DNA of 64,000 nt from a virus. Taxonomy: Duplodnaviria > Caudoviricetes. The stretch is taken from positions 3,037 through 67,036 of IMG/VR virus record IMGVR_UViG_3300047160_000446; one strand, written 5' to 3'. The notes below the pieces were generated by a model. That model did no database searches, was not told the origin of the DNA, and saw only the letters and a list, made by a program, of their open reading frames with translations. The number at the start of each line of letters is the position of its first letter. Position 1 is the first letter of the stretch. Shown one piece after another: positions 1 through 64,000 of the stretch. The translations under genes were made by a program, and so were the position numbers.

Positions 1-1
1 T

Positions 2-2476
2 GAAGATATGCTAAAGGCAGATGGCGTAATCCGTTTTGCTGGACAAGGTTTGATCAATTCGATGCCTGATTGCTATGATTATATTGATATCAATCCGCAT
101 TCTCTTTACGCGGCGCATACGTCTTATGAGCGGGCGAAATGGACGGGAAAACCGATTGTAATTACATCGGATAACGTCATGCCGCGAGCGTCGGATTTGC
201 GCTATGCGACGGCCTGGAAGACCCGCGATCAAGTAACCCCGATGCACATTCTGAATATTGATGAAATTCACGATGCGTTCGGATGGATGGACGGATCGGC
301 TTTCAACAAGGCAATCCAAAACACTTTTGATGTTGCCGAAAAGTTGCAAGGTGTTCAGCTGCAAAAAGCCCCAATGATCCATCTTGACGGCGATCTTGTT
401 GCGCTGTGTCGTTATGGCCAGAAGCGCCGCGTCGATTATGGATTTATCAAAGAATGGACGCCGGCTTATGAAGAGCGTTTGATTCATGAAATCAAGGTGA
501 TCCAAGACAAGGGGTTTGATTCCTACTTCCTTGTCGTTTCGGATTTGGTGCGAAAAGCGAAAGAGACAATGCTTGTAGGACCGGCGCGCGGCTCTTCGGC
601 TGGATCGCTAGTTTGCTATCTGTTGGAAATAACGGAGGTTGACCCGGTACAGCATGATTTGCTGTTCTTCCGATTTCTTGATCCGACGCGAACCGATATG
701 CCGGATATCGACATCGACTTTCCGGATAGTGGGCGCGATAAAGTTTTTGAATACCTGTCGGAACGATATAACAAGTCGAACGTTGCAAAAGTCGGCAACA
801 TTAACACGCTTGCGCCGGCCTCTACCATCAAAGAAGTAATTAAGAAATTCAATATCCCCGAAAATGATTGCTTCGGCTTTAAAAACGCTGTGTTTGATTA
901 TGCGTCTGGCGATGATCGCTTTCATCATGCCTTGGAAGACACTTTCGAGAAGACTGATTCGGGCAAAACCTTCGCAAAGAAGTATCCGGGCGCGGCTAAT
1001 TGCATGGGTGTTATTGAGGGCCATCCTTCGCATTATGGCGTTCATGCTGGCGGCTTCCTTGTTTGTAATGATAAAATCAGCGATTATGCTACTGTAAATA
1101 GCGAGCAGGTCGCGCAGATTGACAAGCATGATGCGGAAGATTTGAATCTTCTGAAGATCGACGCACTTGGACTGCGGACGCTTGGCATTATCGAAGACTG
1201 CGCTGCGATGTCTGCGGAAGAGCTTTATCGTTTGCCTCTGAATGATCAACGCGTCTTCGACATCATCAACGACGATAAAATGTCGGCTCTTTTCCAGTTC
1301 GAAGGCGCGGCGGTTCGTCAGCTGTCCAATCAAGTGCATGTTGATAGCTTCCATTATTTGGATGCGTTGTCCGCTCTAGGCCGTCCAGGCCCGCTTTCTT
1401 CTGGTATGGCGCAAGTTTACATCGACCGATCCAACGGCAAAAAGGTCGAGTATGCTTTCCCCGAACTTGAACCGCACTTGAAAAACACCTATGGCGTTAT
1501 CGTGTTCCAAGAACAGATTATGTCCATCGTGCGGGACATCGGAGGGATGGATTGGGATAAGGTGACGGAGATTCGCCGCGCAATGGGCAAGAGTAAAGGC
1601 GCAGAATACCTCCAGCAGTTTAAAGACGCATTCGTTGCTGGCGCAACATCGAAAGGGATTGACCGTGAAAAGGCAGGCAAATGCTGGGATGATATGGCCG
1701 AGTTCGGGGCTTATGGCTTTAACAGGTCGCACTCTGTTAGTTACGGAGTGGTTACCTACTGGACCGCATATCTTAAAGCCTATCATCGTTTGGAATTCGC
1801 CGCTGCGTGTCTTCGGGCTGCTAAAGATGATGAACAAACAATCGCCCTTTTACGTGAATTGGCAGCTGAAGGAATATCTTATATCCCGTTTGACTTCCGA
1901 CTTTCAGAATCTGATTGGAGCGTCAAAGATAACAAACTCGTCGGAGGGATTAAGAATGTTTCAGGATACGGTCCAGCGAAGGCTTTGCAATTTGTTCAAA
2001 AACGAGAGAATGGAACTCTAGAAGAAAAGGATATTGAACGAATTTCGAATGCTGAATTGAAGTTTGCCGATCTTCAAGAGGGATACAGCAAGTTCAAGGA
2101 GTTTTACGATAGCCCGCGCAAAGCTGGTGTTTATACTGGTGAAAAAATTTTGATGATGGCAAATGTAGCGGATCGAGAGGAAGCGGTTTTCATCGGCAAG
2201 CTTGTAAAGAAACAGCTGATGGATGAAAACAGCCCGGATCGCGTCAAACGCCGCGCGGGGAAATTGATGAAAGGCGATACTGCATTCGTTGATCTTCACA
2301 TGATTGATGATTCGCTGAACACGCCTATGACTTGCCGAATCCGTCCGGAAAATTACGCGAAATTTGGACGCGATATTGCGGAAAATCACCCGACAAAAGG
2401 ATGGTATCTGATTCGCGGCTGGAAGATTCAAAACTTCGCAATGTTCATCGTCAAAAACATTAAATTGATTGGATAA
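2..2476 (+). CDS. dnaE: DNA polymerase III alpha subunit (DnaE-type, family C), 5'-truncated by window edge
   Basis: Motifs GPARGSSAGSLV, PDIDIDF, HAGG, LLKIDALGLRTL, GYGFNRSHS; frame already open at position 2 (GAA GAT ATG), so the true start is upstream. Confidence 0.95.
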   Translation, partial: EDMLKADGVIRFAGQGLINSMPDCYDYIDINPHSLYAAHTSYERAKWTGKPIVITSDNVMPRASDLRYATAWKTRDQVTPMHILNIDEIHDAFGWMDGSAFNKAIQNTFDVAEKLQGVQLQKAPMIHLDGDLVALCRYGQKRRVDYGFIKEWTPAYEERLIHEIKVIQDKGFDSYFLVVSDLVRKAKETMLVGPARGSSAGSLVCYLLEITEVDPVQHDLLFFRFLDPTRTDMPDIDIDFPDSGRDKVFEYLSERYNKSNVAKVGNINTLAPASTIKEVIKKFNIPENDCFGFKNAVFDYASGDDRFHHALEDTFEKTDSGKTFAKKYPGAANCMGVIEGHPSHYGVHAGGFLVCNDKISDYATVNSEQVAQIDKHDAEDLNLLKIDALGLRTLGIIEDCAAMSAEELYRLPLNDQRVFDIINDDKMSALFQFEGAAVRQLSNQVHVDSFHYLDALSALGRPGPLSSGMAQVYIDRSNGKKVEYAFPELEPHLKNTYGVIVFQEQIMSIVRDIGGMDWDKVTEIRRAMGKSKGAEYLQQFKDAFVAGATSKGIDREKAGKCWDDMAEFGAYGFNRSHSVSYGVVTYWTAYLKAYHRLEFAAACLRAAKDDEQTIALLRELAAEGISYIPFDFRLSESDWSVKDNKLVGGIKNVSGYGPAKALQFVQKRENGTLEEKDIERISNAELKFADLQEGYSKFKEFYDSPRKAGVYTGEKILMMANVADREEAVFIGKLVKKQLMDENSPDRVKRRAGKLMKGDTAFVDLHMIDDSLNTPMTCRIRPENYAKFGRDIAENHPTKGWYLIRGWKIQNFAMFIVKNIKLIG

Positions 2477-2480
2477 GTAA

Positions 2481-2924
2481 ATGGCAGCCAGAAAGCCCGA
2501 ACAGCTAACATACGATTCTTTGAAGAATGCCAATAAGCTAGGCGCTCTCAAAATCAGACGGTTAGAAAACGCCGTTAGTGATGGCGATCCGGATACATAC
2601 GGGATCAACAAGAAAGGCGTGATGTTTTGGCTTGAATTGAAGTCCCTGAAAGAATGGCCGAAACGCGCATCGACTTGTCCGCTTAAAGGTAAGTTACAAC
2701 CGACTCAATATCCTTGGCATGTGGAATGGCGACGTTTTAACGGATGGTCTTTCTGGCTGTTTGATGTAAAAGAAACTGGTGAAGTGTTCATTATCCCTCA
2801 TGAGAAATTTGAAGACATAAGGGATATGACTCAAGAAGAAATAAGAAACAAAAACAAGGCCGAAGATTTAACAATGGCCAGCGTTGTAGACTACCTTGTC
2901 AACTTGGAGCATCGGGCTATATGA
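2481..2924 (+). CDS. VRR-NUC / PD-(D/E)xK nuclease-like protein (resolvase-like)
   Basis: G.PD...FWLELK...Q..W pattern; lies between polymerase and SNF2 helicase. Confidence 0.65.
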   Translation: MAARKPEQLTYDSLKNANKLGALKIRRLENAVSDGDPDTYGINKKGVMFWLELKSLKEWPKRASTCPLKGKLQPTQYPWHVEWRRFNGWSFWLFDVKETGEVFIIPHEKFEDIRDMTQEEIRNKNKAEDLTMASVVDYLVNLEHRAI

Positions 2925-4375
2925 AAACTGTTGGAATGCCGCACCAACAAACCGGACTTGTTAGAATGGACGGCAAGAGAAATTTTGCTTTGTTCATGGA
3001 ACAGGGGACAGGCAAAACTTGGGTTGGACTGGCTGACGCAGAACGCTATTATCTTCGCGGCAAGATTAACGCTTTGTTCGTGGTAGCGCCCAAAGGCGTT
3101 CATACAAATTGGGTTCGGCGAGAGATTCCAAAACACTTGGAAGTTCCCCATGTGTGTTATGCATGGTCAGCAAAAAAGACTAAAAAAGAACAGGTTTTGC
3201 GAAACGCGATATATCGCCGATATGCCGAAGACGACATTACGCCTTTGCGCGTTCTAGCAATGAATTACGATGCGTTCAATTCAAAGGAAGGATTTGAATT
3301 CGCGCGCAAGTTCGTTGAAACCTTCGATGTTATGATGGACTTGGACGAATCCAGCCGGATCAAAAATTCGAAATCCAAGCGAACGGGAAAAGTGATCATT
3401 ATCGGGCGTCAAGCCGTGGCGCGTCGTATTTTGTCCGGAACGCCTATGACTAACTTTCCTCCAGACTTGTTTAGTCAATTCGACTTTCTCAAGCCTGGAT
3501 TACTTGGCACAACTTCTTTCCGCGCGTATATGGCGCAATACTCCGTTCTTGTGGAGGAAGACAGTTATCTCATGAAAAAGATAATGGAGCGCCAGACAGG
3601 AAAAACCGTCCCGCAAATCGTTGCGCGCGATGAATTCGGACAAATGCAGTGGCGCAATCTGGACAAGCTAAAAGAAATGCTTGCGCCGCATGTCTATCGC
3701 GTTAAAAAGGAGGATGTCCTTGATTTGCCGCCAAAGGTTTACAGGACGATTTATTTTGAATTGACGGCAGAACAACGACGTGTATATGATCGATTGGCAG
3801 AAGAGTTCGTTCTCGAAGTCAACGAGGAAGAAATGGGCTTCCAGAAGATCGCGACTCTGACGAAGTTACAGCAGATTACTAGCGGTTACGTCAACGTCGA
3901 AACGCAACCGGTTCTTATCGATCCGGAAAACAATCCAAGAATGGAAGCTCTTCTTGAGTTGATGGAAGATGTCCAGGGCCAAATTATTATTTGGGCAAAG
4001 TTCAAGGAAGAGTTGCGACAGATTGAAGAGGTGTTAAAGGAGAGAGGATATAACTGTCGCTCCTACACTGGCGACACTCCTACCGAACAAAGAGAAAAGA
4101 ACGTTGATGATTTTCAGGCTGGTTTGTTTGACGTGTTCATCGGGAACGCACAAGCTGCGGGAATTGGGTTGACTCTGACAGCAGCAGAAACAGCTATATT
4201 CTACAGCGTCAACTATGACGCGGAATTGAGATGGCAAGCGGAAGACCGTTGCCATCGGATCGGAACAAAAGGAACGGTTACTTATTGGGATTTGTGCGGC
4301 GTTGATACGGTTGACGAAAAAATCGCGGCAAATCTTACATCTAAAGCAGATGTCGCCGCCTATGTGTTGGATTAG
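2921..4375 (+). CDS. SNF2-family (SF2) helicase
   Basis: EQGTGKT, LDESSRIKN, LSGTP, QAAGIGLTLTAA, QAEDRCHRIG motifs. Confidence 0.93.
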   Translation: MKTVGMPHQQTGLVRMDGKRNFALFMEQGTGKTWVGLADAERYYLRGKINALFVVAPKGVHTNWVRREIPKHLEVPHVCYAWSAKKTKKEQVLRNAIYRRYAEDDITPLRVLAMNYDAFNSKEGFEFARKFVETFDVMMDLDESSRIKNSKSKRTGKVIIIGRQAVARRILSGTPMTNFPPDLFSQFDFLKPGLLGTTSFRAYMAQYSVLVEEDSYLMKKIMERQTGKTVPQIVARDEFGQMQWRNLDKLKEMLAPHVYRVKKEDVLDLPPKVYRTIYFELTAEQRRVYDRLAEEFVLEVNEEEMGFQKIATLTKLQQITSGYVNVETQPVLIDPENNPRMEALLELMEDVQGQIIIWAKFKEELRQIEEVLKERGYNCRSYTGDTPTEQREKNVDDFQAGLFDVFIGNAQAAGIGLTLTAAETAIFYSVNYDAELRWQAEDRCHRIGTKGTVTYWDLCGVDTVDEKIAANLTSKADVAAYVLD

Positions 4376-4378
4376 TGC

Positions 4379-4410
4379 TTGACACGGAGTTCAGTTCTAT
4401 GAGATTATAC
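4379..4410 (+). promoter_or_regulatory. possible sigma70 promoter
   Basis: TTGACA at 4379-4384 in the gap after the helicase; -10 box ambiguous. Confidence 0.4.
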
Positions 4411-4451
4411 GTTTCATAGAACTGAACCAGAACTAACAAGAAAGGCAAGAA

Positions 4452-4793
4452 ATGGAAACCGAACAAAGAGTCTTTATTCCTCAAGTTCCTACGCGCTATG
4501 ATTCCGCGTCTGGGCGTCGCATTCCGGCTGTAGATTTGAGCGCCGCCGCGATGTTCGGAGGGCTGGAAACTGTCCTTGACGCAGAAGATAATCCGCTTCT
4601 GATTCGTCAGCTTACCCCCAAAATTCGCAAGCGTCTGGAAGAGTTCCGCCAGCATGATTATTTCGTTGCTCTTGGCGATCCTTCTGTTATCGCTTTGTGC
4701 GCCGGAATCCTGTTTCGACGTTTTGACAAGATTCAAATGTTGAAATGGGACAACATCCAGAAGCATTACATGCAAATCGACTTGAGGGCTTAA
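4452..4793 (+). CDS. hypothetical protein of the replication cluster
   Basis: 113-aa ORF preceded by AAGAAAGG ribosome-binding site. Confidence 0.8.
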   Translation: METEQRVFIPQVPTRYDSASGRRIPAVDLSAAAMFGGLETVLDAEDNPLLIRQLTPKIRKRLEEFRQHDYFVALGDPSVIALCAGILFRRFDKIQMLKWDNIQKHYMQIDLRA

Positions 4794-4795
4794 AC

Positions 4796-5419
4796 ATGTC
4801 GGGATTCGATCCGTTCGCGGAAAAGCAAGAAACAGCGTTGCAGGGAATGGCAGCATTCGATTACTTCGAAGGCGAAGGCGATAAAAAGCCTGAAGGCGTG
4901 TCTCTTGAGCGTCTTGTCAATATGACAGAACTAATGCTGTCAATTGAAGAGAGAATTGTCGATTTGACTGATGAAATGGCGGCGGAAAGTTTGCGCATGA
5001 AAAAGCTGCGCGATGAGCTAATTCCAAGCGCCATGAAAGAACTTGGTCTTGAATTCTTTGGTTTGGATGATGGTTCGCGAGTTGACATTAAGAAGTCGGT
5101 CCAAGCGAACATTTCCGAAGCAAACAAAACCAAGGCTTATGCATGGTTGGAAGCAAACGATTTCGGCGGATTGATCAAGAACAAGCTTTCGTCGGAATTT
5201 GGCAACGGCGAAAACGAAGATGCAGTAAAAGCCAAAAAATTATTGACCGATGCCGGATTTTTCGCTACACTAGATAAATCGGTTCACGCGGCAACCTTGA
5301 AGAGCTTCGTTAAAGAACAGCTTGAAAAGGGAACCAAAATCCCGGTAGACTTGTTCGGCGTGTTTGAAGTTGAGCAAGCAAAAGTCACCAAACCCAAAGC
5401 AAAGAAAGGCAAGAAATAA
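4796..5419 (+). CDS. replication-cluster protein (start reassigned to ATG 4796)
   Basis: GAGGG upstream of MSGFDPFAE; coiled coil then VHAATLKSFVKEQLEKG segment. Confidence 0.75.
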   Translation: MSGFDPFAEKQETALQGMAAFDYFEGEGDKKPEGVSLERLVNMTELMLSIEERIVDLTDEMAAESLRMKKLRDELIPSAMKELGLEFFGLDDGSRVDIKKSVQANISEANKTKAYAWLEANDFGGLIKNKLSSEFGNGENEDAVKAKKLLTDAGFFATLDKSVHAATLKSFVKEQLEKGTKIPVDLFGVFEVEQAKVTKPKAKKGKK

Positions 5420-5421
5420 TC

Positions 5422-6285
5422 ATGGCTAAAAAAGAAACTGAAGTTCAAGTTGCTCAAAACACTGGCGTTCAAGTCGCTCAAGACTGGATGCAGGATTTCA
5501 TGGGCATGGGCATGGAAGGCGCGGACAAAGATTCCTTTGCCATTCCTTTCTTGATGGTTTTGCAAAAGATGTCGCCGCTGGTTGACGAAGACAACGGTAA
5601 GTACGTTGATGGCGCGAAAGCCGGCATGTTCTACAACACTGTTACCGGCGAATTGTACGATGGTAAAGCTGGCCTGGACGTGATTCCTTGCGCATATCGC
5701 CGCACTTACATTCAGTGGGGCGGACGCGAAGGCGACGGAGGCTTTAAGGGAGAGTTCACTCCGGAAGCAATCGAAGACATGCGCGCCAAAGGTGAAATCG
5801 TTGAACATGAAGGCAAGCTTTATAAGCCGAACGCCGATGGCACGATCAACGAGAAGAAAAACGACTATTTCGCTGATACTCGGACGCATTATGTTCTGAC
5901 ATACAATGCGGAAACCGGCGCGATTTCGCAAGCAATTCTGCCGCTGGCATCTTCGCAAATCAAGAAGTCCAAAATGCTGATGACGCTTCTTTCCGGCAAG
6001 AAGATCACCATGCCGGGAACTGGTGAAAAGCGCACGCCGCCGACTTTCGCGAACATCGTCCGCTTGACCACTGTCGCAGAATCGAATGATCAGGGCAATT
6101 GGAGCGGCGTTAAGTTCGAACTGAATGGCATGGTTCAGGATCGCGAACTTTTCAACGAAGCGAAGGCGTTCCATGAGGCGATTAACGCCGGCTCTGTCAA
6201 GGTGGACTTCTCTCGATCCGATGTGAACGGTTCTAGCAGCGAAAAAGAAGTGAGCAGCGAGCCGGTTGAAGGTGAAGGCTTCTAA
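5422..6285 (+). CDS. putative ssDNA-binding/annealing protein
   Basis: 287 aa, IPFLMVLQKMSP motif, acidic tail ending EGEGF, replication-module position. Confidence 0.5.
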   Translation: MAKKETEVQVAQNTGVQVAQDWMQDFMGMGMEGADKDSFAIPFLMVLQKMSPLVDEDNGKYVDGAKAGMFYNTVTGELYDGKAGLDVIPCAYRRTYIQWGGREGDGGFKGEFTPEAIEDMRAKGEIVEHEGKLYKPNADGTINEKKNDYFADTRTHYVLTYNAETGAISQAILPLASSQIKKSKMLMTLLSGKKITMPGTGEKRTPPTFANIVRLTTVAESNDQGNWSGVKFELNGMVQDRELFNEAKAFHEAINAGSVKVDFSRSDVNGSSSEKEVSSEPVEGEGF

Positions 6286-6298
6286 GAAGTAAGTGGGC

Positions 6299-6341
6299 GG
6301 GATAGTGGACATCGTTGGCGCTTTGTTTGCTATCCCTTTTT
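6299..6341 (+). terminator. probable intrinsic terminator
   Basis: GGGATAG...CTATCCC stem followed by T run. Confidence 0.5.
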
Positions 6342-6366
6342 CTTTGTCTAAATTGGAGTATGATAA

Positions 6367-6675
6367 ATGGAAGTGAATTTGAACGGCAAATCGACCATCC
6401 ATCAAGCTGGAAACGTGGCCAGTATCGAAATGGAAGCGGTCCCGGAGAGCAAGAAAAACATTGCCGAAATCATCTTTTGGCTTAGCGCGGAGCTTCGCGA
6501 GATTGATCAATGCCCCTTGAACCTGAGGAAAGACTACAAGTTGAATCTTGTTCAGACGCTTCAGAAAAACACCGGAATTGATTTGAGCTTGTACGAACAA
6601 AAATATTTGTCCAAAGAAACCGTTCCGCAAATCGATGAAGAAAAACAGTTGACCAGCGGTCAACAAAAGCAATAA
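6367..6675 (+). CDS. hypothetical protein
   Basis: 102-aa ORF, GGAG upstream. Confidence 0.7.
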   Translation: MEVNLNGKSTIHQAGNVASIEMEAVPESKKNIAEIIFWLSAELREIDQCPLNLRKDYKLNLVQTLQKNTGIDLSLYEQKYLSKETVPQIDEEKQLTSGQQKQ

Positions 6676-6725
6676 ACTAATTTCGCTGACTAAACAGCAA
6701 AAACCAACGAAACAAGGAAATCAAA

Positions 6726-7235
6726 ATGAACGTTCATCAAACTGCCGCAGCAATCTGCGAAGTCGCAAAAGCAGCTGTCGAAATCGATAGCCATCGAGAA
6801 ATCAGCATTGAATCCCGAGCAAGCCTGATTCAAGTCATGATTTCCGAAGTTGAAATCAACACCAATATCAAGCTTGGCCAGCTTTATGAAATGTTCAATC
6901 TGGAAGAACAGAAAGAAGACGTTCCGAACTCTCCGAACGTAGTCGTTCGCTCTTTCATCATCGGAGGCCAGACCCCGGAAGAAGGCGCAGACGAACCGAA
7001 GAGCGGCGAAGAGGATTGCCAATGTCCGTCATGCCAATTCCGTCGAACCTTGGCGAAATATTTTGACAAGGTTGCAGAAGCGGAGAGGGAAGCCGAACAA
7101 AAAGGCGCAGACATTCCGAAGACTGCCGAAGATGTGGCCGCGTTTATGCAAAAAGCAAGCGCTGAAGTTTCCGAAGCTGCGCGCGAAGTTGCCGAATACA
7201 CGGCTGAACAACAGCGCGGCGGAGACCCGGAATAA
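6726..7235 (+). CDS. hypothetical acidic protein with CxCxxC motif
   Basis: 169-aa ORF, AAGGA upstream, DCQCPSC. Confidence 0.75.
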   Translation: MNVHQTAAAICEVAKAAVEIDSHREISIESRASLIQVMISEVEINTNIKLGQLYEMFNLEEQKEDVPNSPNVVVRSFIIGGQTPEEGADEPKSGEEDCQCPSCQFRRTLAKYFDKVAEAEREAEQKGADIPKTAEDVAAFMQKASAEVSEAAREVAEYTAEQQRGGDPE

Positions 7236-7401
7236 TGGACAAGATCGAAGATTACAAAAATCTTTGCGCGATGATGTATCAATTCGCGGCACAGTCCGGC
7301 GCAACCGCTGAACTTTTGGACATTCTTCAAGACGCTTCGGAAGGAAATCCGACTTCAGAAGAATTGAGAGCGGCTCACGAATACATCATCAGTTTGGAGG
7401 A

Positions 7402-7932
7402 ATGATGAGCAAACTTGAATTTCTCAACCTAATCCATCAATGGGGCGTTGACCGCAACATTATCGGAACCGGCGGCACGGTTCAAGGGCAGCTTTATAAG
7501 CTGTTCGAAGAGTTCGGCGAACTGTCCAAAGCCCTGGCCAAGAAGGACAAAGCAGGAATCGTTGACGGGATTGGAGACGTTGCAGTTGTTGCCGTGATGA
7601 TCGCCGGATTGCTTGGAACCGAAGTTCAAAAACTTGTTGACGATTCTCACTATTGGGAAAGGCTGGAACATACTCACAGCGAAATGTCATCTTCATTAGC
7701 GTGGATTTCTAGGGCGGCTCTGGAAGGCAATCCGGAAATCATCCGGTACTTTGAAAATCTTTTCGAAGAACTTTCCCAGCTTGCCAATCAGGAAGGCTTG
7801 ACCTTCGAAGCCTGCCTTGAAGCTGCATGGAACGAAATCAAGGACCGCAAGGGCATTATGTTTAACGGCGTCTTCGTGAAGGAATCTGACGAACGTTATC
7901 CGGAAATAATGGCCGAACTTGGCCGCTCCTAA
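7402..7932 (+). CDS. mazG: MazG-like nucleotide pyrophosphohydrolase
   Basis: KLFEEFGELSKA...DGIGDVAVV and CLEAAWNEIKDRKG motifs; GGAGG RBS. Confidence 0.85.
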   Translation: MMSKLEFLNLIHQWGVDRNIIGTGGTVQGQLYKLFEEFGELSKALAKKDKAGIVDGIGDVAVVAVMIAGLLGTEVQKLVDDSHYWERLEHTHSEMSSSLAWISRAALEGNPEIIRYFENLFEELSQLANQEGLTFEACLEAAWNEIKDRKGIMFNGVFVKESDERYPEIMAELGRS

Positions 7933-7947
7933 ATAAAGAAACAAATC

Positions 7948-7977
7948 GCACGCTCTAGATTCTAGGGCGTGCTTTTT
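7948..7977 (+). terminator. intrinsic terminator
   Basis: GCACGCTCTAG-ATT-CTAGGGCGTGC then TTTTT. Confidence 0.8.
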
Positions 7978-7991
7978 CAAGGGAAATAGAG

Positions 7992-8501
7992 ATGCGCAAA
8001 TCCACCAATCGCAAAGTATGGCGTAAAGAAGAGCCCGCCACCCTTCTTGTTCTTGCAGGAAAGCAACCATTAGATAAGAAAGGGGCTGATGATGCAATCT
8101 TTCCTCTACTGCTGCATGTCCAGATTGCAGCTGAAGAAGGTTTGTCAGATTATACGTCCACGCGATTAATCACGACATGGCTTGCAACAAGCCACGATAT
8201 CGCCGAACACTTTAATATTGATTGGTTGATGAAAGTCACGGAAGACGCCGCAGAATCTTGCATGGCAGAACAGTATGCCGCAGATGAAAAGCATGTAAAC
8301 ATGAGTTTTGGGACGATTGTTAAGCTTCGTAAAATGATCCAGGAACTTCTTGTCGTTTTGCCAAGCATTCAGGCCGAACTATTTGTTCGCTTTTATAAAG
8401 ACGCTCTTCACAAGTGGGATGATGCGATGATCGAAGGGAATAAGCTACGCGCTGAAGAAGATGCGAAAATTTCTGTTGACAGCGACGCGGACAATCCTTA
8501 G
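7992..8501 (+). CDS. hypothetical protein
   Basis: 169-aa ORF. Confidence 0.7.
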   Translation: MRKSTNRKVWRKEEPATLLVLAGKQPLDKKGADDAIFPLLLHVQIAAEEGLSDYTSTRLITTWLATSHDIAEHFNIDWLMKVTEDAAESCMAEQYAADEKHVNMSFGTIVKLRKMIQELLVVLPSIQAELFVRFYKDALHKWDDAMIEGNKLRAEEDAKISVDSDADNP

Positions 8502-8504
8502 AAT
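8476..8504 (+). promoter_or_regulatory. sigma70 promoter
   Basis: TTGACA-17 nt-TAGAAT. Confidence 0.8.
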
Positions 8505-8550
8505 GGATTTATCGTCAAACGACGCAAGAACGGAAAGAAAGGAAAGAACC

Positions 8551-8856
8551 ATGAAAGCCAAGACTCAAAATCTCATATCTGTTGCCGTAATTGCAGGCGT
8601 GTTTATCCTGAATTATTCTTTACCAGCAAAAGCAGAAAAAGCAATGAGCGAATTTGAGATTCGATCCGAATTGAGCCAAAGGATTTCCCAATGTCAGCAA
8701 TTAGACTTGGATATCGCTTGGTTCAAATCTGGATTGATTGGAGCATGGTCTAACCGAGATGTTATAAAGCAGGAAGAAGAAATCAAAAAGATTCTGCGTT
8801 GTGATTCGTTGAAACAAGATATCGAAGCCTTTAACCGAATCTATGCCAACAAATGA
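8551..8856 (+). CDS. small exported/membrane protein (start reassigned to 8551)
   Basis: AGAAAGGAAAGAACC-ATG; hydrophobic N-terminus ending PAKA. Confidence 0.7.
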   Translation: MKAKTQNLISVAVIAGVFILNYSLPAKAEKAMSEFEIRSELSQRISQCQQLDLDIAWFKSGLIGAWSNRDVIKQEEEIKKILRCDSLKQDIEAFNRIYANK

Positions 8857-9017
8857 TACGATCCCAATCAGCACTAGAAGATATTCGAGAGCGCCACGAA
8901 AAAGAGCTTTGCAAGGGCATTTCAAAGAAGACAAAGCCAAATAAGAAACTGTCAGAGGCGCGAAAAAGAAACGAGTCCATAAAGGAATTGTTAGATGCGT
9001 TACTTCCAATCGGATAA
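8853..9017 (+). CDS. small basic hypothetical protein (54 aa, below ORF-track cutoff)
   Basis: Read manually as MIRSQSALEDIRER...LLPIG; ATGA overlap with upstream gene. Confidence 0.55.
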   Translation: MIRSQSALEDIRERHEKELCKGISKKTKPNKKLSEARKRNESIKELLDALLPIG

Positions 9018-9438
9018 AATTCCGTTAGCAGTTTTCGTAATCGCCGCGCTTGGATTTTGCGCATCAATGTATCAAAGCATTGATTTCGAAAAGCGACCCA
9101 AGGAGACTAAGGCGGAAATTGTAGTCGAAGGGTCTTTTGTATCAGTTAATTCCATGTTGGTCCCGCAAGATTCGCCGGTTTCTCAAAGGGCTTACGTTTC
9201 TATCAATGAAAACAGAGTTGAAATCTCAACTGATATTTCTAAAATAGAAGGAGATTATGTGCTTATCACCTTTGACGATGCAAAACCGCGCTTGTTCAGA
9301 ATGAAGAAAGGGCAATGGTTGAACAATGCCAGCTTACAAAATTCACAAGCGTTCATTTCAAGATTTGCTAGCTCTAAAAGAGCGGAGATTGAAATGGCAA
9401 TTGATAACAAGCATCAAGTCTTCGAATTCACCAAGTAA
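8995..9438 (+). CDS. membrane-anchored hypothetical protein
   Basis: N-terminal TM segment IPLAVFVIAALGFCA. Confidence 0.65.
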   Translation: MRYFQSDKIPLAVFVIAALGFCASMYQSIDFEKRPKETKAEIVVEGSFVSVNSMLVPQDSPVSQRAYVSINENRVEISTDISKIEGDYVLITFDDAKPRLFRMKKGQWLNNASLQNSQAFISRFASSKRAEIEMAIDNKHQVFEFTK

Positions 9439-9527
9439 TTTTTCATCCCTTTTTCTCACTCCGAAGATTAAGAGGCGAAAAGTCCGAAAGATCATCGGAA
9501 AGAACAACATCGATAGGATAGAATTTC

Positions 9528-9752
9528 ATGCAGAATCAAACCGCGATCCCGACTAAGACTTTCACTGCGCATCACATTCTGAATTACAACAATCGCGGCG
9601 CGGGAACTATTCCTGTTGTTGAAGCCCGCGATCATCTGGCGCTGCGTTACTTCTGTGCGCGTTGTGATTTGATGATAGGGCGGTACAATACGCCACCAAA
9701 TAAGCGTTGGGCGTGCATCTGCGGTTGCAACAGTTTTCTAAGCTCCAAGTAA
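9528..9752 (+). CDS. small Zn-binding protein
   Basis: CARC ... CICGC. Confidence 0.55.
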   Translation: MQNQTAIPTKTFTAHHILNYNNRGAGTIPVVEARDHLALRYFCARCDLMIGRYNTPPNKRWACICGCNSFLSSK

Positions 9753-9800
9753 AATGAATGGACATGGCTTATTGTCATGGCCAATTGTTTAAGGCCGATC

Positions 9801-10214
9801 ATGATTATTAATGGAATCCTTGTAACTGGCCACGTAGATAAAGATGGCCAAGTTTATCTTACCGCAGTGAATCTTGACACTCGCGAAAGAAGAGCAGAAA
9901 CTCAAGCATGGATGAAGCGAGAACAAGCTAAAGAAAGGGCGGCGAATGGAACACTCAGACGTTCTGAAGGCGAGGGCGAAACGGAAGAAGTCCTATCTCA
10001 AGAAACAGCAGAAAGACGAAGAGATGGCTGCGAAGATCAAGCGCCAAATAAAAGACCAACAAAAGCGGCAAGAAAAAGATGGACAGTAGAGGATAAAATA
10101 GAAGTTGCAAAAAGAGCGCTTGAGTCGGATAATGGAACAGCTGCCGAAGAATTCGGGATTTCTAAGGCTCAAGTGGCAGTGTTTAAATCACAGTTTATAA
10201 ATGGAGGTTTTTGA
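9801..10214 (+). CDS. protein with C-terminal helix-turn-helix
   Basis: RWTVEDKIEVAKRAL...AAEEFGISKAQV resembles an HTH; start reassigned to 9801. Confidence 0.6.
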   Translation: MIINGILVTGHVDKDGQVYLTAVNLDTRERRAETQAWMKREQAKERAANGTLRRSEGEGETEEVLSQETAERRRDGCEDQAPNKRPTKAARKRWTVEDKIEVAKRALESDNGTAAEEFGISKAQVAVFKSQFINGGF

Positions 10215-10215
10215 A

Positions 10216-11154
10216 ATGTCTGTCGAAATGAAAAACAAGAAGGTGAAGCAAGTCGCAAATCTGTTCCCCAACATGGACGGATTGCCGGAAATCGTGCAAC
10301 TTGTCAAGCATTATAGCGAGTCGAACCAGAAGAAAATTAGCTGGCCTCTTTACAAAGAAAAGAAGTTTGACGGCAATTATTGCATTATGATCGTGGTTGA
10401 TAATGAAGCCTATGCATTCAGTCGCGAGGGAAATCGTTTTACCAATGTCGGACATATAGAAGAAGATTTTGAAACTCTGATAGATGGTTGCTATATCGGA
10501 GAGCTTTACAATGATTCTTGTTCACATCTGGAAGAATTCAGCGGTTTGATTGGTCCGAAGCGGGTAAAGCCGTTGACGGAAGAGCAGGAAGAATTGAATT
10601 GCCATACCTTGATCGCCCTTTTTGACTTTGTAGAAGTCGAAGAGTTTCTTGCCGGTTACTCTTCCGTTCCTTATAAGGATCGTCGCCATAAGTTGATTAG
10701 CCGCGTCAACGAATGGAACGAAGTTGTCATGTATGAAGAAGTGTTTGACGAAGATCAATTGATGGAAAGCGCAAACAAGTCTTTCGAATTGGGCGAAGAA
10801 GGCGTTTGCGCCAAGAATCCGGAAGGCGACTGGAAACGTGGTCGCCGCGATCATAATAGCATGAAAGTCGTGCGTGAAATTGCGCACGATTTGACTTGTG
10901 TAGGCGTATGTGATGACGGCAAGGGCAAGCGAGCTGGCATGGCGGCGGCGTTCATGATGCAATGGAAGAATGGCCAAGAAATCAAAGTTGACCTTGGCAA
11001 AGGCTGGACCGATGAAAAGCGTATTGACGCGCTGAACAATCCGCCTATCGGAAAAGTATTCCGCGTTACCGCGATGAAAGAATCGTCGAATGGCATTCTG
11101 CGGAAAGCTAAAGTTCAAGATTTGCGGATTGATAAGACGAAGGGGGATTTCTGA
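10216..11154 (+). CDS. ATP-dependent DNA ligase
   Basis: Motif I EKKFDG, later LFD and EGVCAK, C-terminal OB fold; GGAGG before ATG 10216. Confidence 0.9.
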   Translation: MSVEMKNKKVKQVANLFPNMDGLPEIVQLVKHYSESNQKKISWPLYKEKKFDGNYCIMIVVDNEAYAFSREGNRFTNVGHIEEDFETLIDGCYIGELYNDSCSHLEEFSGLIGPKRVKPLTEEQEELNCHTLIALFDFVEVEEFLAGYSSVPYKDRRHKLISRVNEWNEVVMYEEVFDEDQLMESANKSFELGEEGVCAKNPEGDWKRGRRDHNSMKVVREIAHDLTCVGVCDDGKGKRAGMAAAFMMQWKNGQEIKVDLGKGWTDEKRIDALNNPPIGKVFRVTAMKESSNGILRKAKVQDLRIDKTKGDF

Positions 11155-11453
11155 TGTCTAGACGATACGAAAAGAAAATGATCAAGGTTGACAAAGTCAT
11201 CAAGTGTGACGAATTCATCAAATGCGATTGCTGCGGCAGGGAGAAGAAGGGCAGCGATTGGGGCGATAATTGCTTTCATGAAGCTGAAACGGTTGTCATG
11301 ATTCGAGATGGCGATATTTATCCGGAAGGAGATTATACGAAGACAGTTGAAGTTGATCTTTGTCCGCCGTGTTTCAAGTCAAAGCTAATCCCGTTCCTTT
11401 CTTCTATCGGATGCGATGTACGGACTAATTTCGAAAAGGAAGAGGGTTTGTAA
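11154..11453 (+). CDS. Cys-rich hypothetical protein
   Basis: CDCC and CPPC motifs. Confidence 0.7.
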   Translation: MSRRYEKKMIKVDKVIKCDEFIKCDCCGREKKGSDWGDNCFHEAETVVMIRDGDIYPEGDYTKTVEVDLCPPCFKSKLIPFLSSIGCDVRTNFEKEEGL

Positions 11454-11656
11454 TGATGGAATCGTGGAAGGGCGCGCGAATCCCGCCAGAACCAACGCGA
11501 AAAGGATCGTTCTACTGTAAGCGCGTTTATAACACTGTGACGGGCGATCATTATGATAGCTTGGCAGATGCCAGCAGAAAAACTAATGAAGCTTATCGCA
11601 CGATTCGCAATCATTGTTACGGAAACGTAATTCATCCTCGATGGAAGTTTGCATAA
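11453..11656 (+). CDS. stand-alone NUMOD1-like DNA-binding protein
   Basis: YDSLADASRKT...IRNHC...WKF pattern. Confidence 0.5.
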   Translation: MMESWKGARIPPEPTRKGSFYCKRVYNTVTGDHYDSLADASRKTNEAYRTIRNHCYGNVIHPRWKFA

Positions 11657-11659
11657 AAT

Positions 11660-11685
11660 AAAGCCCGGATCGTCTCCGGGCTTTT
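11660..11685. terminator. bidirectional intrinsic terminator between convergent arms
   Basis: AAAGCCCGGA-TCGTC-TCCGGGCTTTT. Confidence 0.85.
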
Positions 11686-11698
11686 ACATCAGTTTAAA

Positions 11699-12175
11699 CT
11701 ATTGCTTTACGACCGCTGTCCCCATCGGGCAGACGCCGAATAGCTCCAGGGGCGTCTTGCGACCGTCCAATCCAAGTCCAGGGAACGGCACGGTGCGCAC
11801 TTCGAAATGAAGATGTTGATCATCGCCCGTCATGCCTGCTGCGTTGCCAGAGCAGCCCGCAGCGCCCAAGCGGTCGCCACATTTGACAGCTTGGCCAGCC
11901 CGAACGCTGAATGCGGACAGATGGGCATATGCCGTATAGTTACCGTCAGAATGCTGGACGATTGCGATATTGCCGTAGTCGCTGCGAGCATCAGCGAAGG
12001 AAACGACGCCATCCGCGACCGCATAAACAGGCGTCCCAACGGGTGCGAAGAAATCCCATCCCTGATGCGGGCGCTGCGATCCATCTTGATTCCGGCGCAC
12101 CATGCCGAAGGTATTCGACACACTGCCGCGTCGAATGTAATTGCTAGCCAGAGGCCAATTATAACCAGTCTTCAT
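11699..12175 (-). CDS. M23 family peptidase, probable endolysin
   Basis: HQGWDFFAPVGTPVYAVADG, YAHL, HLHFEVR zinc motifs; last gene of the late operon. Confidence 0.9.
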   Translation of the reverse strand: MKTGYNWPLASNYIRRGSVSNTFGMVRRNQDGSQRPHQGWDFFAPVGTPVYAVADGVVSFADARSDYGNIAIVQHSDGNYTAYAHLSAFSVRAGQAVKCGDRLGAAGCSGNAAGMTGDDQHLHFEVRTVPFPGLGLDGRKTPLELFGVCPMGTAVVKQ

Positions 12176-12184
12176 TTTTCTTCC

Positions 12185-12559
12185 TTATTCATATTTATCA
12201 TATTTGATTTCTGTAACTTCGGACATTGATTCGTGCGCTTTGTTTCTGTCGCCGTTCGCCTCTCCTTTGTCAGAATACATCTTAGAAAGAGAAGGAACAT
12301 TGTCTTTGTCTGGAAGGACAAATGCAAATGCTGAATGGCTTTTTGTTCGCATCATCAAGTTCCATCCTGAGTCTGATGGAGGGTCTTTTATGTTTCCGTC
12401 CAAGTCAAAGAAACAAACAGATTCTTTTCCCTGGACGGAAACAAGTGCAACAATTGGATACGGTCCAACAAAATCAAACGCTACGATTCTCGCGTCATTG
12501 CCGTTAGATGTGCATACCGGGCGTCCTTCTTTGGCTTCTCTCAATATGAAGTTTTTCAT
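12185..12559 (-). CDS. phage hypothetical protein, paralogue of 13523-13903
   Basis: AKEGRPVCTSNGNDARIVAFD vs TKAGMPVCTKSGNSVRILAFD. Confidence 0.8.
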   Translation of the reverse strand: MKNFILREAKEGRPVCTSNGNDARIVAFDFVGPYPIVALVSVQGKESVCFFDLDGNIKDPPSDSGWNLMMRTKSHSAFAFVLPDKDNVPSLSKMYSDKGEANGDRNKAHESMSEVTEIKYDKYE

Positions 12560-12581
12560 GTTTTCACCTTGTTGATATTGA

Positions 12582-12830
12582 TTACATTATTTTGTTTACG
12601 ACTTGATTAACTTCGTCTTGCACTTGATCCGAATTGTCATAAAGATTCTTTGCCCAAGCGACGATTTTGTCGTCTGTTTTATTTTCTGTTTTGTCCGCGA
12701 AATGTTGCGCTAAAGTAAACAAGAGATTTGCAAGTTCCTTCTCTGCAATAGCATTAAATGCGATCTTGAAGATTATCGAAATCAATGCCTTGCATATAAG
12801 TTTGATCATAAATTCCGCAATGAATATCAT
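12582..12830 (-). CDS. small membrane-associated lysis-region protein
   Basis: Hydrophobic N-terminus, KTENKTDDKIV motif. Confidence 0.65.
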   Translation of the reverse strand: MIFIAEFMIKLICKALISIIFKIAFNAIAEKELANLLFTLAQHFADKTENKTDDKIVAWAKNLYDNSDQVQDEVNQVVNKIM

Positions 12831-12832
12831 AT

Positions 12833-13462
12833 TTATTCCAATAGCCGACTAGCGGCAATGACTAATTCGTTAAGAACATGATACTCGTTTCGAGGCTTGT
12901 CCTCGAAGCCTATAGCAATAATGCCTAGAAATTCCTTGCTATAGCCTGCTGGGACGCTTATGGCACAAACATATTTTATTTTATTATATACTGCTGCTTT
13001 ACTGCTTAAAACTGTGGTTTCTGGATTATATTCCGCGCAATACCTTTCTCCCCTTATAAGCCTGACGGTTCTAGCATTATCTGCGGCGGATGTTTCGTTG
13101 AATAGCGTATCATCAAAACCTTCGACGGACATATCATGTTCGCCGCCAACAGTGTAATACGCTATCTTCCTAGCATCAGCTGAAATGTTGACAAGGGAAA
13201 TGGAGATAATCCCAGCGTTAGTGTTTTTATTTAATCTCTGTCCAACCTCCTCAAAACGTTTAGCGTTAATATGTGGTTTTAATATCCGTTCCGCTAGTTG
13301 CGGGCGAACTATATCCCAACTAGAATAAACCATGGCAAATGTAGTTGAAATAACCGTGAAAGAAACCACGGTAAAAAAGTTCTTCCAACTTCTACTAGAC
13401 CACACAAGCAGCCATTTAAGACTTTCTATTCGGCTTTGATTCTCTTCTATAGACTTGGCCAT
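12833..13462 (-). CDS. holin with T4 gpT-like architecture
   Basis: 209 aa, one N-terminal TM (about aa 26-48), large C-terminal domain with two Cys and CAISVP...FLGIIAIGF; next to the peptidase. Confidence 0.6.
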   Translation of the reverse strand: MAKSIEENQSRIESLKWLLVWSSRSWKNFFTVVSFTVISTTFAMVYSSWDIVRPQLAERILKPHINAKRFEEVGQRLNKNTNAGIISISLVNISADARKIAYYTVGGEHDMSVEGFDDTLFNETSAADNARTVRLIRGERYCAEYNPETTVLSSKAAVYNKIKYVCAISVPAGYSKEFLGIIAIGFEDKPRNEYHVLNELVIAASRLLE

Positions 13463-13522
13463 ATTGTTGTCTTTGAAATGGTTAAGGTAAATTGTTACTT
13501 TCGTATTATTTCATCATTCTCC

Positions 13523-13903
13523 TTATTGATAGATTTCGCAATGGACGTCAACAATTGGCGAAATTGTCTTCGGGTTTTTATCATAATCAATCTTTGCTGC
13601 ATCATTCGTCGGATAAGGAGGGCTGCATTCCGGAGAACCTGCCGAATTGATAAAGATGAAGATGAATTTCTCTACAGGCGTCGTCTTCATCATCAGATTC
13701 ATAGAATCATCTGATACGGAGCTAGGCCCTTTATAGGTTCCATCATTCAAATAAAACGCGGTCTGTTCTTTTCCGTCGATGGTAATTGCTGCAAGAATCG
13801 GATAATCCCCGCCGAAATCAAAAGCAAGAATCCTTACTGAATTTCCCGACTTGGTACAAACCGGCATGCCGGCTTTTGTTTCTTTTAGATCAAATGCTTT
13901 CAT
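13523..13903 (-). CDS. phage hypothetical protein, paralogue of 12185-12559
   Basis: See paralogue; AGGAGA RBS. Confidence 0.8.
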   Translation of the reverse strand: MKAFDLKETKAGMPVCTKSGNSVRILAFDFGGDYPILAAITIDGKEQTAFYLNDGTYKGPSSVSDDSMNLMMKTTPVEKFIFIFINSAGSPECSPPYPTNDAAKIDYDKNPKTISPIVDVHCEIYQ

Positions 13904-13912
13904 ATATTCTCC

Positions 13913-15064
13913 TTAAGATTTAATAACTGGTCCATATTTATGCGGAACAAACCCAACGTAAACAGGTTCATTCGCACCTCCAACGCATCGGACTGATGCC
14001 CCGGCAGCGCCTGGAATATTCCATCGCCCGCCCATTCCGCTGTTTTGAACATTACAAGCATTTCCAGGCATACCCCACGCGCCGCCCGCGCCGCCTGCTG
14101 CTTGCGTACCATTTCCAGGCTGAACAGTTCCGCCGTTAACCGTGGAATAAGACGGCTGTGCGGCTTGGAATGATGTCGAAGCGTATGATGCACAAGCGTA
14201 AAGAACGCTCGCGCCAATGTCATACACAATTACGCCGGGACCGCCGCCGCCGCCATCAGCACCAGCGCCAACAACGCCGAAACCGTCATTACCGCCGCTT
14301 GTCGAGTTAGTGGTTTGATTGGCGATTGCGGAGAACGCTCTCCCGCCTCCTCCGCCCGTTGCAGCATAGTGGACGTGATAAACCCTATCAAAGATGCCAT
14401 TCGCGCCACCTGCGCCCATTGCACCGCCTGCGCCGCCAACAAACGACGATCCATAACAATAGATGCCGCCACCTTTGCCGCCGCCTGCGCCGCCTCCGCC
14501 GCCAGCAGCAAGCCATCCGTTGCCGGTAGAAATCCAAGCATCAGCGATATAAGCTCCACCGCCGCCGCCTCCGCCTGCAAGGTTGACGTTTGCGCTAAGA
14601 ACATTAAACGTCAAATTGGTATTGCACAGAACAGCCGGCCCGCCATCGCTGCCAACTTGCGGCTGATTGTTCGATGCGATATAACCGCCTTCGCCGCCCA
14701 TTCCCAAAAACAAAACGCCATTGTTGATGTAAATCATAGCGTCAGACGGAATACCGCTGAAATCGATTCCAGGGTTCGCGGTATTAGCCGAATAACAAAC
14801 GCAGCTATCTTTGAATGTTATTCGCAATGGATCGGTTTGATTCCACCCTTGATTAATTGCTGATTGCAAAACATTGGGGGAAACATACCAACCATCGAAA
14901 ACAACATCAAATATTTTCACCCATACAAGCGACCACGTTTGAGAAGTTCCGTTGAACCTGAAAATCTTTTTTGCCGTCAGCCATTGACCACTCCGATTGT
15001 GTTGCGGCGTAGCCATAAAAGTCCATTGGCCGTTTGTATATCGATATGCTTTGTAAGTTGCCAT
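13913..15064 (-). CDS. receptor-binding adhesin, gp38-like polyglycine protein (start reassigned to 15064)
   Basis: Trp-rich N-terminus, INNGVLFLGMGGEGG, LAGGGGGGGA and further Gly runs; follows tail fibre; AAGGA RBS. Confidence 0.75.
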   Translation of the reverse strand: MATYKAYRYTNGQWTFMATPQHNRSGQWLTAKKIFRFNGTSQTWSLVWVKIFDVVFDGWYVSPNVLQSAINQGWNQTDPLRITFKDSCVCYSANTANPGIDFSGIPSDAMIYINNGVLFLGMGGEGGYIASNNQPQVGSDGGPAVLCNTNLTFNVLSANVNLAGGGGGGGAYIADAWISTGNGWLAAGGGGGAGGGKGGGIYCYGSSFVGGAGGAMGAGGANGIFDRVYHVHYAATGGGGGRAFSAIANQTTNSTSGGNDGFGVVGAGADGGGGGPGVIVYDIGASVLYACASYASTSFQAAQPSYSTVNGGTVQPGNGTQAAGGAGGAWGMPGNACNVQNSGMGGRWNIPGAAGASVRCVGGANEPVYVGFVPHKYGPVIKS

Positions 15065-15072
15065 ATCAGTCC

Positions 15073-16869
15073 TTAATTCGTAAAGAACAAATCGCCTTCT
15101 TGCCAAGGGGAGCCATCCGGCCTCAATGCCGGGGCTGACGCTCCGCCATTATAACCGGCGATCATGTGAGACATTCGAACCCATGTTCCAAACGTCCAGA
15201 CGTTGGCAGCGAATTTTCCCATACGAACCCACATAGCTTCTTGCGGCGATCCTGCTACAGTGTTGGGGTCGGGCTTCCAAATCGTTTGGCGAACATAGCC
15301 GCCAGAAGTGAAAGAGTTTGGTCCGCCAAAAGAAACAACGCTAATGTTAATAAATCCCGGTCCCGGCAAATCAGAAGGCGCATTGGTCAAGCTGCCGTAA
15401 TTAAGAGTCCAGTTCCCGTCTGTTGTGTAAGTGTTCAAGTCTGTTGCGGAGCCTGTAGCCGGAGCCACAATGCCGCTAGTATTCATTCTTGTGGAAAGCG
15501 TTCCAAGATCGGTACACCAAGAATATTTCGATCCAGTTAGATTTCCGTCAGAAGTCCAATTGGAATTTACCGATCTATTGCTATTGTAAATTCTCTGAAA
15601 TGCATCTCCAGTAGCAGACACTCCAAGCAGCCATTGAGAACCTTGGCCGGCAACAAACGAAGCCCAATAGCCAGGAGCGGAACCGCCCGATCCTGCCGAA
15701 TATCCAAGAGCTAATATTGCATTTCCCGATCCATCGACAACACGATGAATTATCTGTGAATTTCCAGCAGGATTTGCAGTTTGTTGCAACAGCGGTTTTG
15801 CTTGTGTGTTATCTGCCCAGCTAGATTGCGCGGTTCCTCGATCAACAGCACTAGAAAAAACCGGCCCGACACCTGCATAGTTATTTACCAAAGCCCCTGT
15901 CATTGTGTCGCCGGCTTTGGCAACTTTATCAGCGCTGCTAGTTGTCTGCCATGCAGTCCAAGAGGTTCCGTTAAACGCTCTCCAAAGAATGGCTTGTGTC
16001 GTGTCGCAGTTGTAAACGACCTGAACTGTCACATTTGGTGACAAAGTATCAATCACGTTTAACATTGCATTACTAGAAACAGGAACTATCGGAGGAGCAT
16101 TATTGCCTATTTGGTTTGGCAATACTTTCGCATATCCCGGAGAAACCAACGTATCCCAATTTGATGCTACGGCGACATCCGACAGGTCTACTCTCGCAAC
16201 TTGATTTAATCCTGCGACTTCTTTCCAAGCGGTCCAAGATGTAGCGTCTTGTCGGCCACGAATAAACAACTTGCCGTCGCGGCTGGAATACCGCTGTTCA
16301 ACAAAGTTACCATCGCCGCGAATCTCGATCATGCCCGCGAGAGTGTAAGGGCTGTTCGGGGAGCCCGCTGCTATCGCGTCAGATGGAATAGTGTACGTTG
16401 ATGGAACAAAAATAGTGTTGAAATCTGTCGGAGTAGATATATTCCCACTATACGGCATAGGAATTCTAGCGCGCGTCGCGGCTGGAGTCTCAAGCAGTTC
16501 CCAATTAGAATCTGTTCCCGGTTGCGATGAATTATTGTCAACGCTGCTAACATACATAAGACCGTTAAATCTTACGTTAGCGTATTTTACATACGGAGGC
16601 CATTGGCCCGGATTAGTTCCTTGCGGAGCGAACCAATCCGGAAACATTTGTTGTTGCCATTGCTGGATGTTCTGAGTTGCGTCATACATCAGACCATTAA
16701 ACAGCTTACGTTCAATTGCTTTTGCGTCAGGTTCGACATTCAATTGCAATTGATAATCCAGCGTGTAACCAGTGTTATACGCCACGTATCCAGGCTGTGT
16801 CCGGCTGTCCGGCAAAGAATCTCGTTCTGCACTGTCTGCGGCGAAAGGATAAATTATAGCGCGTGCCAT
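15073..16869 (-). CDS. long tail fibre protein
   Basis: Follows baseplate wedge genes; repeated TAW/TSW fibre modules, KVAKAGDTMTG motif. Confidence 0.85.
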   Translation of the reverse strand: MARAIIYPFAADSAERDSLPDSRTQPGYVAYNTGYTLDYQLQLNVEPDAKAIERKLFNGLMYDATQNIQQWQQQMFPDWFAPQGTNPGQWPPYVKYANVRFNGLMYVSSVDNNSSQPGTDSNWELLETPAATRARIPMPYSGNISTPTDFNTIFVPSTYTIPSDAIAAGSPNSPYTLAGMIEIRGDGNFVEQRYSSRDGKLFIRGRQDATSWTAWKEVAGLNQVARVDLSDVAVASNWDTLVSPGYAKVLPNQIGNNAPPIVPVSSNAMLNVIDTLSPNVTVQVVYNCDTTQAILWRAFNGTSWTAWQTTSSADKVAKAGDTMTGALVNNYAGVGPVFSSAVDRGTAQSSWADNTQAKPLLQQTANPAGNSQIIHRVVDGSGNAILALGYSAGSGGSAPGYWASFVAGQGSQWLLGVSATGDAFQRIYNSNRSVNSNWTSDGNLTGSKYSWCTDLGTLSTRMNTSGIVAPATGSATDLNTYTTDGNWTLNYGSLTNAPSDLPGPGFINISVVSFGGPNSFTSGGYVRQTIWKPDPNTVAGSPQEAMWVRMGKFAANVWTFGTWVRMSHMIAGYNGGASAPALRPDGSPWQEGDLFFTN

Positions 16870-16873
16870 CGTC

Positions 16874-17425
16874 TTAAGCCCTTATCAAAGTCTTAACGCC
16901 TGCAATAGACGGAAGAATGTTGTAGTTTGTGAATGCGTTTCTTAGGTTTGTGGATATCGGCTGATTAAAGACATATTCTATAGTCATGTCCTGATGATCT
17001 AGAACGTACCCGCCGCCGACATTAACGAAAGCATCCGCTATAGCTCCGTTAATAAACGGCACAGTCCCATTCCCTACATATCGATACCATGCCATTTTTA
17101 AAACGATTATCTTCTCTTCTTTTGTCAAATTAAGAGAGCCTGCTCCAGATGCAAAGTTTGCATAATGAAAGTTTTCATTATAAGGGCCAAAGCCCCAAAC
17201 TGGAGTTACACCCAACGGAGCGAAAATTTCTAGCGGAAGATTAAGAATTATCGCCCATAGCCCTATGCCATAATTATTCGCTGTGTTTAGATTGAAACCG
17301 TTGTAATACCAGTTTATCCAAAATTGATCATCGTTTTTAAAATACCATGTGTCTTTCGATAGAATCAATGATGTTAACGCTGGCGCTTTGTCATATTGCC
17401 AAGTTATCGCTTCTTTAATTGACAT
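16874..17425 (-). CDS. baseplate wedge protein (DUF2612-like)
   Basis: WQYDKAP...LNTANNYGIGLWAIIL; TAATG overlap with upstream gene. Confidence 0.75.
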   Translation of the reverse strand: MSIKEAITWQYDKAPALTSLILSKDTWYFKNDDQFWINWYYNGFNLNTANNYGIGLWAIILNLPLEIFAPLGVTPVWGFGPYNENFHYANFASGAGSLNLTKEEKIIVLKMAWYRYVGNGTVPFINGAIADAFVNVGGGYVLDHQDMTIEYVFNQPISTNLRNAFTNYNILPSIAGVKTLIRA

Positions 17426-18663
17426 TATGGAAGGACTTCCACAGTAATTGATGAAAATGGCAGAACTGCTTTTTGCCAAATATTAATTACAATTGGGTCT
17501 CGACTTTCTGTTCCGCCTTGCAATGCTACTAGGCAATCAGAGATATAAATTCCAGGGACGCCGCGCATTGCTGCACCGGAAAGTTCAAAAGGAGAAACAT
17601 CCGCACCTATCACAAAGCCGGGCTCTCCGGGAAGCTGTCCAAGCGTATAAGCAACAATTGCATCTCTAATCGATTTTTCCAAATCTTGAATAGAAGCATT
17701 TTTCTGAACCCTCACGCGACAAGTAACAGGAACCATAGCAGGGCGAACAAAAGTAACGCTGTATGATTGTCCGCTTCGATAGTCCTTTACTGATTGAACA
17801 ACCGGAGTTCCTTGATTGCCTGCCGAAAATTTAGAGCCGCCTGATTTGCTGGTTAGAGCTCCTCTAGCAACATCATAATCACTGCCACCATCAACACAAA
17901 CCCAAAGAGAGTTAGGCGGCAAAGTCACGCCATCAATCACTTGTTGCGTTGCCTCTACATTCTCCCGAAGAGCAATGTTTTTTACGCCACTTATTTGATT
18001 CGAATTGATGTTTGCAAACATCGCGCCCACAGAATTATTTCCGTAGGAATAAAGCATGGAATTTCTGTAAAGCCTTAATTCCGAATCAGACATGAAGTTC
18101 TGTCCCGGAATTGCTTGATTCGGATTAGTTACAGTCTTCCATCCGTTGATGCTGTCAACAATCGTGTTCATTGTTGCAGGATCGGCAGTTATATTGCCGG
18201 CGATAGTACATGTAAAATCCGCTGTCCCTACGCCATTACTCGTTCCAGTTCCGTCATCCACCAGCGTGACGTCTGCATTGCTCGCCCAATAGGTGTTAGG
18301 ATCGGTTGCCGCGCGAGATCCTTTAGGGATCAATGTTCCGATAGCTCCACTAAGAACCGCTCCAGGGATTACGGAAAACGTTGCTCCTACAGGATTGATG
18401 CCGTTCAGGGCGCATATGGACTGAAGAAACGTCCCTGTCGCATTGTTGGGGTTTATCTGGTTCGCAACGTTGCAATTTCCTTGAAGAACAGCAGACCTTG
18501 CCGCGACTTCTGCGTCAATCAGACGTCCCTGCGGCGTAGAAGGATCGAGAATCAAATCTTGTCCTAGCGCGCTGGTCCATTCTGTTTCGACATCTGTTAG
18601 AAGCGTTCCGGTATCTGGAAGAACAAGACCTTGTTCCGGAGTGTAATTATAATATGGTCCCAT
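17425..18663 (-). CDS. baseplate J-like protein
   Basis: DPSTPQGRLID, NQINPNNATG, SDSELRLYR motifs. Confidence 0.85.
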   Translation of the reverse strand: MGPYYNYTPEQGLVLPDTGTLLTDVETEWTSALGQDLILDPSTPQGRLIDAEVAARSAVLQGNCNVANQINPNNATGTFLQSICALNGINPVGATFSVIPGAVLSGAIGTLIPKGSRAATDPNTYWASNADVTLVDDGTGTSNGVGTADFTCTIAGNITADPATMNTIVDSINGWKTVTNPNQAIPGQNFMSDSELRLYRNSMLYSYGNNSVGAMFANINSNQISGVKNIALRENVEATQQVIDGVTLPPNSLWVCVDGGSDYDVARGALTSKSGGSKFSAGNQGTPVVQSVKDYRSGQSYSVTFVRPAMVPVTCRVRVQKNASIQDLEKSIRDAIVAYTLGQLPGEPGFVIGADVSPFELSGAAMRGVPGIYISDCLVALQGGTESRDPIVINIWQKAVLPFSSITVEVLP

Positions 18664-18994
18664 TTATCGCGGCCTCTCCATAAATTGTATATATGGTCAA
18701 CGAGTAACTTAAATTATCGGCTTCTTGCATTACAGAGAAATCGCCGATGGAAAGAACTCCGGGAAGATTTAATATCTCTGTTGTCAAAGAGGTATAGAAA
18801 GAATCCATGTCTCTTTGATTCCAAATCGTATTATCGTAATCTATGCCTCTTGTTTTATCGAATTGAAATTCGGCTTTTAGAGTCATCGACACTTGAGTGC
18901 AAGCCTGTCTTAAAGCGTTCAAATCGTTTGCGATTACGAGATTTCCGCCAACCGTGAAAATATCATTGACCGAATTCACACTAAGAGTTTGCAT
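18647..18994 (-). CDS. baseplate wedge/sheath initiator (gp25-like)
   Basis: EFQFDKTRGIDY...ILNLPGVLSI...YTIYG; position. Confidence 0.65.
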   Translation of the reverse strand: MQTLSVNSVNDIFTVGGNLVIANDLNALRQACTQVSMTLKAEFQFDKTRGIDYDNTIWNQRDMDSFYTSLTTEILNLPGVLSIGDFSVMQEADNLSYSLTIYTIYGEAAINGTIL

Positions 18995-19003
18995 AAATCA
19001 CCT

Positions 19004-19861
19004 TTAATTTTGCGGTCCAGTCGTAGGAGCCGTTGCCCCTTGTGCTGTGTGATGATGACTTTCGACGTTGCTACCACCGATAGTTGCATTCGGAGCAGTA
19101 ATTTTTCCGCCAACATCCAACGTTCCGGCCAGAGACGCTTTTCCGGCTACAGGTGATCCGCCGCCCTGTGCAAGGCCGCCTGCAATCGTCGCATTAGCAG
19201 CTAGGGTAGTATCACCCTTTGTCAGAAGCGTTTGATCAAGAGTTGTTGCGCCTTTAACTTCTAGAGTCCCGGTTATTGTCGTTGTTGGAGTATCAATTGT
19301 TACTGAAGCCCCGGCTTTCACTGTTACCGTCTGAGGCGTCACAATGTTGATATGATCGGAGAAGATCGCGACTTGTGTCGCTCCGTCAACACTGCGAATA
19401 ACCATTGCTCCGTCAGCCCCTGTAATAGCAGAATATTTGCTATATACATCCGGAACAAACATTGCACCCGATTCGAAATTGTGAAATCTGGTTGTCGCGG
19501 CTGGTTGTTCCGGCGCGTCTTTTATGTGTTGCAATATAAGAGATATATCTCTATCGCACGCATACAACCAACCAATATCGTTAGGCACGAGAGGGAAATT
19601 AATATGAAATCCGCCGCCGCCAATAGATAAAACAGGAACTTGGGAAATATCATCTCTGCTGAACATTTGTCCATTAGTCAGAGATATTTTTGAAAGAGGT
19701 TGAACAGTCGCTATATTAGCGTTTCTGTTGTAGGCTAAAACTTTGGCTGGTAAACAAACATCAAAATCCATCATGAGTTTGTTGAAAACAAAATTCAAAA
19801 CATCTTTTTGTTTTCCATAACCGTCCATCGGGTTTTGCCCAAGAAGCAAACCATCAGCCAT
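19004..19861 (-). CDS. baseplate central spike protein
   Basis: LPAKVLAYN..ATVQP OB fold, beta-helix repeats, terminal SHHH metal-binding motif. Confidence 0.85.
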   Translation of the reverse strand: MADGLLLGQNPMDGYGKQKDVLNFVFNKLMMDFDVCLPAKVLAYNRNANIATVQPLSKISLTNGQMFSRDDISQVPVLSIGGGGFHINFPLVPNDIGWLYACDRDISLILQHIKDAPEQPAATTRFHNFESGAMFVPDVYSKYSAITGADGAMVIRSVDGATQVAIFSDHINIVTPQTVTVKAGASVTIDTPTTTITGTLEVKGATTLDQTLLTKGDTTLAANATIAGGLAQGGGSPVAGKASLAGTLDVGGKITAPNATIGGSNVESHHHTAQGATAPTTGPQN

Positions 19862-19938
19862 GTCCGCCCTTAGTAAAGTAGATTTGATTCAGTATACAGG
19901 GGACGTGTTCATTTGTAAAGAAAATCAACAAATCTTCC

Positions 19939-19967
19939 AGTATAGCACGAATTTTAAAACTCGTAAA
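19939..19967 (-). promoter_or_regulatory. sigma70-type late promoter
   Basis: TTTACG-17 nt-TATACT with TG extended -10, in the gap upstream of the spike gene. Confidence 0.65.
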
Positions 19968-19994
19968 GAAAAAACGTAATCAAATAAAATTCGA

Positions 19995-20447
19995 TTAATT
20001 TTTTTGAGATGATTTCAAAGCATAATATTCGTTCAGTTTGTTTGTAGTTAAAGAATCCATTAGATCGAAAGCATCTTCCAGAGTCAAAATTGTTTTTAGC
20101 TCTGCCATGCTGGCATATTGATTCGACACAAGGGAATGGAACAAAGGATCGCAATAAAATGGAGAAGCAGAAGTTATTCCGCTCTCCGGCAATCTTCTAA
20201 ACCTCCTCTTCTCTAAGAAGGAGAAATTTTCTTCCTTAGATATATGTATCAGCTTGTCAAGAACCATCCAATCCGATACATGTTCGTTTATCAGCGTTGA
20301 ATCGCTTAATGATATCTTCTTTCCATCTTTTATTATGGACAGAGAAGAATATAATATTTCATCATCCCTATTGTCCAAATATTCTTTTGCGTCGAACGCG
20401 TTTATTTTCGATACTTCAAACTTAACGCCTTCAATTTCTATCTTCAT
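19995..20447 (-). CDS. tail assembly chaperone-like protein
   Basis: Middle resembles 24542-24967; C-terminal ASMAELKTILTLEDAFDL is chaperone-like. Confidence 0.55.
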   Translation of the reverse strand: MKIEIEGVKFEVSKINAFDAKEYLDNRDDEILYSSLSIIKDGKKISLSDSTLINEHVSDWMVLDKLIHISKEENFSFLEKRRFRRLPESGITSASPFYCDPLFHSLVSNQYASMAELKTILTLEDAFDLMDSLTTNKLNEYYALKSSQKN

Positions 20448-21343
20448 TGTGTAATCTCCACTTGGCTAGACGGGCCGGCATGAACATGGACATACCATGG
20501 ATTATCTCTAGTTGTTAACTCATACCCAAGCTTGTTTATAACCATGGTGTTGATCCCTGGAAAGTTAGGATTAACCTCCGATTTAATTCTTATGCCTTGC
20601 CCCATAAACAATGGAGTATCAGCAAGAGCAGTTGCTTTAGCGCCCCATTCCGTCCAAGATGGAACACCTATCATTGAAGTTGTAGAATTCAATTCGTAAA
20701 CTGGATGCGCTTTCGAGATGTTTCCAAACTCTTGAACGACAAGGCGATTATCATCTATGTAAACGGCAACCGTTCCTCTATTAAGTTGCATGAAGCTTGT
20801 TATCAATGCCTCATAAGTCGCCGCCCATCTGAAATTTGGGATCGTTTGAGCGGCGATGGCAGGCGACAATGCTGTCAAGTCAGGCGTCAAGCCAAGAAGG
20901 TCCGCTATCCATTTCGCAACCGCATCAACCCTAGAATTTTTAGGAGCAAACTTATTGTTCCATTTTGTCTTGTTAATAACTGCCGTGCCAGCGTTTATAG
21001 TCAAAATCATTTCTGGCGGCGGAGAGATATCACAAGTCAAAATATAACCTTCGAAAATTTGACGAAGGTTATCCGCTTTGCCTGGAGTTTGTCCTTCTCT
21101 GCCAATGAATACCCGAATAGGAACGAAGGGAGTTTGTCCTACTCTTCTTTGAAACAATGTGAAGTTCGAAAGAAGATTGTTTCTGACATCTCGATTTAAG
21201 TTGGAAATCTCGATGTTGCACTCGTTATAAGTTGCTAGGGCTGTTTTGTTTACATTGACCTTTATGTTATAATCTTGGTTATACGTAAGAATCTCGCCTG
21301 GATTGATTTCTATCTGAACAGATATGGTTCTGTTTCTCAGCAT
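20444..21343 (-). CDS. baseplate hub protein
   Basis: 299 aa after tape measure; MIGVPSWTEWG...G..IRIKSEVNP. Confidence 0.7.
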   Translation of the reverse strand: MLRNRTISVQIEINPGEILTYNQDYNIKVNVNKTALATYNECNIEISNLNRDVRNNLLSNFTLFQRRVGQTPFVPIRVFIGREGQTPGKADNLRQIFEGYILTCDISPPPEMILTINAGTAVINKTKWNNKFAPKNSRVDAVAKWIADLLGLTPDLTALSPAIAAQTIPNFRWAATYEALITSFMQLNRGTVAVYIDDNRLVVQEFGNISKAHPVYELNSTTSMIGVPSWTEWGAKATALADTPLFMGQGIRIKSEVNPNFPGINTMVINKLGYELTTRDNPWYVHVHAGPSSQVEITQ

Positions 21344-21344
21344 T

Positions 21345-23420
21345 TTAGCTCAACCTATTATCAGAAAATCCGGTTACAGTATTCTTGTTTACTTCTGAAG
21401 ACCTGCGATCAAGTTCAGCGCCAATTTCTGCGGCGGAGACTCCTTGAGCGTTAATGGTGACGGGCATATGAGTTTGAACTGTCATTGTCCGATCATTGTT
21501 ATTGGAAATGATTTGAGCTTTCATCTTTTCACTTGCTGCGCCCATTGATCCTACTCCGCGCGCCTGAGTTCTTGCAGAACCCCATTGATTTGCAATCATC
21601 CGATCCAAGGCTTCTTGCTGGCTTACGCCGTATGCTCTAGCCATCCCCGCGGCTTTCTGCTGCCTTTGATACCATTCAGTCGGCGTCATAGCTCTGAAAT
21701 CTGCTTGCGTCTTGAATCCGGCCCCTTTAGCAGCAGCGCCAGCCCATAGCGCAAGACCTTCTTCAATCGACATAGAATAAGTAACGGCGTTCAAAATCCC
21801 CTTCAGGTCTTTGTTTCCGTCTGCTTGTCCTTGAGCAACTTTGCCGGCCTTCTCGTTTATCTCCTTCAAATATTCTTCAAGGACAGAAGGAGTCCAACCT
21901 TCTTTTATTGCTTTCTGAAGAGCATCATTAATCGATTTCTCCGGAAGTTTTCCCGCTCCACGCCCTACGGTCCATTCATGAGCCAAGCCAGAAAGCGCCT
22001 GGAGATTTTCAGCGCCAACCAAAGCTTTCTGTGCTTGTTCTGATTGTGTCAGACCGCCGCGCTTTGCGGAGCGATCCGTCATTTCTTTTTGAATGATGGC
22101 CTCCCATTCCGCACGTTGTTCATCCGTGCCGAATGGATTTAGCTTCCCTGCTGCGATTTCAGACCGATATTTGTTAAACATATCGGTGTTTATTTTTTGG
22201 TACTCTGCCTTGTTGGCGAACTGTTCTTTGAACTGTCTCGCCGAACTAATCATGTTTTTTACACCATCAACAACAGCAGATGTAAAATCGCCAATGGCTT
22301 GAGCAAAGGAATTAACTCCTTTGCCAGATTTATTCATTTCCTCATAGAGGCCGTTTAAAGCCGGCGTCACCTGTCGCGCAACCACATCGCCAAATTGTTG
22401 TTGCTTCTTGGTTAATTGGTCTTGCTCTAGAGCTAGCTTTTTGGACTCTGCTATTGCTGCTGTTTTCTGAAGAGTTTCGGCTTGCAAACCTTTGGTAAGG
22501 TTCTTTATTTCTTCGTTCGAAGCCTGCATTGATTTGCTGGCGAATTCGAAGTTCAAACCGAAGATTTGCATCAGACGCTGAATAGCTCGCTCTTGCGTTA
22601 TCGCGCCTTTTTGAACAGCGGTTCTTTGTCGATTGATAATCGTCCAAAGGATGTCCTCATAATTTCTAAGCTGCCCTTTAGAGCCGCGCTGAAAAACGTT
22701 CGTGCCATATCGAGAGAAAGCCTTCGTTTCTTGGCTAAGCTGCTCGCCGGGGCGGATAATTTGGCGTTCAAGTGCTACAGCCTGGACGCGTTCATGAAAG
22801 CCGCCCAATGCTTCGCGCGTCTGCTCTTTTGTCAGCTGCAAGCGCTGCCCCATGAGTTCCGCGCGTACAAGCTCGCGAACGGACATGCCTACGCCCCACG
22901 CCGTCTTTTGATACTGCGCAGCCTCCTTGGCTCTTTCTGTGGCTGCTGCAATGGCGCTTGCGAACGTAGAAACGGCAGCGGTTGCTAGAGCGAAACCGCT
23001 AACCATTTGTGCAACATTCAAAGCGCCGCCCATCCCGGACGCACCCGCAAGCGTGGTTATCGCTCCTTTAGAGCCAGCCGCAAGCGTGGTTATCGCTCCT
23101 TTAGAGCCAGCCGCAAGCGTGGTTATCGCTCCTTTAGAGCCAGCCTTTATTTGATTAACAGATTCCTCGCCTAGCTTTTTCATTCCAGCTATGCGCTTTT
23201 TTATGTTGTTCAAAAACTGAGAAGTGTTTTTGTCGTCTTGCGATTGGGTGTTTTTGTGAATCTCTGCTAATTCTTTGTTAGCCTTCTCTATTGCGTCTTT
23301 AATGCTCTTCTGTATCTTCTTAACAGAATCTTGGGATTTTTTATCTAGCTTGTCGATTTCGACTGTGGCTTTGCTGGAATCAGCATCATAAACAAGCGTG
23401 AAAGTGTCAAGGATCGCCAT
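21345..23420 (-). CDS. tape measure protein
   Basis: 691 aa, helical, Ala/Lys/Gln-rich, ILDTFTLVYDAD N-terminus, position. Confidence 0.8.
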   Translation of the reverse strand: MAILDTFTLVYDADSSKATVEIDKLDKKSQDSVKKIQKSIKDAIEKANKELAEIHKNTQSQDDKNTSQFLNNIKKRIAGMKKLGEESVNQIKAGSKGAITTLAAGSKGAITTLAAGSKGAITTLAGASGMGGALNVAQMVSGFALATAAVSTFASAIAAATERAKEAAQYQKTAWGVGMSVRELVRAELMGQRLQLTKEQTREALGGFHERVQAVALERQIIRPGEQLSQETKAFSRYGTNVFQRGSKGQLRNYEDILWTIINRQRTAVQKGAITQERAIQRLMQIFGLNFEFASKSMQASNEEIKNLTKGLQAETLQKTAAIAESKKLALEQDQLTKKQQQFGDVVARQVTPALNGLYEEMNKSGKGVNSFAQAIGDFTSAVVDGVKNMISSARQFKEQFANKAEYQKINTDMFNKYRSEIAAGKLNPFGTDEQRAEWEAIIQKEMTDRSAKRGGLTQSEQAQKALVGAENLQALSGLAHEWTVGRGAGKLPEKSINDALQKAIKEGWTPSVLEEYLKEINEKAGKVAQGQADGNKDLKGILNAVTYSMSIEEGLALWAGAAAKGAGFKTQADFRAMTPTEWYQRQQKAAGMARAYGVSQQEALDRMIANQWGSARTQARGVGSMGAASEKMKAQIISNNNDRTMTVQTHMPVTINAQGVSAAEIGAELDRRSSEVNKNTVTGFSDNRLS
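23045..23145. repeat. three perfect 33-bp tandem repeats inside tape measure gene
   Basis: CCGCAAGCGTGGTTATCGCTCCTTTAGAGCCAG at 23045, 23078, 23111 (AGSKGAITTLA x3). Confidence 0.97.
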
Positions 23421-24058
23421 TAGAAAAATCCCCCTATCTTTTTAATTATTCCATTGGCGGCGCTTGTCACGTAATTTACCGCTCCATTGGCAATGTCCGT
23501 CACTTGATTTTTCACTTCCCCGATTTTGGAAGTGGATGAATCAATAACATTTGAGACATCAGTAAACGACAGTTGCCCGCTTCCGCTAGGAAGACGAAGA
23601 ACTTCTTTGAATTTCATTCTGACAGGAACAAAACTCAAAGCATCGGCGTTAAAAACGTTGGACATTGAATCAAACAAGCAGTTTTGGACTACGGTTCCCC
23701 TTGCGGTTATCGTGTATAGGTTCTGTCTGTTCTGAAAAATCGTCTCAAGGTTTTTATAATCTTTATTGCTGCACAGAACCGAAACATCTACTTCCCTAGG
23801 AAGGACGATGTTATGATCCGAAATAAAAGTTCCGTTTTCAACAGGATGCGAAGCGGAAAATTTAGTTCTTTGAATGTCAACGTCTACATAAGAGACTGTC
23901 GGGAATATCGCCGCGCCACTGATGACACCGCCAGTTAACGAAGAAATAGCATTTGTCGCAATATCATTCAGCAATCCAGAGACAGGCCCTGAACTGTCGG
24001 CCTGAATCTTTATTGAGAACTTGGACGGCTGAAATAAATTCGAGAATGGAATATTCAA
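23420..24058 (-). CDS. tail tube initiator / distal tail protein
   Basis: SASHPVENGTFISDHNIVLPREV motif. Confidence 0.65.
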   Translation of the reverse strand: MNIPFSNLFQPSKFSIKIQADSSGPVSGLLNDIATNAISSLTGGVISGAAIFPTVSYVDVDIQRTKFSASHPVENGTFISDHNIVLPREVDVSVLCSNKDYKNLETIFQNRQNLYTITARGTVVQNCLFDSMSNVFNADALSFVPVRMKFKEVLRLPSGSGQLSFTDVSNVIDSSTSKIGEVKNQVTDIANGAVNYVTSAANGIIKKIGGFF

Positions 24059-24552
24059 AACAATCCCCCTACCAAGCTTGCAGCTGCGGCAATAAGACCT
24101 TTACTAGAAGTACTTGCCACGGCGTTAAACACAAACTCGTAAACATTCCCTTTAACTCTTCCGTCTTGGGAGATGCTAGGAGCCATCGGCCCGGACCTCA
24201 GATATCCATCGGAAAATATAATGGTAAATTTTCCGGGATAATTAACTGTCAAAATAACAGTGTCTTTTATTGGGATAATAGAGTTCTGAGATACGCCAGC
24301 TTTTAAAAGAACCGAAAGGTTTTCGTCATCACTTGATCCAGCAATGACGGCTATTTTTACAGGTATCGGCCTTGCAACGTCGAAAGAAAACATATTTCCA
24401 TCAGCCAACATCTTATGATCGCTGACTTGGGTCGCATCAAAAGAGATTGGCATTTCATCATCTGCCCATTGGTCTATTTGAAAAGTAGACGGAAAAGTCT
24501 TTTTCGCTAGAACAGTTGCGATTAAGCCAAATGCTCCTTGATCAAACGCCAT
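24055..24552 (-). CDS. tail-tube paralogue (structural)
   Basis: FPSTFQIDQWADDEMP matches tube FPNGFTITQWADDADP. Confidence 0.75.
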   Translation of the reverse strand: MAFDQGAFGLIATVLAKKTFPSTFQIDQWADDEMPISFDATQVSDHKMLADGNMFSFDVARPIPVKIAVIAGSSDDENLSVLLKAGVSQNSIIPIKDTVILTVNYPGKFTIIFSDGYLRSGPMAPSISQDGRVKGNVYEFVFNAVASTSSKGLIAAAASLVGGLF

Positions 24553-24967
24553 TTTTATCCTCTGTATCGTCTTCCGCGCTGAAAACTTTGTTCAGATAGG
24601 AATTGATATGTTCGTGAAGGCCGTTCATTACCATTCCGATAATGATTTGGCCAAAGTTTCGGATATTGTCATCTGTGATGAAGGGGCAATTAAACTTGAG
24701 AGTTTCAAGCTCAATCTTCACCAAGTCTTTCCATTCCGGAATATGGTTGTTCACAAGGGCGGCAGTTTCAAGACGAAGCGGATTGCCATCAACAACTACG
24801 TCTACGAACTTCATAAGCTGCAACATCGCTTCTTCATTTTTTTCATAATCTGCAATGCTTGGAAGCGCTGTCAGAGGATAAGAGGTTACGATTCGCCGCC
24901 CTTCAATTGGGCTGAATTTATGAATGATATAAGTTTTTCCGTTAAGGTCCAAGGACATCGTGTTCAT
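24542..24967 (-). CDS. tail assembly chaperone
   Basis: 141 aa acidic protein between tube and tape measure. Confidence 0.6.
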   Translation of the reverse strand: MNTMSLDLNGKTYIIHKFSPIEGRRIVTSYPLTALPSIADYEKNEEAMLQLMKFVDVVVDGNPLRLETAALVNNHIPEWKDLVKIELETLKFNCPFITDDNIRNFGQIIIGMVMNGLHEHINSYLNKVFSAEDDTEDKNGV

Positions 24968-25286
24968 ATATCGATCCTAATTGTTGAGATTCTGGAATGG
25001 TCAAATACAAAAGATATGTATCAATCCCGAAATTTTGGAAGTTCGGGTAATCATATTTCTGAGAATAAAACATCAAGTTGCCAAATCCGCTTGACAAGTT
25101 ATTGAATTGTATCACAGGGACATTACACACACAACGCCACGTTTCTAGTATAGTAACCCCGTTTCTTTGAATCGTCAGGAAGCATTCGGCGTCTGTCGAT
25201 TTAAGTGTTATCAAATAAAAACTGTTCTCCGCAGTAAATGAAAACTGCTGATTAGGGATTCTTTGCAACGTTAATTGAGTAGCCAT
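24942..25286 (-). CDS. small baseplate/tail protein (start reassigned to 25286)
   Basis: LQRIPNQQFSF...GNLMFY...FG..LLYL pattern. Confidence 0.6.
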   Translation of the reverse strand: MATQLTLQRIPNQQFSFTAENSFYLITLKSTDAECFLTIQRNGVTILETWRCVCNVPVIQFNNLSSGFGNLMFYSQKYDYPNFQNFGIDTYLLYLTIPESQQLGSIYEHDVLGP

Positions 25287-25296
25287 ATTTCTAAAT

Positions 25297-25326
25297 AAAA
25301 GGGCGAACAATTAAGCCCGCCCTTTT
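25297..25326 (-). terminator. intrinsic terminator after tail tube
   Basis: AAAAGGGCG...CGCCCTTTT. Confidence 0.75.
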
Positions 25327-25340
25327 ATCCCTCTTGTTAA

Positions 25341-25784
25341 TTAACCGTTGGTCTTGTTTTCGAAAGCAAAAGTATATGCTTTTGTTTTCATGCGCCCAGC
25401 AGAAGAAACGCTATTAGAAGGGACGCCATCAGTGATGATGCCAGGGGCGAAAACAGGGTTTCTGCCGTCCGGGTAATTCACGCTGATAGTGATAATGTCC
25501 CTTGCACTGCCTTTGTTTTTCGCAACACGGTTCGCTTCTGCCAGAATCGACAGATTTACATCGTCAACGCCGCCGGGGAGAACATTGATTGTCAAAACGA
25601 TTGCGTTCGGCTTGGACCAATGGATTAAATCGCCGTTAATGCCCATCGATTTATCCGCAAGTTGAATGCTTGGGGCGTCGAACGGATCGGCATCATCTGC
25701 CCATTGCGTAATGGTGAATCCGTTGGGGAATGTGTTGCTAGCTTTCAGCGAGGCTACAAACCCGAATGCGCTAATATTTTGCAT
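25341..25784 (-). CDS. tail tube protein
   Basis: 147 aa directly after sheath; TQWADDADPF, MGINGDL. Confidence 0.85.
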   Translation of the reverse strand: MQNISAFGFVASLKASNTFPNGFTITQWADDADPFDAPSIQLADKSMGINGDLIHWSKPNAIVLTINVLPGGVDDVNLSILAEANRVAKNKGSARDIITISVNYPDGRNPVFAPGIITDGVPSNSVSSAGRMKTKAYTFAFENKTNG

Positions 25785-25795
25785 GTTTTATTTCC

Positions 25796-27355
25796 TTAGA
25801 TTAGGGTATTCGTACCTTCGACTTTTCGGATTTGATCATCCTTACTGTAAACCAGCAGATAAACCGCTTTCCATTCCGTAACGCCGGACGGGGCGACATA
25901 CGATTGAATCGTGCAATTCAGCCAGTAGCCGCGCGTTTGTACCTGATACCACGCATTCGGATCATCAGTCACTTGCGTGATGAATGCTTTCTGAACAGTA
26001 GTAATCGGCTTGCCTACACTGATAACGCCATTGAAAAGCGCGGCGTCAATGCTGGACTGAATAACGCCCATCAGAATAGCGCGCCCGATTTCGTTTGCCG
26101 GAATGCTTGGCAAACCGAGAAACGCATTCATGATGTCGGCAACTAGACGGGACTTCAGCCACATTTCGTTAGCGTAAGTATTCATATCCACAGCAGCAGT
26201 GGAACCGCCCATCAGAACGCCGCGCTGGTAAAACGTCAGAGATTTACCATTGATTTGCGATTGTCCGACGTAATTCATGCGCAGCGGGTCCATTTGATCC
26301 GCCGTCATATCATCAGAAACCATCGCGGCGCGATCCGTAAATTGATAATACATGTAATTCTGAGAAGAATTCGCGCGCGTGTAATCAGTGGCCGCTAGAA
26401 TTTCCATCGGGCAAATTTCAGCCCAATCGCGGGTTTTATCTGCCGTGTTGGTGGAATTGGTCAGAGAAACGCCGGTTCCGCTAAAACCTTGCAGAGCCGT
26501 GAACAATGCGTTTGCAGTGCCAATTGTTCCCGGCGTGCAAAACATGAACTTGTTATTTTGCGAATCATTCCACGAAGCAACGGCGTCTTGATCAGACGGT
26601 TGCAACGCGTTAATAAACGCGAAGGAGCCGAAATTATCAGATGCAGCCGCAGATTGCGAAATCGCGTCCACAGCAGCTTGAGCGGCGACGCCCGGACTAG
26701 GAACAGCGCCAGGAGTAGAAACGCCCAGCACAACAGAAGTGTCCCTTGCGCCAGTCGCAACGGCGATGATCGTCGCAGCTTGCGCCACAGAGCCGGCGAT
26801 AGAAAACTGAGTATTGTTCCCCGAAACAGTCGCCGTCACGTTGGCATTTGCCAATTGCGGAACGCCAGTCACTGCGCGAATTCGAGTTTGCAGAATGGAT
26901 GCTGCTTGAGCTTGCCAATTGGTAGCAGGCAATCCGGACCAATCAATTCCCGATACAGTTGCAGGAGTGGTTACGCCGGAAACTGTAACGTTAAGCGTCA
27001 GCGTGCCGGGGCTGGCAGTGGTGAACGCCTGAAAATCAGATACGTTTTTAACCGTATTATCGCCAGTCAAAACCGGAGCGGAACCAGTCGCAGACCAGTT
27101 GACGAATCCGATTTTTTTAGCGCGATTGTTCATCTTGTTGATGAACGCAAAATACTTAATGCCGATTCTATTTTCGTCAGAATCAACACCAAAGAAAGTT
27201 GCGATGTCATCGGGATTTGTCATTTCTACCAGAGTCCCCGGAAGGACTTTGGTATTTTGTGTAACGATACGTCCGATTAGTTCCCGGTACGGAACTTGAG
27301 CGGCTGCGCCAACGCCAGACGTAATATCTACATAGCGGCGAATGCTGATTGCCAT
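25796..27355 (-). CDS. tail sheath protein (DUF3383-like)
   Basis: MAISIRRYVDITSGV, YANEMWLK, YSKDDQIRKVEG. Confidence 0.92.
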   Translation of the reverse strand: MAISIRRYVDITSGVGAAAQVPYRELIGRIVTQNTKVLPGTLVEMTNPDDIATFFGVDSDENRIGIKYFAFINKMNNRAKKIGFVNWSATGSAPVLTGDNTVKNVSDFQAFTTASPGTLTLNVTVSGVTTPATVSGIDWSGLPATNWQAQAASILQTRIRAVTGVPQLANANVTATVSGNNTQFSIAGSVAQAATIIAVATGARDTSVVLGVSTPGAVPSPGVAAQAAVDAISQSAAASDNFGSFAFINALQPSDQDAVASWNDSQNNKFMFCTPGTIGTANALFTALQGFSGTGVSLTNSTNTADKTRDWAEICPMEILAATDYTRANSSQNYMYYQFTDRAAMVSDDMTADQMDPLRMNYVGQSQINGKSLTFYQRGVLMGGSTAAVDMNTYANEMWLKSRLVADIMNAFLGLPSIPANEIGRAILMGVIQSSIDAALFNGVISVGKPITTVQKAFITQVTDDPNAWYQVQTRGYWLNCTIQSYVAPSGVTEWKAVYLLVYSKDDQIRKVEGTNTLI

Positions 27356-27367
27356 ATTGGGTTCCTT

Positions 27368-27904
27368 TTATACTCTGTAAAGGTCTACTTCCGCAGTCGT
27401 CACTATCGGGGAATTCGTCGTGGTTGTTCGATAATGAGTGACTGCAATATCAAATGATGGAGCCGCTTCTTGCCTGTCTCTATCATCTGTGAAATAAGGA
27501 TTTCGAACGTCTGGCGCTCTTAAAACCCCCAAATCCAAAGGCTCAAGAACCCTTAGAAACTTTCTGCTCTGCAATTTCCCAAGCGCATAATTGGCCATGT
27601 CTGAGGCAGTTGGCAAATTTGTATTTTCTGGAATTTGCAAAACCAAAGCGGATATCTGAAACGTTGTTGCCATTAACTGTTTTTCAGTCTCTACAAAACT
27701 GTTAGTAGATTGCTGATAAACTTTTGTGTATTCGGGATGGCCGCGAGGAGTATCAAACAATTTTTCTATAAACAGACAAGGAGTGTTTGGAACGCCTTGC
27801 TGCGTTGGGTTTTGTTTCTGAATTACTAAAACGCTCATTTGGTCAGAGGCCAATTCTCCAACCAAAAACCCTCTTACTACTCTTATCAGTTCGTTGTCTG
27901 TCAT
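27368..27904 (-). CDS. tail terminator/neck protein
   Basis: TTFQISALV...NPYFTDDRDRQEAAPSFD; position. Confidence 0.65.
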   Translation of the reverse strand: MTDNELIRVVRGFLVGELASDQMSVLVIQKQNPTQQGVPNTPCLFIEKLFDTPRGHPEYTKVYQQSTNSFVETEKQLMATTFQISALVLQIPENTNLPTASDMANYALGKLQSRKFLRVLEPLDLGVLRAPDVRNPYFTDDRDRQEAAPSFDIAVTHYRTTTTNSPIVTTAEVDLYRV

Positions 27905-28269
27905 AAATAGTTGACCTCTACGCAAAGAGCTTCAACCCATCCGTCCATTGCATACCAGTCGGACAAATTTTCTATCTGATAAAGTTTCTGATTAATCTGG
28001 ACTCTGTCGCCTGTAACGCCGCGATCCAAGTCAACGGCATTAACAGAAAAGAAAACATTTATGTAATTCTTTTGGAAATCTAAGCCAAGCTGGTTATATG
28101 TTTTTCTGTTGACGGCCTGAACACTAGCTTCAAAATCTATCGGCGCTTGATACGTGGAAACCCATTGGCCAACATCGTTAAGAGTGCGATCAATATATTT
28201 AATATACTGAATTGTGTTTGTATCTATACACCCAAACGCTTCATCAAGAATATCGCTTCCCGGAATCAT
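27901..28269 (-). CDS. head-tail joining protein
   Basis: MIPGSDIL...ASVQAV...LGLDFQKNY. Confidence 0.7.
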   Translation of the reverse strand: MIPGSDILDEAFGCIDTNTIQYIKYIDRTLNDVGQWVSTYQAPIDFEASVQAVNRKTYNQLGLDFQKNYINVFFSVNAVDLDRGVTGDRVQINQKLYQIENLSDWYAMDGWVEALCVEVNYL

Positions 28270-28760
28270 TTCTTAATCACTTTCGCTTGAGCAGATTGCG
28301 CCATGAGGCCGGTAACACCCGTCAAAGGGCTGTTGAATCCCTTTCCTTCCCACAATGGCGGAAGTCCATTCACTGTCAAATCGCTGTTCGGTTCCCATCC
28401 GCCATTTTTTATTTGATTAAGCAATTCGCCTAAAACTTTTTCGCCAATCATCTGAAGAGATTGATCCGGAGTAATCTTTCCCATTGCAACGCCTTTTGCC
28501 AACTTTGCGGAAACCTCTCTTACAGGTTCCTCAGCAGCAATTGCCGTTGCGCGCATAAAGGGGCGGGCCGGCGTTACGAACACCGCTTCAACCGGCATGT
28601 TTCCTTTTTTGAATTTGGTTGTGTGTCCAACCTCATTCAAATAAGCAACTTCGGCAACCGGCTTTCCATCTGCATATCGGTTTTCTTCAAACCAACCAAT
28701 TCCGACTTGCTTTTTATCAAGCTTTCGAAAGATGTCTGCCATTTGCCGAAGTTTGGACAT
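28266..28760 (-). CDS. neck/tail completion protein (start reassigned to 28760)
   Basis: VGIGWFE..YADGKPVAEVAYLNEVG...PARPFMR. Confidence 0.75.
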   Translation of the reverse strand: MSKLRQMADIFRKLDKKQVGIGWFEENRYADGKPVAEVAYLNEVGHTTKFKKGNMPVEAVFVTPARPFMRATAIAAEEPVREVSAKLAKGVAMGKITPDQSLQMIGEKVLGELLNQIKNGGWEPNSDLTVNGLPPLWEGKGFNSPLTGVTGLMAQSAQAKVIKK

Positions 28761-28761
28761 A

Positions 28762-29193
28762 TCAAAACACTCCGTTAACTTTTCTGAAAGCACTTCTTTC
28801 CGGCAGGCCGCCAAATGAGAAGCCGCCAACGGTATGAACTTCCAACATAACAAGCAATTGCTGGCCATAAGGAGTTTGATTAAGCCACCAATCAAACTCA
28901 CTTACTGAAGGCGGCGCAAGACGTTGAACAGAAATCTTGTCGATGGTTGAGCTAACAACATATCCGCCCTGCTTCCCTTTCATTATGTTTTGGGAGATTT
29001 TCAACAAATGCGCTGTAAGAAGATTAAGGCCCAAAGCCCGACAATCGCCCATCAAAGGGCCGTAATCTTCATTGCTTACAATGCATGTTGCTTGATCCCA
29101 ATACATCTGAATCAATGCTGGAGGGTATTTTGTTTCATCTGCAAATTCGGGGCATTGAGCGCGGAATAAAGCATCATCATAAACAATAGACAT
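28762..29193 (-). CDS. head-tail adaptor (DUF4054-like)
   Basis: FRAQCPEF...LLTAHLL...WWLNQTPYGQQL. Confidence 0.85.
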   Translation of the reverse strand: MSIVYDDALFRAQCPEFADETKYPPALIQMYWDQATCIVSNEDYGPLMGDCRALGLNLLTAHLLKISQNIMKGKQGGYVVSSTIDKISVQRLAPPSVSEFDWWLNQTPYGQQLLVMLEVHTVGGFSFGGLPERSAFRKVNGVF

Positions 29194-29199
29194 TTTTGT

Positions 29200-29643
29200 T
29201 TACTCGTCGTGTTCGTCTGTCGGGCGGCCAGTCAGAACCCTTTTAACATCGAATCCGCCAAGATCATCTTGAGTCATCGGGGCGGACTTATCACGCGCCA
29301 ACATATCGCTTTGGACGATTTTGGCAACGATGTCATGATTGTTGCCGGGGTTGTCGTTGAGAATCTTCACAATCCCTGCTGCGGCTTCTCGCTTGAAAAG
29401 CCAATTATCTTTTAGCCATTCGGCTGTTTCATCCTTGATGGATGTAATCATCCCTTGTGCCGTCCAAATCGGCAAACCGCTATCAGGGTCGCTAGTTTGA
29501 ACGCCATAACCGCTATTGGAACTAGGGATATTCGCTTTGCCGCGAATTACCACTTGACGCAGAAGACGGGACACATCTTGCGAATTATCGTAATCCGCAT
29601 ATTGAAGATCGTTAGAAGCGGTACACAGCACAAATTTCGTCAT
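29200..29643 (-). CDS. virion structural/assembly protein after capsid
   Basis: 147-aa ORF, position. Confidence 0.7.
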   Translation of the reverse strand: MTKFVLCTASNDLQYADYDNSQDVSRLLRQVVIRGKANIPSSNSGYGVQTSDPDSGLPIWTAQGMITSIKDETAEWLKDNWLFKREAAAGIVKILNDNPGNNHDIVAKIVQSDMLARDKSAPMTQDDLGGFDVKRVLTGRPTDEHDE

Positions 29644-29672
29644 TTATATTCTCTTCCCAATTAGGATTAAAG

Positions 29673-29696
29673 AAGGGCGGCGATTAAACCGCCCTC
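29673..29696 (-). terminator. intrinsic terminator after major capsid gene
   Basis: AGGGCGG-N8-CCGCCCT. Confidence 0.7.
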
Positions 29697-29707
29697 AGAT
29701 TTACAGA

Positions 29708-30868
29708 TTAAACGCCGCGCATCCGAACAACAGCGAACGGACGTTTGCAGAGGACGCCAGCCGTTGCATTGGTGTAATCCTCGACGTACGACTTCGGACG
29801 ACGCTCAACACCAAGAGTCATGAACTTGGTTTGAACCAGCTGATCGAACACGACGCCGCCATCGCTGGAGCCGTCTACCGAAGAATCGATTTTTTCGGCA
29901 AACAGATACACGACATCTTGTTGAACGCCAGAGCCGTCCAGAGTTGCGCCTTGGAATTCCGGAGCAGACATTACTTCGCACTTCGGGTACATCTGTTCGA
30001 TCCAGGCGCGAACGGTCAAACCGTAATCCGTCGAAACAGTCAGAACTTCCATTTGAGTCGTCGGCAGAACAAGACGGGTATTCACCTTTTCCGGCTTGAT
30101 TTGGTCGCGCGACTGAGTGCGAAGAGTCTGGAACATAACGCGCAAGTCTTGCGTAATGCCCTGGAAGTTCTTACCAGCCCACGGGCCGCCAGTCGGAGTC
30201 AGATACGCCAGCAAGTTAGGATCGTTCAACAGGCCGAACGTCCGATTATTGCCGTTATACCAGCCACGGAAGCCCACAGCATTCCGGAAAATTTCCAGAG
30301 ACACGGCGCAATGATCGCGAGAATCTTGCGCAAGGTTGGCGCGCATTTTGGCAGCGCGCTCTTCTTGCAATTTGCCGATATTCAGACCTTGTTCAGCGCG
30401 AACAATCGAACGGCGTTCGAAGTTGCGGTTTACCTTAACAAGCGGAATATTGGTTTGGTCGCCGTATTCGCGAGCAACGCCAGCCGGTTCCACGATGCCT
30501 TGAACGATTTCGGCATCTTCCCAGCTACCAACAGTGCGGATGCCGAGAATATCGTCAATCGAACGCGCGGCGGTCAGGACTTTTACGAAACCCGGCAGCC
30601 AAGTTTGCAGAAACTGAATCGGAGTCGGAACGCTGGGCGTGGTGATTGTCGGCGCGAAAGTGCTGTCGCCAACCATCGACGTGATGAAGCCTTCCGAATC
30701 GCGATGCAAACGCATTTGATCGATTTGTTGGCGAACGACAGATGCATCCATCGAAATGCCCATGCGACCCAATTCACGCAGGGTTTCGAGGGTGATATCT
30801 TCCGGGGTCAGTTTCAATTGCTGAACATGACGCGGGGAGATATACGAATGAGTCTGAGAAATCATCAT
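29708..30868 (-). CDS. major capsid protein (DUF2184-like)
   Basis: IQFLQTWLPG, EYGDQTNIP, FGLLNDPNL, TAGVLCKRPFAVVR. Confidence 0.92.
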   Translation of the reverse strand: MMISQTHSYISPRHVQQLKLTPEDITLETLRELGRMGISMDASVVRQQIDQMRLHRDSEGFITSMVGDSTFAPTITTPSVPTPIQFLQTWLPGFVKVLTAARSIDDILGIRTVGSWEDAEIVQGIVEPAGVAREYGDQTNIPLVKVNRNFERRSIVRAEQGLNIGKLQEERAAKMRANLAQDSRDHCAVSLEIFRNAVGFRGWYNGNNRTFGLLNDPNLLAYLTPTGGPWAGKNFQGITQDLRVMFQTLRTQSRDQIKPEKVNTRLVLPTTQMEVLTVSTDYGLTVRAWIEQMYPKCEVMSAPEFQGATLDGSGVQQDVVYLFAEKIDSSVDGSSDGGVVFDQLVQTKFMTLGVERRPKSYVEDYTNATAGVLCKRPFAVVRMRGV

Positions 30869-30886
30869 TTTCTTTGTCTCCTCTTC

Positions 30887-31504
30887 TTATTGAGTAAATT
30901 GAACGATAACCGGTTGCGAGGACGGAGCGCCTGCGCCGGATTGTGCGATAGTGGCCGGGGCTTTTACGCGACTGTTCGGGATCGGGGTAAAGCCTGCCGG
31001 AACAGTGCCGCCAGCCGGGTAGTTGACAATGCCGCCCAGCGGGATGCCTGCCGGGTTTTGTGCCGCAGTGGTCGCCGAAGTGACATATGCCAGAGCATCG
31101 CCGAAATTGACAGTTGCAGCTGCGCCAGTGCTGGGATTGAAAATCTCAGCGACTGCGATGCCCATTTCCATCAGCTGGGCGCGCGAGAACGGAGGCAGAC
31201 TGTAAGACGGAGCCAGAGGGCCGCCCGTAGCAGTGCCATACAGTTCGTATTCGTCCGGATTCACCAGCATGCCGCAGAAGTTTGCGCCACCAACGGTCGC
31301 AATCAGAGACGGCGAAGAACCGATTGCTGACAAACCCGGATCACTGGTGTATTCCGCAGAATAGCCAAAGGCGCGGCCAATGGTATTCAAGGCAACCGTT
31401 TGACCATCCAAACGATAGGAGCCAATGCGCAGCGGGCCGTCATAAATGATTTGGCCGACGAAACCTTGCGTATAGTTAAAGCCTACAGACTGTTGAAAAG
31501 CCAT
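30887..31504 (-). CDS. capsid decoration/cement protein
   Basis: MAFQQSV...GFVGQIIYDGP; between protease/scaffold and capsid genes. Confidence 0.75.
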   Translation of the reverse strand: MAFQQSVGFNYTQGFVGQIIYDGPLRIGSYRLDGQTVALNTIGRAFGYSAEYTSDPGLSAIGSSPSLIATVGGANFCGMLVNPDEYELYGTATGGPLAPSYSLPPFSRAQLMEMGIAVAEIFNPSTGAAATVNFGDALAYVTSATTAAQNPAGIPLGGIVNYPAGGTVPAGFTPIPNSRVKAPATIAQSGAGAPSSQPVIVQFTQ

Positions 31505-31507
31505 TTC

Positions 31508-32938
31508 TTATTCCTCGCTGGCGGAAAGCAGGTAAGCGCCCACTTTGTTCTTGCTGTTCGGAGTCGCGCTGTCTTGCGCGCGGGTTTGTTTGGCAGCAGT
31601 TGCACGAACCGCATTCGTCCGTTCGACAGCGGTCAAATAACTGTCAAGAGCAATGCCTTCTTGGCCCTTGGAGCATTTGATTTTCAGCTTTTGAACGCCG
31701 TAAAGCTCAACGCCGCGACGGTCCATTTTTGCGCTGTCGAAAGTGCCAATGACGTTGGACAGGCGGCTAGCCAGCTTGTCAGCAGCAACGATGTCTTCGC
31801 GAATTTTCTTTGTCATGCGAGACACAAAAGCGGCGTCGCCTACTGCGGGCGAGTTTTCGCCTTTAGCCGGCTTATTCATTTCTTCTCCTTCGTCTGCGAT
31901 TCGTTCCGGAACACCTTCGCCTAGCGTGCTTTCTTCGTCTTCGGCTTTTTCTTCCTTGGACTCTTCTTCGTCTTCGGCCTTTTCGGTTTCTTCGTCCATC
32001 TCGGTTTTTCCTTCGCCTTCATCGCCGGTTTGGCCGGCCATGCCTTGAAGGGTGGAAATAACCTGATTCAGAGCGCCGATAACTTGGCTAAGCGGATTTC
32101 CGCCTTCTTCGCCTTCGTCTTCGCCTTCTTGGCCGAATTCGCCACTTGCAGCAGGAACAGCCGGCTCAATTTCTTGATCGGCTTCAGAACCGCCCATTTC
32201 TGCGCCGCCTTGATGGGCTGGTTCGGTCGCCTCCTCGCTGAGAAATTCTTGCAAGGCTGGAAGCAGCTGCTTCAGTTGTTCAACAGCATTGTCCATTGCT
32301 TTGCGGGACTTGGAATCCATCGCGCGGCGCGGGCCTTTGCCTTTCTTGTTTCCTTGAATAGCCATGCTATTACCTCTTTGGGGAATGATATTAAAATCTA
32401 AATGGTCAAAGACCAGCCCATCCAACACCCGCGCGCCTTCTACTCTCGCTTCATCTACTAAAGCAATGTGGTTGCCGCGCATATTCGTCTGAACGAATTC
32501 GTATGGCTGTCCTTCAAATGTTCCAGACTGCTCCAAAAACTTGCAGGCATATCCAAGAGAAACCGGAGTTTTTCCTGTTTCGATATCTTCCTGCATTTGG
32601 CGAGAAAAAACTTTCAAATCAGCCATCATCCAGGGATCGGAGAACCAGACATTTCCAGTCATGATCCCATCAATTCCGTAATCCTCAGGAGCGGTCAAGC
32701 CGCTGTCTTTATCGCCTGATAGATATTCGTGATTGTTGATGAAGGGTAGGTTTTGGAAACTCGCCAAAGCTTCCGGATCAGTAAGAGCAGATTTAGGACG
32801 GTAAACTTTAACGATTCTATTCGGATCGCCAGAAGCGCCGACTTGAGCAGCGCTATAATCAAAAATGCCATAGCTGGATACAGGACAGCCCTTAATCGTC
32901 ATGTAGCCATTTGAGTCTATTTCTCTCGCTGTAGCCAT
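31508..32938 (-). CDS. prohead protease/scaffold (DUF2213-like)
   Basis: DSNGYMTIKGCP, VSLGY, NHIALVDEARVEGARVLD; acidic scaffold half. Confidence 0.9.
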   Translation of the reverse strand: MATAREIDSNGYMTIKGCPVSSYGIFDYSAAQVGASGDPNRIVKVYRPKSALTDPEALASFQNLPFINNHEYLSGDKDSGLTAPEDYGIDGIMTGNVWFSDPWMMADLKVFSRQMQEDIETGKTPVSLGYACKFLEQSGTFEGQPYEFVQTNMRGNHIALVDEARVEGARVLDGLVFDHLDFNIIPQRGNSMAIQGNKKGKGPRRAMDSKSRKAMDNAVEQLKQLLPALQEFLSEEATEPAHQGGAEMGGSEADQEIEPAVPAASGEFGQEGEDEGEEGGNPLSQVIGALNQVISTLQGMAGQTGDEGEGKTEMDEETEKAEDEEESKEEKAEDEESTLGEGVPERIADEGEEMNKPAKGENSPAVGDAAFVSRMTKKIREDIVAADKLASRLSNVIGTFDSAKMDRRGVELYGVQKLKIKCSKGQEGIALDSYLTAVERTNAVRATAAKQTRAQDSATPNSKNKVGAYLLSASEE

Positions 32939-32969
32939 ATTCGCTCATAACCTTAAGTAGCCATTAGCT

Positions 32970-32999
32970 ATTATAAACTGTCCTAATAGGGAAGATCAA
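32970..32999 (-). promoter_or_regulatory. sigma70-type promoter for head operon
   Basis: TTGATC-18 nt-TATAAT. Confidence 0.6.
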
Positions 33000-33015
33000 G
33001 GCGGCGCAACCGTTT

Positions 33016-33240
33016 TTATTTAAGCATAGCCTTTAAAGCGTCCCGTACCATGCACAAATCGTTAATTAGTCGCGTTATTCCCTCTCCTTGGTCTCGGCTT
33101 TGCGCGGCTTTCTTGGCTACATTACTTCTTTGCTTTGAATAACCGATGGCTACAGCTTGTTTAGGGTCTTTTCCTGCTTCAATCTCCCTTTCAATATTCT
33201 TTTCCCTGGATTCTTTTGTCGTTCCTTCAGACAAAGGCAT
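33016..33240 (-). CDS. small head-module protein
   Basis: MPL..G...NI..EI.AGK..KQAVAI.YS pattern, recalled from phage head modules. Confidence 0.7.
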   Translation of the reverse strand: MPLSEGTTKESREKNIEREIEAGKDPKQAVAIGYSKQRSNVAKKAAQSRDQGEGITRLINDLCMVRDALKAMLK

Positions 33241-33242
33241 TA

Positions 33243-33596
33243 TTAATTCTCCGTGGTTGAAACAGTCGGCGGTTCTTGATATTTGATTTCTTCGTTTGCT
33301 TTCTCGTCTGAATACAGTTCCGGATTTGCCTTCCTTTCTTTGAACTCAGAAAATGCAGTCATAAGAATTTCCATTGCATCGCGACCGTCTTCATTCTTCA
33401 AAAACTCTTCCAGGGTATTAACGTCTTCGAGAAGGGTTTTCCTTTGTTCATTCGTAAAAACTTGAGGAGTCGGCATACTGGCCAAAGACGCAACTTGACT
33501 TTGCAGAGCCTGACGGATCAAATACATCTGAGTAGCAGGACGAGTTAATTGTTTGCGGATTTCAGCGAGATGCGAAAACAGAGGAGACATTTCCAT
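33243..33596 (-). CDS. hypothetical acidic protein
   Basis: 117-aa ORF, AAGGA RBS. Confidence 0.7.
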   Translation of the reverse strand: MEMSPLFSHLAEIRKQLTRPATQMYLIRQALQSQVASLASMPTPQVFTNEQRKTLLEDVNTLEEFLKNEDGRDAMEILMTAFSEFKERKANPELYSDEKANEEIKYQEPPTVSTTEN

Positions 33597-33617
33597 TATT
33601 TCTTTCCTTATAAATTT

Positions 33618-33658
33618 AAAAGCGCGGAAAGCCTAATCAAAGACCTTCCGCGCTCTTT
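33618..33658 (-). terminator. intrinsic terminator after Gly-rich gene
   Basis: AGCGCGGAA...TTCCGCGCT inverted repeat followed by T run on the minus strand. Confidence 0.7.
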
Positions 33659-33673
33659 ACCTATTTAGCCTAA

Positions 33674-34579
33674 TTAGGCTACGCGGGTGTTTGCGGCAGC
33701 TTGAGTTGCGCTGCCCGTCATCGTGCCGGAATTGAACACGACTTGTCCTTGACGAATTGCCTGGACATCGTGATGCAGAGCACCGAAGGTGTTGATAAGC
33801 GCCTGGAACTGTTGTTGCTGTTGGGCTTGCGCTTGAACTTGGGCAACGTTCTGGCTGACGTTCACTTCCACGCCGCGAGCGGCATGATTAGCGCGCGATT
33901 CAGCAAGTTCAGCTTGCAGTTCGGCAATGGTATTCGCATCAATCTTGCTACCAAGACCGCAGATAGCGGTCAGGATAGCTTGAGTGTTCGAAGAGTTTGC
34001 TTGCAGCGAAAGAGCGATACCATTTTGCACGGTATCCTTAATTGCGCTGGCGGCTTGCAATTGACTGATGTTGTTCTGGTTCAGGATGTTCGAAAGCTCA
34101 TTGGTCTGAGACAGAATCGAATTCTGAACTTGCAAAGCGCTGTTCGGGATTTCGCCCTGAATAGTGCCGAGCTTATCCATCAGCAACAATTGGTTGGTGC
34201 AACCAGCGCCAGCGACGGAGTCGAACGCAGCACGTTCGCAACCGCCGCCATCACGGCCACCAAACAGACCGCCACGATTGCCCAGCAGCGCGCCAATCAG
34301 CAGGCCGCCAAGCAAACCACCGCCACCACCACCACCAAAACCGAAGCCGCCAAGACCTCCGATACTTTCGATGTTTTCGGATACCATGTGATTATCACCT
34401 TTTGTTTGTTTGTGGACTTTGTGAACTTTCTCGCCAATCTTTTCCATGCCTTTGTGCAGCTTTTCAAAACGCTTTTCACTGCGCTTCTCATGCTGTTCAA
34501 GAGTCATGGGATGTTTGGCCATGTCGTGTTCTGACATAGCAGTAGATTGGCTGGAGGGAGTGAGGCTATAGCCTTCCAT
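33674..34579 (-). CDS. Gly-rich/Gln-Asn-rich protein with hydrophobic glycine-zipper segment
   Basis: GGLGGFGFGGGGGGGLLGGLLIGALLG; Q/N-rich C-terminal half; GGAG RBS. Confidence 0.85.
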   Translation of the reverse strand: MEGYSLTPSSQSTAMSEHDMAKHPMTLEQHEKRSEKRFEKLHKGMEKIGEKVHKVHKQTKGDNHMVSENIESIGGLGGFGFGGGGGGGLLGGLLIGALLGNRGGLFGGRDGGGCERAAFDSVAGAGCTNQLLLMDKLGTIQGEIPNSALQVQNSILSQTNELSNILNQNNISQLQAASAIKDTVQNGIALSLQANSSNTQAILTAICGLGSKIDANTIAELQAELAESRANHAARGVEVNVSQNVAQVQAQAQQQQQFQALINTFGALHHDVQAIRQGQVVFNSGTMTGSATQAAANTRVA

Positions 34580-34625
34580 TTATTATCTCTCCAGATTTTT
34601 TGAACACGGCGAACGCCGCACTAGA

Positions 34626-34654
34626 ATTATACGCAAATATACTAGCGCTTACAA
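34626..34654 (-). promoter_or_regulatory. sigma70 promoter
   Basis: TTGTAA-17 nt-TATAAT upstream of the Gly-rich gene. Confidence 0.75.
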
Positions 34655-34666
34655 CTGATTTAATCA

Positions 34667-35308
34667 TCAAACATTATTAACAATGCGCTGGATACAAAGG
34701 GTTATTTGATTGATAGTCATATTTGCTCCGGAATCGTTTTTCAGTCCAAGAAGGAAACCGCTATTTGTGTAGCTATCGTTTTCTGAACTGGTGTAATCGA
34801 CAAAAGTAACTTCGCGATTAACGACAGAATTCCCGATGACTTTGAATTGATCGATAGAACTTATTATCTCTTTAGACTCCGGTTTGCTTGTCAACACATA
34901 CCATTGTCTAGTTCTTCCGTTTTCTCCTCCTACAGTTCCAGAGATTTTCACAGAGATTAATATCTGAGTTTTTCCGTGAACAGCAGGGAATTTGAACGCG
35001 GCGCTTGACGTGTCAATATGGGCATCGTTTGAATCAAACTTTTCAAAAGCCGATGCATCAAAGTTAAAGTATGCGTCTGGCGGCACTCTAATATCGCCGC
35101 GCCATGCAAACGTGTCTTGAGTGAAGTTTTTCATTATTGCTCTTTCTACTGTTTGACGGTCAGTTGGTGATAAAGATTGAGACAACATCATTCTTGCTAC
35201 GTAAGGCTCTCCGTTTTCAGGATCAACGAACGCTGCTCCTAGTGCAAATTGTTGGTTTATTATTGGATCGTTCGACGGTATCTTTACTTCCATTGTTATT
35301 AATCTCAT
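34667..35308 (-). CDS. accessory structural protein with beta-rich C-terminal domain
   Basis: N-terminus resembles that of 35305-37182; ATGA overlap. Confidence 0.75.
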   Translation of the reverse strand: MRLITMEVKIPSNDPIINQQFALGAAFVDPENGEPYVARMMLSQSLSPTDRQTVERAIMKNFTQDTFAWRGDIRVPPDAYFNFDASAFEKFDSNDAHIDTSSAAFKFPAVHGKTQILISVKISGTVGGENGRTRQWYVLTSKPESKEIISSIDQFKVIGNSVVNREVTFVDYTSSENDSYTNSGFLLGLKNDSGANMTINQITLCIQRIVNNV

Positions 35309-37182
35309 TTAGGCGTTCCGATTGGAACCATTGAAAAGAAAGGAAGCTCTCTATCTACCGATTGCTTTGAAACAGATAAATTATTCCCTGCTGTGTGATA
35401 GATTCCTACTTCGAATGTATCGCCGGCATTGCACTTAACAATAGCATTACACTCTTGTCGTATAACATTTGTTCTTCCCCAAATCGACTGAGTATTAAAC
35501 GCATATCTTGCGTTTCTGTCACCCCCTTTGAAAATAAAAATTTCTCTGTGCCCCGTGTCGTCTCCGGGCCATGAAACGGCGGCGCTGATTAAATAAACTC
35601 CAGTTCTAGGGGCTGTCAAAACAGACTGATATGTAGACGATGTGTAATTATTCGAATCATAGACTGTGTCCCATGCGCTTATAACGTGAAGGCTTGCATT
35701 ACCAATTGTCAAAATTACATCTGATAATCGCAATTTACATCCTGTATCTAAGACAGGATTAGATTTCAAAACATATCTTGCGTCTCCGTTAATCGTGTCG
35801 ATTATATCTCTTCTATTTGATCCATTATTGTCTTCTATTTGCGGCTGAGTTCCACCGGTGTGTTCTCTTATGGTGACGCCGCCGCCATATCTTTTATATA
35901 TCGCACAACCGCCCATCATCATTAATCCATAGCCATCTGTGAGCGTATTTAAATGGCTGTTGGCAAATGAATTATTTCCTGTGAATGCATTATTGCCTGC
36001 TGCCGTCACATCACCAATTCCGCCAACAGGGCGGCTATCAACATATTGCTTTGTGGCGGCCCCTAATGCCGATGTCGGATCGGCATTCAAAATTAGCGAA
36101 CCTGTCATTGTCGCGCCTGCTTTTGAAACCCCATTGACAGTATCTAAAATAGCTCTTCTAGAAGTTCCGTCTTGACTTTCTATTTCGGGCTGATTCGCTC
36201 CGCCTTGAACGATTCTTAAAGGGTTTCCGGTTTTAACTCTAATAGACCAGCCAGCGCCAAAATTCACCCCGTTATCTACAGCAACATTCAAGACTTGAGA
36301 AAATGAATTCGATCCGGTAAAAGCATTATCTCCAGCTTTAGTCACATCCCCAATATAAACAGGCTTGGAATCAATATATTGTTTTGTAGCTGCTTCTAGC
36401 GGCTGAACTGGATCGGCATACAGTATCAGCGGGCCTAACATAGAAGAGCCTATTCTCGCGACTCCATTGTCAGTGTCTAAAATATCTCTTTCGTTTAACC
36501 CGTTATTATTTTCTATCTTTGGCTGATGATCGCCCGAAGCAGTTCTTAAAATTATTCCGCCGCCCGCTTTCTTGTAGATATACCCCTGATTTGCGAATTC
36601 AACGCCCGCGCCATCAGTCATAATTCTTAAATGATTTCCTTCTAGTGATGTTGGCCCTTTTAATCTTGTGATGCTTAGGAAATCATTTTGAGAGATGAAA
36701 GTTTGATTAGCATCTAGCAATGCGACGTTAGGAGGGATTCCGCGAAGATTGGAAACGGCTTCCAGATACCAGAAGTTAGTTATCGGGTCGAACGCCGTTC
36801 TTACAGTTGTGTTCCAAGGGACAGAAACAGTGTCCAAAGGCAATGGGCTGCCAGCTGCAATAAATTGCCTTCCCGTTATGCTGCTTATGATCATTGTCGG
36901 TCTTGTTTGATCATCTCCAAGATTGGCGAAGTTATAAGAGGTCCCTTGCGTGAATTCCGGAATTCTTATTTCAATATCCCTGTCAGATAGACCGATAACA
37001 TCTGAACCTGCGGTTTCCTGCGGCAGGTCTAAATTTTCTCTCGTCACGACAACACGAATAAAAGCGCTTGGGCCTAATTCGCCTATTTTGTATGGATTGC
37101 CTGTCGCCGGATCAATCGGCATAATACCAACTGTGTAATGATCATTTGTTATATGCGAGTCTGACGGAACTTTAACTTCCAT
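35305..37182 (-). CDS. fibre-like protein with internal repeats and C1q/TNF-like tip
   Basis: ADP...AATKQY.DS repeats; TAPRTGVYLISAAV. Confidence 0.8.
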   Translation of the reverse strand: MEVKVPSDSHITNDHYTVGIMPIDPATGNPYKIGELGPSAFIRVVVTRENLDLPQETAGSDVIGLSDRDIEIRIPEFTQGTSYNFANLGDDQTRPTMIISSITGRQFIAAGSPLPLDTVSVPWNTTVRTAFDPITNFWYLEAVSNLRGIPPNVALLDANQTFISQNDFLSITRLKGPTSLEGNHLRIMTDGAGVEFANQGYIYKKAGGGIILRTASGDHQPKIENNNGLNERDILDTDNGVARIGSSMLGPLILYADPVQPLEAATKQYIDSKPVYIGDVTKAGDNAFTGSNSFSQVLNVAVDNGVNFGAGWSIRVKTGNPLRIVQGGANQPEIESQDGTSRRAILDTVNGVSKAGATMTGSLILNADPTSALGAATKQYVDSRPVGGIGDVTAAGNNAFTGNNSFANSHLNTLTDGYGLMMMGGCAIYKRYGGGVTIREHTGGTQPQIEDNNGSNRRDIIDTINGDARYVLKSNPVLDTGCKLRLSDVILTIGNASLHVISAWDTVYDSNNYTSSTYQSVLTAPRTGVYLISAAVSWPGDDTGHREIFIFKGGDRNARYAFNTQSIWGRTNVIRQECNAIVKCNAGDTFEVGIYHTAGNNLSVSKQSVDRELPFFSMVPIGTPK

Positions 37183-37183
37183 T

Positions 37184-37426
37184 TTAATTTCTTTCTAGGA
37201 GGTTCACTAAAGTTGTGCTGTGATGTTCTGCCATGTTCAGCGGCAGGATTGCTTGAATGGGATTTATTGATATAAAGAAATCGTTCAATTCTGGAATAAG
37301 AATTAAATTGAATTGCATCTTTCCAAAACTGAACGATCCGACATTTGCAGACGCGGCAACAGTGAATTTCTGTTTGTTTCCGCGTTTATCTATTAGCATG
37401 TAAACTGTCGGAATCATAAGCACCAC
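37184..37426 (-). CDS. small hypothetical protein
   Basis: 80-aa ORF ending 2 bp before the fibre-like gene start. Confidence 0.5.
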   Translation of the reverse strand: MVLMIPTVYMLIDKRGNKQKFTVAASANVGSFSFGKMQFNLILIPELNDFFISINPIQAILPLNMAEHHSTTLVNLLERN

Positions 37427-37536
37427 TTTTAAAAGTTCGTTTAAACACTACAAATAACAATTATTCTAATCCGGCGCGCCACAGATAGGAAGTTCGCTGA
37501 GTGTTGCGGGGACATCATACGAAATCGCAAAAAGTG

Positions 37537-37565
37537 TTGACGTGCGAAAACGTGTCAGGTATGAT
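37537..37565 (+). promoter_or_regulatory. sigma70 promoter driving + strand island
   Basis: TTGACG-17 nt-TATGAT. Confidence 0.8.
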
Positions 37566-37636
37566 TCATCACATCAGCAGCGGAAACCAAGCTGCGAACC
37601 ACGGCAGAATGGCCGAACTTAGAAAGGAAAGAACTC

Positions 37637-38023
37637 ATGAAACAAAAGACTTTTTCTCGCACTGTTGATAACATGCTGCATAAGAAAATGGACGTGCGCC
37701 GGATGCGTCGTCTTTATCGCACAGCTGTGGAAGTGAATCGAAGAAACCAATCCTTCGGCGCGCAAGAAAGCGTAGAGTTCGCCCGTAAGACTTTGAACAG
37801 AATTGATCATCGCATGTCCAAGTATGTTAAGAAGTTCAACGCTGCTCTTGAGCGCGAGCAAGCGGCCAAAGCCGCGCCCGATCAAATGGACATCGCTTTG
37901 AAATCCGTCCCGGCAAAGCCCGCCGTTATCGAAGTTGCGTCTATCGAAGTTCCCGCAGAAATCAAAGTTCGCAAAACTCCGGCCCGCGATGCGAAGGGCC
38001 GTTTCATTAAAGCTGCGGCTTGA
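37637..38023 (+). CDS. basic hypothetical protein ending in RDAKGRF motif
   Basis: 128 aa, AGAAAGGAAAGAACTC-ATG. Confidence 0.85.
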   Translation: MKQKTFSRTVDNMLHKKMDVRRMRRLYRTAVEVNRRNQSFGAQESVEFARKTLNRIDHRMSKYVKKFNAALEREQAAKAAPDQMDIALKSVPAKPAVIEVASIEVPAEIKVRKTPARDAKGRFIKAAA

Positions 38024-38035
38024 GGAGAAATCAGA

Positions 38036-38395
38036 ATGCTCAAAGGGATTTCTAACGGAAATTTTTCTGCTCTTGTTGTCTTTCCTGAGGGTAGGAATCA
38101 GATAGGAGTTTACAAAGGTCCTATACGAGAGCTAAACGGAAAGACGGCTCTCATAAGGCCCAATTTGTGCAAAGAATATTTGCTCGCACAATTTGATCAA
38201 TTCGGCCTGACTCATGTCTACGGAGATGAAAAAGTTGATCTTTCTCATGGATGGCATGGATTTCTTAAATCAGAATTCAAAATAATTTGCAGAGAATGCA
38301 ATGGTTCTGGCGTAGAAGTTAGCAGTGAAGGTAACTATCACAAATGTTCGTATTGTGATGGCAAAGGATCGTTCAAAATTTATGATGGGCTGTAA
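38036..38395 (+). CDS. protein with C-terminal DnaJ-type zinc finger
   Basis: CRECNGSG...CSYCDGKG; GAGGAG RBS. Confidence 0.75.
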   Translation: MLKGISNGNFSALVVFPEGRNQIGVYKGPIRELNGKTALIRPNLCKEYLLAQFDQFGLTHVYGDEKVDLSHGWHGFLKSEFKIICRECNGSGVEVSSEGNYHKCSYCDGKGSFKIYDGL

Positions 38396-38426
38396 TTCGC
38401 AGCCTTTAACCGTCGAAAGGTAAAAC

Positions 38427-38882
38427 ATGCTTTACATATTTGATTTGGATGGCACGCTTGCAAACATCGATCATCGTTTGAAACACATCGAAGGCGATAA
38501 GAAAGATTGGTCCGCATTCTATAAGGCTTGCGTTTATGATCAACCGAATGAATCCGTTATCGGTCTTCTGAACGCGTTGAGCGATGGCGGCGAACATGAG
38601 TTTGTAATCTGGACTGGACGAAGCGAAGAAGTTCGGGAAGAAACAATTCAATGGTTCTATGATAACACCGGCCTTTACCTCGAAGAAATCGAAGATATTT
38701 TGCGGATGCGTCCGGAAGGCAATTTCGAATCTGGAGCGAAGCTGAAAAAGCAATGGCTTGATGAATTTCGCGAACATCGTGGCGACTTGAACGAATCCGG
38801 CGACATTTGCGCGATTGAAGATGAAGAAAAGGTTTGCCAGATGTGGAAAGAAAACGGCGTTGCAGTTCTGCGCGTTCTGTAA
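38427..38882 (+). CDS. HAD-family phosphatase (PNKP phosphatase-like)
   Basis: FDLDGTLA, WTGRSE, LRMRP, IED..VCQMW motifs. Confidence 0.9.
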   Translation: MLYIFDLDGTLANIDHRLKHIEGDKKDWSAFYKACVYDQPNESVIGLLNALSDGGEHEFVIWTGRSEEVREETIQWFYDNTGLYLEEIEDILRMRPEGNFESGAKLKKQWLDEFREHRGDLNESGDICAIEDEEKVCQMWKENGVAVLRVL

Positions 38883-38891
38883 ATGAAGTGA

Positions 38892-38908
38892 GCGGCAAAC
38901 ATCGCCGC
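38892..38908. terminator. hairpin between convergent genes
   Basis: GCGGC-N7-GCCGC. Confidence 0.45.
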
Positions 38909-38921
38909 CCAAACTGATTAA

Positions 38922-41894
38922 TTAACCGACTAAAGGAAGCTCCTCAATACAGATTTGATCGAAGTTAGAGTTTGCAGTAATTGAGCATGATTGTGCTGCA
39001 TCGGCCAACAGAATCAATCTAATTGTATCCCCTGCCTTCAGATTAAATGTCCACGTTCCACTAATGAAAACATTGGTATAAGTCCCTGCTCCGCCCCAGC
39101 AGAACAGAGATGCTATCGGGTATCCGTTCTGGAAACTCGATCCGTTCAAAGATGGGTAAACCCCGAACCTTTGTCCTGTTCCGGTAAGCGTGACATTCCC
39201 CAATGCTGAGAACGTAACACGATAATATCCAGCCCTTGGCGCTGTAAAAATACCAGTCGAAGGAACGAATGCGGTTGAGTTGTCATATACATTGTTTGTC
39301 CACGCTACAGCATTCCCTGAAGCGCCAGAGTTTGCATTTATATATTTCAACCTAACAAGATTAGAACCGCTCGCTGGTTGCCAAACGCTGCTTTGCGAAT
39401 TCCAGGAAAATTCCCTGAAACTATTCGCAGGAATTCCAACGTTTTGAACTTGGAAGCTTTGCGTTCCGCTGTTAAGGACTTTTAAGTTTCTGACTTTGGT
39501 TCCCGCTGTCGGAGCAGGAAGAGTCAATAGCAAATTTCCTGCGGTTGTTTGCGGGATGATGATACATCCTGCGATATCCACTGTCGCGGCGGCGGTCCCA
39601 ATTGAGCCGGCAGCAGTGAAATTAGAAAGGCTTACGACTGCTAGTCTGTCGGTTAGATCATAAGAAGCATCTCCCATTAGCCGACCATCTTGTCTTCCTG
39701 CTGCTGGTGCTGGAACACCTCCCAAAGACCCAGCAGCGCCGGATGTTGCTCCAGCAAACGCCGGAACATCAGCTTGCTGGATGGCAGACCATGCAGAAGC
39801 TGATGTGCTAGACGTTCTGTAAAACATCCCAGCACTGGTTGGCGCTGCGCCTGGAACTGTCGCTTGCCCTACCTTCGCAACAGATGGGCTCGCGGCGGTT
39901 CCTCCAATATCTCCCGCCAATTGAACAACGCCTTTAGACGTAGCCGTTGCATCCGCTGTAGCCGGAGACGTTCCCCAAGCAGCAGCGTTTGCAGCCGAAG
40001 CAATCAACACTTGCCCAGCAGAAGGAGTTCCGCTAATTGCTACGCCTTGAATCTTCTGAACAGTCGGAGACGCAGCAGCGCCGCCGAAATCGCCAGCAAG
40101 CTGGACTACACCTTTTGACGTAGTCGTTGCGTCCGGAGTCGCAGCCATTGTTGACCATCCGGCAGATGTAGGCCCTGACGCGGTCAGAATCTGCCCTGCT
40201 GCTGGAACTCCGCTAATTGCCACACCTTGTATCTTCTGAACCGTTGGAGAGGAAGAAGAGCCGCCAAGATCGCCGGCCAGCTTGACAAGCCCAGCTACAG
40301 AAGTCGAAGCGAACGGAATTAATTGGTTCCAGTTCGACGGATTCCATGCTGTTCCTGATGCAATAGTCGTGTTCGCAACATAAACGTTTCCGTCAACCGG
40401 ATAAACAACCGTCTCGCCGGCTTTATAAGCGCTCGATTGCGCCCATGACGCAATATAAGCGCGATAATCGCCTACGACTGGCAGAACGTTTCCTGTCCGC
40501 GCATTGAACGAAAGAACAGTGGTCGCAGTCGAGCCACCGTCAATCCAGTTTGTCAAAACTGTAGGGTCAAGATTGGCATTCAGATAAAACAATTCCTGAA
40601 TATCTTGTTGCAAGCAAATCGTCAGATTATTTGATCCAGGCAAAGCAACACGCGCTGCTTGGTTCGCAACGACTTGATAATTCGCAGCCTTAGCTGTGGC
40701 GCTAATCTTGCCAGAAGAATCAACAGCGATTGTAACGCCGTCAACCGATACAGCGCCGATTTGCGAAGTGGTGGCTTTCGGGAATGCGGTTTGCACGTTC
40801 GCAACGGATATCACTAGAACGTCTTGGTAAGACGCTCCAACAACTTTCGCGTAAGGCAACGTGTTCGGAGTTCCGGGCCGGACATTAAGCAGTGTTCCAT
40901 CTGCTTTTACTATCTCGCCGTAAGTTGTAAAACCAGAAGACAAGTCAATGCCTGGAGAAAGGATTAGATTCAAAGGGACGCCGGCTGTTGTGCTAACCGT
41001 CATGCTTTGAGAGTAAAGGAATCGTCCTTGTTTATTCGTATCATAAAGATTATACGATATTTCACCCGAATAATATTCGGAAGGAATAACGGTCAATTCA
41101 AAGACGGAGAAATTTCCGTTCCAAAGATTGACGGAACCTTGTTGAATCGATCCTGCTTGCACTGCGCCGTTTATTTCTAGAGTTTGCAATGCATTGTGCA
41201 TTCTCGTCGTCAGCGGCGTTTCGTTCAAATTGGTTCCGTCATAAGTTGACGATTGCCAAGCAGGGAACCAATCAATTCCGGTATCGAGGTTCTTGAAGAA
41301 AACATTCTGCGCGCCGGAACTAATGCTGTGCATGTTGGAGAGATAGAAACTCCCCGGACCAGTCGTGATAGATTTTGCTATCGAAGTCCCGTTAACAGAA
41401 CTGGAAATCAAATCGGTCCATGCGCCATTGCTCAATTGCTGAAGTGCGGCACTCATTTGGCCGCCCGTTCCGTTTTCTATTTCCCATCGCAAAGAACCGT
41501 TCTGCGTTGGCGATCCGGAAATATAAACAACTCCTGCTGTGTTTCCTGCTGTTACGTCTTGGCCAGTCCCGCCGCCTCCACCAGAGGAAGCAGCGATGAA
41601 AGCGAACACATGGCGAGTGCTATAGAGGTTGCCATAAAGCAAATGACAAAAGCTATTCGGCGGAACAGCAATACTTGTCGCGTCTCCAGCTGCCGTTTTA
41701 AAAGTTACATCGTTGTTTGGCGCTACAATCGTCACGGTTGAAGTTGACAAATTGTAGAAATTGATGAAATCCTCTGAGAACTGCCCTTTGCCTACATTAA
41801 CGCTTATCGGAATCGGTCCTTGATAAGTATATTCTTCGTTCGGTTGCAGCCATTCATTATTGAACGATGCTATCCGCAAAGATTGTTGCGCCAT
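38922..41894 (-). CDS. 990-aa fibre-like virion protein (CBM-like module, fibre repeats, C1q-like tip)
   Basis: WAQSSAYKAGETVVY..GNVY; three GxVxLAGDxGG repeats; FVPSTGIFTAPRAGYYRV. Confidence 0.8.
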   Translation of the reverse strand: MAQQSLRIASFNNEWLQPNEEYTYQGPIPISVNVGKGQFSEDFINFYNLSTSTVTIVAPNNDVTFKTAAGDATSIAVPPNSFCHLLYGNLYSTRHVFAFIAASSGGGGGTGQDVTAGNTAGVVYISGSPTQNGSLRWEIENGTGGQMSAALQQLSNGAWTDLISSSVNGTSIAKSITTGPGSFYLSNMHSISSGAQNVFFKNLDTGIDWFPAWQSSTYDGTNLNETPLTTRMHNALQTLEINGAVQAGSIQQGSVNLWNGNFSVFELTVIPSEYYSGEISYNLYDTNKQGRFLYSQSMTVSTTAGVPLNLILSPGIDLSSGFTTYGEIVKADGTLLNVRPGTPNTLPYAKVVGASYQDVLVISVANVQTAFPKATTSQIGAVSVDGVTIAVDSSGKISATAKAANYQVVANQAARVALPGSNNLTICLQQDIQELFYLNANLDPTVLTNWIDGGSTATTVLSFNARTGNVLPVVGDYRAYIASWAQSSAYKAGETVVYPVDGNVYVANTTIASGTAWNPSNWNQLIPFASTSVAGLVKLAGDLGGSSSSPTVQKIQGVAISGVPAAGQILTASGPTSAGWSTMAATPDATTTSKGVVQLAGDFGGAAASPTVQKIQGVAISGTPSAGQVLIASAANAAAWGTSPATADATATSKGVVQLAGDIGGTAASPSVAKVGQATVPGAAPTSAGMFYRTSSTSASAWSAIQQADVPAFAGATSGAAGSLGGVPAPAAGRQDGRLMGDASYDLTDRLAVVSLSNFTAAGSIGTAAATVDIAGCIIIPQTTAGNLLLTLPAPTAGTKVRNLKVLNSGTQSFQVQNVGIPANSFREFSWNSQSSVWQPASGSNLVRLKYINANSGASGNAVAWTNNVYDNSTAFVPSTGIFTAPRAGYYRVTFSALGNVTLTGTGQRFGVYPSLNGSSFQNGYPIASLFCWGGAGTYTNVFISGTWTFNLKAGDTIRLILLADAAQSCSITANSNFDQICIEELPLVG

Positions 41895-41915
41895 TTTGAT
41901 TCACCTTATAAATTA

Positions 41916-42797
41916 TTAGAAATCCAAATCAAGCACTGCTACCATTCTGCAACGGCAATTAATCGCAAATCCCGGCTTACCTCTATCGTTCTCAGGGACT
42001 TCCGCATTAGCGTCGGAACCGTCAACATTATAGAGTTCGCTCGCCCCTCCTTTCAGAAGATAAATCTTTCCATCTCTTTCCACATGCGAATGGCGCGGCG
42101 TTTTCCCTGCTGAACTGTGAATCCATTTAAACTTTTGCAGGCCCGAATTCTCCATTCGCTGAGTATTCAGAGCGCTATAAACTTTCTTCGTTTGATCTGT
42201 TGCGATAAGCTTTGCGCGCCTATCGCTCATTCCTTCTATTTGCGTTAGGTGATTGTAAATACCCGCGATGCCTTGTTCGCCAGAATCAGGCGACATCATG
42301 GATTGATTTACAGCCATTTCGACGCGGTCAAAAACATCTTGACCAACCTTCGTTATCAAACGGACGTTTTCAGCTATCTGCGATTTCAGAATTACATTCA
42401 AATCGCCTGGTTTTCTATCTACATACTCAACGCCAAGCTTTCCTAGACTAGCGTTCGTAGTCGCCACGCTATGCTTATCAACTTTGTTGACGAAAGCTTC
42501 GGAAAGTTTTTGAGCCGTTTGGCTGAATATCGCTTCATACCTTTTCCTGATAGCGATCAACGCCTTGTCGAACTTAGGAATTGGTGAAGCGGCGTCTTCA
42601 GCGAAAAAACCCTTGACCGCAGGGTTTTTAACGACTTTGTTTAGCTCTTTCCGCGCTTCGTTCACGTACAGGCCGATAACTTTTTGAAGCTGTTCGGTGT
42701 ACCAATCCCTAATCGGGGCGCTGGGAATCATTTGATAACCCTCAGCAATCGGCGGCCTTACTCTTCGTTCACGTTTACTAGAAGCGCGGAAAGCCAT
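41916..42797 (-). CDS. MuF / SPP1 gp7-like head morphogenesis protein
   Basis: RAKLIATDQTKK, FKWIHS...PRHSH, PGFAINCRC. Confidence 0.92.
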   Translation of the reverse strand: MAFRASSKRERRVRPPIAEGYQMIPSAPIRDWYTEQLQKVIGLYVNEARKELNKVVKNPAVKGFFAEDAASPIPKFDKALIAIRKRYEAIFSQTAQKLSEAFVNKVDKHSVATTNASLGKLGVEYVDRKPGDLNVILKSQIAENVRLITKVGQDVFDRVEMAVNQSMMSPDSGEQGIAGIYNHLTQIEGMSDRRAKLIATDQTKKVYSALNTQRMENSGLQKFKWIHSSAGKTPRHSHVERDGKIYLLKGGASELYNVDGSDANAEVPENDRGKPGFAINCRCRMVAVLDLDF

Positions 42798-42800
42798 TGC

Positions 42801-43244
42801 TTATTCCTTAGTTTCTTGTTTGTCTTCGGTCTTCTCCGGCTGCTTCTCTGGTTCTGCCTTTGCTTTCTTCTCAGACTTCACAGCGTCTTGAGTGCTGTTT
42901 TCATCGAACTTTTGAAAGTTCAGTTTGAATTGATAATCCGAAAAGACAGAATACATTCCTTGATTCGATACGATCCAATCGCCTTTCGGTTCTTCGTTAT
43001 CATCGTTGATATTTGCGGCCCGAATTGCGCCATCATATCCATGGAAGAAAATACCATCTCCGGGAATGGTCTTGTAAATCGCATCTCCTTCTTCATCGAC
43101 GCCTTCCATTACCAGATGGACGCAGGAACCGGAAATAAATCGATGGCCAAGAACGCCTTTGATTTCTTCTTCGTTGTCCTTGTCGAACAGAACTTGAATT
43201 GCGCCTACAGTGTTGAAACCGTTGTAATAAAGTTCAAATGCCAT
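42801..43244 (-). CDS. hypothetical protein
   Basis: 147-aa ORF, AAGGAG RBS. Confidence 0.75.
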   Translation of the reverse strand: MAFELYYNGFNTVGAIQVLFDKDNEEEIKGVLGHRFISGSCVHLVMEGVDEEGDAIYKTIPGDGIFFHGYDGAIRAANINDDNEEPKGDWIVSNQGMYSVFSDYQFKLNFQKFDENSTQDAVKSEKKAKAEPEKQPEKTEDKQETKE

Positions 43245-43470
43245 GTGTCACTCCTTTTGCCTTATCTTGGCGTTGGGTTTCGCTTGCCGTGGAAGCCTCT
43301 GATTGAAGCTTTTCTTTCTCTACATCTTCAGGCGCTAATGGCAAACCTTGATCAGTTTCAGGTCCGCCGCCTGCTTCTACATTGCCAAACATTCCCATTG
43401 TTTCATCTTCGGAACTTGCCGGGACGATGTCCAGGCCCTCAAAACTTTCCATGAATTTTTCATTAGCCAT
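43234..43470 (-). CDS. small acidic hypothetical protein
   Basis: 78-aa ORF overlapping both neighbours. Confidence 0.65.
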
Positions 43471-46400
43471 TGCTGAATTCCACGATTACGCGAGCTTTAC
43501 GCGTTCTTGTTCCCTTAATAACTTCCACCACTTTGAACTTGCCTCCGCGATTCATTACTACTTCTTCTTCGTTCGGGAATTGGCTGATATCTTTAACACT
43601 AACCGCCTTGCTTCCTTTAGGAACTCGAATTTCCATGATCGCGGAATTATCTCCTCTTGCGAAGTTTTTAGCTTCTGCCTCGCTTGAAGTGGTAGAGCTA
43701 AACGATTTGTCTTGCCAGCTGTCGCCAGGTTTCAGTTTGTCCAAGAACGACTTGTCAGAGATACCACGGAAAACTGTCATATCTTCTTTAGTCGAAGCCT
43801 TTTCAAACAGTTTGTCCATTTGCTCAACATCTTTCTTGTGTTCTTTCGGAACTCCTTTTCCAGACCTAAGAGCCGGACCTAAATCCCTGAACATTGCACC
43901 GGTATATTCTTGCATAGCCTGCTTCTCTTTGTCAGTCATATTTACCGGCGCGGCAGAGATATGTACAGCTTCAGATTTCTGTTTCGGGGTTTGTTTCTTT
44001 TCCTTCGCTGCTTCTTTCGGAGTTTCCGCCTTAGGAGTTTCTGCCTTCGGTGCTTCCGCTTTCGGTGCTTCCGCCTTAGGAGATTCTGTCTTCGCGGATT
44101 CTTTCGGAGCTTCGGACGTTTCCTCTTTCTTAGACTTGACTTCGGAAATATTCTTGCCGTTGAACTTGCCGCCCATTCCGCCAAGTACTTCGCCTCCTGC
44201 ACCGATCATAACCGGTTGGCCTTTCTCTTCTTGTCCGTTCGGCTTAACAGTTATCCAAGCATCTCCGACTTCATTCTGTTGTCCTTGAAAGGGCTGATTC
44301 AAATCTCCAGTGTTAATCCAGTTCTTCAACTGGTCAAGCGTTATTTCATGCAGACTGTCTAAACCTTGCCAATCCGCATCATAAGCTTTCCTGTAATAAC
44401 GTTCTGCTTGTTGCGCATCGTCGAACCCAAGCATTACTTTGTGTTCATCGAACTCGCCAGTTTCAGGACACTTCTGATTGATCACAAAAGCTTTGTCGCT
44501 TGCCAGATTCGGACCAACGAACACGTCAAGTTCATCGCCGTCTGCTGCCTTCGTGTTCTTCACAAAGCCATAATGACACGGCATCATCGTTCGCCATTCA
44601 TTACCGGCCATGTCTTTGCCCGCCCTTACCGATCCTTTGTAGTTCTCAATCCCAAGCCTCATGCCTTTATAGGGCATTTCCGGAAGCTTGGCGTTGAATC
44701 CGCCAGCAGGAACATGCAATTCATCAGGCGTTGCCTTGCGCGGATTGTAGTAGTCTGGTTGTCCCTGCTGAACCGTTTCAATCAGGCGCTCAATCATTTC
44801 CCTCAATCCGGGTTCGGCGATGGTGTTTGCCAGTTGTCCCGGAGAAGATACGCTTGCGGGAGAATCTTCTTCGACTTCATCTCCTTCTTTCGCCATCTTC
44901 TGTTTGGGCTGTTCATTTCCTTTTCCGCTAGAATCTTTGTCCGGCTGCTTCTCTGCCTGTTGCGTTTTGGCTCCGGCTGTTTCTTCTTTCGCTCTAGCCT
45001 CTTGGAATCCCATTTGATTCTCCGGAGACTGGCCGAAATCGGTTTCTGCTTCAGCATCGCTGATATTCGCATAGCCTGACAGTTTGTCATTGCGAACACG
45101 GGCGCGTTCTTCATCCGGAGCAATCACGCCGCCATTAATGAGGATTTGACCGGTTTCGGCTTCAGTCTTATTAATGTTGGCAAGTTCTTCAGCGGTTTTG
45201 CTATCAACCGGGTTCCATGCGATTTCAGTTTCAAACGGCTCCAGATTATATTTCGGAGCAATCTCGCTTCTAATTGCTAGCAAATGGTGGCGCTGCAATA
45301 GCGGCGTGCATTCGTGCGTCTGAATCGTTTCAAGCTCTTCATGATAAGACTTGGTCTCTTGGTCGCCACTGGAATTGAATCCGCCTGGAGACGTTCCCAA
45401 AAGCTTGACAGCCGGAACCTTCGAAATCCCTGAAACAATCTGATATTGCCCGAAGATAACCGAATCAAGATCGGAAAGGCTAATATCGAATTGCTCCACT
45501 ACGTCACCAATACCAACAACGCGAGTTTGGTAATTGTCGCGGAACATAACGGATTGCATCATCCGCTTTGCGAACTCTTTCGGGCGCGCGGCGACCTTGG
45601 CCAAATCAACATGAAGAACGTTCAGTCGTTTCGACATCGCCAGCTGCGGCGCTTCATTTGCTGTTCGTTCTGCTGCATATACGCGTTCGTAAATCCGCTG
45701 AGTCAGCGGGATTCCACCGAAGATGTAAGTCGGTTTCAACACGTCAGCAGGCACAGGGCCGCGATTAATTACAAGGTGCGTTCTGTGATAGCGTTTGCCG
45801 GAAATAATCCACCATTCCGGCTCATAGAAATGTCGGTTCGTTTGATCCGCACTGCCGCGCAAAGATAACATTGGCATCATCCAATACGGATCAATTTGTT
45901 TCATGCCTTTGTAGCTGCCCGGAATCACGCCATCGGGATTGAATGGCTTTTCGTAATATTTCGGATCGGTTGATTCAACATCGAAAACAGTAACGCGAAT
46001 TCCGAAGATATTCGTGAATCGAACAAACTGTTTCATTTGTTCGATAACGCCCATCTCCAAATCTATCTTTTTCAGGTCCGACAATGCTTCATCAGGAACT
46101 TCTGTCCCATCAGTCACATTCACATCGTAGCCGTTTCGAACAGCGTCTTCCCCCGGCATTGTGCAAGCTTTGTCAACAAGCCAATGCTGGGCGATGATTG
46201 CGCACGATTGATATCCGATAAAGCCTTGCGAATTGTACCATTGTTGCAAAGCTTCGGGAACAGTGTACGGATTTCCTTGATCAAAACTCTTGATCAAGTT
46301 TTCTCCGCTTCCGCTGATGTCGTCCATCGCGTATTTGACGGACGTAGCAACAACGGACATTACCGGATCATTCTCAAAGTCTGCGGCGTCCATGACGAAT

Positions 46401-46636
46401 CCATCGCCAACAAGCGGGATGTCGTCAAATAGTTCTGCAATCGGAAAGTCGGTTACAGGACGAACTTTAAACGGGTTTTCATCGGACCATGACGCAATCG
46501 CTTTTGCCGTCGATGGGCGATAGATATCCATGTCGTAGATATCTATTTCTTTTTTCTCTTGCGTTTTTACTTCTTCTTTTTGATTGGCCTGGATATTTTT
46601 GTTTATCCACTGCCAGAATCGTTCCGAAAGTTTCAT
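43463..46636 (-). CDS. portal protein (DUF1073-like) fused to pyrophosphatase-like domain and ADP-ribosyltransferase
   Basis: Portal: [45 protein letters not shown]; PPase-like: [21 protein letters not shown]; ART: VFRG, FSSTT, EEEVV. Confidence 0.9.
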
Positions 46637-46751
46637 TTGATGGCCTTGAAAGGGATATAAAGGACTGCGCGCGGGCGTTTATCACGAAGTATAACAGGTG
46701 TAAAGCGCAACAGTGAAATTAATTGTCCACTGCCGCGCCATTGATAAGAAA

Positions 46752-48218
46752 TCACAGGTAATCCAGCCAATCCGATCCGCCCGTTTTCCAGGCCGGCATT
46801 AATGGGATGAAAATTTTGGCCAAATTATCCCACGCATATTCTGATTTTTCATTCACGATGTCAAAAAAACTCAAAGACTCAACGTTAACAGCCAAATGTT
46901 CAAGAGCATAGCGGACAGCATCAAATACATGATCATTTCCTTTTTCTAGAATAGGCAGAATTCTTCCGCTCATTCTGTCTGTTTTCCAGCGATATTTCTT
47001 TGCTTCTTCTAAAGCATAGTAACAACGCGGATGAATATAAATGCGATCAAAGTTATTGAGGAATTGCAAGCCGTTTTCAACGCTTCCAGGGCCTTTAACT
47101 GCGGCCTCGCAATCAAACTCATTGTCAAGCATGGTATTGATTGCAACTGGCAGCGAACTATCCGCGCGAATTCTCCACTTGACTTGTCTGTTTCTTGCGC
47201 CTTCTCTGTTCAGCGTCGGAATAGTTTCCGCCAATGACGGCAAATCATCCAGTTTTGCGTTATGATTATATGCTTCATAATCAATCCACAAACACGGCTT
47301 GTCTCTTTCGTTCTTTGCAATGAAGCAGCGAATGAACGCTGTCGGGTCAGCGCCGCCGTTACTCCAGTCCGCGCCGTGATAAAACTCAACATTTGCAGGC
47401 GCTTCAAATTCTCGCATCTCAGTTCGCTTAATAACTGTCGCACCTACGATGCGTTTCGTGAACCCAAGCCAAATCCAGGCATAATCCGCTTCTGCTTGCA
47501 ACCGCGCTTCTTCATTCGGAGCGTCGATGATCCGTTGCAATGAGTTCTGTCTATCAGATTCAAGCGATTCCGTGAAATAGGGATTGTCGTAATAGTTTAC
47601 TTGAATCTGAAAGCGGTCTTTGTAACCCTCTTTCCCCGCCTTCTCCACCATCTCTGTATAAATGAACGCATCTGAATCTTCAGGGTTCATCGTGATGATG
47701 ATTCTGTTGTCCGGCATACGAATAGACGGTAACAGTTTTTCAAGCGTATCTTTTGTATTTGTTTGGCCTTCTTCAAGCCATGCAACAAGGATGTTCGAAA
47801 TAGATTTAAGGGAATTCACGTTATTGTGAAGACCCTTGAATATCGCCGCCGATTTGGATCGCTTATGAACAATCTTATCGCGAGTTATTTTAAACTCAGC
47901 CATTCTGTTCGCGCGATCAATGGCCGATTCTATTTCTTGCTTTGTCGATTGTTCAATGGAGTTCTGGAATTCACGCGCGCATAGCATGTTTGCCTTGACA
48001 ACGGACATCATCCGCCGCAGCCAATCAGCAACGCTGAATGTTTTACCGCTTCCGCGCCCGCCATGGATTGTAATAACCCGATGGTTGCGCATTACTTCGC
48101 CATTGGGATCGAGGCAAGTGAAAGGATTGGGACGCGCAAGAACTTCGGCACGTGTTTTGGGATCATTTACAGGATCAAAGGGCCGTAGTTCTTTCTCAAG
48201 ATCGAATAAGGCAGACAT
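46752..48218 (-). CDS. terL: terminase large subunit
   Basis: HGGRGSGKT Walker A, AWLEEG Walker B, nuclease motifs GADW and DHVFDAVRYA. Confidence 0.95.
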   Translation of the reverse strand: MSALFDLEKELRPFDPVNDPKTRAEVLARPNPFTCLDPNGEVMRNHRVITIHGGRGSGKTFSVADWLRRMMSVVKANMLCAREFQNSIEQSTKQEIESAIDRANRMAEFKITRDKIVHKRSKSAAIFKGLHNNVNSLKSISNILVAWLEEGQTNTKDTLEKLLPSIRMPDNRIIITMNPEDSDAFIYTEMVEKAGKEGYKDRFQIQVNYYDNPYFTESLESDRQNSLQRIIDAPNEEARLQAEADYAWIWLGFTKRIVGATVIKRTEMREFEAPANVEFYHGADWSNGGADPTAFIRCFIAKNERDKPCLWIDYEAYNHNAKLDDLPSLAETIPTLNREGARNRQVKWRIRADSSLPVAINTMLDNEFDCEAAVKGPGSVENGLQFLNNFDRIYIHPRCYYALEEAKKYRWKTDRMSGRILPILEKGNDHVFDAVRYALEHLAVNVESLSFFDIVNEKSEYAWDNLAKIFIPLMPAWKTGGSDWLDYL

Positions 48219-48358
48219 TTATTATTTCCGTTGCTTGTCGCTGGCCATGCCAACGGTATTTAAGGCCCGTGGCTGCGTTGTCTTCGCTGCCGTGGACCAA
48301 TGAGGCGTCAGGAAGGGCTATCGCCAAGCTATGGCAGGCGCTAGGCCGGCGCTGGGCA

Positions 48359-48805
48359 TTATGAGCGGTCTTTCTTCCATGGTGCGCCGTCCTCGCTCTC
48401 TTCGTCCGGTTTCCCGCCCGTGTCACCAGTCACATTCATTATTGCGTTCAATTCCTTGATCGCCGAAACGCGCGCGGTTTCCTTTGAGTATGGATCGCGA
48501 ATAATCTTCAGGCACTCAAACGCAGCTAATTTATGGTTCCAAACATCCGACAATTCCATGTTATTAACTTTGTCAATGATTCCGTTAATAACAAATGGGT
48601 TTCTTTCTACACATCTGGCGATGTCGCTCTCTGCCATCTGGTTCCGAATGCCCGAAAACGACTTTCTCGCCGCGATGATTGCCGGATAGCCCAGCACGCG
48701 CCAGCTAATATATGCCTCGAACTCATGCGGGATTTCTGCGACAGTGTCCGGGTCTGCATATTCTTCCGCTAGGAAATATCTATCTCTGCCCATAGGAACA
48801 GCCAT
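48359..48805 (-). CDS. terS: terminase small subunit
   Basis: 148 aa directly upstream of terL; ARVSAIKELN. Confidence 0.65.
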   Translation of the reverse strand: MAVPMGRDRYFLAEEYADPDTVAEIPHEFEAYISWRVLGYPAIIAARKSFSGIRNQMAESDIARCVERNPFVINGIIDKVNNMELSDVWNHKLAAFECLKIIRDPYSKETARVSAIKELNAIMNVTGDTGGKPDEESEDGAPWKKDRS

Positions 48806-48931
48806 CCTCTAAATTGATTTTGTTGTCATTATACTGCGCGCCGGCCTATTTGTGCGCCGAACTTTTGATCCCGCCGCCATTTCTCGAAAAGGTAGTGGTC
48901 CAGCCGCGCAGGCTGGTGGCCGTCAGGCCAA

Positions 48932-49206
48932 AAGGTTACAAGATTTTGCCGCCCTGGAGGTTGTAACCTTTTGTGTAACCTTTTTTCTTGTTGTAAAACA
49001 TAGACTTACACCAGAAGGTTACAAGGTTACAAGGTTACAAAGATTTTTAATGGATTAGTAAAATTAATCCTTATATATATTAATGGGAAACGCCGAAATT
49101 TCTTGTAACCTTGTAACCTTTCGATATTCGCCATGTAGATCAAGGACTTGGGGCACTAAAAAAGGTTACAAGGTTTGAAAAGGTTACAAAAATTTCTGTA
49201 ACCTTT
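48932..49206. repeat. array of 11 AGGTTACA motifs in both orientations around an AT-rich core (putative replication origin)
   Basis: + copies at 48932, 49015, 49023, 49031, 49162, 49180; - copies at 48961, 48974, 49103, 49111, 49198. Confidence 0.85.
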
Positions 49207-49240
49207 GTGCATTTTGGCCTGTTTACGCCATTTTGGCGCG

Positions 49241-50935
49241 TTAGAAGCTCTCCGCCTTACGTTCGACGTCCTCGCTCTCTACACCTCCATCGGGCCATTT
49301 TATGCCCTCATAGAAGGTCCATGCCCGGATTGGGACGCCTTCAACTTTCACCACTTTCGGCTTATTCTCAGAAGCCCCAAGTGAAACGAGATAGTTTGCA
49401 AGGTGTTTATTGTTGATCGGTCTTCTTGTGACATCGTTCAAAGCAACAAGGAGCGCACTTGTCGAGATATAAACAGCGCCTTTGTTTCTGCCTTGAGTAA
49501 CCGTCATCTTTTCGACATTGTGCAAAATCTCCAGAATATGAGCCTCCAAATCACTATCCGAAATCGTTCCGCGATTATTCTTCATTTCATAATCAGAGAA
49601 CGCTTTTACTTGTCCGGCAACTTCTGCGACGAACCGTTCGTAATCATACAAACTATTCTCTTGAATCCAAGCCTCACATTCGGCCATCATTTGCCAAAAA
49701 TCTGACTCGAAATTCTCGAAATCAACCTTAAAATCCGCGCTCCAATCAGGCTGTCCGTTTTTATCTGGCAATTGCCCGCAAAATATCGGATAGAATCGCC
49801 TGTTGCCTGTTTCATCGCGCTGCAATCCTTCATATTTATTACCGTCCATCGTCATGATCCACTGACGCGGCTTATCCTGCGAATCTTTAAATTTGTTATC
49901 GTACGAATCGACAGTAACAGTTACAAACTCCTTCGTTCTGTTCATGTCGGAAGATAACAAACCCGTCATCTCAGGAATGGAAGCAATTACCGAAGTCCCG
50001 GTAATGTTCCGCAGAAATTCTTTAGCGTTTCCGCTTGGATCATATTGAACGGGCTTTGCGTTCGTGTCGCCTAGGATGTATTGGCAAATCAATCTTACAA
50101 AGTGTGACTTGCCGCACAATTGCGTTCCGATAAACGACGCCACAATCGGAGCCATACAACCGGGATACATAATCCGGCAATACAAGGACAACCAGAAATA
50201 TCGTGACATGTTGCGATTAAGTTCTGTATCGAAACACTTGAACATCTTAACGAACTGTCCTTCAATTCGCGGCAATCCGTCCCATTCAGGAACTTTTCTT
50301 TCCATACGCTTGACAAGGGAATTCCATTTGCTGGCGTATGAATAGGAAATAATCGCTTCTCTAACTGCTCTCACAGATTGGGCGCGCAATCCGAAAGCCG
50401 CATAAACCTCAAGCCACGGAACGAAGTTATAGAAGCCATCGATTTTCTCGCCCGTATGATCAACTTCCCGGCCAGAGAACATATCGAAATGTGGACGTTC
50501 ATCTATATCGCCGAACAGAAGATCAAGAGCATAGATGCGATTGCGATCCGTACTTTCAGGCGAAGAAATGAACTCTTCGCCCTTCTTCTTCCAGATAATT
50601 TCCGGAAAATCCACCATCTGATTCTTAACAAGAGAGCGGGCGCGACGGACAAGGTCCGGTTCTTGGCGCAGTTCATCAACTAGTTCGCCTTCCTGCTCTC
50701 TCTTTTCTACGATCTTTATGTTCTTGCGTCGAACTGTGTCGTCTTTCTTAGCGAATATATCTTCCGCTTCAGATGGTGCGGATTCGTTAAACAAAGGAAT
50801 AGCGGATTCAATTTCTGGAGCGTTAATTTCCTCAGCGGTCGCCGCAGGTTTTGCAGTCGTTGCTTTAGGCTTCCTTGTCCGCTTAGGCGCTTTGTTCTGT
50901 TCCTCTTTAGGCAAATTCTTATCGTTATCAGACAT
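49241..50935 (-). CDS. VirE-like P-loop ATPase/helicase
   Basis: FIGTQLCGKS Walker A, PEMTG, DETGNRRFYPI. Confidence 0.88.
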   Translation of the reverse strand: MSDNDKNLPKEEQNKAPKRTRKPKATTAKPAATAEEINAPEIESAIPLFNESAPSEAEDIFAKKDDTVRRKNIKIVEKREQEGELVDELRQEPDLVRRARSLVKNQMVDFPEIIWKKKGEEFISSPESTDRNRIYALDLLFGDIDERPHFDMFSGREVDHTGEKIDGFYNFVPWLEVYAAFGLRAQSVRAVREAIISYSYASKWNSLVKRMERKVPEWDGLPRIEGQFVKMFKCFDTELNRNMSRYFWLSLYCRIMYPGCMAPIVASFIGTQLCGKSHFVRLICQYILGDTNAKPVQYDPSGNAKEFLRNITGTSVIASIPEMTGLLSSDMNRTKEFVTVTVDSYDNKFKDSQDKPRQWIMTMDGNKYEGLQRDETGNRRFYPIFCGQLPDKNGQPDWSADFKVDFENFESDFWQMMAECEAWIQENSLYDYERFVAEVAGQVKAFSDYEMKNNRGTISDSDLEAHILEILHNVEKMTVTQGRNKGAVYISTSALLVALNDVTRRPINNKHLANYLVSLGASENKPKVVKVEGVPIRAWTFYEGIKWPDGGVESEDVERKAESF

Positions 50936-50976
50936 TAGATTAGCTCTTATTTATTTGGTGACGGGCAATCTGGCGA

Positions 50977-52083
50977 TTACATATAAGGCCAATCCTCATT
51001 AATCGCATCTAATTCTGCGGCTATCTGTTCGACTATAAAATCCGTGAAATGCCGCCATGTCTTTTTATATCCTCTATACCTTGATATCTTTTCTCCTTCA
51101 GCATTCGTATAATTCTGCGCCACTGTTCCTTGACAAGCCGAATGGGAACAAGAGAAGACGAAATCCACTTCAGAGCCAACGATAGGGCCGCGAAAATGCG
51201 CGCCGGTATCGCCATGATCATGATGATGCGCCCAAGGACAGAGTATTCGATACTTGCCGGAGCCATTCATAACTAGATCGCCATTGCCGGCCTCTCCCAT
51301 CTTCATTCTTTGCAGATAATGTTCTGCTAGGTGATAAAAGATAGCGTCGTGCTCAAACTCCAAGGCGTCGAATTTCTGTTTTACGTGCATTGATTCAACG
51401 ATGCGAACATGGAACGCTTTGGCAATGTCCTCGATGGAATATCGGTTTTCAGGCTTCCATCCATCTTCCGCAAATCGCACGATCCAAGACTTGCCCTCGA
51501 CCTTATATTTTTCCTTGCCGTTAATTCCTCCAGGCATACGGCCAAAGCGCGTAATGTCTTTAATCGTCTTATCGCCGCCAGATGACAAAACTTGATCGAC
51601 AAAGGAGCGAAGGAAATTCTTGAACAGCTGCTTGTCTTTTTCCGGCTTGTCAAAGAAATACCAGATTTGATAATTCCCCGGCGATGTTTCTACTACGGCA
51701 GTAGGCTGCAAGACATTTGAGAAGTACTCAATAGTCATTGACCCTTTGGAGCCTTTGCCATCGCCGATATCATCAATCATGATCGCAAGGCCATGGCCAA
51801 AGTTCGCGTCGGAACGCCAGTAACGCAGCTTGCCTGTTTTTTCGTGTGGTGTTTGGATCGCGGATGAAATGCAAATATAGTTGTTCGTATTGCAAGGAAC
51901 GTATTTGCCAGTTTTGTGAGGTGCCGGCCACCATTTGGAATTTTCTGTATCAGCAGGATCGCCGGGAGAATAGCCGACTAGAAGACGTTCATCATGCGGA
52001 ATGCCGCGCTCAAGTTCTGTAAGGAAAGCTTCCATATCGGCAAGCCGTTCTGCCGGCTTTACCGCTATTATTTTCTTTTCCAT
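50977..52083 (-). CDS. RepB-like DNA primase
   Basis: IMIDDIG, VETSPGNYQIWY, DITRFGRMPGGINGK; Cys/His cluster CPW..H...CSHSAC. Confidence 0.85.
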   Translation of the reverse strand: MEKKIIAVKPAERLADMEAFLTELERGIPHDERLLVGYSPGDPADTENSKWWPAPHKTGKYVPCNTNNYICISSAIQTPHEKTGKLRYWRSDANFGHGLAIMIDDIGDGKGSKGSMTIEYFSNVLQPTAVVETSPGNYQIWYFFDKPEKDKQLFKNFLRSFVDQVLSSGGDKTIKDITRFGRMPGGINGKEKYKVEGKSWIVRFAEDGWKPENRYSIEDIAKAFHVRIVESMHVKQKFDALEFEHDAIFYHLAEHYLQRMKMGEAGNGDLVMNGSGKYRILCPWAHHHDHGDTGAHFRGPIVGSEVDFVFSCSHSACQGTVAQNYTNAEGEKISRYRGYKKTWRHFTDFIVEQIAAELDAINEDWPYM

Positions 52084-52116
52084 CGCCCGCCCTTTAGGAG
52101 ATAAGAAGATTTAGTT

Positions 52117-52410
52117 TTATGCTGCTGTCAGGTCGCCAACAGGGAATCCAACTTCGCGCGCAATGTTCCAGGCGGCGAATACGGATTTGAATATGCGAGG
52201 CTCGCGAGTATTTCGGAAGGAAGAAACATAAAACCGTTTCTTAGGTTCGAAGGAATTGGAGAAGTAAAGCTTCCATTGATCGGACGATTCATCCGGGCTG
52301 CAATTCTGGAAAGTTACACAATCAACTTCACCAGCGGAAATAGCAGCTTTCGCATGGTCCATCGTCCAGATTTCCGAATCTCCCGCAACGTCTTCAACTT
52401 CAGTGTTCAT
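52117..52410 (-). CDS. hypothetical protein (start reassigned to 52410)
   Basis: R.PRIFKSVFAAWNIAREVG; RBS-like GGGCGG upstream. Confidence 0.6.
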   Translation of the reverse strand: MNTEVEDVAGDSEIWTMDHAKAAISAGEVDCVTFQNCSPDESSDQWKLYFSNSFEPKKRFYVSSFRNTREPRIFKSVFAAWNIAREVGFPVGDLTAA

Positions 52411-52505
52411 ATGAAAATGCCCGCCCTTATTGATAAGAAATGCCACTATACCACATGGAACAAATAAGCACAATTTTCTTTTTTGTCATTTTCTGATAAG
52501 TGGTT

Positions 52506-52533
52506 TTGACACTTTAAACTAATTGCATAGAGT
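52506..52533 (+). promoter_or_regulatory. possible sigma70 promoter (first of tandem pair)
   Basis: TTGACA-16 nt-TAGAGT. Confidence 0.5.
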
Positions 52534-52570
52534 GCTGTTGCATCCTCATGACAACGCAATCAGAAATCGT

Positions 52571-52599
52571 TTGACACGCGCTGAACTACATCATAGAAT
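52571..52599 (+). promoter_or_regulatory. sigma70 early promoter
   Basis: TTGACA-17 nt-TAGAAT. Confidence 0.85.
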
Positions 52600-52665
52600 T
52601 ATGTTCATGGTCGCGGCAATGGACTGCTACCAAACCAAACAGAATACATATATAAGGAATAGAAC

Positions 52666-52794
52666 ATGGCTTCCAAGAATTCCAAAGCCTCCGCTTCGGG
52701 CGCTCTCGTATCGACCGCTCCGGGGGCCAATGCCATCAAGATTGAGCGCCTGAAGAATGAGATGCGCGACTTGATCAATTCTTTCTACAACTAA
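52666..52794 (+). CDS. 42-aa early peptide (below ORF-track cutoff)
   Basis: Read manually as MASKNSKASASG...INSFYN; AAGGA RBS; first ORF after the promoter. Confidence 0.65.
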   Translation: MASKNSKASASGALVSTAPGANAIKIERLKNEMRDLINSFYN

Positions 52795-52807
52795 TAGGAC
52801 CAGGCGA

Positions 52808-53308
52808 ATGATCAATCGAATTACTCCCGACGCCGTTAAAGCAAACGTTTCTCGCGAATTCATCCTGAATCTTGGACATGTCCTGGAGCGTATGGGATTC
52901 CTTGATGACATTATCAATGGGATGGCAAACGAACTGGCCATCGAAGAATGCAAGCGCGTTACCCTTTGCGTTTGGGTTCTGGAAAACGGCCATGTAATTA
53001 TCGGCCAAAGCGCTTGCGTTGCAGTAGAAAACTTTGATCTTTATAAAGGGATTACTGCTGCGCGAGCAGATGTAGAGCGCAAAACTTTCGATATCATGGC
53101 CTACGAACTGAAATCCAAACTCGCGGCGAAGCCTGTCGGAATTAAAAGCGCTCTGGAGCAAATGACAATCAATGTGAATCTTGATGCCGATCCGGAACAA
53201 ATCGCCGCAGCGTTGAAAGACGGCAAGTCGGTTCTGATTACTCCGGAAGATGTGAACGAGGAAACTCCGGATGAACGATGGTCCCGCGTAATGGAGAATT
53301 CGAAATGA
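52808..53308 (+). CDS. phage Gp49-like family protein
   Basis: TLCVWVLENGHVIIGQSACVAVENFD motif. Confidence 0.75.
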   Translation: MINRITPDAVKANVSREFILNLGHVLERMGFLDDIINGMANELAIEECKRVTLCVWVLENGHVIIGQSACVAVENFDLYKGITAARADVERKTFDIMAYELKSKLAAKPVGIKSALEQMTINVNLDADPEQIAAALKDGKSVLITPEDVNEETPDERWSRVMENSK

Positions 53309-53484
53309 GCCAGAATAACGGAACTGTCGAACATCCCATTCCGGCAAAGATTGGCGTATCTGTTTCGAAGATAAGAACGAACGTCATCGAAATTATTCCG
53401 GTTGGTGCGGATGGATCATTTGATTATTCTCAGGCCAAAGTTTATGAAATATCCGTGCTTGATTTGATGCGCGTCGCAAAATAA
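53305..53484 (+). CDS. small hypothetical protein
   Basis: ATGA overlap, 59 aa. Confidence 0.6.
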   Translation: MSQNNGTVEHPIPAKIGVSVSKIRTNVIEIIPVGADGSFDYSQAKVYEISVLDLMRVAK

Positions 53485-53492
53485 GGCCAACC

Positions 53493-53816
53493 ATGGACGA
53501 ACAAATAAACTTGGATTCTCGTTCATATTTCGCAACAAAGACGGACCTTGCGAATCTGAAGCATGACATCTTGCAAGAAGTCGAAAGAAAGATTGATGGC
53601 AAGATGGAGCGCTTCGAATATCGCTTAGAAAAACAGCTGCAAGAAAACAACAGCAGAATCACAGAAAAGTTAGCCCTGATTGACAAACGCTTTGAAAAGA
53701 TCGAAAATTACTTCGAAGCAATCAAACAAGACAGGCGATGGTTTTACAGTGCAGTGATTTCGCCTCTTCTGCTTGTTGTCATTCAGATGACGTTTAAGAA
53801 GTTCGGCTTATTATGA
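53493..53816 (+). CDS. coiled-coil protein with C-terminal membrane anchor (DUF1640/CCDC90-like)
   Basis: ATKTDL motif, IDKRFEKIE heptads, TM WFYSAVISPLLLVVI. Confidence 0.7.
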   Translation: MDEQINLDSRSYFATKTDLANLKHDILQEVERKIDGKMERFEYRLEKQLQENNSRITEKLALIDKRFEKIENYFEAIKQDRRWFYSAVISPLLLVVIQMTFKKFGLL

Positions 53817-53866
53817 TTGATGGGCGGCGCAAGGAATGGTCGCCGATTTCTAGAAAGGAAAGAACT

Positions 53867-54352
53867 ATGTCTGATTTAATCGTAGAAGAACGCGGACAAA
53901 CTTATTTGTTGGTCCGCTTCGATGTAACAGTTTACGTTACCGAAATGATTCGACAGATGATTAACTTCGCCATAAAGAAATATGATACGCAAGGCGATAA
54001 AAGGGAAGTTCGAACTATGGTCAATGGCATTATGATTGTCGTCGGCCGTCATAGCGACCATGTTGCCGTGTTCCAAAATTACAAGCATGATTTACATTCG
54101 CGCATCCCCAAACAGGAAATCTCTGTGAGCATCGACTACATAAAGGAAGATGAAGTTCTTGAAGCCCTCCTTGATTGGGGATTGCTGGTAAACGCAAGCG
54201 AAGAATTGAAAGCGGTTACTGTTTGCGATAAAATGAACTTTTCTTTCCATGCGGAATATGAGAAGTACGAAACAAAGACCGCTGCCCTTGTCGCGGCGGT
54301 CCATAAGTATCAGGAATATTGTTTCGAGAAGAACAAGAAGGAGGCGCAATGA
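53867..54352 (+). CDS. hypothetical protein
   Basis: AGAAAGGAAAGAACT-ATG at 53867. Confidence 0.75.
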   Translation: MSDLIVEERGQTYLLVRFDVTVYVTEMIRQMINFAIKKYDTQGDKREVRTMVNGIMIVVGRHSDHVAVFQNYKHDLHSRIPKQEISVSIDYIKEDEVLEALLDWGLLVNASEELKAVTVCDKMNFSFHAEYEKYETKTAALVAAVHKYQEYCFEKNKKEAQ

Positions 54353-54582
54353 CGCCCGATCAAATCCAACAAATCGCCGTGGAATGCAATATGTTGCAAG
54401 GCGATGATTGCGACAGCGCAGCAGCAGTGAATGCCGTGTTTCAATTCGCTAATCGGATTCGAGAAGAACAAATCAAAATCGATGTCGAATATTGCGATTG
54501 GGTTTGCGAAAGGTCTTTCGATGGAAGCGCGGCAGAATCTTGCAAATACGAAATCGAAGAACAGTTGAAGGAATTGAAATGA
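54349..54582 (+). CDS. hypothetical protein
   Basis: GGAGG RBS, ATGA overlap. Confidence 0.7.
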   Translation: MTPDQIQQIAVECNMLQGDDCDSAAAVNAVFQFANRIREEQIKIDVEYCDWVCERSFDGSAAESCKYEIEEQLKELK

Positions 54583-54797
54583 TTTTCATTGTAATTCTAG
54601 TCATCGTCCTTTACCTGATGATCGGTATCGCCATCACAGCTTTGGCAGAGAGATTTTGCTTCGGAAAGCAAAACCCTCCGGCAAGAGTTTTCGAAGTTTT
54701 TTGGTGGCCTTCTCTTTTCATGGTTTACATACTCGTAATTCTCGGTTGGCTGTTCGGCAAGGCAATCGATTACATCAATAGGAGTGAAGAACAATGA
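54579..54797 (+). CDS. small membrane protein
   Basis: Two hydrophobic segments, FWWPSLF. Confidence 0.7.
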   Translation: MIFIVILVIVLYLMIGIAITALAERFCFGKQNPPARVFEVFWWPSLFMVYILVILGWLFGKAIDYINRSEEQ

Positions 54798-55036
54798 GTC
54801 ACGATCAAGATGCGTTCGAACAAACCTATGTGGACATTGCACAGAAACTAGGCTTTGACGTTACGGTCGAAGAAGTAAAGTCATATCGTTCTGCTGATGA
54901 ATATCTTCCGCAATATCGCTATCTTAACGGTTGCTGGGACGGCTGGAAATTGTGTACGGAATATTATTCAATCGTCAACCTTAAAGACGAATCTGTTAAC
55001 CTAACCGTTCCAATCTCTTTGAGGAAATCCAAATGA
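54794..55036 (+). CDS. hypothetical protein
   Basis: 80-aa ORF, GGAG RBS. Confidence 0.7.
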   Translation: MSHDQDAFEQTYVDIAQKLGFDVTVEEVKSYRSADEYLPQYRYLNGCWDGWKLCTEYYSIVNLKDESVNLTVPISLRKSK

Positions 55037-55457
55037 AAACCTTCGCAAAACCTTTCGTCGAATTGACAGCCGAAGAACGTTCTGAAATTCTGGAAGCGTT
55101 TATTGCTGGACGAAAAGTTGAATTCCTATCGGAAGACATAAGCCTAACAGAATGGTTTGTTCTGTTTGGTATTGACGGAAATTGCAAAGAGTTCTTTTCC
55201 GTTTCGAAGAAGCCGTTCTTGATATTCCTTGGGATGTTCTTCATCAGCAATGGAAATATGCGGCGAAGGACAAGAGCGGAAAAATCCATGTCTATACAGG
55301 GAAACCGCATAAACGCGAAAATGCATGGAGGCCCGGTGACGAAGCAAAAGCGATAAATTTAGACGAAAACGTTTTCGATCTAGATTCTTCTAAATTCGTG
55401 AAATGGGAAGACTCGCTTTGCCATCGTCCTGGCACTGAAGAGCAGCTTGAACTGTAA
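55033..55457 (+). pseudogene. apparently frameshifted phage gene spanning two frames
   Basis: Frame-1 N-terminus (ILEAFIAGRKVE..W) continues plausibly into frame 3 (LFRF..LDIPW...WKYAAKDKSG). Confidence 0.5.
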
Positions 55458-55476
55458 TCGCTGCTGAGGTAAAATC

Positions 55477-56082
55477 ATGTCAGGTGGACAATACAAACCT
55501 CCGGAAAGTAACGGAACCGTTCCAGAAAGGAAATCTAAGATGGAAGTGCCAGCGCCGAAGTTTGAATTAGGGGAAACTGTATCTCTTCCTCTTCCTTATG
55601 GAGGATTCGGAATGATTGTTGATCGCGCTGCCCGTCCGAATTCTACATCAGCAGTTTGGAATTACAACGTTCAATGTATCGATGCGAGCGTTCGCAGTTT
55701 TGATGAATACTGGCTAATGAAGAAAGAAGAATATGACACAATCGTTCCGGAACACGTAAAGAAATGGCCGCATCTTGAATCTATCGTTTACGACAAGTTA
55801 AAACATCTCGCATCCGTTCCGACTCCGGAACAATTCGTTAAATTATTCGGACCGAAAGAAACCGAAATGCAAAACAAACTGAACTTCCATCACTGCCAAT
55901 TCATCAGCGAAGAACAAGTCTCGACTATCAGCCGCGACTATGGCACGGACAAGGCCATTCAAAAGATTGAGCCGATCATCGCGAAAGCTGTTCTTGATAA
56001 GGTGATTGAGGCGTGCCACGGCGGCCTTATCACTGTTCAAGAAATTATCCGCATTCGTGACAAAGTCAAGGAAGTGAAATGA
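55477..56082 (+). CDS. hypothetical protein
   Basis: 201-aa ORF, GAGG RBS. Confidence 0.75.
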   Translation: MSGGQYKPPESNGTVPERKSKMEVPAPKFELGETVSLPLPYGGFGMIVDRAARPNSTSAVWNYNVQCIDASVRSFDEYWLMKKEEYDTIVPEHVKKWPHLESIVYDKLKHLASVPTPEQFVKLFGPKETEMQNKLNFHHCQFISEEQVSTISRDYGTDKAIQKIEPIIAKAVLDKVIEACHGGLITVQEIIRIRDKVKEVK

Positions 56083-56234
56083 TTTCGACTTTAATATTTT
56101 TCTTTCGCGCGTTCCTGTCTTTGCCATGCTTGATATTCATCTATATTTTCGCGTTTATGTTCATGGTGATTGCGCCTAAAGATTTCTCCGATCAAACCGC
56201 CAAAAGCTTTATCAAGAAAATGAAGGAGATATAA
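56079..56234 (+). CDS. 51-aa membrane peptide
   Basis: Read manually as MISTLIFFFRAFLSLPCLIFIY...; overlaps both neighbours. Confidence 0.6.
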   Translation: MISTLIFFFRAFLSLPCLIFIYIFAFMFMVIAPKDFSDQTAKSFIKKMKEI

Positions 56235-56677
56235 TGAGCAAACTTGAAGAAGAAGTGAAGGAAATGTTCCAAGACATCCGCAATAGGATGGTAGAAGAAA
56301 GGTTGAATGGCTATAAATATGCGGCGGCCTATACTCTTAAGCAGCTGAGGGAAATGTCAGAGCCGTTCGTTTCTAAAACGGTTAAGACCGGCATGCACGA
56401 ATATTGCATCGAACCAGCATCAAAGTTCCGCGCCATCGAACAAGCAGATCGCAATGTTTACTATGAACAGAACAAGGCATTCAAGAAGTCGCAAGCCCTG
56501 AACAAGATTTATTCCGAACTTCATCAGTTGGGGATTCCGAAAGTCAAGCGCTATTCTGTCGAGGAAGAACTTGAAAGGATGCAAATCAATTACTACATGA
56601 AACAGGTCTATCATCAGATGATGGCCGAATATTGGAACAAACCGCGCGTTATTTCTGGAAAGGATGTTTTGCAATGA
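56234..56677 (+). CDS. hypothetical protein
   Basis: AAGGAG RBS. Confidence 0.75.
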   Translation: MSKLEEEVKEMFQDIRNRMVEERLNGYKYAAAYTLKQLREMSEPFVSKTVKTGMHEYCIEPASKFRAIEQADRNVYYEQNKAFKKSQALNKIYSELHQLGIPKVKRYSVEEELERMQINYYMKQVYHQMMAEYWNKPRVISGKDVLQ

Positions 56678-56883
56678 GCCAACAGACCGCAACTGCAACT
56701 GTTCGTTTAACCGTGGAAGTTCGAGGGATCGGCAATTACAGCGATGAATGCTCTGTTAAGCGGATTCGGGAAGATGCTTCAAGGGATGCAAGACTTCGAT
56801 TGATGGAGCAGCTGAAAGGCGGACCTTTCAAAATTGTTGGAGACCTTGAAGTAATTGCCATGATCGCGGAGGAAAGGAAATGA
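56674..56883 (+). CDS. hypothetical protein
   Basis: ATGA overlap. Confidence 0.65.
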   Translation: MSQQTATATVRLTVEVRGIGNYSDECSVKRIREDASRDARLRLMEQLKGGPFKIVGDLEVIAMIAEERK

Positions 56884-57155
56884 AATATATCGTCCTCAGG
56901 TCTGGAAAGTTCGGCCTTGAAAGGGAATTTCCGATCATATTTCCTAATTCGCTGACTCATTCGGATGTGTTTCAAGCGTTAATCAAAGAATGTCCGGAAT
57001 TGGACGGAGCAAATCCTGTTGCAGCCGGAGAGTTGTCCTCTATCAATATCAACGCAGGATGCCACGGGTTTTCATCGACTTTAGGAGAAGGGTCGAGGGA
57101 AGAAATGGATGATAACCTTATCCGCATGATTGATTACACTCACGGAATATTCTGA
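56880..57155 (+). CDS. hypothetical protein
   Basis: PIIFPNSLTHSDV...PVAAG. Confidence 0.7.
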   Translation: MKYIVLRSGKFGLEREFPIIFPNSLTHSDVFQALIKECPELDGANPVAAGELSSININAGCHGFSSTLGEGSREEMDDNLIRMIDYTHGIF

Positions 57156-57301
57156 TGCTAGATAAGCTGCGCGATTTCCTAGCCGCTCCATTCTTTGCCT
57201 TTGGAATCACATTCTTCACTGGATTCTATATCATCGCATCTGAAAGCCATATTAAGAAAGTTCTTGCTGACATGGAACTTATGAACAAAGGTCCGAAATA
57301 A
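57155..57301 (+). CDS. 48-aa membrane peptide
   Basis: Read manually as MLDKLRDFLAAPFFAFGITFFTGFY... Confidence 0.55.
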   Translation: MLDKLRDFLAAPFFAFGITFFTGFYIIASESHIKKVLADMELMNKGPK

Positions 57302-57531
57302 TGCCAATCACAGCAAAAGTAAAGATTGAAATGGAAGTCGAATTGAAGAGCGACGTTCACTTGAACAGTCTATCGCCCGTTATTCTGAACGTGATTCGCG
57401 GCAGTATGGGTGATAACGCGATGCACGACATCAAGACGGCTTTGAAAGATACGAACATTCTTGTTCGTAAAATCAAGGTTCTTGATGTTCCTGCAATTCT
57501 GATTGAAGATAAAGAGGAAACAGAAGAATGA
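57301..57531 (+). CDS. hypothetical protein
   Basis: 76-aa ORF in coupled chain. Confidence 0.65.
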   Translation: MPITAKVKIEMEVELKSDVHLNSLSPVILNVIRGSMGDNAMHDIKTALKDTNILVRKIKVLDVPAILIEDKEETEE

Positions 57532-57782
57532 GCGATCAAATAGCAGAATTCAAATTTACTAAAGAAGAATGTAAGTATCTTATGGATGCTCTCGTTACTT
57601 CTCTGATGCACATCAATGACAGAATTGGACAGATTAAGGTCTGGATCGCGATTAGCTTCAGAAACCAAGAGCTATCAAAACTGGAACAAGAATTAGACGA
57701 CTTATCAAAGAGTTTCAAGTTTTTGAATGAGCTAGGAACAAAGATTTCTTTCTTGACTGAGGACAAAGAAGATGAAAACTAA
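57528..57782 (+). CDS. hypothetical coiled-coil protein
   Basis: 84-aa ORF. Confidence 0.65.
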   Translation: MSDQIAEFKFTKEECKYLMDALVTSLMHINDRIGQIKVWIAISFRNQELSKLEQELDDLSKSFKFLNELGTKISFLTEDKEDEN

Positions 57783-57972
57783 AACAATAATCGTCGGCGA
57801 CATCGCCGCCAAGATCATCAAAGAGACCTTGCAAAATCGGATGGCCGACAATTCCAAAACTCTGCGTTTCTACAGAGAAAACGGGGTTGGACGATATAAA
57901 TATGTCGTCGATGCGTGCAAGGCGGAGAATACCGTCATGCAGAATATCATTCATCAATTGGACAAAGAATGA
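57772..57972 (+). CDS. hypothetical protein
   Basis: 66-aa ORF. Confidence 0.6.
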   Translation: MKTKTIIVGDIAAKIIKETLQNRMADNSKTLRFYRENGVGRYKYVVDACKAENTVMQNIIHQLDKE

Positions 57973-58187
57973 AAAGTTTTAACCTAACAGCAGACGAAGA
58001 CACGCTTCGAATCATCTTGGCAGCATTGTTTGATCGCCGCGTCAACCTGAACAATTCTATTAAACATTGGGAACATTTTGAGCTTCACGAACAAAAGCCC
58101 TATGCGAGAAATTATCTGAATAATTTCAGAAAAGAAGTCGATCAAATTAACACGGCCATCAGGTCAATTGAAGGAATCCTTGCATGA
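57969..58187 (+). CDS. hypothetical protein
   Basis: ATGA overlaps. Confidence 0.6.
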   Translation: MKSFNLTADEDTLRIILAALFDRRVNLNNSIKHWEHFELHEQKPYARNYLNNFRKEVDQINTAIRSIEGILA

Positions 58188-58600
58188 ACTGGCAATTAAA
58201 ACTTGCTGAGTGGGCAGCGGTTGCAATCGTTATTGGCGTCATGGCCGGCGGCATCTTTGCTTATCGAGACAAAGCCAACAGCTACAAACAACAATTCGAA
58301 GCAGAGCAAGCAAACAACAAAGCATTGCTTGTCAACAATGCGACGCTGCAAGGGCAAGTGGAGCAGCTTCAAAACATCAACAAGCAATTGCAAAGCCAAC
58401 AAGAACAGCTTCAGAGCAACATAGAAGATATTCAATCCCGCATCGCCGCAAACAATAGGAAGCTTGACAATGTTTTCAAATCGAACAAAGCATGGTCTGA
58501 TAGTCCTGTTCCCGCTGACGTTATCAGCATGTTCAACCGTCCCGCCCGCACCGGCAGCAGTAAAGCCGATAGTAGTTCAGCAGTGTCCGCGCATAACTAA
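58184..58600 (+). CDS. rz: inner-membrane spanin (Rz-like)
   Basis: N-terminal TM, long coiled coil, WSDSPVPADV motif. Confidence 0.85.
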   Translation: MNWQLKLAEWAAVAIVIGVMAGGIFAYRDKANSYKQQFEAEQANNKALLVNNATLQGQVEQLQNINKQLQSQQEQLQSNIEDIQSRIAANNRKLDNVFKSNKAWSDSPVPADVISMFNRPARTGSSKADSSSAVSAHN

Positions 58601-58736
58601 ATGCGCAATTCCGGCTATCGACATCAAAACTAACGCCGATGTGTTCAAGGCTTTGTCAGATGTCGATGGAGCGCTTGACATCTGCGCTGCAAAAGTCGAC
58701 ACTATTGTTAGTTGTCAGGAAAGGATTAAAGAATGA
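58464..58736 (+). CDS. rz1: outer-membrane lipoprotein spanin (Rz1-like)
   Basis: Lipobox LSAC, Pro-rich, CP..C..P, C...VD...C; starts inside Rz in another frame. Confidence 0.85.
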   Translation: MTMFSNRTKHGLIVLFPLTLSACSTVPPAPAAVKPIVVQQCPRITKCAIPAIDIKTNADVFKALSDVDGALDICAAKVDTIVSCQERIKE

Positions 58737-58891
58737 TTTACAAAGCGCTTGGATATTTCGTAATTGCGATTCTTGTTGCATGGGTTATTGCCGGAGAAGC
58801 CATAAACATCCATGATCGAATCGAATGCCATGAGAAAGGATATTCGTACGTTGATAGGCAATGCACGAACATCAAGCTTCAAGGAAAATGA
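58733..58891 (+). CDS. 52-aa membrane peptide
   Basis: Read manually as MIYKALGYFVIAILVAWVIA... Confidence 0.55.
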   Translation: MIYKALGYFVIAILVAWVIAGEAINIHDRIECHEKGYSYVDRQCTNIKLQGK

Positions 58892-58989
58892 ATGGATAAA
58901 TCGATCAAAAGACAAATAATGCTTGTCGCCGCGTTGATAACACTCGCGGCGGTATCTCTTGAACTATCTTACACAACAGGTTTGATTGG

Positions 58990-59301
58990 ATGAAGTGCGA
59001 TAAAACCGATGACATCGCGTTCGAAGACTTTTTCAAGCGACGCATGCTCATTCGAAGTGTTGATTTGATGTATTTCAATCTTCACGAAGACGAAGTTACC
59101 GAACACAACGACAGGGTTTACAAGTTCCTTAATTCCAGGCGCATCTTAAACGAGGACGATCAAAAGTCTGAAATGGTCGCGATCATTTTGAATGCCGTTG
59201 ATTTGTTCAATAAAGGAAGCAATCATGATGGTTCAGACTTCGTCCGCAGATATGGCCACTATTCTAATATTCGAAACGAACCGGGTAGGAATAGCGGTTA
59301 A
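58990..59301 (+). CDS. hypothetical protein
   Basis: 103-aa ORF. Confidence 0.6.
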   Translation: MKCDKTDDIAFEDFFKRRMLIRSVDLMYFNLHEDEVTEHNDRVYKFLNSRRILNEDDQKSEMVAIILNAVDLFNKGSNHDGSDFVRRYGHYSNIRNEPGRNSG

Positions 59302-59416
59302 ACACAGCGTTCAAGGCGAAACCCATACAATAAAGGCCAACACTCCATGTCTGAACAGTAACGCATGGTTCAAACATAAGTGCGATCAACTTGGCCTAGA
59401 AACTAAGGAAGAATAA
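59225..59416 (+). CDS. hypothetical protein
   Basis: AAGGA upstream; ends 1 bp before next gene. Confidence 0.45.
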   Translation: MMVQTSSADMATILIFETNRVGIAVKHSVQGETHTIKANTPCLNSNAWFKHKCDQLGLETKEE

Positions 59417-59860
59417 ATGTTTAAGTTCATCAAGAATTTGTTTTGTAAAGAAAATCGCTTTCCTTCTTATTCTAAGGCTCAATGGGGAATTGCTGATATC
59501 CCAAAACCTAAAATAGAAAGGATGACGCCGCAAGAAGTCGAAACAGTTGCGCGCCAAGCCCGCTTGTGCAGAAAGCTGGAAAAGCGAGAGGAAGGATACA
59601 GAGAGATTATTTCCTCCATTGAGATGCACGCGAAAATGGGACATCGTGTTTCCGTCAGACTTCTGCATTCTAGTCGCTGGTATGAACTGGAAGATTGCAT
59701 CCTCATAAGGGACAGGTTGATTAAAGAAGGGTGGAATGTTTCTTTATCTGTAAAGCAAGACTGTACAGTGTGGAGTTATGGGGTTAAAATCGACGGCCCT
59801 GGATATGAATTCACAACAACCTTCTTTAAAGAAGAGGTGAAAGAAGATGAAGAACTATAA
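59417..59860 (+). CDS. hypothetical protein
   Basis: 147-aa ORF, AAGGA RBS. Confidence 0.7.
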   Translation: MFKFIKNLFCKENRFPSYSKAQWGIADIPKPKIERMTPQEVETVARQARLCRKLEKREEGYREIISSIEMHAKMGHRVSVRLLHSSRWYELEDCILIRDRLIKEGWNVSLSVKQDCTVWSYGVKIDGPGYEFTTTFFKEEVKEDEEL

Positions 59861-60419
59861 CCGCATGTGCGAACTGGCCGAAGCTTTATTCAAGGGTTTG
59901 GCTGTTGATATCGAACAGAACAAAACACGGTTAATCAGCGAAACCGTGAACTCTTTCCTTCAAAAGCACAAAGAAGAACAAGAAGAAAAGTCCATTGATA
60001 TTTTCGACGTGGAATCCTTTCCTTCTCAAGAAGGTTTCAGGATTCTGAATGTCGTTGTGAATGTGGAAAGGTTTCCTTGGATGGAACCGTTCCTTACAAA
60101 GAAGCTTGGAGAATTCGAAGTTCCGTCATTCATGGACGAAGATCAAATAAACGAATACTTCGAAAAGGCCGTCATGGCTCATTTCAAATCGTCTTTGATG
60201 TGGATTGATCCTGAGAAAAGACCCAAGCCTAAAGAAATTCATCAAGGGTTTGGCGGGCCGGATGGAACGCTTAGCGTAGGCTACACAGCAGATATCGATG
60301 AAAACGGCGTTGCAAGTAATATCGAAATCGTATCTGTTGGTGGCGTTGTGGTGGATCAAGACAAGTCAGTTTTCCCGCCTGGGACTTTGGGCGCGGCAAT
60401 CAAGCAAGACGGGGCATAG
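59847..60419 (+). CDS. hypothetical protein
   Basis: 190-aa ORF, GAGGTG RBS. Confidence 0.75.
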   Translation: MKNYNRMCELAEALFKGLAVDIEQNKTRLISETVNSFLQKHKEEQEEKSIDIFDVESFPSQEGFRILNVVVNVERFPWMEPFLTKKLGEFEVPSFMDEDQINEYFEKAVMAHFKSSLMWIDPEKRPKPKEIHQGFGGPDGTLSVGYTADIDENGVASNIEIVSVGGVVVDQDKSVFPPGTLGAAIKQDGA

Positions 60420-60420
60420 G

Positions 60421-60693
60421 ATGGCGAAGACAAGCGTAAACGTTGAAGCTCTGATTGAGATGATCGGAGAAGAGCCAGCAAGGATTCTTATCAATACCTT
60501 CAGCGGCTCCACAATCTATATTCCGAAGATGTCGAGTCTTACAACTCTTGACAGAAACAAGAAAATCCTTGAACGATTCATCACAGAAAGAAAAAAGTCA
60601 GAAAACAACAAGATAGAAATCATCGATATGCTTGCGAAAGAATTTAAGTTGTCAACGCGCATGATTTGGCGTATCATTGGCAACAGAATTTAA
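60421..60693 (+). CDS. Mor/C-family transcription regulator
   Basis: LIEMIGEE.A..LINTFSGSTIYIPK...RNKKI...LAKEFKLSTRMIWRII. Confidence 0.8.
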   Translation: MAKTSVNVEALIEMIGEEPARILINTFSGSTIYIPKMSSLTTLDRNKKILERFITERKKSENNKIEIIDMLAKEFKLSTRMIWRIIGNRI

Positions 60694-60707
60694 GAAAGGA
60701 AAGAACT

Positions 60708-62159
60708 ATGTCCGCCAAACAAGAACTTGAGAAGGAGGCCGCCGAACTGGCGGTTTCTTTGTCGTCATACGAACAAGCCATCAGCAAGGCAAATCGAAAA
60801 GAATTGAAAGCTGGTCAAAAAGCTGCTATCGATGGCATGGCGTCTTTCATGCTTGACCCTGAACGCAAGACCTTCATCATGTATGGCTATGCAGGATCGG
60901 GCAAGACTACTATTGCGGAAAGAATTGCAGACTTCTCAAAGCCTCTTTATATCTCGTTTACTAACCGGGCTTGCGGAGTTCTCCGTTCGAAGGGCTGTGT
61001 TCCGGCAATCACGATGTCCAGTCTTCTTTACAAGAATTCTGAGGTCTACGACAATCCGGCAGAGGGCGAAATATGGGAAGCTTATTGCGAGTTCCATCAA
61101 GACGAACCGCCGCGTCATGATGTTGAAGAGGCTCGCAATGTAAGCGAATTTCTTAAGATGGAATCTGACGAACTTATCAATGAGTTTGGAAAAGGATTGG
61201 TTCTTAAGAAGCCGTCCGGAACAACTCTATCAATCGAGAAGACGGACGAAGAAGTGAAAGCCTTCCTTTACAAGCTGCATTATGGAAGCGAGCCGCCGAT
61301 GGGGCATAATCCGCCGCATGGCTTTGACGTCATTGTTGTTGACGAATCATCGATGATCGGCAAAAAGACCAAGCCTCAGTTTCAAAAGCTTGTGGATATG
61401 AACTTCAAAATCATCGCCATCGGAGACCCGTTTCAGGTTGAGCCGGTGGACGACGAACCGTTGTTCCCGTCCAGGGAATCGGCGGCGCATGCGCTGCTAA
61501 CAGAGGTTGTCCGTCAAGGGGAACTGTCCGGAATTCTGGAGCTTGCTACATACATCCGCGAAAACATCGGTGTTATTCGCAAGATCAATTCCGATGCCAA
61601 AGACGTCCGTTTTAAGAGCTTCGATAATGTGGACTGGACTGAAGCGGATCAAATCATCGTTTGGAAGAACTCCACACGACAGGAAATCAACAAAGAATAT
61701 CGCGCGGCGATGGGATACCCTCGTGTTCATCCGGTTGAAGGAGAGAAACTTCTTTGCATCCGTAACAATCCGGAACAGAATTATTTCAATGGTGAATTAT
61801 GGTGGATACATGCGATAAACGAGATGACGGAGCGCGACGCTATTCTGTTGCTTCGAAATTATGCGCCTGGAGATGATTCGTTGCACCAGTCACTTCGCAA
61901 AGAAGTCATCGAACGTCAAAGTTTGCATTATCTTTACAAGGACGACGTCAAGAGCTTTTCTAGTTTCGTTTACGGATACGCGATGACGGTTCACAAGGCT
62001 CAAGGTTCCGGATGGCCACACGTTATTGTTGTTGATGAATCGAAGATGTATCAGAACATGCTTGAAAAGTTCGGAAAGCCTGATGCGGATGTGAGCGCGG
62101 CGCGATGGAGATATACCGCTGTGACGCGTGCGGAAAAAGAATTGATCATTGTTAAGTAA
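60708..62159 (+). CDS. Dda/RecD-like SF1B helicase
   Basis: GYAGSGKT, VVDESSMI, GDPFQV, YAMTVHKAQGS, YTAVTRA. Confidence 0.92.
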   Translation: MSAKQELEKEAAELAVSLSSYEQAISKANRKELKAGQKAAIDGMASFMLDPERKTFIMYGYAGSGKTTIAERIADFSKPLYISFTNRACGVLRSKGCVPAITMSSLLYKNSEVYDNPAEGEIWEAYCEFHQDEPPRHDVEEARNVSEFLKMESDELINEFGKGLVLKKPSGTTLSIEKTDEEVKAFLYKLHYGSEPPMGHNPPHGFDVIVVDESSMIGKKTKPQFQKLVDMNFKIIAIGDPFQVEPVDDEPLFPSRESAAHALLTEVVRQGELSGILELATYIRENIGVIRKINSDAKDVRFKSFDNVDWTEADQIIVWKNSTRQEINKEYRAAMGYPRVHPVEGEKLLCIRNNPEQNYFNGELWWIHAINEMTERDAILLLRNYAPGDDSLHQSLRKEVIERQSLHYLYKDDVKSFSSFVYGYAMTVHKAQGSGWPHVIVVDESKMYQNMLEKFGKPDADVSAARWRYTAVTRAEKELIIVK

Positions 62160-62169
62160 AGGAAAGCAA

Positions 62170-62376
62170 ATGATTTATTTTGTATTAGGTCTTTTGTCTG
62201 GGCTATTGCTCGCGTTTGTCCAAGTGTTTCTTTATAAGAAGGTTCTTGTGATGGACTCCAAAGATAAAAGAAGTCAAAAGATTTTAGGAGACTACTACAA
62301 AATCATTCCGGACGGCGAGTTTTATTATTTGACTTATATGGCCAATAAAGCCAAAGTACCAGAAAAGGAAGATTGA
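62170..62376 (+). CDS. small membrane protein
   Basis: N-terminal TM; AAAGGA RBS. Confidence 0.65.
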   Translation: MIYFVLGLLSGLLLAFVQVFLYKKVLVMDSKDKRSQKILGDYYKIIPDGEFYYLTYMANKAKVPEKED

Positions 62377-62377
62377 C

Positions 62378-62620
62378 ATGTCCGTTGAAATCCCGGTAGA
62401 ATTTGACAAAGCAGACGATGAAATTATCGTCCCGATGAACGCGGAATCTCTTGTTCGGTTTTCTATGATAGTTATGGAAGCCTTGGATGCTTGTCCAGTC
62501 AGGCCGATTCCTGCAATGCTAAAAGAAGAACTAATCCATGCCTTTGCCGTTTCATATGTTACTGCTATTAACGAAGCAATCATCGAAGAAGTTCCACAAC
62601 TACAAGGAAATAAGGAATGA
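62378..62620 (+). CDS. hypothetical protein
   Basis: 80-aa ORF. Confidence 0.65.
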   Translation: MSVEIPVEFDKADDEIIVPMNAESLVRFSMIVMEALDACPVRPIPAMLKEELIHAFAVSYVTAINEAIIEEVPQLQGNKE

Positions 62621-62859
62621 AAGAACAGATGCTAAAAGGCTGCCCGTTCTGCGGCGGAAAGAAATGTCTAGAGTTGGATAACGTCGGCTACGACATTCAC
62701 CCGAATTACGCAGTTTGCTGCGACAATTGCGAAACAACAGGGCCGATCAAACCGACAAAGATTCAAGCTATTCGCGCTTGGAATAATCGCCTTGAAGAGA
62801 AACGCATCCAGAAGGCCGCCTTTAACGCTGGTGTTCGGAAAGGTATCAAAAGAGGCTAA
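62617..62859 (+). CDS. Lar-like restriction alleviation protein
   Basis: LKGCPFCGG...VCCDNC...AIRAWNNR. Confidence 0.75.
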   Translation: MKEQMLKGCPFCGGKKCLELDNVGYDIHPNYAVCCDNCETTGPIKPTKIQAIRAWNNRLEEKRIQKAAFNAGVRKGIKRG

Positions 62860-62861
62860 TA

Positions 62862-63290
62862 ATGAAACGTCTAATATCCCTTGTAGCCGCCCTATGCACG
62901 TCGCAAGCATTCGCTCTAGGCGTTGCAGACAAGAACGTAAAACAGGACAACATCTATACAACGATTTGCGCGCATGCTAGCTGGGCGAAGAAGAACCGCG
63001 CGCCGAACAGTTACACGGATCGCATCAAACAGGAACAGTTCAAGGCCAAGAAGTTGAAAGGCCATTACAAGGACTACATTCTTGATCATTGGCTTTCCGT
63101 CAGCTTAGGCGGCGATGTCATGGCGCGCAATAACCTAGTCATCATGACACCGCAAGATGATCGCTTCAAGAACGGACTAGAACGGAGGATCAAGAAACAA
63201 GTCTGCCAGAAGAAGCTAACGCTTGTAGATGCGCAGCAACTGTTTTTGAAGTGTTCTAGTGTTGCGTGTTTGAAACAGATTGAGAAATAA
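62862..63290 (+). CDS. signal-peptide-bearing HNH-like protein
   Basis: MKRLISLVAALCTSQAFA signal; LDHWLSVSLGG...NNL...KNGLERR. Confidence 0.7.
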   Translation: MKRLISLVAALCTSQAFALGVADKNVKQDNIYTTICAHASWAKKNRAPNSYTDRIKQEQFKAKKLKGHYKDYILDHWLSVSLGGDVMARNNLVIMTPQDDRFKNGLERRIKKQVCQKKLTLVDAQQLFLKCSSVACLKQIEK

Positions 63291-63293
63291 ACA

Positions 63294-63320
63294 AAAGCCC
63301 TAGAAATAGGGCTTTACTTT
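63294..63320 (+). terminator. intrinsic terminator ending the early arm
   Basis: AAAGCCCTA-GAAA-TAGGGCTTT then ACTTTT. Confidence 0.85.
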
Positions 63321-63341
63321 TGCCTGCCGTTTTGCGATACT
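63313..63341 (+). promoter_or_regulatory. possible sigma70 promoter
   Basis: TTTACT-17 nt-GATACT with TG extended -10. Confidence 0.45.
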
Positions 63342-63381
63342 AATTACATCAAGAACGAACCACAGAACGGAGAGAACTGAA

Positions 63382-63561
63382 ATGAAAACTAACCGCCTGC
63401 AACGAGTTGTTAATGCCTCTTCCAGCGATATTTGCAGTGAAAACGAATCTACTGCAAAGATTGGTAGTTGGATTCTCGCTTTTGCTAGCATGCGTGCCGT
63501 AACTGCTGATGGTGAAGCGTGTTTATATGAAAGAACGATGGCCGGAATCATCTGGTGCTAA
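63382..63561 (+). CDS. 59-aa hypothetical peptide (below ORF-track cutoff)
   Basis: Read manually as MKTNRLQRVV...AGIIWC; GGAG RBS. Confidence 0.5.
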   Translation: MKTNRLQRVVNASSSDICSENESTAKIGSWILAFASMRAVTADGEACLYERTMAGIIWC

Positions 63562-63582
63562 CCATCAAGGAAAGAATAAAAA

Positions 63583-64000
63583 TTGCCCGGCCATTGAGCC
63601 GGGCGAAATCCCTTATCACCAAAACGATAGGACGCAACGAGAGGAATTACTAGATCGGGTGGGCGCTGTCTGGTTAAGTCTTCGCGAGTGGCGGACGGGC
63701 GGGCCGGCGCTGCGTTTGGCATCCGGTTAGACCTGAGACGCTTGCAGCGCTAGGGCGACGCAAAGAGGCTTAATTTTCCAAACAGCGCCCATAGAGGGCA
63801 GAAGCAGAATCGTATTTTGCAGACCCGAATCAGCAAGACGAAAGGAACGATTCGCTTCTGTTAGGTTCGATTCAATAGCGCGCCGTAAAATCCGCATAAG
63901 AAATTAAAAACAACGCTACCGAATCGAAGAGGTCGGAATCCCGACAAGGCGGCTGTGCCCTTAGCGTAAAACGCTGAGTTCGGAACTCCTAAACTGAAGA
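63583..64000 (+). ncRNA. candidate large structured non-coding RNA, 3'-truncated by window edge
   Basis: No credible ORF; at least 8 complementary helices, several nested (see findings); G-U pairs favour the + strand. Confidence 0.55.

Follow-up and report, generated by a model that had tools for sequence, protein, structure and literature searches.

The window, a 64,000-nt stretch of viral DNA, comes from the complete 67-kb genome of an uncultured PB1-like myophage, whose contig carries terminal repeats. A single uninterrupted ATG-to-TAA open reading frame of 1057 aa (P0001; Table 1) starts 115 nt downstream of terL and is followed on the same strand by the genes for the MuF, DUF2213, cement, and major capsid proteins. 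Its stop-to-stop frame is 1071 aa long and contains no internal stops, as expected from the sequence-only reading, which had described an uninterrupted 1057-aa ORF directly after terL. In N- to C-terminal order, P0001 joins a Phage_portal_3 portal to an InPase domain and then to a short conserved module, from which a linker of Lys/Glu/Ala/Pro repeats leads on to a C3/VIP2-type ADP-ribosyltransferase (ART). All of the motifs that had been quoted in that reading are present in place: GIENYKG at residue 662, HYGF at 688, DGDELD at 699, DEHKV at 730, DAWITV at 792, VFRG at 955, FSSTT at 979, and NEEEV at 1022. Likewise, the PKAEA-type repeats that it noted correspond to a 15-bp unit repeated 4.5 times in tandem (44019-44086).

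Table 1. Positions in the window of the portal ORF, its parts, and the genes discussed with it.
Feature	Coordinates	Strand	Evidence or remark
Whole P0001 ORF	43463..46636	-	ORF scan; portal + InPase + junction module + linker + ART
N-terminal region aa 1-126, before structured portal core	46259..46636	-	Equivalent of first ~93-96 residues invisible in E217 and Pa193
Portal core aa 127-564 (wing, stem, C-terminal barrel)	44945..46258	-	8fvh_O E 4.5e-165; Phage_portal_3 6e-74
Linker 1 aa 565-650, Glu/Pro/Gly/Lys-rich	44687..44944	-	Composition; no domain match
InPase domain aa 651-775, family I pyrophosphatase-like	44312..44686	-	PF18823 2.2e-43
Junction/leader module aa 792-830	44147..44263	-	W-I-T-V-x-P-N-G ... 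G-M-G-G-K-F-x-G
Linker 2 aa 831-895, Lys/Glu/Ala/Pro-rich, PKAEA repeats	43952..44146	-	Composition, tandem repeat
ART domain aa 896-1057, C3/VIP2/ExoS type	43466..43951	-	PF03496, AlphaFold2, Foldseek
Catalytic Arg957 (VFRG)	43766..43768	-	Aligned to VIP2 catalytic Arg
S981-T982-T983 (S-T-S motif equivalent)	43688..43696	-	Aligned to VIP2 S-T-S
E1023-E1024-E1025 (E-x-E, ARTT loop)	43562..43570	-	Aligned to VIP2 E-x-E
terL, large terminase subunit	46752..48218	-	Terminase_3 3.6e-27
orf78, acidic, 78 aa	43234..43470	-	Overlaps portal stop codon by 8 nt
orf147, acidic, 147 aa	42801..43244	-	Strong AAGGAG ribosome-binding site
MuF-like head morphogenesis protein, 293 aa	41916..42797	-	PF04233 1.2e-10; phrog_324 4.7e-61
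DUF2213 protein, candidate protease-scaffold	31508..32938	-	PF09979 2.3e-34; 9b40_G 2.5e-101

The existence of separate module-ART genes in relatives, together with portals that end after the InPase, would fit an assembly chimera or frameshift that joined a normal portal gene of ~790 aa to a separate downstream ART gene. However, a second contig of 10.8 kb encodes the same portal-InPase-module-ART fusion (P0002, 1042 aa), and the in-frame junction is the same in these two independent contigs. The two sequences read alike except for a 15-aa indel in the repeat linker, where P0002 is shorter. Moreover, GC content is flat at 44-51% across the portal-cassette junction, and the module requires no start codon or ribosome-binding context. 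Recovery of the same fusion from a second contig makes a frameshift or assembly artefact very unlikely.

The Phage_portal_3 profile (PF06381, DUF1073) matches aa 142-495 with 249 bits (cut-off 33.8) and, like all Pfam matches in P0001, lies above the curated cut-off. The solved portals of phages E217 (gp19, 8fvh_O) and Pa193 (gp19, 2.6e-205) are homologous, and this profile match, a solved dodecameric portal homologue, and the position beside terL place P0001 in the Phage_portal_3 family, in support of the DUF1073-type portal previously assigned to the N-terminal half. In E217, the C-terminal barrel of the portal points toward the head interior; residues 529-765 belong to the sequence but show no density. 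Thus, the claim that the portal C-terminus faces the capsid interior agrees with the solved homologue. The first ~93-96 residues of the portal are invisible in both E217 and Pa193 and were missed by LC-MS in Pa193.

Megablast of the portal gene against 50,697 phage records gave no match. In all 1035 phage records that contain a related portal, the alignment ends at query residue ~786, and in ten close IMG/VR relatives the portal terminates right after the InPase. The comparison of portal lengths that the sequence-only reading had proposed therefore found PB1-type relatives that lack the extension of ~270 aa. The portal-InPase proteins of the PB1/BcepF1/Wifcevirus phages (Pa193 and E217 gp19, PDB 9b41 and 8fvh; BcepF1.124) align along their full length with aa ~54-788 of P0001 at 45-48% identity, and these phages have the same terL-portal-MuF gene order and identical InPase motifs. 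In contrast, their portals end right after the InPase (765 aa in Pa193 gp19), whereas P0001 continues into the module, linker, and ART. The portal-InPase fusion of BcepF1.124 was already described in 2017 (Iyer et al., 2017; PMC5512222). We conclude that portal-InPase is the ancestral, normal state of the whole PB1/BcepF1/Wifcevirus clade and that the acquired part of P0001 is only aa ~790-1057, which is a complete module-linker-ART cassette.

The InPase profile (PF18823) aligned to P0001 over model positions 11-135 of 135 with 147.8 bits (cut-off 26.8), and its boundaries bear out the pyrophosphatase-like domain that had been placed at about 44307-44677. In alignments with solved pyrophosphatases, Y689 falls on the Y, and D699, D701, D704, and D730 fall on the D-x-D-x-x-D...D. 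All four conserved acidic residues that bind metal in type I pyrophosphatases are intact, with D699, D701, and D704 in D-x-D-x-x-D and D730 as the later Asp. As defined for the family (Iyer et al., 2017), InPase domains lack the beta-hairpin insert between strands 1 and 2. The InPase motifs are the same as those of Pa193 gp19. A search of the literature found no activity test of any portal-fused InPase or ART.

The C-terminal domain matches ADPrib_exo_Tox (PF03496) over aa 899-1053 (9e-25, 87.6 bits, cut-off 23.4) and ART (PF01129; 1e-9, 38.2 bits, cut-off 22.3). R957, S981-T982-T983, and E1023-x-E1025, which include the R (VFRG), S-T (FSSTT), and E-x-E (NEEEV) that had been taken to mark a C-terminal ART, align to the catalytic residues of VIP2. 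Among 47 ART homologues, Arg957 and both Glu residues are each conserved in at least 90%, and the Ser of S-T-S is invariant. The structure prediction that had been proposed for this domain gave an ART fold: the AlphaFold2 model of the domain alone, based on the 47-sequence alignment, had a pLDDT of 92 and a pTM of 0.82, whereas a single-sequence model of aa 783-1057 was unusable (pLDDT 44.7). Foldseek with the ART model returned a probability of 1.0 to Certhrax, ExoS, C3, VIP2, the Lmo0066 ART, and 8za7, with query-normalised TM-scores of ~0.6-0.7 to C3, ExoS, Certhrax, VIP2, and 8za7. Phage MuF-, portal-, and Alt-type ART models were also matched with a probability of 1.0, as were T4-like models annotated as 'RNA polymerase ADP-ribosylase'. 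P0001 therefore has the same fold and catalytic motifs as the C3/VIP2/ExoS/Certhrax toxins of PF03496, but its ART is only ~20-24% identical to them, lacks a secretion or translocation domain, and occurs in a phage-head context.

C3 carries Q-x-E at the ARTT motif. The E-x-E of the P0001 domain implies that arginine, rather than asparagine, is the predicted acceptor, and the domain is thus predicted from its sequence to be an Arg-type (R-S-ExE) mono-ADP-ribosyltransferase. In PHROGs, the ART part matched phrog_3895 'exoenzyme toxin' (1.2e-12) better than phrog_26651 (8.7e-4), and the match to the T4 Alt family was weak and partial (phrog_802, 2.4e-7, aa 837-960 only). Modification of DNA inside the capsid by this enzyme is unlikely, because the ART is of the protein-Arg type and NAD+ should be unavailable there.

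The junction module between the InPase and the repeat linker has 14 invariant positions over 36 diverse copies and was found at no fewer than 147 loci in IMG/VR and at 15 genome loci in diverse bacteria. Most of the examined loci (71 of 80) lie in same-strand head-gene clusters homologous to the cluster of this phage. The module can follow a portal, lie within a DUF2213 protein, or form the N-terminus of a variable protein, and the domains after it include ART, LPD3, ddrB-ParB, NUDIX, DUF5710, and many unknown ones. It has no Pfam match, a module profile gave only chance matches to PDB sequences (E about 1), and a search of the ESM Atlas returned nothing. Likewise, we found no paper describing the module in a literature search for its motif strings, and tblastn detected it in only two cultured phages, an Aeromonas DH1 fragment and Vibrio 1.112.O.

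The same module is carried, mostly N-terminally, by 18 of the best 149 ART relatives. P0059 (281 aa) and P0057 (292 aa) are free-standing proteins in which the module is likewise followed by a low-complexity linker and then the ART, and their ART domains are ~50% identical to that of P0001. Unlike P0001, they are encoded by separate genes, and that of P0057 is just upstream of, and abuts, a DUF2213 gene. By sequence comparison, the tail of P0001 matches such free-standing module-linker-ART proteins of 250-300 aa from other phages. A second, independent portal-module-ART protein, P0006 (1073 aa), in which a low-complexity linker also precedes the ART, is encoded beside terL; its ART is ~30% identical to that of P0001 and, unlike P0001, it has no InPase. 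A foreign origin of the P0001 cassette, as judged by base composition, was ruled out by the flat GC content.

A tentative interpretation, which we consider possible rather than probable, is that the ~40-aa module may represent a hitherto undescribed domain of the Portal_3-MuF-DUF2213 head lineage, serving in head loading or as a junction, that marks the following domain for capsid incorporation or cleavage. Such a module would work in a portal fusion, in a fusion with the DUF2213 protease-scaffold, or N-terminally on free cargo, and P0001 would exemplify, in covalent form, a general cargo-loading system with swappable contents. The recurring module could serve as a handle to find head-packaged effectors in metagenomes and could help to load chosen proteins into the heads of laboratory phage strains.

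We propose that a free-standing head-cluster cassette was fused in frame into a variable slot between the portal and MuF genes, such that the inward C-terminus of the portal would carry two enzymes in series, the clade-wide InPase and then the acquired module-linker-ART cassette. A dodecameric portal would supply every head with up to 12 copies of both enzymes, beside the DNA end that leaves first. Packaging inside the head appears well supported by homology to the solved portals. The ART would then be released by proteolysis and exit with the DNA, as for T4 Alt and MuF-fused effectors, and would transfer ADP-ribose to arginine residues of host proteins within minutes of the start of infection, either to take over the cell or to counter its defences. 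For the InPase, the substrate would be pyrophosphate or a nucleotide-like compound. Taken as a whole, this proposal of portal-borne InPase and ART that are packed in the head, released, and ejected with the DNA for Alt-like host ADP-ribosylation seems to us moderately probable.

The candidate protease for the release step is the DUF2213 protein. This protein is a full-length homologue of Pa193 gp24, which was called a putative scaffolding protein staying in the virion by its authors, with no mention of a protease. The PHROGs label of the DUF2213 family is head maturation protease, and H70, S127, and H157 are invariant in 59 diverse homologues; together, these properties make protease activity of the DUF2213 protein plausible. 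Signs of maturation processing in the clade include 65 N-terminal residues of the major capsid protein that are invisible and 93 N-terminal residues of the portal that were undetected.

Tethered to the portal, the InPase and ART cannot reach the host, which counts against the proposal. The ART, and the InPase with it, might never be released. It would then either act late in the producing cell, within free or assembling portal protein, or be a neutral passenger of a recent fusion of the portal gene with a cargo gene downstream of it, and both routes would leave it trapped in the spent capsid. This alternative is favored by the putative nature of both the protease and the cleavage site, by the occurrence of the cassette as a free-standing gene elsewhere, and by the finding that, of 5.8 billion clustered proteins, only those of two near-identical contigs show the exact P0001-type fusion, suggesting that it arose recently. 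By contrast, independent portal-module-cargo fusions recur (9 of the 80 module loci, plus P0006, P0013, and P0010), which argues for selection of the arrangement. In addition, the ART catalytic residues are intact, and the long flexible linker is retained and differs in length between the two contigs. On balance, we consider retention without release to be somewhat unlikely and favor release and ejection with the DNA.

T4 Alt is a separate protein; a capsid-targeting sequence directs its loading, and the gp21 protease cleaves it. Similar to Alt, the P0001 ART has an R-S-E active site and, by homology, would reside inside the head and be expected to act as infection begins. In contrast to Alt, to which its sequence similarity is weak, the P0001 ART is covalently part of the portal.

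The two acidic ORFs downstream of P0001 raise another interpretation, in which the fusion is a MuF-type polymorphic toxin with a particle-borne ART toxin, and orf78, orf147, or both encode its inhibitor or immunity protein. orf78 and orf147 are peculiar to this phage and lie exactly between the end of the portal ART and MuF; orf78 is absent from related phages, and MuF directly follows the portal in 6 of 10 relatives. The overlap of orf78 with the portal stop codon, the strong ribosome-binding site of orf147, and the presence of an ART-immunity toxin pair (8za7) among the closest solved ART homologues are consistent with this interpretation. However, neither ORF matched any family, including the ARH and Macro immunity folds, and no co-occurrence of orf78 or orf147 with other ARTs was found; a search of the ESM Atlas with orf147 returned only viral hypothetical proteins in unnamed clusters. 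Moreover, head, tail-sheath, and replication genes are present in the window, and T4 Alt is not known to need an immunity protein. As a class term, 'MuF polymorphic toxins' denotes a MuF N-terminal domain that carries a C-terminal toxin. Here, the effector carrier is the portal, and the separate MuF protein contains only the Phage_Mu_F domain, which upholds the earlier statement that it is free of a toxin. We therefore regard a toxin-immunity arrangement as quite improbable and retain the interpretation of an injected, Alt-like portal cargo.

With an InPase and an ART behind a portal, within a head module, P0001 has the layout of the polyvalent proteins, in which unrelated enzymes are likewise strung together on a single chain (Iyer et al., 2017; PMC5512222). 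As in head-protein-fused ARTs and polyvalent proteins, an Alt/VIP2-clade R-S-E ART is located on a head component of a terminase-portal phage. The usual carrier of head-fused ARTs is MuF, whereas that of P0001 is the portal: in a set of 46 mid-size ART relatives, the fusion partner is MuF in 7, a portal in 3, Phage_min_cap2 in 2, and DUF2213 in 1. The sequence-only reading had stressed that the cargo sits on the portal and not on MuF. The fusion of InPase and ART to the portal stands, but its novelty was overstated, because portal-InPase was published in 2017, and a survey from 2022 (Iyer, Burroughs et al., 2022; PMC9503650) mentions portal-fused ARTs, which are also present in UniProt. Indeed, viral proteins in BFVD/UniProt that are annotated as portals match the ART model (A0A8S5N2S9 and A0A6J5S481). 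Effectors fused to portals or to MuF have featured in predictions since 2012-2017 and were proposed to be packaged and injected (PMC5512222; PMC9503650). Since phages have already been described as carrying enzymes on head proteins, P0001 adds a rare new combination but no new principle. Were the enzymes delivered, every virion would bring a set amount of both, with up to 12 copies each of the arginine ADP-ribosyltransferase and the pyrophosphatase-like enzyme at the DNA exit, in a simple example of a particle armed in advance for host takeover or for countering defences. Pseudomonas phage therapy makes use of PB1-like phages, and the role of their portal tails, including the InPase, is therefore of practical interest.

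The sequence-only reading had described a single uninterrupted 1057-aa ORF after terL, and the ORF itself, its Pfam domains, and a second contig confirm it. The source virus record is 67,036 bp long, has direct terminal repeats, and was judged complete; the window covers 64 kb of it. The fusion gene has a modest ribosome-binding site (AAGG) and flat GC throughout. Matches over the curated Pfam thresholds were to Phage_portal_3 (aa 142-495; 6e-74), to the family I pyrophosphatase-like domain InPase (PF18823; aa 651-775; 2e-43), and to the ADP-ribosyltransferase (ART) families ADPrib_exo_Tox (PF03496; aa 899-1053; 9e-25) and ART (PF01129; 1e-9). All motifs quoted in the earlier reading are present where it had put them. 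P0002, a 1042-aa protein encoded on a 10.8 kb contig, is likewise a portal-InPase-module-ART fusion and differs from the window protein solely by a 15-aa deletion within the repeat linker, which amounts to three units of a 15-bp tandem repeat. An artefactual fusion is very unlikely.

Positions of the fusion gene and neighbouring features in the window
Feature	Positions	Strand	Remark
DUF2213 protein, full-length homologue of Pa193 gp24	31508-32938	-	
Fibre-like cassette	33600-41900	-/+	
625-aa tail-fibre-like protein	35305-37182		between MuF and DUF2213
Two ORFs, one with a weak zinc-ribbon-type (DnaJ CXXCXGXG) match	37637-38395	+	between MuF and DUF2213
990-aa protein, DUF5907 repeats, weak CBM_5_12 match	38922-41894		between MuF and DUF2213
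orf147, acidic, 147 aa	42801-43244	-	AAGGAG site
orf78, acidic, 78 aa	43234-43470	-	overlaps portal stop by 8 nt
Fusion ORF, ATG to TAA, 1057 aa	43463-46636	-	115 nt after terL
15-bp tandem repeat in linker	44019-44086		
Large terminase, Terminase_3	46752-48218	-	

The solved portal of phage E217 matches the portal core (aa 127-564), and aa 99-786 align with the full 765-aa portal of Pa193 (gp19), including its InPase domain. Among 1035 related portals found by tblastn in 50,697 phage records, including those of Vibrio, Pseudomonas, Acinetobacter, Xanthomonas, Escherichia, and Burkholderia phages, none reached 80% query coverage. Portals of BcepF1-like, Wifcevirus, and PB1-like phages gave the best matches, which ended at query residues 777-788, and the portal frame closes just past InPase in ten close IMG/VR relatives. 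These shared end points show that portal-InPase is the normal state of the clade and that the tail of the window protein is extra. A portal-InPase fusion, exemplified by BcepF1.124, was published previously (Iyer et al., 2017; PMC5512222), and the same authors suggested PPi or a nucleotide-like molecule as the InPase substrate. In the window protein, Y689, D699-x-D701-x-x-D704, and D730 align to the Tyr and metal-binding Asp residues of solved family I pyrophosphatases, and Pa193 gp19 has identical motifs. By this comparison, the extra part consists of aa ~790-1057 plus the two small acidic ORFs orf78 and orf147. MuF lies immediately 3' of the portal in 6 of the 10 relatives; in the remaining 4, the two genes are separated by one to three small ORFs. 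Orf78 and orf147 fill this slot directly after the ART and are unique to the source phage, with no homologue in relatives and no match in family libraries; they are candidate partners or inhibitors of the ART.

The assignment of the C-terminal domain as an ART with R, S-T, and E-x-E motifs held up in alignment and in predicted fold. By phmmer against PDB sequences, it aligns to VIP2, C3, Certhrax, ExoS/T, and the Listeria ART Lmo0066, with R957, S981-T982-T983, and E1023-x-E1025 at the catalytic R, S-T-S, and E-x-E positions of VIP2. Exhaustive search returned 5392 representative relatives (E <=1e-3), the nearest single-domain ones being ~50% identical; in an alignment of 47 of these relatives, conservation of the Arg, Ser/Thr, and both Glu positions is complete or >=90%. 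An AlphaFold2 model built with this 47-sequence alignment (pLDDT 92, pTM 0.82) matched C3, ExoS, Certhrax, VIP2, and 8za7 in Foldseek with probability 1.0 and query-normalised TM-scores of ~0.6-0.7. The viral library gave MuF-ART proteins labelled 'head morphogenesis', RNA-polymerase ADP-ribosylases of the T4 type, and two proteins with a portal annotation. Since E-x-E replaces the Q-x-E of C3, known ART families predict arginine as the acceptor. A real and catalytically competent portal-InPase-ART protein is predicted with high confidence.

Between InPase and the linker lies a short, glycine-rich module (aa 792-830; W-I-T-V-x-P-N-G ... G-M-G-G-K-F-x-G), over which Pfam gave no match. It recurs in 18 of the 149 best ART relatives, mostly at the N-terminus and followed by a low-complexity linker and then the ART, as in P0059 (281 aa) and P0057 (292 aa), the latter encoded directly upstream of a DUF2213 gene. 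This shared order implies that the ~270-aa tail is an entire free-standing cargo gene joined in frame to the portal. An independent fusion of portal, module, and ART, without InPase, is P0006 (1073 aa); its gene is close to a Terminase_3 gene, from which two small ORFs separate it. The DUF2213 protein of the same phage (L177:14452-16737 (+), 761 aa) bears a NUDIX domain as well, so that two head proteins of one phage carry enzymes. The closest ART relatives without the W-I-T-V module (P0053, P0054, and P0055) have another conserved N-terminal leader, G-D-G-D-G-D-G-I-P-x-E, suggesting that ART cargo may use alternative leaders.

Pattern scans found at least 147 confirmed module loci in IMG/VR and 15 over distant phyla in bacterial genomes; tblastn found only two cultured phages with the module. 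It has 14 invariant positions (36 diverse copies), no PDB relative by sequence, and no mention found in the searchable literature. Across the 80 loci examined, the module has three placements: near the N-terminus (12-93 residues from it) in proteins of widely varying length (77-951 aa), behind a portal core (positions 477-599), and at positions 269-276 in two long ORFs. Pfam matches among 59 module proteins were to DUF2213 (13), DUF5710 (9), Phage_portal_3 (8), ddrB-ParB (5), ART (2), and LPD3 (2), with one each to InPase, NUDIX, a second portal type, and a metallopeptidase-like family. When the head proteins encoded in the window served as probes, portal, MuF, DUF2213, or major capsid protein homologues turned up on the same strand at 71 of the 80 loci. 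The module occurred within the portal ORF (9 loci) or the DUF2213 ORF (15), or its gene started 8-15 nt past the MuF match (about 20), followed a capsid gene (24), or lay upstream of terL (8). The module appears to be a lineage-specific junction or leader found on head-internal proteins, where it might serve docking, cleavage, or spacing; a general tag for capsid loading or cleavage is a tentative and less than even prospect. In one N-terminal-module subfamily (L088-L110, L128, L129, L142-L153), a conserved small-residue amphipathic stretch, G-x-A-F-x-x-G-x-A-F-x-x-G, precedes the module, and I-S-A-V-P-x-x-G-K-x-E-Q-x-G-A-Q follows it at several loci, implying a leader longer than the 40-aa core there. 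On one IMG/VR contig, two module genes separated by ~600 nt (L152:4369-5316 and L152:5902-7710) differ in their C-terminal parts, suggesting that cargo genes were duplicated or diversified.

The C-terminal barrel of the E217 portal points into the head, and its residues 529-765 lack density, as in Pa193. By homology, InPase, module, and ART would hang in the capsid around the DNA end in up to 12 copies, and the enzymes are probably inside heads. They would have to be cut off the portal before acting in the next host, because a tethered domain cannot pass through a tail apparatus of ~1500 Å. Indirect hints of maturation proteolysis in the clade are that residues 1-65 of the E217 capsid protein are invisible, that LC-MS did not detect residues 1-93 of the Pa193 portal, and that the Pa193 authors considered cleavage of gp24 possible. 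In the sole structural paper on the DUF2213 family, gp24 was named a scaffolding protein, from residues 286-326. PHROGs labels the family head maturation protease, and H70, S127, and H157 are invariant in its N-terminal domain (59 homologues, median identity 28%). We take this His/Ser/His order and spacing to be reminiscent of assemblin-type prohead proteases. Given the invariant residues, the PHROGs label, and the scaffold reading of gp24, a protease-scaffold fusion is plausible. Release and injection stand at even odds at best, and we lean modestly toward the combined reading of a competent fusion that is carried in heads, released, and injected.

Iyer et al. (2017; PMC5512222) reported InPase, PBECR, and 2H domains fused to portals and MuF, proposed their injection, and did not see Alt/VIP2-type ARTs in genuine polyvalent proteins. 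A later survey (Iyer, Burroughs et al., 2022; PMC9503650) mentions portal-fused ARTs. Among 46 mid-size relatives, ARTs are carried by MuF (7), Phage_min_cap2 (2), portal (3), and DUF2213 (1) proteins, with MuF the usual carrier. The fusion belongs to the known head-protein-fused phage effectors, whose injection is presumed. The exact portal-InPase-ART architecture occurs in only two near-identical contigs, and this triple architecture is new, as is an Alt/VIP2-clade ART behind InPase. Two further new results are that the tail corresponds to a cassette known elsewhere as a free-standing gene and that the module maps to this head lineage.

The region between MuF and DUF2213 in the window (~9 kb) is a fibre-like cassette within the head module; at several related module loci, only a few kb separate the head genes.

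Follow-up and report, generated by a model that had tools for sequence, protein, structure and literature searches.

We report a candidate noncoding transcription unit in a soil phage genome. Judged from its predicted transcription signals and fold, it would be an autonomous, leftward unit, driven early in infection by the host polymerase and yielding a stable, closed, multi-arm RNA of ~515 nt; the unit is an orphan of moron-like character, and we give this reading about an even chance. The window analysed is a stretch of 64,000 nt, corresponding to positions 3037-67036 of a 67,036-bp IMG/VR virus record, and would show the 3' four-fifths of the unit, which would sit in an accessory island between a Dda-like helicase gene and the replication module (Table 1). 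The phage appears to be an uncultured soil myovirus of 66.9 kb with distant ties to the PB1, Myosmar and Wifce groups. It codes for DNA polymerase III alpha, SNF2 and VapE-like helicases, a DUF3383 sheath protein and a portal protein. Its order of genes from Dda helicase through gp031-like and exonuclease to pol III alpha is shared with Serratia phage MyoSmar and Burkholderia phage Karil-Mokiny-1, and tblastn matches of the gp031-like protein extend to PB1-like Pseudomonas phages and Wifcevirus. The distance to these relatives is large, with the polymerase 45-57% identical and the helicase at most 34%. Elsewhere in the window, at 43463-46636 on the minus strand, the portal is fused to inorganic-pyrophosphatase-like and ADP-ribosyltransferase domains (strong Pfam matches PF06381, PF18823 and PF03496), and an iteron/AT-rich region at 48865-49265 is the strongest GC-corrected folding outlier of the genome on both strands, which fits an origin-like element away from the RNA candidate. 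Four relatives (L017, L019, L036 and L025; Myosmar-, Wifce- and BcepF1-like) carry a gap of ~380-405 nt right after pol III alpha, at ~12530-12965, that holds no ORF of at least 60 aa.

The last 98 bp of the record are a copy of its first 98 bp. The repeat is an overlap left by assembly of a circular or permuted genome and marks no biological end. The genome thus effectively measures 66,938 bp, circular or permuted, and the point where the original prediction placed the region, the "end of the early arm", is an assembly break. An independent JGI soil contig of 3,056 bp (L005) matches the circularised genome exactly over its whole length, from window position 61203 to the equivalent of 64258, and because it spans the junction exactly, the sequence is contiguous across the break. 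Sequence past the window end is given in contig numbering (L002, with position 1 at the contig start). Since the circular assembly runs on into the contig start, the gene-free stretch is longer than the window shows: retrieval of the downstream sequence confirmed the expected extension past the window, and the stretch totals 1,176 nt across the circular junction, from the stop of a 59-aa ORF (63561) to the start of a gp031-like gene (contig position 836), making it the longest noncoding stretch of the genome. Contigs from four soil DNA runs are identical to the window, with no variants and with patchy coverage of 63600-64000, and no RNA run is among those listed as holding the sequence. The claim that 63583-64000 is noncoding held, as 63562-64000 contains no credible ORF. 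ORFs in the whole 1,176-nt stretch have no Pfam or PHROG match, are absent among called proteins, and have codon log-odds of ~0 (0.12 for a 73-aa plus-strand ORF) versus ~0.1-0.4 for most real genes.

Table 1. Features of the candidate unit and its surroundings (window positions unless marked otherwise).
Feature	Position	Strand	Details
Lineage-specific accessory block	62149-63561	+	75-aa, 80-aa, Lar-like restriction-alleviation (80 aa), 142-aa and 59-aa genes
Bidirectional terminator-like hairpin	63294-63315	both	follows 142-aa gene
59-aa orphan ORF	63382-63561	+	GGAGAG RBS; JGI-called gene, singleton cluster; convergent with RNA unit
Candidate ncRNA, 3' 426 nt	63575-64000	-	5' 89 nt past window at L002:99-187
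Predicted intrinsic terminator	63575-63604	-	hairpin GCCCGGCT-CAAT-GGCCGGGC (63604-63585), then AAUUUUUAUU (63584-63575)
P1, 3' strand UCGUUGCGUCC	63630-63640	-	pairs with RNA nt 4-14 GGAUGCGGCGA; 11 bp, 3 G-U
P2, 3' strand, 8 bp	63650-63657	-	partner window-equivalent 64055-64062 = L002:153-160; mean pair probability 0.97
GC-rich branched domain	63660-63791	-	14-bp outer stem 63778-91/63660-73, then 5-, 8-, 7- and 6-bp helices
Long hairpin	63799-63860	-	7 + 7 bp, apical 4 + 3 bp; pair probability 0.99-1.00; both strands
Long hairpin, uninterrupted 16-bp stem (3 G-U)	63866-63928	-	plus strand: only 8 + 5 bp; contains GGTTCGATTC
Three-way junction	63935-63989	-	10-bp stem (2 G-U) around two 5-bp hairpins
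98-bp overlap	63903-64000	strand-neutral	identical to contig positions 1-98; inside candidate RNA
Proximal sigma70-like promoter	contig 222-194 = window 64124-64096	-	TTGACG-17-TATACT, 10/12
Distal sigma70-like promoter	contig 515-487 = window 64417-64389	-	TTGACG-17-TAGAAT, 10/12, AT-rich UP-like flank

The hairpin at 63585-63604 is read as a minus-strand intrinsic terminator because a T-tract is present only on the minus side: the 8-bp stem (7 GC) runs into AATTTTTATT on the minus strand, and its plus-strand side continues as GAAATCCC, with no T-tract. A genome-wide scan for strong hairpin-plus-T-tract sites gave ~3 clean sites in the 67-kb genome, the other two of which stand at gene ends. 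The terminator at 63604-63575 has no minus-strand gene to end; upstream of it, in the minus sense, are the structured region and then two promoters, 0.5 and 0.8 kb away. It is the proposed 3' end of the candidate RNA, and the end of its T-tract is 14 nt from the stop of the 59-aa ORF. A promoter-to-terminator bracket on one strand, the arrangement of an autonomous sigma70 unit, is thus found at the level of consensus matches, and both promoters resemble the early-operon promoters of the phage (TTGACx-17-TAGAAT/TATACT style). Promoter matches of 10/12 number 24 genome-wide, mostly inside ORFs, with ~0.4 expected here by chance, and because matches of such quality are not rare, they are supporting and not decisive evidence for a minus-strand unit. 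Scoring used the sigma70 consensus, from which the promoter grammar of the host may differ. Promoter-like sites of the form TTGACA-N17/18-TAGAAT also recur at 52506-52599, 62373-62402 and 8476-8504, and stand in tandem at the head of the plus-strand early operon, which suggests that TAGAAT is a phage-typical -10 variant.

The whole candidate RNA corresponds to L005:2373-2887 on the minus strand, running from a predicted start at the equivalent of 64089 to the end of the T-tract at 63575. Its 515 nt fold with an MFE of -198 kcal/mol, a centroid nearly identical to the MFE structure, and a z of -6.05 versus shuffles. Against 514 same-length, GC-corrected background windows the minus strand comes first (rank 0, residual z -3.09) by a narrow margin, as three background windows reach z ~-3.0 after GC correction, so that among the genome's own windows the region belongs to the top 1% in GC-corrected stability and is no lone outlier. 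In the predicted fold, P1 and P2 close a junction with six stem-loop arms, comprising two small hairpins, a three-way junction, a 16-bp hairpin, a 14-bp bulged hairpin and a branched GC-rich domain (63660-63791, locally 60% GC versus 45.7% for the genome). The 5' strand of P1 lies at window-equivalent 64076-64086 (L002:174-184), and its 3' strand sits immediately before the terminator region. The closing duplex between the 5' end (first 20 nt) and the 3' end has -19.1 kcal/mol, a value reached by only 0.4% of random genomic 20-mers (p ~0.004), and the best 5' partner among ~390 start positions scanned falls exactly at the predicted transcription start. When folded inside the 808-nt transcript from the distal promoter, 163 of the 175 pairs survive, P1 included. 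The structure model is built from one sequence, and many of its helices are perfect Watson-Crick palindromes that form equally as DNA or on either strand.

Short motifs were also noted in the candidate RNA. The anti-Shine-Dalgarno-like CCUCU occurs four times on the minus strand (window 63644, 63768, 63797 and 63932), with two or more copies in linkers predicted to be single-stranded, and CUGCA, which holds the palindrome UGCA, occurs four times, once in a hairpin loop; enrichment of either pentamer is not significant after correction for 1,024 pentamers. By eye, CCUAAC...UAUGG and the 5' GCGAAAGC resemble an 11-nt receptor and GAAA tetraloop, a reading rejected for its non-canonical geometry.

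Comparison of the whole window with Rfam 15 gave no match at the gathering threshold, in agreement with the original statement that no named class could be assigned; the classes covered include GOLLD, ROOL, OLE, HEARO, raiA, group I/II introns, RNase P, 6S, tmRNA and pRNA. Permissive scans of 63200-64000, L002 1-900 and L005 2100-3056, the last spanning the junction, gave sub-threshold noise only. The best resemblances, both on the minus strand within 63576-63654, are to anti-hemB (RF02837; 28.0 bits, gathering 49.5) and a Betaproteobacteria toxic sRNA (RF02278; 18.7 bits, gathering 50). A short 3' sRNA of the anti-hemB type was rejected, given the sub-threshold score and no plausible promoter by eye. 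ARAGORN found no tRNA or tmRNA in the 64-kb window, L002 or L005, and a tRNA/tmRNA-like element was likewise rejected: the supposed T-loop-like motif GGTTCGATTC is one strand of the 16-bp helix, the criterion being a 5-bp T-arm around GTTCRANYC. A group I/II intron was discarded for want of any Rfam intron match and of any interrupted gene, the flanking genes being complete and unrelated, as was an iteron origin, CRISPR or ToxI-like array, the only repeats being two-copy chance repeats of 10-13 nt with no tandem arrays.

Homologues were sought by several routes. By blastn, neither half matched any of 50,697 phage records. IMG/VR searches by helicase and by polymerase found no close relative; a polymerase alignment returned 26 relatives in IMG/VR at 45-57% identity, of which 15 are at least 90% complete. 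Neither blastn nor nhmmer matched the noncoding DNA to the loci fetched from these 26 phages, its leftmost 697 nt (holding the candidate RNA) have no BLAST match to their whole records, and their syntenic sites hold no noncoding gap of at least 350 nt. A covariance model of the GC-rich domain (R1), run on the same 26, found only itself as control, at 181 bits. A polymerase-alignment search of genome contigs gave no relative. Searched by alignment, the gp031-like protein led only to MTx and MyoSmar. As protein routes to flanking DNA, the helicase has a best match of 34%; for the gp031-like protein a word search gave no match and HMMER one of 46% at best. A stem-pattern scan of IMG/VR gave 14 matches, all by chance, and a 20-mer scan of JGI metagenomes returned only L005's own contig. 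The new multi-domain phage RNA class proposed originally is therefore not supported, as related phages, phage records, IMG/VR and JGI metagenomes gave no homologue, and a new class cannot be established because covariation cannot be tested without one. On its sequence, the candidate belongs, as an orphan, to a known kind (phage-encoded ncRNA, here in a moron-like unit) and is no demonstrated new class. We think it unlikely that the 515-nt (or ~808-nt) RNA is the first member of a new class of large early phage RNAs that are expressed autonomously and adopt a closed multi-arm fold, that it acts in trans on the host as decoy, scaffold or self-assembling particle, and that it appears as an orphan through sparse sampling of its soil-phage lineage.

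The surroundings of the unit are lineage-specific as well. The small genes of the accessory block are absent from all 26 related phages, and the neighbouring proteins are singleton clusters among 5.8 billion proteins. Because the relatives have the Dda and gp031-like genes adjacent, the 2.6-kb block of small genes and RNA unit is best read as a moron-type insertion. The terminator-like hairpin at 63294-63315 may end the plus-strand early operon and back up the minus-strand stop. Within the block, the 142-aa orphan protein (62862-63290, plus strand) has an N-terminus, MKRLISLVAALCTSQAFA, that looks signal-peptide-like by eye, no homologue among the 5.8 billion proteins, and a weak match to colicin/pyocin HNH DNases around DHWLSVSLGG (E 0.006, below cut-off).

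Such a site might also hold a non-functional or DNA-level spacer, either acquired DNA in decay or a regulatory stretch that separates two plus-strand operons, in which the inverted repeats act, if at all, as DNA or protein-binding sites and the promoter and terminator matches are incidental or weakly used. We regard this as improbable without being far-fetched. The region is an orphan with no conservation in the collections searched, at a hypervariable insertion site; most of its helices are perfect palindromes, able to fold on either strand; its folding is extreme and not unique in the genome; and its strand asymmetry is not significant. However, a high-quality intrinsic terminator without a gene is hard to ascribe to chance, the pairing of 5' and 3' ends coincides with the predicted start, and neither iterons nor tandem repeats occur in the region, the likely origin being instead the iteron array at ~48.9-49.2 kb, which is the top structure outlier.

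Transcription itself could instead be what matters, with the convergent leftward unit serving as an insulator or antisense brake through polymerase collision and the RNA as a by-product; in this way it would keep transcription of the early operon and 59-aa gene from running on into the replication genes, or vice versa. The unit stands exactly between two plus-strand operons, with no plus-strand terminator between the 59-aa and gp031-like genes, and in phage LUZ19 an antisense promoter has been proposed to act in a comparable way (PMC10914365). We nevertheless doubt this explanation and rate its chances as low, since the early operon already ends at the bidirectional terminator at 63294-63315 and insulation needs no 0.5 kb of closed, stable structure or paired termini.

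The original prediction was of a large structured RNA on the plus strand, continuing rightward as a separate transcript or, in a variant, as a long 3'UTR of the 59-aa gene. Every helix it listed is present in the sequence, and all except a hairpin at 63976-88, the only one to differ, are in the plus-strand MFE structure. The helices in that structure are 63583-91/63598-606; 63661-69/63782-90; 63674-82/63765-73; 63706-14/63743-51; 63799-805/63854-60 with 63807-13/63847-53; 63866-73/63921-28 with 63876-80/63914-18; and the small hairpins 63932-36/63941-45 and 63960-67/63971-78. In the shuffle comparison that had been suggested, the 418 nt beat all 100 dinucleotide shuffles on either strand (z -3.68 plus, -5.05 minus), and the 515-nt span read on the plus strand does so too (MFE -177.6, z -3.48). 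Compared with the same genomic background as the minus strand, however, the plus-strand fold is unremarkable (z -1.48, rank 28/514), and the distal segment beyond the proximal promoter lacks structure when read as plus (z -0.93). A few helices gain G-U-paired extensions on the plus strand alone, as had been argued, yet overall that strand forms 22 fewer pairs (153 versus 175) with half the G-U pairs (15 versus 29). The fold on the minus strand is 20 kcal/mol more stable than the plus fold of the same span; a strand call from this gap was rejected, since strand differences of this size occur in 54 of 257 windows and correction for keto skew leaves a z of -0.6. As for a separate plus-strand transcript, the first listed hairpin is a terminator for the opposite strand (63604-63575), and the possible upstream promoter was not found: no plus-strand sigma70-like site of at least 9/12 occurs in 62800-64000 or L002 1-1000. 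No plus-strand terminator was found anywhere in the 1.2-kb region, and read-through from the 59-aa gene would then transcribe the plus strand; the sole transcription signals are the minus-strand terminator and the two minus-strand sigma70-like promoters, and a functional plus-strand RNA is accordingly very unlikely. The lesson of this case is that the strand comes from transcription signals, not from inverted repeats read by eye.

That the leftward unit codes for a small protein, such as a 97-aa ORF at L002:456-163 that begins 24 nt after the predicted start of the distal promoter and has a hydrophobic stretch, is highly improbable, as this ORF lacks a Shine-Dalgarno sequence (neighbouring genes carry AGAGG or GGAGAG), has codon log-odds of -0.02, no family match and no place among called proteins, would leave a 490-nt 3'UTR, and is of a size of which about one is expected by chance in six frames of 1.2 kb (rough estimate).

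In our preferred reading, the autonomous leftward unit, host sigma70 polymerase would start at TTGACG-17-TATACT, with a second start possible at TTGACG-17-TAGAAT, and leftward transcription would halt at the intrinsic terminator. The 515-nt product would fold closed, its 5' end pairing with the pre-terminator segment through P1 and P2 and six arms leaving the junction, a shape that would suit a stable, trans-acting RNA. Early expression would be expected because both promoters are host-type. The unit would have been acquired along with the accessory genes, including the Lar-like gene, at the variable site. Its architecture and its neighbours (small orphans and the Lar-like restriction-alleviation gene) lead us to conjecture a host-takeover or anti-defence role, as a protein/RNA decoy or scaffold, and the island setting beside a restriction-alleviation gene makes such an RNA-based role testable.

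A second leftward RNA of ~200 nt is possible at L002:262-480 (minus strand; window-equivalent 64164-64382). Its promoter would be the distal TTGACG-17-TAGAAT site. This distal 219-nt segment is structured only on the minus strand (z -2.81): a long hairpin opens at nt 2, and toward the 3' end another hairpin, CCTCGCGGCA...TGCCGCGAGG, runs into CUCCUUUUCUCCC and could act as a leaky terminator. Since the segment has its own fold and this possible terminator, two tandem leftward RNAs are conceivable.

To our knowledge, few large structured phage RNAs have been described, GOLLD and ROOL among them, and what these RNAs do is not known. If the preferred reading is correct, the unit would add a further, unrelated example of a large phage RNA, made from a protein-free 0.5-0.8-kb unit with host-type promoters in a virulent-type soil phage. 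Like the moron units and ncRNAs mapped by ONT-cappable-seq in Pseudomonas phages, it has its own sigma70-like promoter and intrinsic terminator, and its presumed reliance on host RNA polymerase recalls the sigma70-like promoters of the PB1-like phage 14-1 (PMC10914365). Like morons, it is inserted between conserved genes in a variable region, whereas morons usually bear a protein gene and here the entire 0.5-0.8-kb unit is noncoding. In the part of the mapping study drawn on here, the Pseudomonas phage ncRNAs are mostly UTR-derived or antisense, and the examples given with a size are ~120-210 nt (PMC10914365); the candidate is longer and antisense to no gene. Its last ~80 nt share with anti-hemB and the toxic sRNA a CU-rich UUCCUCUC, a small hairpin and a GC-rich terminator, on the same strand as the promoters, yet the scores are far below gathering, the likeness is mainly in the terminator, and the candidate is six times longer. 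With the "ornate" RNAs GOLLD and ROOL it has in common that it is phage-borne, several hundred nt long and multi-helix (PMC12286853). It differs in having no covariance-model match to them even at E up to 10, and in its setting, as GOLLD and ROOL often adjoin tRNA islands in phages and prophages (PMC12286853) and this phage has no tRNA. Finally, GOLLD and ROOL are defined by covariation over many members and include pseudoknots, whereas the candidate is a single sequence that folds mostly into simple hairpins.
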